Assembly: GCA_945861645.1 (NCBI GenBank)
Contig: CAMAVZ010000018.1
Coordinates: 1 to 37,836 of the forward strand
Source: Opitutus sp. GAS368
GTDB taxonomy: Bacteria > Verrucomicrobiota > Verrucomicrobiia > Opitutales > Opitutaceae
DNA: 37,836 nucleotides
Direction: 5' to 3'
Shown here piece by piece: positions 1 to 37,836 of the stretch (positions are counted from its first letter, which is position 1; the number at the start of each line of letters is the position of its first letter). A program made the translations under genes and the position numbers. The notes below the pieces were generated by a model, which worked only from the letters and a program-made list of their open reading frames with translations, was not told the DNA's origin and ran no database searches.

Positions 1-1
1 C

Positions 2-1981
2 ACGGGCACAGGTGATGCGGGCAGTTATACGGTGGTCGCCACTAATAATAGTGGCGCCGTCACTTCCTCCGCCGCGACTCTTACGGTCAATCCCGCCCCA
101 CCGGTTTTGCCGACGACGCAAATGGTTATCACGGGCAAGCCGGTCGCTCTGGGGATCGTCACTAGCACTACCGGCACGATCAAGTGGCAGGTGTCCACCG
201 ACAGTGGTTCGACCTACACCGACCTCGCGGACAATGCGACTTACCGTGGCACCACGACAGCGGTCCTCGAGATCTTGCAGGCCACCAACGCCCTCAACAA
301 TAATCGCTACCGCTACCAAGTCACCCTCAGCGGACAAACCACCGCCAGCACCGCTACCACGCTCAGTGTTAAGCCGGCGTATTTACTGATGCCGGTGGGG
401 CTCAAGATTGATTCGGCCAACAACCTGTATGTCACCGACGCGGCCGCCCAGGTGGTCGTTAAAATCACGAGTGATTTCAAAATCGCCAGTCTCGCCGGCA
501 CCGCCATCGCCATGGGTTCCACCGACGGCACGGGCACGGTCGCCCGGTTTAATGAACCGACTGACCTCGTGATCAACGGCGATGGCAGCTTTCTCTTAAC
601 GGATACCAGTAATGCTTCCTTGCGCAAAGTGACGACCGCCGGCGTGGTCACAACTTTCGCGGGCACGAGTGGCAGCAAAGGCAGCGCGGATGGGACCGGC
701 GCCGCGGCGCGCTTTTCTGCTCCTGTCGGCATTACCCGCGATACGGCTGGCAACGTTTACGTGGCCGACCAAACCAACCACGTTATCCGGCGCGTCACTC
801 CCGCGGGAGTTGTCACCACCCTCGCCGGCACTGCCGGCACCGTGGGCTCCACCGACGGCACGGGCGCAGCGGCGCGTTTCAATTTGCCCACGGGAGTGGC
901 GATGAATTCTACCGACCTAATCTACGTCGCTGATTTTGGCAGCCACACCCTGCGTAAAGTTACCAGCTCAGGCATCGTGACTACTTTTGCCGGTACGGCA
1001 GGCACCAGTGGCTCTGTTGACGGCACCGGCGCGGCCGCGCGCTTTAATAAACCAAGTGGTTTGGCGCTCGATTCGGCGGGCAATCTTTACGTTGCTGATA
1101 CGGGTAATTCCACGGTGCGCAAAGTTTCTCCAGCTGGAGTGGTAACCACCCTCGCCGGTTTATCCGCGATTGCTGGGTTGAAGGATGGTACGGGGGCACT
1201 GGCCTGGTTTAATGAACCGGAAGGCGTCACCGCTGATGCCTCTGGTAATCTTTACCTCGCTGATACAGGCAATGCGGTGATCAGAAAAATTACCCCGGCA
1301 GGAGTGGTGACGACGCTCGCGCTTACAGGTACGGTCCCAGTGATTACGACGCAGCCCGCGAGTGTCTCAGTTACGACGGGGAGTTCGGCTTCCCTGAGTG
1401 TTACCGCCAGCGGCGATGGGGTCCTCACTTATCAATGGAAGAAAGACGGCACGGATGTGTCCGGCGCCACGACGGCAACTTATGCGATCAGTGCGACGAG
1501 TTCGACCTCGGCGGGAAGTTACACGGTCGTGGTCAGTAATTTTCTGGGCTCAGTCACGAGTTCAGCCGCAATACTCACAGTGAGCGTATTTCCAGCCATA
1601 ACAACGCAACCCAGCTCACAGACGGTGACTCCAGGTAGCAGCGTGACTTTCAGTGTCGTGGCAACGGGTACGCCAACGCCTACTTATCAGTGGCGCAAAG
1701 ATGGCGTAGCGATCAGTGGAGCGACAGCGACGAGCTATGCGATGTCGTCACCCGTAAGCGGTGATGCGGGTAGCTACACGGTCGTGGTGACGAATGCGGC
1801 TGGTTCTGTCACTAGCTCATCCGCGACCTTAACCGTGAACGCAGCATACGTACCTCCACCCGCAAGCAGCGGTGGTGGTGGGGGAGGTGGCGGCGGAGCC
1901 GTGAGTTCATGGTTTATCGGCGCTTTGGGTTTGCTACTCTTGGCGCGGAGAGTGAGCCGACGCGCCAGCTTTTATCTATAG
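2..1981 (+). CDS. Ig-like domain + NHL-repeat (six-bladed beta-propeller) surface protein with C-terminal GlyGly-CTERM-like sorting signal; 5' truncated by window edge
   Basis: Frame is open from base 2 (TGTGDAGSYTVVATN). Six ~55-aa repeats of the type ARFNxPxGxAxDxAGNLYVADTGNxxIRKITPAGVVTTLAG; Ig I-set-like units (PVITTQPxSxTV...YQWxKDG...AGSYTVVVxN); ends SSGGGGGGGGGAVSSWFIGALGLLLLARRVSRR. Confidence 0.9.
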   Translation, partial: TGTGDAGSYTVVATNNSGAVTSSAATLTVNPAPPVLPTTQMVITGKPVALGIVTSTTGTIKWQVSTDSGSTYTDLADNATYRGTTTAVLEILQATNALNNNRYRYQVTLSGQTTASTATTLSVKPAYLLMPVGLKIDSANNLYVTDAAAQVVVKITSDFKIASLAGTAIAMGSTDGTGTVARFNEPTDLVINGDGSFLLTDTSNASLRKVTTAGVVTTFAGTSGSKGSADGTGAAARFSAPVGITRDTAGNVYVADQTNHVIRRVTPAGVVTTLAGTAGTVGSTDGTGAAARFNLPTGVAMNSTDLIYVADFGSHTLRKVTSSGIVTTFAGTAGTSGSVDGTGAAARFNKPSGLALDSAGNLYVADTGNSTVRKVSPAGVVTTLAGLSAIAGLKDGTGALAWFNEPEGVTADASGNLYLADTGNAVIRKITPAGVVTTLALTGTVPVITTQPASVSVTTGSSASLSVTASGDGVLTYQWKKDGTDVSGATTATYAISATSSTSAGSYTVVVSNFLGSVTSSAAILTVSVFPAITTQPSSQTVTPGSSVTFSVVATGTPTPTYQWRKDGVAISGATATSYAMSSPVSGDAGSYTVVVTNAAGSVTSSSATLTVNAAYVPPPASSGGGGGGGGGAVSSWFIGALGLLLLARRVSRRASFYL

Positions 1982-2173
1982 CAAAATTAATCCTCCGATC
2001 GCTGCTCCTCTGGTTCAATCGGCAATTGCTCGCTCTTATAGGTCGCAATATTGTTAGCGGGAATCTCGCCGCTTTCATCGTGGATCAGCAATCGACAAAC
2101 TAAAACTCGTACCCCAAGCTTAATATATTACTCCGACTAACTCTCCGAGTGGCTCGAAAAAGCGTATTCCGTC

Positions 2174-2214
2174 AAATCCTTGGGTCCTCGGTTCGATTCC
2201 GAGCCTCGCCACCA
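2174..2214 (+). mobile_element. 3' half of tRNA-Phe (orphan fragment), putative attR of a tRNA-integrated element
   Basis: aaa-tcctt-gggtc-ctcgg-ttcgatt-ccgag-cctcgcc-a-cca gives the end of an anticodon loop, the 3' anticodon stem, a 5-nt variable loop, a perfect T-arm, the acceptor 3' strand, discriminator A and CCA. No matching 5' half (GGCGAGG.../D-arm) lies upstream. Confidence 0.8.
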
Positions 2215-2333
2215 CTTTCAGGGGTGGCAGCGGCTGCGCCGCTCGGCCGCTAAGCAGCCGGTTTCGGAATCCTGATGCCTCGGCCTGTCAGCCTCGGGTT
2301 CTCGCTTCGCTCGGAACCGAGACTCGCTATCCC
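2215..2333. repeat. GC-rich multi-hairpin tRNA-trailing element containing a degenerate second copy of the tRNA 3' end
   Basis: Stems cggctgc/gcagccg (2231-2260) and ctcgggttc/gaaccgag (2293-2321). aatcctgatgcctcgg...ccgagactcgctatcc resembles aatccttgggtcctcgg...ccgagcctcgccacca. Confidence 0.5.
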
Positions 2334-2744
2334 TTTACCTCTGTTCAGGCCTGCTTATTTAGGTTCTCTGAGCACAAAGTCTGGGAGTGATACCAGCGAG
2401 ACGAATTCCCCCTTTGATTAGGTTTTTAGGGGCTGCTCGACGCCACGATTTTACCCCTCAAGGCCTCTAACATCTACCCGAGGTAATGCGTCGGCTAGGG
2501 GCCCTGCTTAATATGAGGCTGCTTCGCTTGTAATGGATCTGGTGCGTCGGGGAGATTTTGACGGACTTTCCCAGGCGGATTTATTGAAAATAGTTGTGCA
2601 AAAAGGCGCTCCAACAGGGCTTTTTTTACAAACTGGAGCTCTTATTTAGTAAAAGGCGAGACACTTCGTCGCACCTATTATTTTAGGGATAAAATCCCCC
2701 TTGTCGGGGTCGTAGAGATGACCTTTGTCGCGGCCATCAAGGCT

Positions 2745-3302
2745 ATGAAAATACCTTCTACCAAGTTTCTCGTCCTCGCCACCGTTTTCGCTTTTACCAT
2801 TAAAGCGAAGGCCGGTGACCGTTGGGAAACATTGCGGGCGATCAACTTGGTCGAGAACCCCACGAACCAGACCCACGTCGGTCGATTCGGAGAATTGGGG
2901 CCCTATCAGTTCAGACCAGCGACTTGGCGTATGCATACTGACAAGCCCTTCCACCTGGCGGTACAGCGGGAGACGGCCGATGAAGTGGCGGTGAAGCACT
3001 ACGAGTGGATCAAGCGCGCTTTTGAGCAGGCCAAGGTTCATCCCAGTGCCTTTAACATCGCGATGGCTTGGAATTGCGGCTTGGCGACTGTCCTGCGCGG
3101 GCGTGCTCCTACTGCTAGCTATGACTATGCTCGGCGCGTAGCCAATTTGATTGAGCTGTATCGAGAGTCATTTGTTCAGCCGATCGTCGCAAAAGATCTA
3201 GTTCCAAGCACGCCTCAGCGAGTTTATTTAGAGGAAAACGCCGAGTCGTTGCGTTTTCGGGTCTTAGCGCCCGGACCGCGTTTTGTTTTGGCGACGCGCT
3301 AA
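2745..3302 (+). CDS. Secreted lysozyme-like/lytic transglycosylase-like protein
   Basis: Signal peptide (MKIPSTKFLVLATVFAFTIKAKA). Helix ending in a candidate catalytic Glu (AINLVEN), then GELGPYQF..TW, AMAWNCG and YARRV, which parallel SLT motifs I-III. Alternative start at 2718. Confidence 0.6.
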   Translation: MKIPSTKFLVLATVFAFTIKAKAGDRWETLRAINLVENPTNQTHVGRFGELGPYQFRPATWRMHTDKPFHLAVQRETADEVAVKHYEWIKRAFEQAKVHPSAFNIAMAWNCGLATVLRGRAPTASYDYARRVANLIELYRESFVQPIVAKDLVPSTPQRVYLEENAESLRFRVLAPGPRFVLATR

Positions 3303-3323
3303 ACAGAAAACGCTGGCTGCTAT

Positions 3324-4349
3324 TTACTCCAAAAAGGAGGACTGTTTCGCTGAGGGGTTGGCTTGGCGCGCATCCTCCGCGGCCGACGCGGTATTGAGAT
3401 GGCGGGGTGGCTTAGCGATCCGTGAGGCAACGGCGGCTTCTCGGTCGCTTACGATCCGATCGCAAATTTTCTCAATCTGGAGCTGGAGCCAGTTAGCCGT
3501 CGGGCTATTTTCCGTATAATCGGCCGGCCCATAGTGGTCGATCCGTCCGCTTTGGCGGAGGCGATCATTTTGCTCAAATTCTGCTTTTACGGCGGGATTA
3601 TAGACCGCGTAGGTTTTCCCGCCGCCTTTTTTGACCACGGAGAAGCTCGGAACATCGCTTGGACCATCGGCGATATAGATCATGTTTTGCAGCGGAATGC
3701 GGCGGTCTTCGGCGGCAACTTTGGCGTTCACGTCGATGGCGGCGTTCCGATTTGTGCCCTTGTTGATCTCATAAATGGCGCGAGTCTTGGTGGTGTTATC
3801 GATCATGACGCCGATCTGGGCAATTTCTGCGGCGGCTTCGAGGGGAAATTCTTTTTGCTTAAGAAAGCCGGGCTGCAGCGGATTCTCAATAAATTCGCAG
3901 GCCCAAACCGCATCGATATACGGCGCTAGTTTACTGCCGCGGATCATTTCAGCCAGGCCGGTGCTGACGACGTAGTGCTCTAAGACGATCTCATGCTCGG
4001 CGTATTCGGGCTTAGTCTTTACCCATGCGCGGGAGGATTCAAAAAAAGCGGGTAGACCTGGATAAAAGCCAATCTCGGTGCCGCACTCGCGCAGTACCTT
4101 ATTATTAAGCCCCGGCATCTTGCCAGCTAGCACGTAGGTGAGGAGATGGTTGAGGTAACTGATCTCGGGGGCGATATGGTAGCCACGCTGGAGATAATTA
4201 GCCGCCAGGGCGTTGGTTTCGGCCCAGAACCGAACCTCATCCACCGCGTAACGGCGAAATAAGGGCGCCTGCATGTACTCCGGGATCAAGGTCTTGTCAA
4301 AATCCCAAACGCAGGCGATGATGTTCTGAGTGAAGAGAGTTGAGGCCAT
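3324..4349 (-). CDS. HAD-superfamily hydrolase
   Basis: Motif I WDFDKT, motif II VVSTG, Lys in TTKT, motif IV YIADGPSD. Confidence 0.85.
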   Translation of the reverse strand: MASTLFTQNIIACVWDFDKTLIPEYMQAPLFRRYAVDEVRFWAETNALAANYLQRGYHIAPEISYLNHLLTYVLAGKMPGLNNKVLRECGTEIGFYPGLPAFFESSRAWVKTKPEYAEHEIVLEHYVVSTGLAEMIRGSKLAPYIDAVWACEFIENPLQPGFLKQKEFPLEAAAEIAQIGVMIDNTTKTRAIYEINKGTNRNAAIDVNAKVAAEDRRIPLQNMIYIADGPSDVPSFSVVKKGGGKTYAVYNPAVKAEFEQNDRLRQSGRIDHYGPADYTENSPTANWLQLQIEKICDRIVSDREAAVASRIAKPPRHLNTASAAEDARQANPSAKQSSFLE

Positions 4350-4454
4350 CGCGGATGTTTTCTACGAGACGGCACTTGCGGCCGTTGGTGTAGCCCTTGA
4401 TAAAACCCCGCCGCGAAGCTGACGCAATTCGCAATTTCCTATCTTTCACTCTGC

Positions 4455-5576
4455 ATGGATCTTTTGCCCGATATCATTCCGTTTCAGCGTCGCCTCGATG
4501 AACTCGAGGCGCAGACGGCGGAGCCTGCTTTCTACGCTAACCCACGTAAGGCCACGGAAGTGGCGCGTGAGCAACAAGGGTTGCGCGTATTAGTGGAAGA
4601 ATATGCTGCCTATGAGCGGGTGGGGCGCGAATTGGCCGAGTGCTCCACGCTTTTAAAGGATCCCCTCGCGGATGCCGATCTGCGCTCGCTCGCGCAGCAA
4701 GAACTCCCCGATTTACAAGCGCGCCGCGCCGCCCTGGAGCAGACGGTGCTGCGGTTAATGATTCCACCGGAATCAGCGGACTCGCGTAATACTGTCTTGG
4801 AAATTCGCGCTGGCACCGGTGGCGACGAAGCCGGCTTATTTGCCGCCGAGCTTTATCGCATGTATGTGCGCTATGCCGAAGGTCGCGGCTGGAAAGTTCA
4901 ATCGATGAGCTCCAGCGTTTCTGATCGCGGCGGATTTAAGGAAGTCATTTTTCTTATCACCGGTGAACAAGTTTATAAACAATTAAAATATGAGAGTGGG
5001 GTGCATCGCGTACAGCGCATACCTGTGACGGAGGGCAATGGACGCGTGCATACCTCCACCGTGACGGTGGCCGTTTTGCCGGAGGCTGAGGAGGTGGATG
5101 TGCAGATCGATCCGGAAGATTTACTGATCACCGTGATGCGCGCCAGCGGGCCCGGCGGACAAGGGGTCAATACGACCGATTCGGCCGTGCGGATTGTGCA
5201 TCAGCCAAGCGGGCTAACCGTCTATTGTGCCGATGATCGGTCGCAGATAAAAAATAAAGCGCGGGCCATGGCGGTTCTCCGCTCGCGTTTGCTTAAGCTT
5301 AAAGAAGATGAGGAGCACGCAAAGTATGCGGCCCAGCGGCGCACCCAGATTGGCACGGGCGGTCGCAGCGAGCGCATTCGTACTTATAGCTTCCCGCAAA
5401 ATCGGCTCACCGACCACCGCATCGGGTTAACTATTTATAGCCTACCGGCCATTCTCGAGGGAGCCATCGATAGCATTATTGAGGCGCTGCAGCGGGCGGA
5501 GTTTGAAGAAAAACTGGCGGCGCTCACGGGTGGACCGCTGCCGGTGCGTTCTGCCAGCACGAGTGATGACGATTAA
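4455..5576 (+). CDS. prfA: Peptide chain release factor 1
   Basis: EIRAGTGGDEA, ESGVHRVQRIPVTE (PxT RF1 tripeptide), GPGGQGVN (GGQ), RIRTY; directly upstream of prmC. Confidence 0.97.
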   Translation: MDLLPDIIPFQRRLDELEAQTAEPAFYANPRKATEVAREQQGLRVLVEEYAAYERVGRELAECSTLLKDPLADADLRSLAQQELPDLQARRAALEQTVLRLMIPPESADSRNTVLEIRAGTGGDEAGLFAAELYRMYVRYAEGRGWKVQSMSSSVSDRGGFKEVIFLITGEQVYKQLKYESGVHRVQRIPVTEGNGRVHTSTVTVAVLPEAEEVDVQIDPEDLLITVMRASGPGGQGVNTTDSAVRIVHQPSGLTVYCADDRSQIKNKARAMAVLRSRLLKLKEDEEHAKYAAQRRTQIGTGGRSERIRTYSFPQNRLTDHRIGLTIYSLPAILEGAIDSIIEALQRAEFEEKLAALTGGPLPVRSASTSDDD

Positions 5577-5578
5577 GC

Positions 5579-6424
5579 ATGCCGACTTTACTCGAAATTA
5601 TTAAACGCAGCACTGACTTTCTAGAAAAGCGTGGGGTGGCGTCGGCACGGCTTGATGCGGAGTTGCTTCTGGGCCATGCGCTGGGCTTAAAGCGGATGCA
5701 GCTTTATTTGCAATTTGAGCGGGCCCTCAGCGAGAGTGAGCTGGAGAAGATTCGCCCATTGGTGGTGCGCCGCGGCAACCGTGAACCTCTGCAGCATATT
5801 GTGGGCGAAACGGAATTTTTGGATTTAAAGCTTAAGGTGGATAAGCGCGCGCTTATTCCCCGTCCTGAGACGGAATATTTAATCGAATTGATCACGCCAC
5901 GCTTGGCCGTGGCGCCTGAGCGGATTCTCGATTTGGGCACGGGCAGCGGCGCGATCGCATTGGCTTTGGCCAAAATTTATCCGCAGGCTGCCATTACCGC
6001 CGTGGATCAGAGTGAAACCGCCTTAACTTTAGCTCGGGAAAATGCCGCGGCTTGCGGGTTAAGCGGCCGGGTTAGCTTTTGGTTAGCTGATTGGTTTTCT
6101 GGCCTCACCGCGCAGGATCAATTTCAGCTGATCGTCGCGAATCCCCCTTATCTCACCGATGAAGAGACGCAGGCGACTGAGCCAGAAGTGAAAGATTTTG
6201 AACCCACCATGGCGCTTTCGGCTGGGAAAAATGGCGCGGCGGCACTGGAGAAAATTATCCGCGATGCGCGAACTCATCTAGCCAGCGGCGGTTTGTTGGC
6301 CTGCGAGACGGGCATCACCCAGCATGCCGAATTGCAGGAGCTGGCCGCCACCTTGGGGTACGCGCGGCTCGAATCTTTACAGGATCTGACCGGGCGCGAT
6401 CGCTACCTTCTAGCTTTTCGGTAG
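5579..6424 (+). CDS. prmC: Release factor glutamine N5-methyltransferase
   Basis: EPLQHI, LIPRPETE, DLGTGSG SAM motif, NPPY; 2 bp after prfA. Confidence 0.97.
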   Translation: MPTLLEIIKRSTDFLEKRGVASARLDAELLLGHALGLKRMQLYLQFERALSESELEKIRPLVVRRGNREPLQHIVGETEFLDLKLKVDKRALIPRPETEYLIELITPRLAVAPERILDLGTGSGAIALALAKIYPQAAITAVDQSETALTLARENAAACGLSGRVSFWLADWFSGLTAQDQFQLIVANPPYLTDEETQATEPEVKDFEPTMALSAGKNGAAALEKIIRDARTHLASGGLLACETGITQHAELQELAATLGYARLESLQDLTGRDRYLLAFR

Positions 6425-8632
6425 GCTAGTGATTGCCGTGCTCGGCGGCTGACTAGTCGCCGAAAGCTGCTGGTCTTGCTTTAAATGGAGGCCATCGATG
6501 ACGACGCGCAGCGTTTCACGTAAATGAATATCGAGCTTACTCTGAGCGTCAGCATCGGGGGCATCGGTGTCACCGTCTTCGAGCGTGGCCGCGACCGCTT
6601 GGGGCGCGGTGGCCTCGGCGGTTAACACCGAATCAAGTTTAACGACGCGCGTGGCAAAGTTAGCTTTGGCCAGAAGGTCGCGCTCGGCCTCGATTTTCTT
6701 TTTATAGTCGTCATCGGCTAATTTACTGGCCTCGCGCTGGGCGAGATTCAGGGAAATCGATTTTTGTTCCTGGCGCTCTTTAAACCAATCGATGGTTTTT
6801 TTCAGGTAGAGAAATTCACCGAGCGAGGTCTGCCGCTCGCGGCTGGCTGCGCGCAAAGGTTTGACGACGGTAGGCGCTAAAATCTGGCCCTCGAAGGAAG
6901 TCGACTTAATCTCATCCCACACGAGCGCGTGGGGTAAATCGGCTTCTCCAATCGGCAGAAAATCATCAATCGAAGGTAGGGTGATGTCGGGCGTGACGCC
7001 TTTTTTCTGGGTGGAGGATCCGTTGGGGAGATAAAATTTCTGTACCGTTAATTTGGCGGCTCCCGTGTTTTCGCTATTTTGACTCAGTCGGGGGAGATAA
7101 TTTTTCATTTCCAGCACGGCCTGGACGGTGCCTTTGCCGTGGGTGGTGCTATCGCCAATAATGACGGCCCGACCATAATTTTGTAAGGCGCCGGCAAAAA
7201 TCTCCGAAGCCGAGGCGCTAAAACGTGAGGTCAAGACCGTGAGCGGCCCCGCGTAAGTAATGGCCGAATCATTGTCGCTATCCACGGTGAGATGGCCGAG
7301 GGAGTCCTTCACTTGAACCACCGGGCCTTGTTTGATGAAGAGCCCGGTTAGATCGACGGCTTCGGAAAGCAGGCCGCCGCCATTGCGACGTAGATCAATG
7401 ACGAGCGCTTTAATCCCTTGTTGCTGCAATTTTCCAATGAGCTCAGCGACATCTTTAGTGGCCGTATTTTTTCCCTCATTTTCTTTGGTGTCATCCGAGG
7501 GGCCATAGAATGAATTGAGGGCAATCACCCCCACGGGCGTGGTTTGATTCTGGCCGTTCGGCACTTCGTAAATCGAAGCCGAAGCGCGGGCGGAATTTAA
7601 TTTAATGACATCCCGCGTAATGACGACTTGTTTCGTTTTGGTGGCGTCGATCGCGTCATGGGGCAGAATGGTTAGAGTCACTTTCGTGTTTTTATCCCCG
7701 CGGATCATATCGACGATCCGGCGCAGTTTCATGCCGATGACTTCAATATTTTCTCCGCCGGGTTGTTGCACGGCGATGATCTTGTCGGTCGCGTGAATTT
7801 GACCGCTGGTGTAGGCCGGTCCGCCGGGCACCACTTCACGGATCACGCAATTGCCATCATCCTCAATACTCAGCACCGCGCCGATGCCGACTAATGAGAG
7901 TTTCATTTGAATGCTGAAATCCTGCAAGGTGTCGGAGGAGAAATAGGCAGAGTGGGGGTCATACATCCGCGTGAGACTAGAGAGAAAGGTTTCTTGCACA
8001 TCGCCTGATTCGATATCGCTTAAATTTTTCAGCATGCGCTCGTAGCGTTTGCGCACGGTGGCCTTGGCGTCTTCGATCGGTTTTTTCGCTAAAAGATCTT
8101 GGATGATTTCGTATTTAATTCGGCGGCGCCAAAGATCATCCGCCTCCGCAGCCGTGGCGGGGAAAGGGCTTTTGCTGCGATCGGGGGTGTAGGTCTCGGT
8201 ACTGGTGAAATCGATCGTTTGCTTCAGCTCCTCGAAGAGCCAGGTCGTGCGGGCTTTGACGCGTAGTTCGTAATTTTTATAAATTTCAAAGGCCGTGTCG
8301 ATGTTGCCGAGGTAAGCGAGATCAGTTTCGACGCGGGAGCCGTATTGTCGGCGGAAGGCTTGCTCATCAACGGTCGTGAAGAAAAGCCGTTGGGGATCTA
8401 GTTCCTTGAGGTAGTCAGAAATTAACTGGGGATAATCATCGGGGGTGACGGCATTTTTGTTATAATGAAAATATTCCAGCATCTGAATCAGCGTGCGCGT
8501 CTCCAGCCGCATCATGGGAGTCGTCTTGAACTCGCGATCGGCGACCGCACTGGCCTGGGGCAGTAAAAGCAGTAACAGGGCGACCGTACCAATAAGGTGG
8601 AGGGGACGTAATTTAATGGGGAAGCGGGGCAT
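6410..8632 (-). CDS. prc: Carboxy-terminal processing (tail-specific) protease, peptidase S41 with PDZ domain
   Basis: Signal peptide; DPHS, GIGA (PDZ), IDLRRNGGG, SASASEI (catalytic Ser), GKGTVQ (catalytic Lys), GVTPDI; long Tsp-type C-terminus. Confidence 0.93.
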   Translation of the reverse strand: MPRFPIKLRPLHLIGTVALLLLLLPQASAVADREFKTTPMMRLETRTLIQMLEYFHYNKNAVTPDDYPQLISDYLKELDPQRLFFTTVDEQAFRRQYGSRVETDLAYLGNIDTAFEIYKNYELRVKARTTWLFEELKQTIDFTSTETYTPDRSKSPFPATAAEADDLWRRRIKYEIIQDLLAKKPIEDAKATVRKRYERMLKNLSDIESGDVQETFLSSLTRMYDPHSAYFSSDTLQDFSIQMKLSLVGIGAVLSIEDDGNCVIREVVPGGPAYTSGQIHATDKIIAVQQPGGENIEVIGMKLRRIVDMIRGDKNTKVTLTILPHDAIDATKTKQVVITRDVIKLNSARASASIYEVPNGQNQTTPVGVIALNSFYGPSDDTKENEGKNTATKDVAELIGKLQQQGIKALVIDLRRNGGGLLSEAVDLTGLFIKQGPVVQVKDSLGHLTVDSDNDSAITYAGPLTVLTSRFSASASEIFAGALQNYGRAVIIGDSTTHGKGTVQAVLEMKNYLPRLSQNSENTGAAKLTVQKFYLPNGSSTQKKGVTPDITLPSIDDFLPIGEADLPHALVWDEIKSTSFEGQILAPTVVKPLRAASRERQTSLGEFLYLKKTIDWFKERQEQKSISLNLAQREASKLADDDYKKKIEAERDLLAKANFATRVVKLDSVLTAEATAPQAVAATLEDGDTDAPDADAQSKLDIHLRETLRVVIDGLHLKQDQQLSATSQPPSTAITSLPKS

Positions 8633-8706
8633 GGGATCGGAATGAGAGGTCAGAAAAGAAGAATTGTTTCCACAAATAAAGCTCGGGGTAAAATAGGCCC
8701 GCGCGG

Positions 8707-9585
8707 CTAGGGCGCCCGCTTGACCGCTTGATTGAGTATATTTTTTGCCTCATCCAAGGTTTTCTTTTCTTGGGCCGTGAGCGTGCCAAATCCTTGGTGG
8801 TTTATTTTGTCGAGGATGCGATCGACCTCAGGGCCCAGTGGCTGGGGGTCGCGGCTGGCATTCGATGGCCTTTGGGCTATTTTGGTAGCCCCGAGCCAGG
8901 CTGGTCGGGCTAGCTGAGCGAACCTCGTCCCACCGGGGTGGGCGTGGATAAAATTATAATACAGCCAGCCGATGGCCATACTCCCGAGGTGGGCGGAAGG
9001 CGAAAAATCGATCGGAGCGAAGGCGCCTAGGATCTCATAAAGCACGAAACAAAATAGATCGACGACCAGCAATGCCCACAGAATTTGGCGAGCATTGAAG
9101 GCCATGGGAAGGAACATTAAGCGCACTTCGCGCTGCGGTTCGAGCAAGGCCAAGATTGTGAACAAACCCATTACTCCCGCCCCCGCCCCAAAGTAGGTGC
9201 CGCCGTGCCCCCAATGGACAACGGTCCAAGTAAGCCCGCCCCCCAAAATAGCCGCCACCAGCACCGTCAAAAATCGCTTGGTCCCGAGGCGCGGGACCAG
9301 ATCGCCGCCAATATAAGCCAGAGAGATCAACACGAACAGGAGATGGAAAGGGTTGTGGGTGTCATGCAGCAGGCTGTAGCTGAGCAACCGCCAAATTTCC
9401 CCGCCGTGCAGCGCCGCACTGGTCAGGGGGAGGGTCGTAATCAGTGGTCCGCCGACCGGCCACCAAGGGGATAGCAGCACGAGTTCAACGACATAGGCCG
9501 CCGCCAGAATCGAAATGACCCAAATATGAACGCTCGTGCCCTCCCGCTGGTAGCTATTCCGCATGGAGGGTCGGTCAGACAACAT
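8707..9585 (-). CDS. Rhomboid-family intramembrane protein with C-terminal DUF6576-like tail; catalytic Ser apparently absent
   Basis: WRLLSYSLLH...PFHL, multiple TM helices, SAHLG catalytic His, C-terminal VDRILDKINHQGFGTLTAQEKKTL. The GxSx position reads GAGAG. Confidence 0.85.
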   Translation of the reverse strand: MLSDRPSMRNSYQREGTSVHIWVISILAAAYVVELVLLSPWWPVGGPLITTLPLTSAALHGGEIWRLLSYSLLHDTHNPFHLLFVLISLAYIGGDLVPRLGTKRFLTVLVAAILGGGLTWTVVHWGHGGTYFGAGAGVMGLFTILALLEPQREVRLMFLPMAFNARQILWALLVVDLFCFVLYEILGAFAPIDFSPSAHLGSMAIGWLYYNFIHAHPGGTRFAQLARPAWLGATKIAQRPSNASRDPQPLGPEVDRILDKINHQGFGTLTAQEKKTLDEAKNILNQAVKRAP

Positions 9586-9704
9586 CGGGTTATGCTAGCG
9601 GAACTGCGGCCAAACACAAGTTTCACTCCGGTGATTTTGCCGTTAAGCCACAAAGATATTCGGCTACTTGACAGAGCCCTAAATAATCATTGGATCTTCT
9701 CGCA

Positions 9705-9938
9705 ATGGCCAACATAGCAGAAAAGTGGAAAAATAACGCCGACGGTAAGTTCTACGTCGACCAGCAATGCATTGATTGTGATCTCTGCCGTGAGACCGCT
9801 CCCGCGTTTTTTAAACGTGAAGAAGAGGGTGGTTTTTCCTTTGTTCACAATCAGCCCACAACCGATGAGGACGTGCAGCTCTGCGTGGAAGCCATGGAAG
9901 GCTGCCCCGTTGAGGCTATCGGCAACGACGGCGCTTAA
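9705..9938 (+). CDS. Monocluster [4Fe-4S] ferredoxin
   Basis: YVDQQCIDCDLC ... CPVEAI (CxxCxxC...CP); ATG at 9705. Confidence 0.92.
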   Translation: MANIAEKWKNNADGKFYVDQQCIDCDLCRETAPAFFKREEEGGFSFVHNQPTTDEDVQLCVEAMEGCPVEAIGNDGA

Positions 9939-9950
9939 CCGTCGTTTTCA

Positions 9951-9975
9951 GCCGTCCCAGGTGGGCGGTTTTTTT
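9951..9975 (+). terminator. Rho-independent terminator after ferredoxin
   Basis: gccgtcc-caggt-gggcggt stem-loop followed by a T-run. Confidence 0.7.
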
Positions 9976-10027
9976 GTGGCTCTACTGTTAAGCCTGTCAT
10001 TTTATCAATTAACCTAGGGTAAATTAA

Positions 10028-11866
10028 GTGCATCGTGCCATCATTCGCCGGGGTTTGGGTATTGCTGGTTTTATTTTAGGGTGGGGTAATTTGGCGGCCA
10101 CCGAGAAAATTTATGCGCTGCCCAAGTTTACAACGTTCTCAGATCAAGTAGCCAATCAGACCCCCGTCGCGGCCTTGGCGATGCCGGTATCGGGGCTGCG
10201 TTTTGAGCCGAGGGTGGATGTGCAAGAGCGCAATATGGCGGAGGGGCAGGCGGATGTGTCGATTCGCGGTGGGATTTTTGAAAACACGGGATTCAAGATT
10301 GGCGCCCTCGGTTTGTGTGATCCGCAAACTGGGCACTATTTAGCGGAAATCCCCATCGCGCCGAGCATGTTACTTTCGCCCAAAATTTTAACGGGTGTCG
10401 CCAATGCATTCGCGGGCTTTAATGCCGGAGTGGGCACGGTCGCTTATGGTTGGCGGCCGATCGAATCACGCGGAGAGGCGGCCATGGCTTTCGGTAATTA
10501 TGCCACTCACCGACAGAGTTTGTATCAAGCAGGCGTATCATCGTCGATGGTGGCGGGTGGGACTTTGGCGGCTGATGTCGATCTGGCGCGGTCGGAGTCG
10601 GATGGCTCCGTGCCGTTTGGCGATCACCGCTTCGAGCGGGCGGCCGGTCGCGTGCAATGGCGCGATGCGCAAAATCAGACGGATCTTTTTGCGGGGACGC
10701 AGCATAAGTTTTTTGGCTGGCCCAATCTTTATACGCCCTTCGGGGTTAACGAAACCGAGGATCTGCACTCACAACTTTATCTGCTCAATCATCGGACGGG
10801 GACTACCGCAGATCATTACTGGGAAGTGGGCGCTTATTACCGGCGCAATTACGATGATTATGAATACAATCGCTCAATCCCGGGGCAATTTAATCCCTAT
10901 CAACATACGACGCAGGTGCGGGCTTTTTCATTGGAGGGTCGGCAGGATTTCACCGCCTGTATCATCGCTTTCCATGCGCAGTTGATGACTGACCAGCTAG
11001 AATCAACGGCGCTAACTTTTGGTCATTTCAACACGCGACGTTACCTCAAGTTGGCGGTCGTCCCTGAGTGGCGTTGGACGTCCCCGACGGGGCAAATGCA
11101 ATTTCGTGCGGGGGCCAGCTACGATGATTCCAATCGCGACGCCGCGGCGCTCTCCCCGATGGTGGCGATCGAATTGGTCCAAGCCCAGGGCGACCGCTTT
11201 TATTTAAACTATGCGGAGAGTAGCCAGGTGCCGACCTACACGGCGCTGAATTCAAATCCGGGGGCCGGATTGTTTCGTGGCAACGCTAATTTAGGCCGAG
11301 AAATAAGTCGCAATCTGGAAACGGGTTTTGATTTTCGGGTGCTCGGTTGGAGAGTCGAAAGTGCGGTTTTTTACCGTCGGGATGATCAGCTGACCGATTG
11401 GACGTTTACGCGCGGAGTCACCGCGCGCACAGCCAATGCGGTTGATACCGCGACTTGGGGTGGTGAGTTGGTCGCGATTCGGCAAACGCCGCGCTACCGT
11501 TTAGTGCTGGGTTATACGCGGCTGAGTAAAGCGGCGCATTACGGTGCGGCTAACATTGACGCTAGTTTTTACGCCCTTAATTTTGCCGAGCATCGCCTGA
11601 CTGCGGCCGTGATGCTGCGACTAGGCGCGGGCTGGGAGTTGCGCGTTGATCATGAATTTAGGGTGCAGGCTAAAAATCTGCTGCGGGTCATCGGTGGCAA
11701 TCAAGCTTGGGGGGCCGCGGTGGGGCTTTATTATCTGCCTCCGCGACTGCGCGGGGTGGAATTTTCTGCACTCGTGGACAATCTTTGGGGTAGCGATTTT
11801 CAACAAGTGCCGGGAGTCCCCGCGGCTCGGCGCCAGTACGCCGTCGGCGTGGCCTATCGCTGGTAG
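10028..11866 (+). CDS. TonB-dependent outer-membrane receptor
   Basis: Signal peptide, plug-like segment (VDVQER...DVSIRGG), amphipathic beta strands, GNANLGRE, DNL and C-terminal aromatic residue (GVAYRW). Confidence 0.85.
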   Translation: MHRAIIRRGLGIAGFILGWGNLAATEKIYALPKFTTFSDQVANQTPVAALAMPVSGLRFEPRVDVQERNMAEGQADVSIRGGIFENTGFKIGALGLCDPQTGHYLAEIPIAPSMLLSPKILTGVANAFAGFNAGVGTVAYGWRPIESRGEAAMAFGNYATHRQSLYQAGVSSSMVAGGTLAADVDLARSESDGSVPFGDHRFERAAGRVQWRDAQNQTDLFAGTQHKFFGWPNLYTPFGVNETEDLHSQLYLLNHRTGTTADHYWEVGAYYRRNYDDYEYNRSIPGQFNPYQHTTQVRAFSLEGRQDFTACIIAFHAQLMTDQLESTALTFGHFNTRRYLKLAVVPEWRWTSPTGQMQFRAGASYDDSNRDAAALSPMVAIELVQAQGDRFYLNYAESSQVPTYTALNSNPGAGLFRGNANLGREISRNLETGFDFRVLGWRVESAVFYRRDDQLTDWTFTRGVTARTANAVDTATWGGELVAIRQTPRYRLVLGYTRLSKAAHYGAANIDASFYALNFAEHRLTAAVMLRLGAGWELRVDHEFRVQAKNLLRVIGGNQAWGAAVGLYYLPPRLRGVEFSALVDNLWGSDFQQVPGVPAARRQYAVGVAYRW

Positions 11867-11921
11867 GTGCACGTCCAATGCGTTTGACAGCAGCGTGCTC
11901 GGCGCGGTCCTTTCGCCGGCG

Positions 11922-12492
11922 ATGGCCAATCCTTTGCTTGATCGCTCCTTTCATATTCGCTGGTCGCAACTCACTGCCGAGCAAGCCGGACCGGCGATCG
12001 CGCACGCGCTAGCTGAGGCGGCTCAGGCCATCGCCCGAATTGAGACATTACCGTTGGGGCAAGTGGATTACGCCCAGACTTTTCTCGCGTTAGAAAATGC
12101 CCCCGATCTGTTGAATGAAACGTGGGGGAAGCTAACCCATTTGATGAGCGTGGCGGATGCGCCCGCTTGGCGGGAGGTGCAGCATGATAGTTAGCGAGCC
12201 ACGTACGCCGACGACCGAGCATCGATTTAACCATATTTTTTCTGATCCGGTCGGCTACGCTGCGGGCTATTATTCCTACAAATAGGCGGAGGTACTTGAT
12301 GCCGATGATTTTACCCGTTTTCAGCGGGAGGGCATTTTCAATCCAAGCGGCGGGGCGGAGTTGGTTACAAAAATTCTCCGTCGGGGAAATGCGGTTGATC
12401 CGATGGAATTATTTGCCGCTTTCATGGGGCGCGCTCCTGATCAACAGGCCCTGTTGAAGCGGGCGGGCTTGCTTGAGGCGGGTCTTTTATAA
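11922..12492 (+). pseudogene. prlC: Oligopeptidase A (M3A) remnant with large internal deletion, frameshift and nonsense codon
   Basis: N-terminus MANPLL...[13 protein letters not shown] stops at 12192-12194. A second frame reads [26 protein letters not shown]...FMGRAPDQQALLKRAGL, the M3A C-terminus, with the conserved Trp codon as TAG (12283-12285). The HExxH region is missing. Confidence 0.88.
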
Positions 12493-12587
12493 CGCTGGGG
12501 CGTTTTTCCACCCGACTATTTTCCGCTGGCAAATCATCCTTTTTTGGCAATTTGTGCTGTTCGTAACTTTTTAACTCTTTTTTTACC

Positions 12588-13280
12588 ATGCTTCTCATCA
12601 TTGCACTCGTCGCGGTTCCCATGCTGTTCGGTCTGTACGCGCAGATGCGCGTGTCGCGCGCGTATTCTAAGAATTTGAAAATCGCTTCACGCGGTAATAT
12701 TACGGGCCGAGAAGCGGCGGCCGCCGTTATGGAAAGTGCGGGGATTCATGACGTCGAAATTGTCGAAATCGAAGGTCATTTGTCGGATCATTTTGATCCC
12801 ATCAATAAGCGGCTAGCACTGTCCTCCGCCAATTATCGTGGTTCCAGTCTAGCGGCGCTCGGCGTATCCGCCCACGAGGCGGGCCACGCGATCCAACAGA
12901 AAGTCGGTTATTCGATGATGAAAATCCGGCAAACGCTGGTACCGGCTACGCAAATTGCGGCCGGGGCCTCCAATTTTCTCATCCTAGCCGGCGTGCTTTT
13001 AATCAGCACCGCGATCGGCGGAAAAATGTTGATGATCGGCGCCGTGGCACTGGCGGTGATCTGTTTATTTCAATTAGTTACCCTGCCGGTTGAATTTGAT
13101 GCTAGTCGCCGCGCCAAGGTGCAATTGGTGAACTTGGGAATCCTGAGTCGCGACGAGATGGAAGGGGTCAATGATACCCTCGATGCGGCGGCGTTGACTT
13201 ACGTGGCGGCCTTCGTCGCGTCCTTGGGCAGCTTGCTGCACATTCTCTTGATGCTATCGGGCAACCGTCGCAACGACTGA
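12588..13280 (+). CDS. YugP-like membrane zinc metallopeptidase (Zn_peptidase_2)
   Basis: LSDHFDP, AHEAGHAIQ (HExxH), LVTLPVEFDASRRA, AAALTYVAA. Confidence 0.92.
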   Translation: MLLIIALVAVPMLFGLYAQMRVSRAYSKNLKIASRGNITGREAAAAVMESAGIHDVEIVEIEGHLSDHFDPINKRLALSSANYRGSSLAALGVSAHEAGHAIQQKVGYSMMKIRQTLVPATQIAAGASNFLILAGVLLISTAIGGKMLMIGAVALAVICLFQLVTLPVEFDASRRAKVQLVNLGILSRDEMEGVNDTLDAAALTYVAAFVASLGSLLHILLMLSGNRRND

Positions 13281-13307
13281 ACGGAAGCCTGACTCCCGTC
13301 GCTGGGA

Positions 13308-14447
13308 TCAGAGCGTGATGACGCGCTGCTCGGCGTGGCTTTGAAGCGCTGCCGTCCAGAGCTCATGATGGGCCACCGCTTCATCCGGCGTGGCGCAGCC
13401 AAAGCGGTCTCCGAGTTGCCCGGCGCGCTCGGCCAGGTAAGCCGCCCACATTTGCTGCAAGAGATCGGGGAAGCCCGGTTCAAAGATACCTCCGGTAATT
13501 GTCTTAAAAGGCATGGTGAAGCCAAGGTCGGTCGCGGTCCAAGTTTGCTCTTTACCCCGTGCATAAGTGAGCAGGGTCTTGGGTTGCTTGGTGGAAAAGC
13601 GCACCCCGCTGTCGGTGCCAAGAATTTCTATTTCCCAGGAATTCGTATCTGTCGGGCTCATCCGCTTGGTCTCGAGGGTGAGCGGAATACCTGTCTGGCT
13701 GGGTAGATCGAGGGTGCAGTGCAGCGTGGCATTATCCCAAGTATCGTTCGGCGCGGTGCCGCCTTTGCCATCCGGCCGGACCGTATAAATTTTTTGCAAT
13801 TGAGCGTAGAGGCGGCTCGGTTTCCAGCCGAGGCGCAGGGGCACGTGGGCAACGTGCAAGCCAAGGTCGTTCATGACGCCGGCTTCGCCACAGAATTTAT
13901 TCTGGCGTTTCCAATTGATGGTCTTGGTGGGGTCGAGATCGCTGGAATGGAGGAAGCTGCTGCGCATCGAGAGCAGCGGGCCGAGCGCGCCAGTCTGAGC
14001 GATGGCGATCGCGCGTTGGGCGCCGGGTAAAAAGGGAAATTCGGAAGAGACGCGCACGAAACGCCGGAGGCGGACGGCTTCATCGCGAATGCGACGAGCG
14101 GCAGCGAGGTCGATCCCAAAAGGTTTTTCCGCAAAAAGATCTTTGCCCGCCCGCAGGACATCAAGGTAGAGCGACTCGTGGAGATGATGCGGCACGGCCA
14201 CGTAAATTACATCGAGGTCCGGGCGAGCGAGTAGCGTGCGGTGATCGGTATCAAAATATTTCACGGTGGGCACTTGACGAAACCAGTCGAGGGCCAGCGG
14301 ATTAATATCACACACCGCGGTGAGCTCGGGGCGAACCGGGCAATCGAGCAGGGCAAACCAGCGACCAAAGGCGCTCGCCACTTCTCGGCCCATGAGGCCA
14401 GCGCCGATGATGCCAACCCGAACAACAGTAGCGGATGATGTACTCAT
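13308..14447 (-). CDS. Gfo/Idh/MocA-family NAD(P)-dependent oxidoreductase (cytoplasmic)
   Basis: GIIGAGLMG Rossmann motif, AVPHHLH, EKP, DLGLH; no signal peptide. Confidence 0.9.
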   Translation of the reverse strand: MSTSSATVVRVGIIGAGLMGREVASAFGRWFALLDCPVRPELTAVCDINPLALDWFRQVPTVKYFDTDHRTLLARPDLDVIYVAVPHHLHESLYLDVLRAGKDLFAEKPFGIDLAAARRIRDEAVRLRRFVRVSSEFPFLPGAQRAIAIAQTGALGPLLSMRSSFLHSSDLDPTKTINWKRQNKFCGEAGVMNDLGLHVAHVPLRLGWKPSRLYAQLQKIYTVRPDGKGGTAPNDTWDNATLHCTLDLPSQTGIPLTLETKRMSPTDTNSWEIEILGTDSGVRFSTKQPKTLLTYARGKEQTWTATDLGFTMPFKTITGGIFEPGFPDLLQQMWAAYLAERAGQLGDRFGCATPDEAVAHHELWTAALQSHAEQRVITL

Positions 14448-14637
14448 GAATTAATAAAATATTCTTCAGCCATTCCAGCCAAGGGCGCGATCAATAAATT
14501 AATAGTATCAGCCATTTCGCCGCCATAAGGCGACCTCGCAGATTTGCTAACAATCAGGGTAGGCAAGGCGCAGCAGGATCAGCGAGGGGATCGTATTACC
14601 CGGAATTTTTCTGAAAAACCTGCTGGGTTGTCTGCCC

Positions 14638-16002
14638 TCATGGAAACAATTCCATGAGGGCATCGGCGAAGATGGTCATGCCGCGCGCGTTCGGATGGTT
14701 GATTGAGTTTAGCATGATCGTGCTATGCGGAATGCCCTGCCGCCAGAGTCGTCCGTAACGGCGCGCGGCGTCTGCCAGGGCTACCTTGTGCTCACGGGCG
14801 AAGGTGCGCAGGCCGGCCACGTAGGGGCGCGGGTCCTCATCCACCTCGCGCTCGCGAGTGAGGCCCATCCAGTCAGGCCGTACATAATGGGGCGTAAAAA
14901 TAATCCATTCGGCCCCGAGGCTCTGGAAATCGATGAGCAACTTGGTGTAGCGCTCTTCGACTTGCTCGGGTTTCAGGCCTGCATCATTCACGAATTCTGA
15001 GATAATCAGGTCAGGCTTTGCTCCGAGCACTTTCTCCTGGTAGTTGTGTTGGCTCCCGGGTGGCTCGTGCAAGTAGCTGGCCGTGTTACGTCCGCCCCAC
15101 GCTTCCGTGGTGAGCTCGATGTTGGCGCGAGGGAAACGTTGGCGCAGTCGCGTCACGAACTGCTCTTGCCAGCGCTCGAGGGAGGGATTCGACAGATAGG
15201 ACGCGTCGGTGACGCTGTCGCCCCAAGCGAGAATGTGCAACCGTTCGCCGGCTTGCAGTTTTTTCAGTGCCTTAGGTATCAGCCGCTCGGCGGCACGGGG
15301 ACTCGTCTGCGGTGATTCGGGATAAGTAGTTTCTAAAATGGGAAATAAATTATCGGGAGTGAGTTTGGGCAACTGTCCGGGTAGCCAGATGTGCGCCAGC
15401 AGATTTTCGCCTGCCTCAATCTTGGGCGGCTCCGGTGCCGCGGCGCGCGAATGGCCTAGGCGCAGAATAATTTCCCCAGCCCGTGAGCGGATCACCGCAT
15501 CGAGGCGGAGTTGGGCGTGACGATAGCTAGCATAGACCGGCTGACCTACCTTGATTCGGCCAGTAGTTAAACGGCCGATCGTGCCCCACTGAGGGTCAAT
15601 TTCATAATCCTCGCCTCGGCGAAAGATCGGGGCGGCAGCGGTCGGACCAGTGCGCAATTCAAGACTGTCGGGTTCGAGGAGAAAAGGCGTGGTCGTTTCT
15701 TGCGCGCGGATTCCGCTAAGCTGAGCCCCTTTCGCCCAGCCAGAGGTCTTGGGATTGAAGATCGGAAGTGCAGCGAATTTCTCCGCGTTCACTGTGATGA
15801 TTGTGGGCGGAGCGATTTGCAGTGTCGTGACCGCGCCTGGAGCTGCTTCCGTCGATACCATCACCGTCCAGTCGCCGGAAATCTTCAAATCAACAGGGGC
15901 CCTCGTGCGGCCACTCGCAGTAATACTCATGGCCAGCAACAGCGCTGAAAAACAGCTCGGTCGGATGACTAGAGCAAAAGCGGAATATTTTCTACCGAGC
16001 AT
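14638..16002 (-). CDS. Secreted SGNH/GDSL hydrolase (putative carbohydrate esterase) with N-terminal beta domain
   Basis: WGDSVT (block I), AWGGRNT (II), EFVND (III), INHPN (V); hydrophobic N-terminus. Confidence 0.85.
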   Translation of the reverse strand: MLGRKYSAFALVIRPSCFSALLLAMSITASGRTRAPVDLKISGDWTVMVSTEAAPGAVTTLQIAPPTIITVNAEKFAALPIFNPKTSGWAKGAQLSGIRAQETTTPFLLEPDSLELRTGPTAAAPIFRRGEDYEIDPQWGTIGRLTTGRIKVGQPVYASYRHAQLRLDAVIRSRAGEIILRLGHSRAAAPEPPKIEAGENLLAHIWLPGQLPKLTPDNLFPILETTYPESPQTSPRAAERLIPKALKKLQAGERLHILAWGDSVTDASYLSNPSLERWQEQFVTRLRQRFPRANIELTTEAWGGRNTASYLHEPPGSQHNYQEKVLGAKPDLIISEFVNDAGLKPEQVEERYTKLLIDFQSLGAEWIIFTPHYVRPDWMGLTREREVDEDPRPYVAGLRTFAREHKVALADAARRYGRLWRQGIPHSTIMLNSINHPNARGMTIFADALMELFP

Positions 16003-16038
16003 ATTTTATAAGTTCGAGTAGCTCGCATACTCTCGTGC

Positions 16039-17025
16039 TTAAAAATCGAATTGGTCGATGTTGGTGCGGTTGAAAATAAAGGGCTGGCCGAGGAGGATAT
16101 TGTCACCTTTGATTTCAAAGGTGCCGAGGGAGCCGGCTTTAAAGCTGGTCGCGCCAGGCTTCAGCTCATCGCGGGCTACCGCCGCCGCCGCATAGATCGT
16201 TAAATACCCTAGATCTTCGGTTTTCCAGAGCATCACACTGTCGGTCACCCCTTCATGGACATAACGCCGATTCTCACTGGGTAGCCCGAGGCCGATAACT
16301 TTAACCTGACCGGTTTTGCCGGCTTGTTTAACTGCTTCAGCGGCGCCGGGCACACCGGGAGAGCAGATCGCCATGAGCAGTTTGAGGCGGGGATTGGCGC
16401 TCATGAGCGCGGTGGCTTCGGACTGCGCTTTGTCTTTGAGGTCATCACAGGGCCGCACGGCGACGAGTTTCATCTTGGGATATTTTTCCGCGAGACGCTG
16501 ATCAATATATTTGAGCCATTCGCGCTGGTTGCCGGCTGTGAGCGTCGCCGAAATAATGGCAAACTCGCCTTCCGCCCCGCACAACCGCGCCGCCTCATCC
16601 ATTAAACCGGAGGCAATGCCTTGCGGCGTGGCTTGATTGACAAAAAATGAACGGGCGTCGGGTAAAGCGTCAGCATCGAAGGTGATGACTTTGATGCCTT
16701 GTTTCTGCGCTTTGCGCAGTGCGGTGGAAATGCCCTGTTTGTTTTCCGCGGCAACCGTGATGACATCGACGCCGAGCGTGATCCAATTTTCGACGATTTC
16801 ATTTTGTTTGGCCGCATTACTGTCAGTGGGACCATCAAAGAGTAACTCAAAACCCAGTTCCTTGGCCGCGCGGTCGGCGCCATGTTTGCACGAGATGAAG
16901 TACGCGTTGCCCTTGGATTTAGGCATCATGGCAATCATGAGCTTAGCCTCGGCGGCAAACACAGTTGGCAGACCAGCTAACAGAAGAGTGGCGGATAACA
17001 GGCAGCGGGAGACGTGATGATTCAT
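16039..17025 (-). CDS. Sugar ABC transporter substrate-binding protein (RhaS/LsrB family)
   Basis: Signal peptide; MPKSKGNAYF, DGPT, TFDAD, VNQAT, LWKTEDLGY, FNRTNIDQFDF. Confidence 0.88.
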   Translation of the reverse strand: MNHHVSRCLLSATLLLAGLPTVFAAEAKLMIAMMPKSKGNAYFISCKHGADRAAKELGFELLFDGPTDSNAAKQNEIVENWITLGVDVITVAAENKQGISTALRKAQKQGIKVITFDADALPDARSFFVNQATPQGIASGLMDEAARLCGAEGEFAIISATLTAGNQREWLKYIDQRLAEKYPKMKLVAVRPCDDLKDKAQSEATALMSANPRLKLLMAICSPGVPGAAEAVKQAGKTGQVKVIGLGLPSENRRYVHEGVTDSVMLWKTEDLGYLTIYAAAAVARDELKPGATSFKAGSLGTFEIKGDNILLGQPFIFNRTNIDQFDF

Positions 17026-17046
17026 AGTGGGTAGTGGGTGGGATAA

Positions 17047-18084
17047 TTAGCGCGCCTGACGGCGCACTCGAAGGTAATTTAAGAATGTGGGCACCGCACT
17101 GCCGGTCAAGGCGAGGAGGAGCAGCGCGCCGGTTAAAAGACCGGATATTTCTTCGGCGGCATTGAGGCGAATCACCACGGGGAGGCAGGCGAGCCCATTT
17201 TTTAGTACGGCGATCGCGGCTACTCCGAGCAAAGTGCCGGTGACACTGCCGCGGCCACCAAAAATACTGGTGCCGCCCAGAACCACGGCCGTGATGGCAA
17301 AGAGTTCATAACCGGTGCCGGCATCCGCCTTCGCTTGGCCGAGTCGCGCGGTGTAGATCAGGGCAGCGAGCGCAGCGATGATCCCGGCTAAAATATATAC
17401 GATACTCACGCGGCGCTCTACGGGGAGGCCTGCGTAGCGTGCTCCCTCTGGGGAAAATCCGATCACGCGAAACGATCGTCCCCAAATTGTACGATGGACC
17501 AATATCCAGACGAGCACCGCCATTAATAAAAATAACCACGCTTGCATGGGCAGTCCGTTCCAGCGCTCTTGGCCTAAGAAAAGAAATCCACTGGGAAAAT
17601 CAGTATAAGTGACGGCGCCCTGCGTGATCGCTTCAGCTAGTCCGCGGAAAAGTGAGTAGGTGCCGAGGGTCACTATGAGCGGCGGGAGTCGCAGCGCGGT
17701 GATCAAGCCTGCATTGAGCCCGCCCCCCATTGCGCCCACGACGAGCGTGAGGGCCGCCGCGAGGGGAATGGAGAGGCCGCCATCATGCCAGAGCTTGCCA
17801 AAAACAATCGCGCATAGTCCGAGCAGGGAACCGACCGACAGATCGATGCCCGCGGTCAGAACGACCGGCGTCAAGGCTAAGGCCAGTAAGCCGATTTCAC
17901 AGGAGTGGCGCAGAATATCGAATTGCCGATCGAGAGTACCGAAGCCTACGAGGTGGCCCCGACGATTAGTTGAGGTGCCATAATGGTAAAAAATTAACCA
18001 CTCAATCACGAGGACGGCCAAGAGCAGCGTCTCGTAGCGGAGGAGGGAGCGTCGCCAGCTTGGCTGATTATTGGCCGCGATCAT
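17047..18084 (-). CDS. Sugar ABC transporter permease
   Basis: GIDLSVGS, PPLIVTLGT, ELFAITAVVLGGTSIFGGRG. Confidence 0.92.
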   Translation of the reverse strand: MIAANNQPSWRRSLLRYETLLLAVLVIEWLIFYHYGTSTNRRGHLVGFGTLDRQFDILRHSCEIGLLALALTPVVLTAGIDLSVGSLLGLCAIVFGKLWHDGGLSIPLAAALTLVVGAMGGGLNAGLITALRLPPLIVTLGTYSLFRGLAEAITQGAVTYTDFPSGFLFLGQERWNGLPMQAWLFLLMAVLVWILVHRTIWGRSFRVIGFSPEGARYAGLPVERRVSIVYILAGIIAALAALIYTARLGQAKADAGTGYELFAITAVVLGGTSIFGGRGSVTGTLLGVAAIAVLKNGLACLPVVIRLNAAEEISGLLTGALLLLALTGSAVPTFLNYLRVRRQAR

Positions 18085-19019
18085 CCGGGTCCTCCTTTAA
18101 GTCCTCTTTGTCGCAGACCGTCGGCGACGACGGCCAGTAAAATAATCATCCCTTGAATCGCTTTTTCCCAATAAGCCTCCACGTGCAAATGCGTGAGAGC
18201 GGGCGAGACGCAGGCGAGTAGCAGCAGACCGGCAAAAGCTCCCCACACGTTTCCGCGTCCGCCCGAGATCGCCACGCCACCCACGACAACCGCCGCAATC
18301 ACTTTTAATTCCAAGCCGGAGCCGACGAGGGGTTGGATTTGGGGCGATTGAACTAAATTCATGGTCGCAGCGAGCCCCGTCAATGCGCCGACAAAAACAA
18401 AAACGAGAAACGTGACCCAGTGGGGTCGGATGCCGGCGAGTCGCGCGGCTTCGGCATCAGTCCCGACGGCATAAACCCACCGGCCGGCCGCAACATGCCG
18501 CATAAAAAGTCCGCACGCCAACAACAAGCTGAGGGCGGTGGCGACGAGCGTCCATTGCCCAACGGTCTGACTGAGGCCGAACCATTGCACGCCATCCGGC
18601 AGATTAACAAAAGCACCTTGTTGGAGTAAATTGAGTCCCTGGCGCAGCATGACCATCGTCGCTAGGGTGACGACGATCGAGGGCAAGCGCAGGCCAGCGA
18701 TGAGCCACCCATTAAAGGCGCCCAAGGCGGCGCCCATCATTATCGCAGCGGGTAACACCGCGACGAGGGGCCAACCGCGGGCGGCCAGAAGGCCGGCCCC
18801 GATACTGCACACTGAAAATTGTGAGCCGACGGAGATATCGATTTGGCGACTAATAATAATGAGTGCCATGCCGCACATCACCACGAGCGTTGGAGCTTCC
18901 CGGGTGAGGAGGGAAAGTAGAGGCTGCGCTTGATAAAAACTGGGCGCAAACGCCGCCATTACGAGCAGCACTAAGCCTAAGGCTACGGTGACAGAAATTT
19001 CGCGAAAATAGCGATTCAT
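18081..19019 (-). CDS. Sugar ABC transporter permease
   Basis: IDISVGS, PSIVVTLA, ELKVIAAVVVGGVAISGGRG; ATGA overlaps with neighbours. Confidence 0.92.
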   Translation of the reverse strand: MNRYFREISVTVALGLVLLVMAAFAPSFYQAQPLLSLLTREAPTLVVMCGMALIIISRQIDISVGSQFSVCSIGAGLLAARGWPLVAVLPAAIMMGAALGAFNGWLIAGLRLPSIVVTLATMVMLRQGLNLLQQGAFVNLPDGVQWFGLSQTVGQWTLVATALSLLLACGLFMRHVAAGRWVYAVGTDAEAARLAGIRPHWVTFLVFVFVGALTGLAATMNLVQSPQIQPLVGSGLELKVIAAVVVGGVAISGGRGNVWGAFAGLLLLACVSPALTHLHVEAYWEKAIQGMIILLAVVADGLRQRGLKGGPG

Positions 19020-20542
19020 GCAGCGCCTTTTTCTAATTCCTGACCGAGGGCGGCTGCCATTACGGCGTGGGCATCAGACTGACCGGGGAGAATGGTGGTT
19101 AATTTCCCCCCACGCATCACCCCGATGCGATCGCTCATGCCCAAAATTTCCGGCAGATCACTCGAGATCATGATGACGGCGAGGCCGGCTTTCGCCAGCT
19201 GACGAATGATGCGATGGATTTCGCTTTTGGCCCCGACATCGACCCCTTGGGTTGGCTCGTCCAGGATCAGGGTTTTGGGCTGAGTCGCGAGCCAGCGAGC
19301 CAAGGAAATCTTTTGCTGATTGCCGCCGCTGAGGCTGCCGCCGAGGGCCTGGGGACCCGCGCACTTCACCGCGAGATCCCGGATGAAATCAAGCGCTAGC
19401 TTTTGTTCGGCGTCCAACTTGAGCCACGCGTTGGGAAATAAACGAGGATGAATCGCCATCGTTATATTTTGATCGATCGGCAGCTCCAGCACGACGCCGT
19501 GGCGGCGGCGATCCTCCGGGACATAAGCGAGGCCCAAAGCGACCGCCTCGGCGGGCGAACGCGGGGTGATTGGTTTTCCGCAAAGTAAAATTTCACCTCG
19601 GTCGGCCGGCGTGAGACCAAACAACACCCGCGCCAATTCACTACGGCCGGCGCCGACGAGCCCAGCTAGCCCAAAGATTTCTCCCGCCCGCACGGCGAAG
19701 CTCACGTGATTGACTCCAGCGGCGGCACAACCGACGTCGCGCAATTCGAGCACGATTTCTCCTCCCGTAAATTCAGTCGGAGGGTAGAGTTGGTCAACTT
19801 CGCGGCCCACCATTAGCTTGATGAGCCCGGCATGCGTGATCGCCCTGACGGCGTGAGTCCCCACGCTTTCCCCATCGCGGAGGACAGTGACGCGATCCGC
19901 GAGGGTGAATATTTCATCGAGGCGGTGTGAAATATAAATGATGCCGACGCCGCTGCTGCGTAGTTCACGCACCACCGTGAAGAGGCGATCTTGTTCGCGA
20001 CTAGTCAGGGAGGCGGTGGGTTCATCCATGACCACAATGCGTGCGCCGGCCCCAACCGCACAGGCGATCTCGACTAATTGTTGTTCGGGCATAGACAGTG
20101 TGCGTACTTCCGCCTCAGGTGAAAGGTCGGCGCCGACTCGAGCGAGTAGTTCCAGCGCGCGTCGCCGACGCTGGGACCAGTTAATGCGCCGCATCGATCC
20201 GGCTGGCTCCAAGCGCAGGCCAATATTTTCAGCGACGGTGAGGTCAGGGAAAAGCGCGGGCTGCTGATAGATACAAGCAATGCCGAGTTGCTGCGCGAGG
20301 CTAGGGGTTAGTCCTGTTAGTGACCGACCCGCCACGATAATCTCTCCCGCGTCCGGTTGATGAGCGCCGGTAATAATTTTGATCAACGTGCTTTTCCCTG
20401 CGCCATTTTCACCGAGGAGCGCGTGAACTTCCCCGGCCTGTAAATCAAAGTCGACGCCACGCAAGGCACGAACGCCGCCAAAATTCTTAGTGGCACGGCG
20501 TAACGTCAGGAGCGGGGGAGGGGTGGGTGGGCCCGAAAGCAT
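19016..20542 (-). CDS. Sugar ABC transporter ATP-binding protein (two ABC domains)
   Basis: GENGAGKST, MDEPT, ISHRL, GLVGAGRSE, LSGGNQQK, LDEPTQGVDVGAK. Confidence 0.95.
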   Translation of the reverse strand: MLSGPPTPPPLLTLRRATKNFGGVRALRGVDFDLQAGEVHALLGENGAGKSTLIKIITGAHQPDAGEIIVAGRSLTGLTPSLAQQLGIACIYQQPALFPDLTVAENIGLRLEPAGSMRRINWSQRRRRALELLARVGADLSPEAEVRTLSMPEQQLVEIACAVGAGARIVVMDEPTASLTSREQDRLFTVVRELRSSGVGIIYISHRLDEIFTLADRVTVLRDGESVGTHAVRAITHAGLIKLMVGREVDQLYPPTEFTGGEIVLELRDVGCAAAGVNHVSFAVRAGEIFGLAGLVGAGRSELARVLFGLTPADRGEILLCGKPITPRSPAEAVALGLAYVPEDRRRHGVVLELPIDQNITMAIHPRLFPNAWLKLDAEQKLALDFIRDLAVKCAGPQALGGSLSGGNQQKISLARWLATQPKTLILDEPTQGVDVGAKSEIHRIIRQLAKAGLAVIMISSDLPEILGMSDRIGVMRGGKLTTILPGQSDAHAVMAAALGQELEKGAA

Positions 20543-20715
20543 ACAGAATCGCTTAAAGTAAAAAGCAGAAGAGCTGCACTGACACGCTCAAAGGTTAGTT
20601 TATTTAAAATTTTAATTCCGGCGCGCTGCTCGGCCGATTGCAATAACGTCAAGCTGGGCGCATTTAGCCGTGTCATTTAGCGTTAATGATGGCTGACTCA
20701 ACTCAGTCTTTTTCG

Positions 20716-21567
20716 ATGCAACCTTCCCACAATAATCCTGCGCTAGAAGATGAGCTAGGTGATGTTTTAGAAAAAGCAGCGCGCCAGGCTAATTTGAGTC
20801 AAGAGAAGCTCGCAGCTTTCGCTGACGTTGATCCTGCGCGGATCCAAGATGCGCTCGATTATCGTTCCGAGTTGAATCAGCTGGAGTTGGGGCGGCTCGC
20901 GCGGGTCCTTGGTTTGAATGAAGTGGGCCTCAATGCGCTGGCGCAGGGCGCTTACCCCGTCGCGGAGCTCACGGGGTTATCGTTCTGTGTTCATCCGCTG
21001 CGCATGCCGTACGGTGTGGGGGTGGCCAACTCGTACGTGGTTTCGACCGGTGGCGATAGTGCTATTCTTTTTGATACCGGGGCGAGTCATCCTGAATTGC
21101 ACCGCGCTTGGCCCACGCGCATTCAGGAAATTGAGGCGGTCTTTATTACCCATTATGAGGCTGAACATATCGGCGGACTCGACGTGGTTTTGCAGGAAAC
21201 CGGCTTGGCGCAGTTCTATGGTCCCCCAACCGGTCGTTGGCCGCGCTGCCACGGATTAGGGGAAGGCGAAACGGTGCAGTTTGAGAAAATTTCGGTTACG
21301 GCTTTCTGCACTCCGGGGCATGCGGCCGAGCATAATTGTTATCTCATCCAAGCGACCACCAAACCGGCCGGAGCGGCACTGTTGATATCCGGTGATCTCG
21401 TTTTTGCCGGTTCGCTCGGGGGCGGCTATTTCTGTTGTCAGCGTCAACTCCAACACGCGCGGCGGATGCTAGATTTATTGGCACCGGATACGGTCATTGC
21501 CCCGGGCCACGGTCCGCTGACCACCGCCGCGAACGAGCGCCGCTTTAACGCTTTCCTGGCTCGCTAG
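20716..21567 (+). CDS. XRE-type HTH + metallo-beta-lactamase-fold protein with altered metal motif
   Basis: N-terminal LEDELGDVLEKA...LSQEKLA...LARVLGL HTH; FDTG, THYEAEH, TPGH, SGDLVF, PGHGPLTT. Alternative start at 20686. Confidence 0.82.
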   Translation: MQPSHNNPALEDELGDVLEKAARQANLSQEKLAAFADVDPARIQDALDYRSELNQLELGRLARVLGLNEVGLNALAQGAYPVAELTGLSFCVHPLRMPYGVGVANSYVVSTGGDSAILFDTGASHPELHRAWPTRIQEIEAVFITHYEAEHIGGLDVVLQETGLAQFYGPPTGRWPRCHGLGEGETVQFEKISVTAFCTPGHAAEHNCYLIQATTKPAGAALLISGDLVFAGSLGGGYFCCQRQLQHARRMLDLLAPDTVIAPGHGPLTTAANERRFNAFLAR

Positions 21568-21608
21568 GAACCGGCGTTGAGTGCGGCGGGGCGCACGGGA
21601 ATAGCCCT

Positions 21609-22979
21609 TTAAGTGCGCCATACTTCCGCGCCAAAGTCCCAGCCGCGGCGCGCGGGTTGGCGAACAATACGCTCCAACCCATCGTGATTGGTGACCCGCA
21701 TATTCGCGGCATCCCATTCAATATCACGGTTGGTGCGTTGCGCCAAGCAGCCGACGAGAGACATTTCAGTGAGGCGAGCGGAGTACTCAAAATTAGAACC
21801 AGGTAGCGGTCCTTCATTTTTGATGGCGCGAACCCATTCTTGGAAAGGTCCGCCCTTGATCCGCGGGATAGTTTTGGCGGGTAGGTTTAATTTAAATTCC
21901 TCCCAAAGTTTATCCGGTAGCAAGCGGGGTGTGTCGGGGCGGGCGCCAGTTATTAACGTGTTTTTATCCCCGATCATGAGCATGCCCGAACTGGGGAATT
22001 TTTTCGTCCGATCCCAATCGAGCGGCGGGGCAGGGTGTTGGCCGCCATCATACCAATGCAAGGCGACCGGCGGTTTGTTGCCGCGAGCGGGGAACTCAAA
22101 TTTAAGATGGGAGGAACGGCAGACGAAACCCTCGGCAATGGGCTCAAGGTTAATCACCGAGACGCGGGTAGGCGCATCCAAATCCAGTGACCAGAAGGGA
22201 GCGTCGAGGGTGTGGCAGGCCCAATCACCGAGTTCGCCGCAGCCAAAATCCCACCAGCCACGCCACGTAAGCGGCGCGTAGGCAGAGCTGTATTTACGTT
22301 TCTTCGCGGGCCCGAGCCAGAGATCCCAATCGAGAGAGGCGGGTGGCGCCAGGGTTGGGGCGGGGAAAGTGGATGGAATGCTGAAATAAGGACCTTTCAC
22401 GAAATTAGGGCCATCAAACCAAGCGTGGACTTCGCGAACTTCGCCGAGCACGCCCGATTCATACCATTCTTTAACGAGGCGAATGCCTTCCGTGGTGTGC
22501 CCTTGATTACCCATTTGGGTGATCACCTGGTAGTAGGCGGCTGCGCGCCGCAGGGTGCGGGCCTGCCAGATATCGTGGGTCAATGGCTTCTGCACATACA
22601 CGTGTTTGCCGAGTTGCATGGCCAAGTAGGCCGCCGCGAAATGACTGTGATCAGGAATGGAGACAATCACGGCATCGATCTCGCGATGCATTTGATCAAA
22701 CATCATTCGATAGTCCTTGAAGCGTTTAGCTTGAGGATATTTGGCCCAATTTTTAGCCGCACGCGCGTCATCGACATCGCAGATCGCGACATAATTTTCA
22801 CCGAGGCATCCATCGAAGGCGACATCGGCAATGCCGCCCCCACCAATAAACGCTAGGTTAAGCTTACGGCTCGCGGTGGGACCGGCTTGAGCGATAGCAA
22901 AACGTGGCAGAACAAAAAGTGACGCCGCCGCGGCGGATGTTTGCAGGAACTGGCGGCGGGATAGGTCGAGGTAGGTCAT
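21609..22979 (-). CDS. Tat-exported Gfo/Idh/MocA oxidoreductase
   Basis: SRRQFL Tat motif, IGGGG, PDHSH, YVQKPLTH, TQMGNQG, WRGWWDFGCGELGDWACH. Confidence 0.92.
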   Translation of the reverse strand: MTYLDLSRRQFLQTSAAAASLFVLPRFAIAQAGPTASRKLNLAFIGGGGIADVAFDGCLGENYVAICDVDDARAAKNWAKYPQAKRFKDYRMMFDQMHREIDAVIVSIPDHSHFAAAYLAMQLGKHVYVQKPLTHDIWQARTLRRAAAYYQVITQMGNQGHTTEGIRLVKEWYESGVLGEVREVHAWFDGPNFVKGPYFSIPSTFPAPTLAPPASLDWDLWLGPAKKRKYSSAYAPLTWRGWWDFGCGELGDWACHTLDAPFWSLDLDAPTRVSVINLEPIAEGFVCRSSHLKFEFPARGNKPPVALHWYDGGQHPAPPLDWDRTKKFPSSGMLMIGDKNTLITGARPDTPRLLPDKLWEEFKLNLPAKTIPRIKGGPFQEWVRAIKNEGPLPGSNFEYSARLTEMSLVGCLAQRTNRDIEWDAANMRVTNHDGLERIVRQPARRGWDFGAEVWRT

Positions 22980-23094
22980 GGGGTGATCGGGGTGAAACTA
23001 AAATTTATTACCTAACCAGACCTGTTATCTATAAAACGAGCCGCCAACTGATTAAGTCGCCATGGAAAAAATTGAGCGCTAGCGGGATTAAAAT

Positions 23095-23120
23095 CTTCTG
23101 CCCCCTAATTAGGGCAGGAG
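23095..23120 (-). terminator. Probable terminator hairpin after cytochrome b562 gene
   Basis: Imperfect stem cttctgccc...gggcaggag; on the minus strand it is followed by attttaat. Confidence 0.55.
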
Positions 23121-23138
23121 GGCGTCTCTGGTCAGCGC

Positions 23139-23585
23139 TTACTCCGGGCGCTTGTATTCTTTATGGCCTTCTTTCTGGAGCGCGGAGATTTTAGTAAGTA
23201 TCTCGACTACGCTTTTATTGTCACCGGCTTTCAGGGCGATTTCCACTTGGTCAAAGCCAACGATTATCTCTTTAATTTTTTTCTTATAACCAGCGATGAA
23301 TTGGTCGCGCTTATCCGCGGGAACATCGCGGGCGAGGTCAGGCGAGTACGAAAGACTTTCCTTGGTGGCAGCTTGGATCAGGCCGAGCAAGGCGAGGGAG
23401 GACGCATTTTGGGCTGGATCCGCAGCCTGCTTGCGCAATTTGCGCCAAGATTTATTGAGCGCATCCATCGATTTTTCGAGGGGCGTCTCCTCTTGCTCTG
23501 GTTTTGCTTTAGGCTCTTCGGCACGGCTGAGAGCCGGGGTGAGCGCGAGAATTAAGGTAAGCAGCGGCCGGAGGATTTTTTTCAT
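23139..23585 (-). CDS. Cytochrome b562-like periplasmic four-helix protein
   Basis: Signal peptide MKKILRPLLTLILALTPALSRA; LEKSM (Met ligand) near the mature N-terminus and QKEGHKEYK (His ligand) at the C-terminus; all-helical pattern. Confidence 0.75.
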   Translation of the reverse strand: MKKILRPLLTLILALTPALSRAEEPKAKPEQEETPLEKSMDALNKSWRKLRKQAADPAQNASSLALLGLIQAATKESLSYSPDLARDVPADKRDQFIAGYKKKIKEIIVGFDQVEIALKAGDNKSVVEILTKISALQKEGHKEYKRPE

Positions 23586-23766
23586 ATAAAGTGGTTTTAA
23601 ATTAAGCGGCTCTAAATAAAAAAGCCAGCGCAAGTCGCTTATTCTGTGCCTCCTTCTGCCGCCATGTGCGCTTCATCTATACTGGTATCCACGTTCAGCC
23701 CACCCCCCCCGTGCTCCTCGCCCCCCCGTGCCCTGACGCCATCCCTGCCCCCCGGCCATGCTTTGC

Positions 23767-23807
23767 GACGCTCTGTTTGTAATATATTATATTACAAACA
23801 GAGCGTC
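23767..23807. repeat. Perfect 41-bp palindrome (20-bp arms, 1-nt centre), copy 1
   Basis: gacgctctgtttgtaatata-t-tatattacaaacagagcgtc; the arms are exact reverse complements. Confidence 0.97.
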
Positions 23808-23867
23808 TTTTCCGCGTCATCAAACGGGGGGCTTGTATGTTATTTTTAATTAAAAGATTAAAAATCC

Positions 23868-24245
23868 ATGAATTCACTTCGTTTGCCTCGATCTGCTTTA
23901 TTGGCGGGGGATGTGGCGCTCGGCTTGCTTGAAGCGATTGAAGCGACCGCACGCGTCGCTGCGCGCAATTTAAAGAAAACTGGATTGCTGGGCACGCGGA
24001 AGCCAGTGGGTTCGACCTTACAACCCGGCGCAAAGACGCCCCTTTGGAATGAGCTGGTTAAGCAAACTCTGCCTTGGGTCCAGAAACGCGGCAGCAAGGC
24101 GCGGTTGGCGCGCTTTCTTGGCCTACCGCGCCAGCGTTTACAGGATTGCCTGAAATCGCAACGCGCTTGCCTTGATGCCGAGAGAACGTTGCGCCTGCTC
24201 TGCTGGGTAGCTGCTCGTCAACAAGGGCGAGATTTGATCCTTTGA
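23868..24245 (+). CDS. Small basic HTH-like DNA-binding protein of unknown function
   Basis: 125 aa, K/R-rich; SKARLARFLGLPRQRLQDCL fits a helix-turn-helix; preceded by an AT-rich promoter-like region and flanked by palindromes. Confidence 0.7.
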   Translation: MNSLRLPRSALLAGDVALGLLEAIEATARVAARNLKKTGLLGTRKPVGSTLQPGAKTPLWNELVKQTLPWVQKRGSKARLARFLGLPRQRLQDCLKSQRACLDAERTLRLLCWVAARQQGRDLIL

Positions 24246-24252
24246 GGACATT

Positions 24253-24281
24253 CTATTTGTAATATAATGTATTACAAACAG
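24253..24281. repeat. Palindrome copy 2 (near-identical to copy 1)
   Basis: ctatttgtaat-ataatgt-attacaaacag; 26/29 identical to copy 1 directly and 27/29 as reverse complement; offset exactly 480 bp. Confidence 0.95.
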
Positions 24282-24299
24282 GCCCCCGTGATTTTTGCG

Positions 24300-25043
24300 T
24301 TAAGGACCAGTCGGGGGGTGGGGGGGATTTTGGCGCAGGCGATAGGCCGCGGCAAAGAGGGCGAGCATGGCGGTGGGGCTGAGGGAGGAGCCGGGACGTT
24401 CGCACCAGCTGATCGGTCGGGCGATCACGGGCAGACCAGCCGCGCGGGCGCGCAGAAGTAGCTCGAGGTCAAAGGCGAAGCCGGCTTCACGCCACACACT
24501 GGAGGCGTAAAAAGCACGGGGGATAATTTTTAGGCCGCATTGAGTATCGGTAAACTTAAGGCCGAGCCAGAGCTGCACCCAACGATTGAATACGCGGCTC
24601 CCGATTCGGCGGTGCCAAAATCTGGTGACTGATTTATTAGTCGCCGCCGTCCGCACCCCCATAAACACGGCGGGCTGCTGGGCCGCCTGCGCTTGAGCAA
24701 TCAGCGCCGCTACTTCCGCGGCGGGCGTGGCGCCGTCCGCATCGACAAAGGCGAGCCAAGCTGCCTGCGGAGCGGTCGCCCAACCGGTGCGAATCGCATG
24801 TCCTTTACCGCGATTCTGCGGGTAGCTCTGCATGGGCTGAAGCGACGGGTAATCACCGCGCAGCTCAGCAATTTTTGCTGCAAGCCAATGCTGTTCACTC
24901 TCAGGGGAGCCGTCCACGACGACTTGGATGCGCACCTGACCGGCGTTCGCTATAAGAGCGGCGCAGAGCGGCGGCAGAAATTCAATCAGCCGTTTACCGT
25001 CGCGGTAACTGGGAATAACCAGGAGGGTGTCTGCTTGATTCAT
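24300..25043 (-). CDS. GT2 glycosyltransferase, polyprenyl-phosphate glycosyltransferase (DPM/DPG synthase)-like
   Basis: LVIPSY, VVVDGS, NRGKGHAIRTG, FVDADGAT, DTQCGLK, FAFDLELL. Confidence 0.88.
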   Translation of the reverse strand: MNQADTLLVIPSYRDGKRLIEFLPPLCAALIANAGQVRIQVVVDGSPESEQHWLAAKIAELRGDYPSLQPMQSYPQNRGKGHAIRTGWATAPQAAWLAFVDADGATPAAEVAALIAQAQAAQQPAVFMGVRTAATNKSVTRFWHRRIGSRVFNRWVQLWLGLKFTDTQCGLKIIPRAFYASSVWREAGFAFDLELLLRARAAGLPVIARPISWCERPGSSLSPTAMLALFAAAYRLRQNPPHPPTGP

Positions 25044-25927
25044 GCGAAAGGTGCGCCTTGCCGGTAGCTCTGACCTGACGACGTGCAGACCAAACTAGCG
25101 ATGCGCGGATCTTGGGCGGTGAGTTGGGTTAATTGCGAAGCGTTGAGCAAGAGGGCGGCGGTGCTGAGCGCATCAGCGAGGCCGGCGCTTGCAGCCAGTA
25201 CGAGGGCGCGCGCGGCCGGCTGCACTGCGAAGTTTGGGCGCGAGTCGATGATGTGCCCAGGTTGATACTGGAAGCCAGAAGCTCCCAAGCAAAATTTCCC
25301 GTGGAGGGGCAGCACGCTGCGGGGTTCGTCAATTTCTAACGACCAACCGTCGCCGCCGAGCCCGCGCAGACTACTACCGCCAGCAATGAGGCAACCCGTA
25401 GTGATTTCCCATTCCGCGAGTAAAGCCGCCGCTTGATCAAGCGCGTAGCCTTTACCCAGCGCTCCCAGATCTAGCCAGGGCCCGGCCCGCAATTTATGCA
25501 CGCGGCCAAGTTCAGGTTGGAGGCGCACCATCGGCCCAGGTTGATCTCCGGCAATCGGATTCGGGACGTCATGCAAGGAGAGGGGAATTTCCTGACCTTT
25601 AGCCGCGACACTGGCCCGACCAGTGAAGGCATCGAAGGCTCCACCCGTGAGGTGCGCGACTTCTGCCGCCAGAGCCAGACAGGCGAGGGTGTCAGGACTG
25701 ACGGCAACTTCGGTGCCGCGGGCGGCGCGATTTAAACGGGTGACGTCGCTCGATTCGCGATAAAAACTCAGGTTCCCCTCGAGCTGATCGATGAGGGCGA
25801 AGGCCTCCGTCGCGGCTTGGCGTAGATAAATTGGGTCATGACCACCCAAGTGAAATACCCACTCGGTTGCCATGGCTGCATGGGTGCAAGCGGTGAGCCC
25901 GGCGGGCAGTGTTAGCCGAAAATTCAT
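25040..25927 (-). CDS. apbE: FAD:protein FMN transferase (ApbE family)
   Basis: AMAT, LSFYRESSDVTRLN, TGGAFD, LDLGALGKGYALD, GASG, HIID, ADALSTA; ATGA overlaps on both sides. Confidence 0.88.
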   Translation of the reverse strand: MNFRLTLPAGLTACTHAAMATEWVFHLGGHDPIYLRQAATEAFALIDQLEGNLSFYRESSDVTRLNRAARGTEVAVSPDTLACLALAAEVAHLTGGAFDAFTGRASVAAKGQEIPLSLHDVPNPIAGDQPGPMVRLQPELGRVHKLRAGPWLDLGALGKGYALDQAAALLAEWEITTGCLIAGGSSLRGLGGDGWSLEIDEPRSVLPLHGKFCLGASGFQYQPGHIIDSRPNFAVQPAARALVLAASAGLADALSTAALLLNASQLTQLTAQDPRIASLVCTSSGQSYRQGAPFA

Positions 25928-27360
25928 CGCGGCGCGGACCAAAGTAAAATGTCGGGTCGTAGGCCGAAGGCGGTGGCAGCTGCTGGTGGAGGCAGATCGA
26001 GTCGGGAGTCGAGCAGCACCATATCATACGCGGAGAGATTCTGCGGTGGCGTGGTGAAATATCCCACCGTAGCGCGGTCGCGTAGATACCAAGGGAGCGG
26101 CCAGGCATGATCGGGGCTGATCACGGCAATTTTTTTATCGAGCGCTTGAGTTTCTAACGTCGTCACCAGTCTGGTCAGATCGGGCGACGTGGGTTGATAG
26201 AGGTAAGGGCTGCGACTGTCATTAGCGTAGCGGCCAAGTGCGGGGCCTGCGCGCCAAGCGCCCGATAGTACCAGAGCTAAGCCGAAAAAAGCAGGGGTGA
26301 AGCGGCCAATTTTTTCGGGCAGCCAACGGGCAGAATGCGCCGCGCCGAGCCCAGCCAAGAGTGCGAGACCAGCGTAAGGTGTCAGCAAGAGCCACGGGGT
26401 TTTGTAGGGAATTAGGCTATAGATCAGCAGCAGCGTGGCGGTGAACGCCGCCAAGGCGCGATGGGTAGGGTTGGCCTGAGGAGAAAAAGCGAGGATCGCG
26501 CCGCCGAGGGCGCCCAAGAGCAACAGCGGTTCGCCCCAGTAGATGCCGCCCTGCGTGTGGGGCCACAGGATCGCGCCGTAATAGAACCAGGGTTGGTCAT
26601 GAGGACCACCTGAGGCGCGCTCGGCATAATTAAAATAAGCGCGAAGCCCGTCGGTGAGCCCGGCGGAGTGGGTGAAGAATGCTGAATAAAAAATGACATA
26701 AACCACGCTGGCGGCCAGGAAGGCGATCAGCAGTCGGGGGACCAGACGCCCGATTTCGCGCCATGGTCGAACGATGAGCAGGGCGCCGCCAAGTGCGGCG
26801 AAATGCAGGACCGAGGTTTCTTTTGTGGCCTGCATCAGCCCGGCGATTATGCCGACGATCAAGGCGGTGGTGAGGGTGGGGCGATCGATGAAGCGCAGGG
26901 TCGCAAAAAATAAGGCCCAAGTGAAAAAGCTGAACCAAGCTTCTTGTACAAAATAAGTATCATAGATCACCGCCAAAGGTGCGATCGCGAGCAGGGTGGT
27001 GCCGATCAAGGTGGCGGTGCGCCCGAGGCGAGGGGCGGCGCTGAGCAGCAAGGCCAGCGTGCCTAATCCGGCGAGCAGCGTAACGGTGCGAAACTTAGCC
27101 ACCGTAAGTGTGGCCGGGGTTTGCCCGGAGATTTTCGCTAAGCCCGCTGCGGCATAGTAGAGCAAGGGCCCATGTTTATCAGCGGGATCGTAGGTGTAGC
27201 CATCGCCGCGCACGAGCTGCCACGTTTGATAAGCTTGCACTGCTTCATCGGCGTGCAGAAGACGTCGATCGATTTGCGCAAAACGTAATAAGGCCGCGCC
27301 GGCGAGGAGAAGACCGGCGAGCAAGACGAACAACCGGCGGCTATGCGCGGGGTCGGCCAA
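25924..27360 (-). CDS. GT-C fold multi-pass membrane glycosyltransferase (TIGR03663/Agl23-like, PMT_2-like)
   Basis: RLLHADEAVQA, YTYDPADKHGPLLYY, YFVQE, ATKET, HDQPWFYY, IPYKTPW, WPLPWYLR and many TM segments. TTG start at 27360 is inferred. Confidence 0.8.
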   Translation of the reverse strand: MADPAHSRRLFVLLAGLLLAGAALLRFAQIDRRLLHADEAVQAYQTWQLVRGDGYTYDPADKHGPLLYYAAAGLAKISGQTPATLTVAKFRTVTLLAGLGTLALLLSAAPRLGRTATLIGTTLLAIAPLAVIYDTYFVQEAWFSFFTWALFFATLRFIDRPTLTTALIVGIIAGLMQATKETSVLHFAALGGALLIVRPWREIGRLVPRLLIAFLAASVVYVIFYSAFFTHSAGLTDGLRAYFNYAERASGGPHDQPWFYYGAILWPHTQGGIYWGEPLLLLGALGGAILAFSPQANPTHRALAAFTATLLLIYSLIPYKTPWLLLTPYAGLALLAGLGAAHSARWLPEKIGRFTPAFFGLALVLSGAWRAGPALGRYANDSRSPYLYQPTSPDLTRLVTTLETQALDKKIAVISPDHAWPLPWYLRDRATVGYFTTPPQNLSAYDMVLLDSRLDLPPPAAATAFGLRPDILLWSAPR

Positions 27361-27997
27361 AGACTTCGACCTCGATGTAGTGGTTGAGCTCGTTGGCGGT
27401 ATTACCCGCGCTATAAAGGCGAACATAGCGAGCGACCGCCTTGTTGGCGGGAATGAGTCGGCCCGTATTTTTGTCTAAATAAGCCGGCGAGGTCCCTACG
27501 CCGAAGCCAGCGTGGTTTTTATCATCATTATTAAACAGCGTGCGGACGTTTTGTTTAAAAGTGGGGTCATCAGAAACTTGGACAATGACCTCGAGGTAGG
27601 CGCGAGATTGGGCGTGGTAGTGCCAGACGGCGATGGCGTAAAGTTCCGCCGCGATTCCGAGATCGATCTGCACCCATTGGCGGCCGCGATCGAGTTCCAC
27701 AAAATAGCCTTCTTCGGATTCTTTATCGCCATCAGTGATTAGGGAAAGATCACCGATGACGGGAGCTGGGTCAGAGGAGGTGACGCTTTTGCCTTTCGCC
27801 AAATTAATGACGTCAGCCGAGACGAAAATGGGGGCCGGTCGGGCGCTGGGCGATTCTAAGTTAGTGAGCTTGTTGGGGACGGGCGTCCCGGTAAGAATCG
27901 GCGGGGGGAAGCTTAGCTTGAGCGGAGTCAGGGCTTCTTCCGCGCGAGCGGCGCAAGGGGCTAGACCGAGGAGAACGAGTGCGAGGATTTTATGCAT
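27341..27997 (-). CDS. Secreted discoidin/F5/8 type C (galactose-binding-like) domain protein
   Basis: Signal MHKILALVLLGLAPCAARA; NLAKGKSVTSS, ITDGD, QWVQIDLG, ARYVRLY, EVEVFG. Confidence 0.85.
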   Translation of the reverse strand: MHKILALVLLGLAPCAARAEEALTPLKLSFPPPILTGTPVPNKLTNLESPSARPAPIFVSADVINLAKGKSVTSSDPAPVIGDLSLITDGDKESEEGYFVELDRGRQWVQIDLGIAAELYAIAVWHYHAQSRAYLEVIVQVSDDPTFKQNVRTLFNNDDKNHAGFGVGTSPAYLDKNTGRLIPANKAVARYVRLYSAGNTANELNHYIEVEVFGRPRA

Positions 27998-28007
27998 GCC
28001 AAAAAAA

Positions 28008-29354
28008 TTAAACAATGAAGTCGGAGGGTTTGTAATCATAAGCCGAGCGGGCGGCGACGGCTGGATTAACTTGGAAGATGGCGGCTTCGCTAGTGAAGGC
28101 GTGGGCGGCATCGCACGTTAGCGTGGCTTGTCCGCGCATGGCCGCAAAGAAATTTTCGAGGTGGGGCTGATGCAGCGGTTTGTCGAGCACGATGGGCAAT
28201 TCGTAGGCCACGAGTGGGGCAGTTTCGCGGACATCGACTTTGCCCGCAGTTGGGGCGGCCGCGACGTAGGCGCTTTTTTTAATGTAATTAAGTTCCACCC
28301 ATTTCTCCCAATCAGGGGCGCGATCTTCGCGGTAGACTTTGGTGAGGGCGGGATTTTCGGAAATCTTTACAGAGCCTTCATCACCCATAAATTGCTCGAA
28401 ATATCCGCCGCCCGCGCTGGTCGTGGTGAGGACTTGATAGAAGGCGCGCGCTTTGCCTTCCGGCGTAGTATATTCAAAAATCGCCATGACGTTATCGTAC
28501 CATTCCCGGCCCTTGTAATAATCAGCGCCACCCGAGGCGATCACGCTGGTGGGGTTGCTTTGGAAAAACCAATTAAAGATATCGATTTGGTGCGCCCCGA
28601 GGTCAGAAATCGGCCCGCCCGACAGATCGCGGTACCAACGCCAGTTGCGGAATTGGTGCATGTCCTTGAAGCCATATTTTTTTAAGACGTCCGCTGGGAT
28701 TTCCGCATTTTTTGGCCAACCAGCATCCGGAGTGACGGCGCGATTCCATTGCGCGTTAGCGTTGGTGAGGCGGCCGGGCAGGCGGGCTTTTTTGATAATA
28801 TTGTCTAGGGCGTGGCGGTAGCGCGGATTGCTGCGGCGTTGGTGACCGATTTGGCACAATTTGCCTGACTCGCGCATGGTCCGTACGATGGAGCGAGCGC
28901 CTTCGATCGTATTGGACATCATCTTTTCGCAATAAACATGCAGGCCGGCCTTCAGGCAGAGATTCGTGTGCGGCGCATGCCAAAAATCAGGAGTCGCGAT
29001 GATGACCGCATCGAGGCTTTTTTCCTTCGCCAGCATGTCTTCAATATCAGCGTAGGCGGCGACCTTGAAGCCGGCTTTGCCCAGACGATTTTGTCCGTAA
29101 GTGCGGCTGAAGGACCAGATATCGCAGACGGCGCGGAAATTTAGACCAGGAATGCCCAGCATGGCATCGAGTAAAATTCGACCCTGCACGCCGAGGCCGA
29201 CAATGGCGACTTGCAAGGCGTCAGCGCGGGGGGTCTGTGCGCGCAGAAATGCAGGAGCCCCGAGAAGAATACCGCCACCGACCAGCAGGCTGGTCCGCAT
29301 AAATTCGCGACGATCAACGCTGGGGGTGGGGGCAGAGGCAAGGGGAAGGGTCAT
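28008..29354 (-). CDS. Tat-exported Gfo/Idh/MocA oxidoreductase
   Basis: DRREFM Tat motif, VGLGVQG, TPDFWH, YCEKMM, QIGHQRRS, NWRWYRDLSGGPISDLGAHQID. Confidence 0.92.
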   Translation of the reverse strand: MTLPLASAPTPSVDRREFMRTSLLVGGGILLGAPAFLRAQTPRADALQVAIVGLGVQGRILLDAMLGIPGLNFRAVCDIWSFSRTYGQNRLGKAGFKVAAYADIEDMLAKEKSLDAVIIATPDFWHAPHTNLCLKAGLHVYCEKMMSNTIEGARSIVRTMRESGKLCQIGHQRRSNPRYRHALDNIIKKARLPGRLTNANAQWNRAVTPDAGWPKNAEIPADVLKKYGFKDMHQFRNWRWYRDLSGGPISDLGAHQIDIFNWFFQSNPTSVIASGGADYYKGREWYDNVMAIFEYTTPEGKARAFYQVLTTTSAGGGYFEQFMGDEGSVKISENPALTKVYREDRAPDWEKWVELNYIKKSAYVAAAPTAGKVDVRETAPLVAYELPIVLDKPLHQPHLENFFAAMRGQATLTCDAAHAFTSEAAIFQVNPAVAARSAYDYKPSDFIV

Positions 29355-29362
29355 GGATAATT

Positions 29363-29896
29363 TTACCAACGCTTGGTCAGGGCGAAGCGATTATGGCTGG
29401 CGAGTCCGAGGGCGGCGACGACGAGCAAGAGATGGATCGCGAGCCAAGCGACGCCGGCGCTCTCGTTGATTAAAATCAAGCCGAAGGAAAGGCTGAGATA
29501 AATCAATCCGTGCACCAGCAGTGACGTGCGGGTGGCGATGCCCAGCAGGAGTGCGACGCCGGCGATGATCAGCGCATAGCCGAGGGTCGCGCCGTACGGT
29601 TTGAGTAAAAAAGCCGGCAGCAGAGGTTCAGCGGCAAACTTTGCTTGGAGCGCGGTCGGAATGCCTTGGTAATATTGCAAAGCGTAGACCTTGTGATCTA
29701 TCGCAACCATGGCGCCGTTGATGTCGGGTTGGCCAAATTCATCGAGCAATGGTTTTTGTTCAGAAACCTTGCCGGCAAATTTCTCCAAGCCCGTGATAAT
29801 CGCGCGCAGGCCAAGCCACAGGCGGAGCAGGATAAAAGCGCAGCTGGAGGCGTAAGCTTCGAGGCCGCAGTCAGATTTTTGAGGGCTAGATGGCAT
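29363..29896 (-). CDS. DoxX-like membrane protein
   Basis: LLRLWLGLRAIITGLEKF, a soluble loop, then GVALLLGIATR and further TM helices. Confidence 0.7.
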   Translation of the reverse strand: MPSSPQKSDCGLEAYASSCAFILLRLWLGLRAIITGLEKFAGKVSEQKPLLDEFGQPDINGAMVAIDHKVYALQYYQGIPTALQAKFAAEPLLPAFLLKPYGATLGYALIIAGVALLLGIATRTSLLVHGLIYLSLSFGLILINESAGVAWLAIHLLLVVAALGLASHNRFALTKRW

Positions 29897-29901
29897 AGCT
29901 T

Positions 29902-31299
29902 TTAAACAGGGATGATCCACTCGGAGGCGAGATTGGGTTTGAGCAAAGCATCGACGGCGGGGACGTCGAGGGCAGACATTTTTTCGCGATTCCAGATGAT
30001 CGGCTGGCCGGTGCGTTGGGCTAACGTGCCGAGTAGCACAGCCTCGGTGAGCGGCGCGCTGTAATCAAAATCAGCGCCGGCTTTACCGCCGTCGCGAATC
30101 GCCCGGAACCAGTCGTCGAAATGGCTGCCTTTGAGTCGCGGGATGGTGGCGGGAGGCAGGTGGGTATAAAATTCCTTCTCCAGTTCGAGCGGGAAAATCT
30201 GGGGTCGGCTGCTGGCGCGCATATCGGGCACCAAAATAGTTCCGCGGGTGCCGACGAAGGCGATGACGTTGGTTTCTTTAGCGATCAAGGCCGCCGGCAC
30301 GTGAGGAACGGCAGTAGGTTTATTTAGGACGTCTCCCTTGTAGCCATTGCACCAATGCAGTTTTACCGCTGGGCGCGAGGCGCGGGCGGGATATTCGTAG
30401 ATTGTATCGGAACAGCGCGGCACGGTTGGTCCGCCGCGGTGGGGAGAATTGTCAGTGACGCGGGTCGGGAAGCCGACGCCGAGCACAGTTTCGACGACGT
30501 CCATCATGTGGACGGCGATATCACCGATCGCGCCGGAGCCAAAATCCCACCACGAGCGCCAAGCTTGGGGCACGTAGCGAGAGGTATAAGGCCGCGGGCG
30601 ACGGCCACTGAGCCAGACTTCCCAGGGAAAGCCATCTGGCATGGGTTCCGCTGGGGCATCGGTCTGGAGGCCCGACCAGCGCTGCAGATTAAGTCGATCG
30701 GTCCAAAGATAAACTTCGCTGATTTCACCGACAGCCCCGGCATCGATCCATTCTTTAAGCACGCGCAAGCCGCTAAAGCTATGGCCTTGGATACCCATTT
30801 GGGTCACGACCCGAGATTTTTTCGCCATAGCATGAAGCTGGCGGGTTTCCCAAATGGTCGGGGCGAGAGGTTTTTCGATATAGACATGCTTACCCAGCTG
30901 CATGGCCACCATGCCGGTGGTATAATGGGCATGGTCGGGGGTGCTGATGACGACGGCGTCGATCTCGCGGCCGAGTCGATCAAACATGGCGCGAAAATCT
31001 TTAAATTGGGGGACGTTCGGAAATTGTTTGTAGGCATCGACCGCGCGGTCCGGATCGACGTCGCAGAAAGCCACATAATTATTGGCGGACAGGCTGAGGG
31101 CTGGTTCGCGGCCTTTGCCCCCGACGCCAACGAAAGCGAGATTGATGCGGCTATTGGCGGAAGGGCCGCCGTCACGCGCCCGCACGATGGCTGGAAAAGC
31201 CCAAGCGCTGGCGGCGCCCAAGGCGAGGCGGCGCAGAGCCTCTCGGCGAGAGATTGAGGCGGGGCGGGCGCTGGTAATCTGGCGGTGATGGTGGGGCAT
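29902..31299 (-). CDS. Tat-exported Gfo/Idh/MocA oxidoreductase
   Basis: SRREAL Tat motif, VGVGGKG, STPDHAH, YIEKPL, TQMGIQG, WRSWWDFGSGAIGDIAVH. Confidence 0.92.
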   Translation of the reverse strand: MPHHHRQITSARPASISRREALRRLALGAASAWAFPAIVRARDGGPSANSRINLAFVGVGGKGREPALSLSANNYVAFCDVDPDRAVDAYKQFPNVPQFKDFRAMFDRLGREIDAVVISTPDHAHYTTGMVAMQLGKHVYIEKPLAPTIWETRQLHAMAKKSRVVTQMGIQGHSFSGLRVLKEWIDAGAVGEISEVYLWTDRLNLQRWSGLQTDAPAEPMPDGFPWEVWLSGRRPRPYTSRYVPQAWRSWWDFGSGAIGDIAVHMMDVVETVLGVGFPTRVTDNSPHRGGPTVPRCSDTIYEYPARASRPAVKLHWCNGYKGDVLNKPTAVPHVPAALIAKETNVIAFVGTRGTILVPDMRASSRPQIFPLELEKEFYTHLPPATIPRLKGSHFDDWFRAIRDGGKAGADFDYSAPLTEAVLLGTLAQRTGQPIIWNREKMSALDVPAVDALLKPNLASEWIIPV

Positions 31300-31388
31300 G
31301 ATGAGAAGGGTAAAGATGAACGTGCTTCTACCCAGAGCTACAACCTCCCTAGGCTAGGAGCAAGCGCTCAGCAGAGAAGGGGATAAAA

Positions 31389-32906
31389 TCAGAGGCGCTC
31401 GATGAATAAATTGCGAAATTCAACTTGGCCGCCGTGATCTTGCAGTCCGACGCGACCGGCGCGGGCCATATCTTTATACGCCGTTTTAAATTTGTTGGCG
31501 GTGCCGTCGGGGTTGAAGCCGGCGGTGGTCCACTCGTCGAGGTTCACTTTATTAACCACTTCGCCGTTGAGCATGACGCGGAGCGATTTGCCTTTGGCGG
31601 TAATCACGTAGCGATTCCATTCGCCGGGCGCAATGGGCACCACGCGAGCGGGGGCCGCGACATCGTAGACGGCTCCGACCAAGTGTACGGGTTTAACTTC
31701 ATCGCCTTGCAGGATTTGAACTTCGATTGAATTGTGCAGCCATTGCACGATGTCAGTGGTGCGAATAAAGACGCCGCTGTTCGATTTTTTCTGTGCTCGG
31801 AATTCAAGCGTAAGAATAAAATCTCCGTAGCTTTCTTTCGTCCAGAGATCGCCATTGGCTTTGGCCTCGGCGGGGCGCGTGGGGGTGAGCACGCCCTCGG
31901 CCGTGAAGGCCCAAGCCCCCGTCCGCATATCGGCGTTGCTGAGATCCGCCGCAAACAGCGGTTGCGGCGCGGGCCAGCGGGCGGAATCGCGGCTGCGAGC
32001 CGAGGCTAAGGCGGCGTGAACATCCAAATTATAGCCCGCGGGAGCGATCAAGCCGCGGGTGAGATCATTCGTCGAGACTGCGCTGGCCGAGCGGAAAAAA
32101 GTAACGCAGCGCTCAACTTCGGCGAAGAGGGCGGGTGAGATATGTTCGTACTCAATGTAAGCGATGCCCTGAAAGCCCTGGCGGCGAAGCTCAGCTAATT
32201 GTCCGGCCACGTTGGAAGTGCCCGTGCCCCAAGGTAAATCGCGGGAGCGTTTGCCGCGTTCAGCGATATCTTTGAAATGCAGCGAATTGATGTGGCCCGC
32301 GGCGAGTTGCAGCGCCGCGACAGGCTCGAGGCCGGTGCGGGCCCAGTGGCCGGTGTCAGCGCATAGCCCAAAGCGATCACCCAGTTTAGCAATCGCCGCG
32401 AGCGCGGTTTGCGGCTGAGCGTAAAATGAAGGGGTCGGGTGATTGTGGAGGGAGATTTTGAGCGAAGTTTTGGCCACGGTGGGGGCGATAGCCGTCAACA
32501 TGTCGGGCTTAGCTTCGGTCACGATTTCCTGTAAGCCGGCTGCTTGGGCGAAGGCGAAGAGGACGGTCCATTCCGCCGCATCTTTTGGGGTGATGACGCC
32601 GTAGCTGGTGATGGTGACATCTTTGGCGAGGGCGAGGGCGAGAATTTCTTTCAGCGCCGCCGCATCCATCGTGTGGTGAAATTTACCAGTCAGGCCGCCG
32701 CCCAAAGTTTGGCCGGGATAGGCTTGCAGATAGCGAATGCCTAGCGTGTGCGCTTGGCCGAGGGTTTCGACCAGGGTAAGATTGCGGAACGTCCAAGCTT
32801 GGAGTCCGAGTCGCGGCTGGCTGGGCGCTATGGTTGGAGTGGGCGAGGAGCAGGAGCTCGCCAGCAAGCAACCGACGGCGAGGAGGAGAAGAGAAAAGCG
32901 TTTCAT
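31389..32906 (-). CDS. Lipoprotein fusion: sugar-phosphate-isomerase-like TIM barrel + DUF1080 (3-keto-disaccharide hydrolase-like) domain
   Basis: Lipoprotein-like signal (LLAVGCLLASSC). TIM motifs QAWTFR, LHNH, DTGHW, LHFKD, IEYE; DUF1080 motifs DLWTKESYGDF.L.LEF, NSGVF, EVQI, GEWN, GLQDHGGQVEFRN. Alternative start at 32927. Confidence 0.87.
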   Translation of the reverse strand: MKRFSLLLLAVGCLLASSCSSPTPTIAPSQPRLGLQAWTFRNLTLVETLGQAHTLGIRYLQAYPGQTLGGGLTGKFHHTMDAAALKEILALALAKDVTITSYGVITPKDAAEWTVLFAFAQAAGLQEIVTEAKPDMLTAIAPTVAKTSLKISLHNHPTPSFYAQPQTALAAIAKLGDRFGLCADTGHWARTGLEPVAALQLAAGHINSLHFKDIAERGKRSRDLPWGTGTSNVAGQLAELRRQGFQGIAYIEYEHISPALFAEVERCVTFFRSASAVSTNDLTRGLIAPAGYNLDVHAALASARSRDSARWPAPQPLFAADLSNADMRTGAWAFTAEGVLTPTRPAEAKANGDLWTKESYGDFILTLEFRAQKKSNSGVFIRTTDIVQWLHNSIEVQILQGDEVKPVHLVGAVYDVAAPARVVPIAPGEWNRYVITAKGKSLRVMLNGEVVNKVNLDEWTTAGFNPDGTANKFKTAYKDMARAGRVGLQDHGGQVEFRNLFIERL

Positions 32907-32929
32907 GTTAAAGAAAGAGAGAATCATTA

Positions 32930-34288
32930 TTAATAAACTCGGTAGGCTTTGCTGACGAAGCGATCGGCGGAGGGCAAATTACTGCAAATCATGCGGGCTG
33001 AATCCCATTGGATCGGCTGGCCGGCACGTATCGCCAGATTTCCGAGGAGACAGAATTCCGTGAGATCAACCGCGTGATCGACAAAGTTAGAGCCTGGCGC
33101 GGGACCCTGGCCTTTGCAGGCGGCGATCCATTCGAGATGCGGATTGGATTTAGGGACGCGGGGGATGACGCGTTTGGGTCGATCGGTAAATGCTTTCATG
33201 CGCGACTCAGGCAGCAGGCGCGGAGCGGCGTTGTAATCATCGGGGTTAATCAGCACGCCTTTATCGCCGTAATAAATGGAACCGCCGCTGGGCAATTTAC
33301 CGCCAGCACCGAGCTCAGCCGGCACCGGCGGCTTGTGGTTGCCGTCGTACCAGATCACCTTGACGGGCGCACGCTGGCCGCGTTGCGGAAATTGGTAGGT
33401 GACGATTGAAGCATTGGGCGCGATCACATCGCTCCCGCCTTCGCTGGTGGCGCTGATGCTAACATCGCCGCGAAGATCGAGGGTCCAGAAAGCGGCATCC
33501 ATAATATGGCAGCCCATATCACCGAGTGCACCGCAGCCATAATCCCAATAGCCGCGCCATTTGAAGGGGGCGATGGTGCTATGGTAGCCGCGTTCGGGGG
33601 CGACGCCTAACCAGAGATTCCAATCCATGGTATCGGGCGCCGGCTGCGCTGCGGGCAGGGGGATGCCCTGCGGCCAAACGGGACGATTGGTCCAGAAATG
33701 TACTTCGCGCACGGTACCGATCACGCCGGCCTCGATCCATTCCTTGGTTAGGCGGGTGCCTTCGTTGGCGTGGCCTTGATTGCCCATTTGGGTTACCACC
33801 CCGTGTTTAGCCGCGGCGGCTTTGAGGATCCGCGCCTCCGCGATCGTGTGGGTGAGAGGCTTTTGGACGTAAACATGCTTGCCCATTTCGATCGCCATCA
33901 AGGCTACCGGGAAATGCATGTGATCGGGCGTGGAGACGGTGACAGCGTCGATGCGATCACCCATTTCAGTCAGCATTTGCCGGAAGTCGCGGTAGCGTGG
34001 GACGAGCGGCAGTTCTGCAAAAGCCGCGCGGCCTCGGGCAAAATCCACATCGCAGAGGGCCACGATATCTTCGCCGAGGCAGGCCATGCTATCGCTGTAG
34101 CCTTTGCCATCGATCCCGACGCAGGCCACGCGCAGTTTGCGGCCGCTGGTCACCAAGTTTTTAAAACGACTCGGGGCATTGGTCTCCGCGGTGAAGCCAC
34201 GAGGGGCGAGGCCGGCCGCGAGGGCGGCGAGCGAGGCGGTTTTTAGAAAGCGGCGACGGGTGACGAGATGTGGCGGGGGAATATTCAT
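32930..34288 (-). CDS. Tat-exported Gfo/Idh/MocA oxidoreductase
   Basis: TRRRFLK Tat motif, VGIDGKG, STPDHMH, YVQKPLTH, TQMGNQG, WRGYWDYGCGALGDMGCH. Confidence 0.92.
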   Translation of the reverse strand: MNIPPPHLVTRRRFLKTASLAALAAGLAPRGFTAETNAPSRFKNLVTSGRKLRVACVGIDGKGYSDSMACLGEDIVALCDVDFARGRAAFAELPLVPRYRDFRQMLTEMGDRIDAVTVSTPDHMHFPVALMAIEMGKHVYVQKPLTHTIAEARILKAAAAKHGVVTQMGNQGHANEGTRLTKEWIEAGVIGTVREVHFWTNRPVWPQGIPLPAAQPAPDTMDWNLWLGVAPERGYHSTIAPFKWRGYWDYGCGALGDMGCHIMDAAFWTLDLRGDVSISATSEGGSDVIAPNASIVTYQFPQRGQRAPVKVIWYDGNHKPPVPAELGAGGKLPSGGSIYYGDKGVLINPDDYNAAPRLLPESRMKAFTDRPKRVIPRVPKSNPHLEWIAACKGQGPAPGSNFVDHAVDLTEFCLLGNLAIRAGQPIQWDSARMICSNLPSADRFVSKAYRVY

Positions 34289-34508
34289 AGGGGGAATTAA
34301 AGGCTAAGCACAGTAGCCGGCTGCGATGAAGAAATTAGGCAGGGCAAGCCGCGGGAGATAAATTACGGTAGAGGCGACGCGGCAACCATGAGGCTAGTGG
34401 TTTTAAAATGGAGAAAATCGGCGATGTAAGCGTGCTGATTTGGCGCGTACACGGAGGGGGAAATAAAAAAAATGCGGACAGACTATTTAGATGTCAGGCG
34501 GCAATTTG

Positions 34509-34521
34509 TGCAAGCGTTACA
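34509..34521. promoter_or_regulatory. Possible LacI-family operator upstream of the oxidoreductase operon
   Basis: tgcaagcgttaca: a CG-centred quasi-palindrome of the LacI/cre type, about 220 bp upstream of the start at 34288. Confidence 0.35.
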
Positions 34522-34590
34522 ACCGCTCCACGGGCTCGAGCTCAGCTTGGTTGAGTTGACTGGTCCGCGTTTGGCGCGGGGGCGACGGGC

Positions 34591-35478
34591 TTACTTTCCC
34601 GTTGCTGGTTCGAGCTGCGCGATGACTGGATCCGCTGGCGTACCGAATAGCCAGAGGTAGCGGAGCGAAGGTAATTTCTTCAAGGCCGTTGCGGCCGTTT
34701 TATCCGTGGCGGTACTGGTCAAATTGAGCACCGCCAGATTTTTAAGCTGATGAAGTGCGGTTAAGCCGCCCGGGGTTATGGCGGTTTGGGTCAGGTCGAG
34801 GATCTGCAGATTTTCGCAAAGTGCGAGCGAGACCAGCCCAGCATCGGTGATATGAGTGCGCGCTAATTCTGCTTCGACGATCAAATCGGCGACGGGCTTG
34901 AGTTGGGCTAGGACCGCATCGTTACATTGTGTCGGTGCGCTGGCGGTGCGCAGCACAAGGCCATCGGTGGGCACGATTGAGCGTGGGACTAGGCGAAGGC
35001 CAAGTTTCTGGGCCAAGGCCGTGGCGGCGGCGAGCCGCGGGCGATAATCTGGCGCGGCCAGTGGGGCGACGAGCGAGCGCGCGAGCGCGGGAGCATCGAA
35101 GGGCTCAGTTGCAGGGGCCCCAGCGGCGATCCATTTTTCCAGCAGCGTGATATCTGCGGAACTCAGGAGCGGCTTGCCGTCGGTCGGCATGACCTCATCG
35201 TCGCTCGCTGGTAGAGTAATCCGCCGGTGGAGTTCGCTGGCGGTAAAATCGCTCGCCTTAACCACCAGCCGGTCATCGCTCCCGCGCATGATGTGAGCAA
35301 TGGTGTCGAGGCGGAGGCCGGCTTTTTGTTTATTCTCGCCGTGACAACCGGTGCAGTTTTTATCGAGCACGGGAGCCACGCGGGTGGCAAATGTGGCCGG
35401 CTCTGCCTCCAACCGTGGGTTAAAGGTTAATAACGTGAGCGCAGTGCCGAGGGTTAAGAATTTAGAGTAAAATATCAC
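34591..35478 (-). CDS. Planctomycete-type cytochrome c domain + leucine-rich-repeat protein
   Basis: VAPVLDKNCTGCHG (CxxCH), GLRLD, SELHRRI, VMPT (Met ligand), WIAAGA; C-terminal LRRs (LARTHITDAGL, LDLTQTAIT, LNLTST, LWLFGT). GTG start at 35478 overlapping the DUF1501 stop is inferred. Confidence 0.85.
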   Translation of the reverse strand: MIFYSKFLTLGTALTLLTFNPRLEAEPATFATRVAPVLDKNCTGCHGENKQKAGLRLDTIAHIMRGSDDRLVVKASDFTASELHRRITLPASDDEVMPTDGKPLLSSADITLLEKWIAAGAPATEPFDAPALARSLVAPLAAPDYRPRLAAATALAQKLGLRLVPRSIVPTDGLVLRTASAPTQCNDAVLAQLKPVADLIVEAELARTHITDAGLVSLALCENLQILDLTQTAITPGGLTALHQLKNLAVLNLTSTATDKTAATALKKLPSLRYLWLFGTPADPVIAQLEPATGK

Positions 35479-37006
35479 GAATGACGCGGGCGGGTAAAAC
35501 GCCGGTAAGTTTTTGTTCCAAGCCTTGGAATTTATGGGTGAGGCGTTCGTGATCAAAACCGAATTGATGCAACATGGTCGCGTGCAGATCGCGAATGTGC
35601 ACTGGGTCCTTGGCGATATTGTAGGAGAAATCGTCTGTCTCGCCGTAGGAGATGCCGGGTTTTACGCCGCCGCCCGCCAACCACATGCTGAAGCAGCGGG
35701 GGTGGTGATCGCGACCGTAGTCTTGGGGTTTCAGGTTGCCTTGCGAGTAGACGGTACGGCCAAATTCTCCGCCCCAGATTACGAGGGTATCATCCAGCAT
35801 GCCGCGACGTTTGAGGTCGGCGATTAATCCTTGGGTGGGTCGGTCAGAATCCTCCGCCATAGTTTTAATATTGGTGGGGAGGTTGCTATGCTGGTCCCAA
35901 CTGCGGAGGAAGACTTGGGAGAAGCGCACGCCGCGTTCGGCGAGGCGGCGAGCCATGAGGCAGTTGTAAGCAAAGGTGCCGGGTTCTTTGGCTTTTGGTC
36001 CATAAAGATCCCAAGTGGAAGACGGCTCGTCCGAAAAATTGGTTAATTCTGGCACCGAGGTCTGCATCCGAAAAGCCATTTCATATTGGCTGATGCGGGC
36101 ATTGATCTCCGGATCGCCGACGCGATCAAAAAGTTGCTGATTAAGGTCATTCACGCCGTCGATCATCGCGCGGCGCACGGAGCGGTCGACCCCGGGGGGA
36201 TCTTTGAGGTGGAGCACGGGGTTGCTGCCGGAGCGCAGGGCCACGGCGGCATGCTCGGGGGAAAGAAAGCCCGATGACCAGAGCCGGTTTGAAAGCGCTT
36301 GGACATTCACCTGGATCGGCATCTTCGAGATCATGACCACAAAGGTGGGCAGTTCGTCGTTAATGGCGCCGAGCCCGTAAGAGAGCCAAGCTCCAACCGA
36401 GGGTTTGCCCGGAAACATATTCCCCGTGGTGATCGAGAGGATCGCCGGCTCGTGATTAATGGCTTCCGTGTGCAGGGATTTGATCACGCATAGTTCATCG
36501 GAAACTTTGGCGGTATAGGGAAATAGTTCGGAGCACCAGCGACCGGCTTGGCCGTGTTGGGCAAATTTGTAAAAACTAGGGGCGACGGGAAAACGGGTTT
36601 GGCTCGCCGTCATGCCGGTGAGTTGCTGGCCACCGCGAACCGATTCTGGCAGGTCTTGATTAAACATGCTCGAGAGCCCGGGTTTGTAATCCCACGTTTC
36701 AAATTGGGAAGGCGCTCCCGCCATGAAAAGATAGATGGCCCGTTTGGCCTTGGGGGCGAAATGCGGGAGGAGCGGGGCGGATGATGATTCGTTGGCCAAG
36801 GCCCGCGGTAAGCTGCGACCGAGGATGCTGGCGAGACCGGCCCAAGCGAGGGCCTTGGCGCCCCGGCCGAGAAAGTGGCGACGGGTTTCTAAATTTAGCC
36901 ATTCCTGTTTTAGGCCGAGCGGGATGTTGGGTAGATCCCAAATGGTGGGATGTTCGCCGCCATGATCGGAGCAGAGGTCAGGTTGTAGAGGGTGAGGCGA
37001 GGCCAT
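35462..37006 (-). CDS. DUF1501 family protein (sulfatase-like, PVC superphylum)
   Basis: TRRHFL, PHFAPKAKRAIYLFMAGAPSQFETWDYKP, INHEPA, GAWLSYGLG, ARRLAERGVRF, WDQH, GEFGRT, GRDHHP, DLHAT. Confidence 0.93.
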   Translation of the reverse strand: MASPHPLQPDLCSDHGGEHPTIWDLPNIPLGLKQEWLNLETRRHFLGRGAKALAWAGLASILGRSLPRALANESSSAPLLPHFAPKAKRAIYLFMAGAPSQFETWDYKPGLSSMFNQDLPESVRGGQQLTGMTASQTRFPVAPSFYKFAQHGQAGRWCSELFPYTAKVSDELCVIKSLHTEAINHEPAILSITTGNMFPGKPSVGAWLSYGLGAINDELPTFVVMISKMPIQVNVQALSNRLWSSGFLSPEHAAVALRSGSNPVLHLKDPPGVDRSVRRAMIDGVNDLNQQLFDRVGDPEINARISQYEMAFRMQTSVPELTNFSDEPSSTWDLYGPKAKEPGTFAYNCLMARRLAERGVRFSQVFLRSWDQHSNLPTNIKTMAEDSDRPTQGLIADLKRRGMLDDTLVIWGGEFGRTVYSQGNLKPQDYGRDHHPRCFSMWLAGGGVKPGISYGETDDFSYNIAKDPVHIRDLHATMLHQFGFDHERLTHKFQGLEQKLTGVLPARVIRDILL

Positions 37007-37053
37007 GAGATGATGCGTTAGGGGACACGATAGCTGTCTGGAACGAGCTAAAG

Positions 37054-37836
37054 TTATTTAGTGAGAAATTCGTCGAGGTTGAGAAATTGGCTCGCGACCA
37101 TCGTCCATTCAGCCAGCTCAACCGGGTTGAGCGCTGGATCAGCGGGCGAGTCGCCTACGGTCAAGACTGCTTGGGCAGCGGCCTTATCGCTCGAAAAACG
37201 CGTATGGAATTTTTCGAGGGTTTTGAGGAGGGCGACTTGTTCGTTGTCCACTAACGGACGACTGAGCGTGGTGCGGGCCATGAAATTTAAGCGGTCCGTA
37301 GCGGTCGGGGCCGCGTGCAGGGTGCGTTCCGCGAGTTTGCGGGCGGCCTCGAACCATTGGGGATCGTTCATCGTGACGAACGCTTGCAAAGGCGTATTCG
37401 TGCGCGCGCGCCGTGTGCAGACCACTTCGCGGGAGGTCGCGTCGAACGTTTCCATGCTGGGATCCATCGAAGCGCGTTTCCAGAAAGTGTAGACGCTGCG
37501 GCGGTAGAGGCCTTCACCTTTATCCGGTACATAGACTCCGGTGTCTGATTCTGGCATGGCGACTTCCTCCCACAGGCCTTTGGGCTGGTAGGGTTTTACG
37601 GATGGGCCGCCTAATTTTTCCACGAGGAGGCCCGAGCTGGCGAGGGCGCTGTCGCGCAGCATCTCGGCATCCATGCGAAAGCGCGGGCCGCGGGCCAGTA
37701 AGCGATTGGCGGGATCAGCTTCGTGCTGCGCAGCGGTGCTCTGGGCCGATCGCCGATAGGCGGCGGAGGTGACGAGTTGCCGGTAGAATCGTTTGGTGTC
37801 CCAGCCGCTTTCGCGAAATTCTACGGCCAGCCAATC
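37054..37836 (-). CDS. PSD1/DUF1553 domain protein (planctomycete cytochrome c family), 5' truncated by window edge
   Basis: Frame is open to the edge: DWLAVEF..SGWDTK...TSAAYR, RFRMDAEMLRDSAL, GGPSVKPYQP, YRRSVYTFWKR, TNTPLQA..MND, NLDEFLTK. Confidence 0.92.
   Translation of the reverse strand, partial: DWLAVEFRESGWDTKRFYRQLVTSAAYRRSAQSTAAQHEADPANRLLARGPRFRMDAEMLRDSALASSGLLVEKLGGPSVKPYQPKGLWEEVAMPESDTGVYVPDKGEGLYRRSVYTFWKRASMDPSMETFDATSREVVCTRRARTNTPLQAFVTMNDPQWFEAARKLAERTLHAAPTATDRLNFMARTTLSRPLVDNEQVALLKTLEKFHTRFSSDKAAAQAVLTVGDSPADPALNPVELAEWTMVASQFLNLDEFLTK

Follow-up and report, generated by a model that had tools for sequence, protein, structure and literature searches.

A palindrome-bracketed gene for a predicted Xre-type helix-turn-helix protein and its dispersed candidate cognate sites in Opitutaceae

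REPIN-RAYT systems are a known case in bacteria in which a repeat population, inherited vertically, depends on a link to one single-copy protein. MatP/matS, RTP/Ter and ParB/parS are site-specific chromosome-organising pairs, and the Xer/dif site is a 28-bp sequence (11-6-11) that is bound by XerC and XerD and whose modules move or invert. Here, we describe a locus of Opitutus sp. GAS368 at which the gene for a 125-aa protein is bracketed by two copies of a palindrome, an architecture comparable to that of REPIN-RAYT which, to judge from the sequence and from structure prediction, would be built on a plain DNA-binding protein. The window (the whole stretch of 37,836 nucleotides that was analysed) is contig C18 of the assembly of this genome, here called G000 (2.30 Mb, 116 contigs, 84% complete).

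The first site (site 1, 23767-23807, unstranded) is a perfect 41-bp palindrome in the gap between a cytochrome b562-like gene and the divergent ORF, with arms of 20 nt each that are 100% complementary, 1 nt in between and the core TTTGTAAT-ATATTAT-ATTACAAA (23776-23798). From its end to the ATG of the ORF (23868-24245, + strand, 125 aa) is 60 bp, and the perfect 41-bp palindrome that an earlier note on this DNA had seen here was confirmed. The second palindrome copy (site 2, 24247-24281, unstranded, core 24256-24278) begins 1-8 bp past the ORF stop, between the convergent ends of the ORF and of a GT2 glycosyltransferase gene; it was claimed as a near-identical copy 480 bp from the first, and is a direct copy with 86% identity at a start-to-start distance of exactly 480 bp. 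Site 2 is itself palindromic, its arms being 12 nt long, 92% complementary and separated by 5 nt. Within the window, TTTGTAAT-N7-ATTACAAA has 2 matches where 0.01 is expected, and two or more matches occurred in 0/100 shuffles. Both neighbours, the cytochrome b562-like gene on the left (23139-23585; PF07361, E 1.5e-11) and the GT2 gene on the right (24300-25043; PF00535, E 1.8e-7), lie outside the unit on the - strand, opposite to the ORF, as had been read from the sequence at first. The 7-bp core had also been described as asymmetric, which did not survive for site 1, where this stretch belongs to the perfect palindrome and the sole asymmetric position is the centre base; site 2 has one mismatch within the 7 bp.

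A sigma-70-like promoter match, TTGCGA-16-TATTAT (23763-23790, + strand), has the centre of site 1 as its -10 hexamer, and a second promoter-like match lies over site 2 (24277-24250, - strand), both being consensus matches only (2 in the region vs 0.6 +/- 0.8 in shuffles). An AT-rich imperfect inverted repeat, ATTTTTAAT-N-ATTAAAAAT (23841-23864, unstranded), abuts the ORF ATG and is present in G000 and in G004 (L014), and no Shine-Dalgarno-like sequence is evident before that ATG. Contigs from RNA libraries among the public runs cover 23773-24158 and 24015-24187, which is not proof of transcription. Just outside both palindromes lies a C-rich/G-rich inverted repeat (23699-23718 and 24303-24322; 20 nt, 80% complementary), which may be due to chance and whose right arm lies within the last GT2 codons.

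The ORF protein is single-copy in G000 and contains no His and no Tyr, so it is not an HUH/Y1 enzyme, and PF01797 was not found in G000 (84% complete). Pfam gave 0 families at E <= 0.01, hence no match to the HTH_3 clan, and precomputed Pfam domains were absent from the 120 homologues listed. In the AF2 model (mean pLDDT 75), a long helix at the N-terminus (8-37) is followed by four helices within 58-118. Foldseek matched it best to 2ef8, the R-M controller C.EcoT38IS (probability 0.99, E 0.11, 72 columns), followed by Xre, HigA, HipB, SinR and CI, and for residues 54-125 the top rows of VIA were all Xre-like, with Z <= 6.3, which the tool rates as middling, and rmsd of 2.4-3.6 over 62-69 residues. 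Both structure searches group residues 54-125 with HTH domains of the Xre/lambda-repressor type, a fold of five helices, and the predicted HTH domain covers about residues 55-120; this agrees with the HTH-like character claimed from the sequence, at the middling Z values given.

The protein is also predicted to form a homodimer, with a score of 0.66 against 0.00 for the best of 3 controls, a mark reached by 20/30 proteins solved as one-chain pairs and by 1/23 solved as single chains; as Xre dimers are common among solved structures, this result may be due to resemblance to them. Contact agreement among the runs was at least 47% and partner pLDDT at least 63. The predicted interface comprises residues 56-63 and 101-115 and includes the family-invariant T57, W60, N61, D103, E105, R106 and L108, the conservation of which would be explained by the dimer interface, so that a catalytic role is unnecessary. 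The homologues form 163 clusters at 90% identity and at least 152 at 50% identity. All named 90%-identity clusters are called 'hypothetical' except one JGI 'transposase-like protein', and their source organisms are given as Opitutaceae, Lacunisphaera and Verrucomicrobia.

Of 24 other genomes in the genus, 23 carry homologues, as many as 8 in a single genome, and 0/16 other genera of the order do so. A profile search of the taxonomic family found them in 44/101 sampled genomes and 31/63 genera, and by these sequence searches the protein family has been found, so far, in Opitutaceae only. The association of gene and site was scored, as the earlier note had advised, at 25 loci from 12 genomes of the genus and 20 loci from 17 genomes of other genera. 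Sites of the family type, GT-N3/4-TAWTA-N3/4-AC, adjoin the gene at 43/45 loci, on both sides at about 36, in agreement with the statement in that note that motif and protein family recur in Opitutaceae. Within the genus, a site lies beside the gene at 24/25 loci and on both sides at 22/25 when asymmetric sites are counted: strict palindromes stand on both sides at 16 loci, asymmetric 'hybrid' sites on both sides at 2, and a palindrome downstream with a hybrid upstream at 4, while one locus has degenerate sites only, one a downstream site only and one no site. For the other genera the corresponding figures are 19/20 beside the gene and 14/20 on both sides. Inverted doublets of sites form larger hairpins at L019, L020, L027 and L030. 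At five loci of one subgroup (L029, L031, L034, L039 and L041), the TAA stop codon lies inside a GTAAC half-site, and the palindrome downstream encodes the C-terminal tail ..HPGNL with its left arm.

All site types share the plan GT-N3/4-TAWTA-N3/4-AC, with the AT-rich centre TAWTA in common, and their arms differ between paralogues; the half-site types seen include GTAAT, GTAACG, GTAACC, GTAATC, GTAGTC, GTTCG, GTCACC, GTCACG, GTCATA, GTCAAC and GACACG, and the two sites flanking one gene match each other. The recognition helix, which is nearly invariant among closer homologues, goes with the half-site as follows: ..DCLK with GTAAT or GTAACG; ..VCLK with GTAGT at seven loci in two genera (G024, G009, G001, G012, G006 and G120); ..DFL with GTAACC at L042, L082 and L090, a fourth ..DFL locus (L037) being without a site; ..EFL with (G/T)TCACG at four loci; ..QLL with GTCATA at two; and xRxRIxxYF with GTTCG at three. 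L019, L020 and L034 have a common upstream flanking gene, yet both helix and site type differ among them. As a correlation across these sequences, the half-site is shown to track the recognition helix among paralogues; gene and flanking sites are linked and co-inherited, so this co-variation could in part be shared descent.

The pattern is enriched in genomes of the genus when hits are set against reversed-pattern controls, with 56/7 (hits/controls) in G001, 55/0 in G012 and 49/4 in G017, counts that are not independent as the genomes are related. It is not enriched in G021 (9/11), the sole genome of the genus without the protein, and likewise not in 16 other genera. The genome with 8 paralogues, G015, has 94 sites vs 2 control hits, and 43 among the first 50 sites listed are of five types, each type being found beside a paralogue of this genome. 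Six among the same 50 are the non-palindromic hybrid GTAACG-TATTA-ATTGAC, which flanks two paralogues (L034 and L041) with the recognition helix HRQRLHECL(K/R); such asymmetric sites fit a simple homodimer poorly. The complete genome G008 carries only 5 cognate-type sites, along with 3 of types without a paralogue there; the family is present in further single-contig records, G063, G094, G118 and G136.

The genome-wide count of the motif that the earlier note had called for was made in G000 with the degenerate core and at most 2 substitutions, and gave 16 copies on 12 contigs, all intergenic, that is, 14 further intergenic places besides the two sites flanking the ORF. They are of one type only, alongside the one paralogue. 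The family consensus begins GCTCGGTTTGTAAT and lacks a terminal GTAG tag, GTAG occurring only within the GTAGT half-site type, and the core TTTGTAAYATAWTRTRTTACAAA is conserved as sequence, not merely as pairing. Self-complementarity reaches offset 18 and is at background level from about offset 19-21. The outer arms (offsets 12-18) vary between copies yet remain self-complementary, as at offset 13, where 13/16 copies are paired (GC 6, TA 4, CG 2, AT 1), and two copies have matching one-base deletions in both arms. From these compensatory changes and symmetric deletions, we infer that palindromy itself is maintained, by selection for a hairpin or cruciform or by arm-to-arm copying, which a dimer reading the duplex would not explain.

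Several arrangements of more than one palindrome were also seen. Downstream of an M50 peptidase gene, two palindromes stand at a distance of 156-157 bp without an intervening gene (G000 C74, 1242/1398), an arrangement conserved in G016 (C173). Tandem arrays with a 90-bp period occupy a divergent intergenic region in G004 (L052 1515-1730) and G016 (C154 13759/13849); the array in G004 has three copies, the entire 90-bp unit being repeated.

The reading that we favour, and hold to be probable, is that the dimeric HTH protein binds its cognate palindromes, regulates its own gene by way of the two flanking sites and is coupled to a dispersed population of sites that evolves together with it. Each Xre-type HTH of the homodimer would read one half-site GTAAT, at positions 4-8 on either side of the AT-centred palindrome centre, so that one dimer would span two half-site centres about 12 bp apart. 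The upstream site covers the likely -10 element, and binding there would repress transcription of the gene itself, while the downstream site at the stop codon may serve as a second anchor, for looping, as a roadblock or as a terminator. Protein and sites, as the correlation shows, diversify jointly into separate pairs, and the genome with eight paralogues accordingly has several site families. A protein with cognate sites, or with repeats bound genome-wide, was among the possibilities raised at first, and is supported, at the level of sequence, by the 16-copy family, by the bracketed homologues and by the co-variation of helix and site. Most likely, then, the locus represents a sequence-specific HTH protein with cognate sites; the dispersed site population could be a new class of intragenomic repeat system.

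A bolder proposal, which we put forward tentatively as possible but on balance doubtful, is that the palindromes are REPIN-like replicators without HUH enzymes: the cognate HTH dimer would have them copied and homogenised and keep them self-complementary, and orthogonal protein-site pairs would coexist within one genome. The dimer might act by stabilising cruciform or hairpin intermediates from which template-switch copying is primed; alternatively, it might recruit a host recombinase. Should the sites indeed spread, there must be a route for short palindromes that is nuclease-free or depends on the host.

Comparison of close relatives bears on whether anything at these loci moves. The cassette has the same place and orientation in three close species (G000, G004 and G016), site 1 is conserved in G004 and G016, nearly all sites of G004 and G016 whose flanks exist in G000 sit at the orthologous place, and the gene is oriented in the same way to its flanks wherever orthologous loci were compared. 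Some cassettes have flanking genes in common across genomes and are thus inherited vertically. At orthologous sites of the three species, 489/506 core positions are identical to G000, as are 284/308 positions of the outer arms and 1831/2288 of the flanks; the sites thus exceed their flanks in conservation (97% vs 80%), which points to constraint or homogenisation. At longer distances, comparison of sequences indicates that solo sites turn over and are lineage-specific: the DivIC-UDPGP spacer has a site in the G000 group and none in G008, G012 and G015.

Junctions were compared in three settings. No GT2 orthologue at E <= 1e-20 was found in 5 genomes of the genus for an empty b562-GT2 junction; the YidC junction in more distant genomes has other genes and no site, and is uninformative on insertion borders; and no clean presence/absence junction of a solo site was found among G000, G004 and G016, the L067 region of G016 being replaced, not simply filled. 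Assembled contigs of four public runs, a weak test, showed no inversion or excision joint of the cassette. These contigs break at the palindrome, one crosses site 2 unchanged, and the only joint seen is that of another two-site locus.

The mobile or invertible mini-cassette that the earlier note had proposed is not supported here, as place and orientation are fixed, the symmetric core gives no direction and no joint was seen in the weak test of the contigs. That note had set a fixed synteny and orientation, a lack of association between homologues and palindrome, and a protein that is not an HTH against its proposals; fixed synteny and orientation were found, and the homologues are associated with the palindrome and the protein is a predicted HTH. 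We consider it improbable that the palindromes are recombination sites for a trans-acting host recombinase of the tyrosine/Xer type, at which small gene cassettes move or invert, in the manner of the dif modules of Acinetobacter plasmids, with the HTH protein as cargo or accessory. Against this, the cassette and nearly all solo sites keep their positions in G000, G004 and G016 and gene orientation is constant in all orthologous comparisons; the sites, being symmetric save for one centre base, have no polarity, the joined form was not seen in the contigs of the 4 runs (weak), and the co-variation of helix and half-site is left unexplained. In its favour are the TAWTA centre common to all types with varying arms, the existence of hybrid sites, the lineage-specific solo sites over longer distances (DivIC-UDPGP spacer) and two other G000 cassettes that are bracketed by sites.

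The first of these (C5 73861-74709; L001 1362-2210) lies between two palindrome copies 826 bp apart and holds a 153-aa ORF of low GC3 between PrmC and YidC. No Pfam match was found for this ORF, and its N-terminus has a 9-bp tandem repeat encoding (AAV)n. G016 has this cassette as well, and so does G004, where its sites are degenerate. The second (C24 5526-6475; L009) is an 860-bp VapBC-like insert, with a PIN protein (5601-6029) and a small partner (6033-6287), that is missing at the same place in G016 (L058); its left flank is the palindrome plus about 20 bp, and its right flank a diverged duplicate of the same roughly 45 bp. In view of these two bracketed cassettes, the sites may have some role in recombination.

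The dimeric HTH protein with its co-evolving sites must also be set against an ordinary autoregulated Xre transcription factor with a small regulon, in which solo sites are operators and the downstream copy a second operator or a terminator, a reading that we regard as unlikely. The predicted Xre fold, the upstream site that overlaps a promoter-like match and the conserved site cores would all suit it, and there are known phage-type Xre repressors whose gene has operators on either side. The positions of the sites do not suit it. Around the 16 sites of G000, gene arrangement, read from mechanical ORFs, is tandem at 8, convergent at 4, divergent at 3 and unknown at 1 (a contig end), and no preference for promoters is shown, so that a classical regulon is not evident. 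The adjoining genes are housekeeping genes, mutually unrelated and without a functional theme, among them those for lipoamide dehydrogenase, PFK, galactokinase, PfkB, TauE, UDPGP and an aminotransferase, and in addition DEAD helicases, YidC, PrmC, an M50 peptidase and OEP. Further against it are the up to 8 paralogues with private site types per genome, with about 94 sites in G015, and the switch of entire site populations in type along with the protein. The solo copies, moreover, are extended, compensated palindromes of 35-41 bp, which suggests copying and not independent evolution of operators. Zur/Fur-type or LexA-type boxes were dropped as candidates because no such regulon appears in the flanking genes and the site type varies with the HTH protein.

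A main role of the palindromes as hairpins of RNA or single-strand DNA (for example bidirectional terminators or REP-like mRNA stabilisers), with the gene merely between two of them, is highly improbable: site 1 as RNA has a strong predicted fold (-28.6 kcal/mol on the + strand and -29.4 on the - strand, z about -9.3 to -9.4), outer-stem changes are compensatory and 10/16 sites follow a gene end at a distance of up to about 160 nt, but the core is conserved as sequence beyond pairing, the stems lack a following T-tract, an Rfam scan of 23500-24500 gave sub-threshold miRNA-hairpin matches only and thus no family, sites adjoin the gene at 43/45 homologue loci with a type that tracks the protein, and hybrid sites are unable to form a hairpin. 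An intrinsic terminator reading of the palindromes was dropped on the missing T-tract.

If the favoured reading of a dimeric HTH protein with co-evolving sites holds, it proposes a function for a family that lacks Pfam matches and comprises at least 152 clusters at 50% identity. It would also supply natural orthogonal protein-site pairs with a code that may be readable from co-variation (D/V with GTAAT/GTAGT, EFL with CACG, QLL with CATA), pairs that could find use as orthogonal repressors. The literature searches that were made yielded no account of such a protein together with its palindrome.

Among described systems, the Xre/lambda-repressor family, C proteins and phage repressors resemble the ORF protein in the predicted fold, the predicted dimer and the presumed palindromic target, in likely autoregulation through a promoter-overlapping site and in a specificity that has diversified among relatives. 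They differ in that no R-M, toxin or prophage genes stand beside the ORF, in the site at the stop codon and in at least 14 scattered solo sites with compensated outer arms. An R-M controller (C) protein was rejected on the neighbours of the ORF, which are b562 and GT2 and not restriction and methylase genes, and on sites that stand on both sides, not as a C-box upstream only. An Xre-type antitoxin of a TA pair was rejected as well, the unit holding one gene and no co-transcribed toxin.

The chromosome-organising pairs resemble the ORF system in being small dimeric binders with 10-25 palindromic sites per chromosome and a gene beside one site. In contrast to MatP/matS, RTP/Ter and ParB/parS, several mutually distinct paralogue-site pairs are present here per genome, and the complete genome G008 has only 5 sites of the cognate type. 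The dif modules of Acinetobacter plasmids, as far as the published description of them goes, are likewise modules of 1-2 genes, including toxin-antitoxin pairs, bracketed by XerC/XerD pdif sites that are short and have inverted arms and a short centre; the elements described here, however, belong to the chromosome and keep their place and orientation from one relative to another, and their sites are symmetric and of a type that tracks the enclosed protein. An integron cassette, which would stand in an array beside intI and have attC sites, imperfect palindromes with extrahelical bases, was rejected: the sites occur one by one across 12 contigs, the locus has no array and the palindrome is perfect.

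REPIN-RAYT differs from the present system in its protein and in its repeats. Its HUH Y1 transposase (RAYT, PF01797) has no counterpart in the ORF protein, for which an Xre HTH is predicted; there is no general GTAG tag at the repeat end; and the palindromes here are perfect and AT-rich, have a core conserved in sequence and reach lower copy numbers. GTAG REPs of Opitutus terrae, in the portion of the source that deals with them, have short stems of 6-9 bp (PMC3733652), and their overlap with the GTAGT-type sites is, on that description, unlikely. The likeness is nonetheless extensive, to the extent that the same source describes these repeats: a single-copy gene stands between extragenic palindromes of its own, which are also dispersed in intergenic DNA; several protein-repeat pairs occur per genome and the gene is inherited vertically; and the repeats number in the tens, with inverted doublets that form larger hairpins (PMC3733652).
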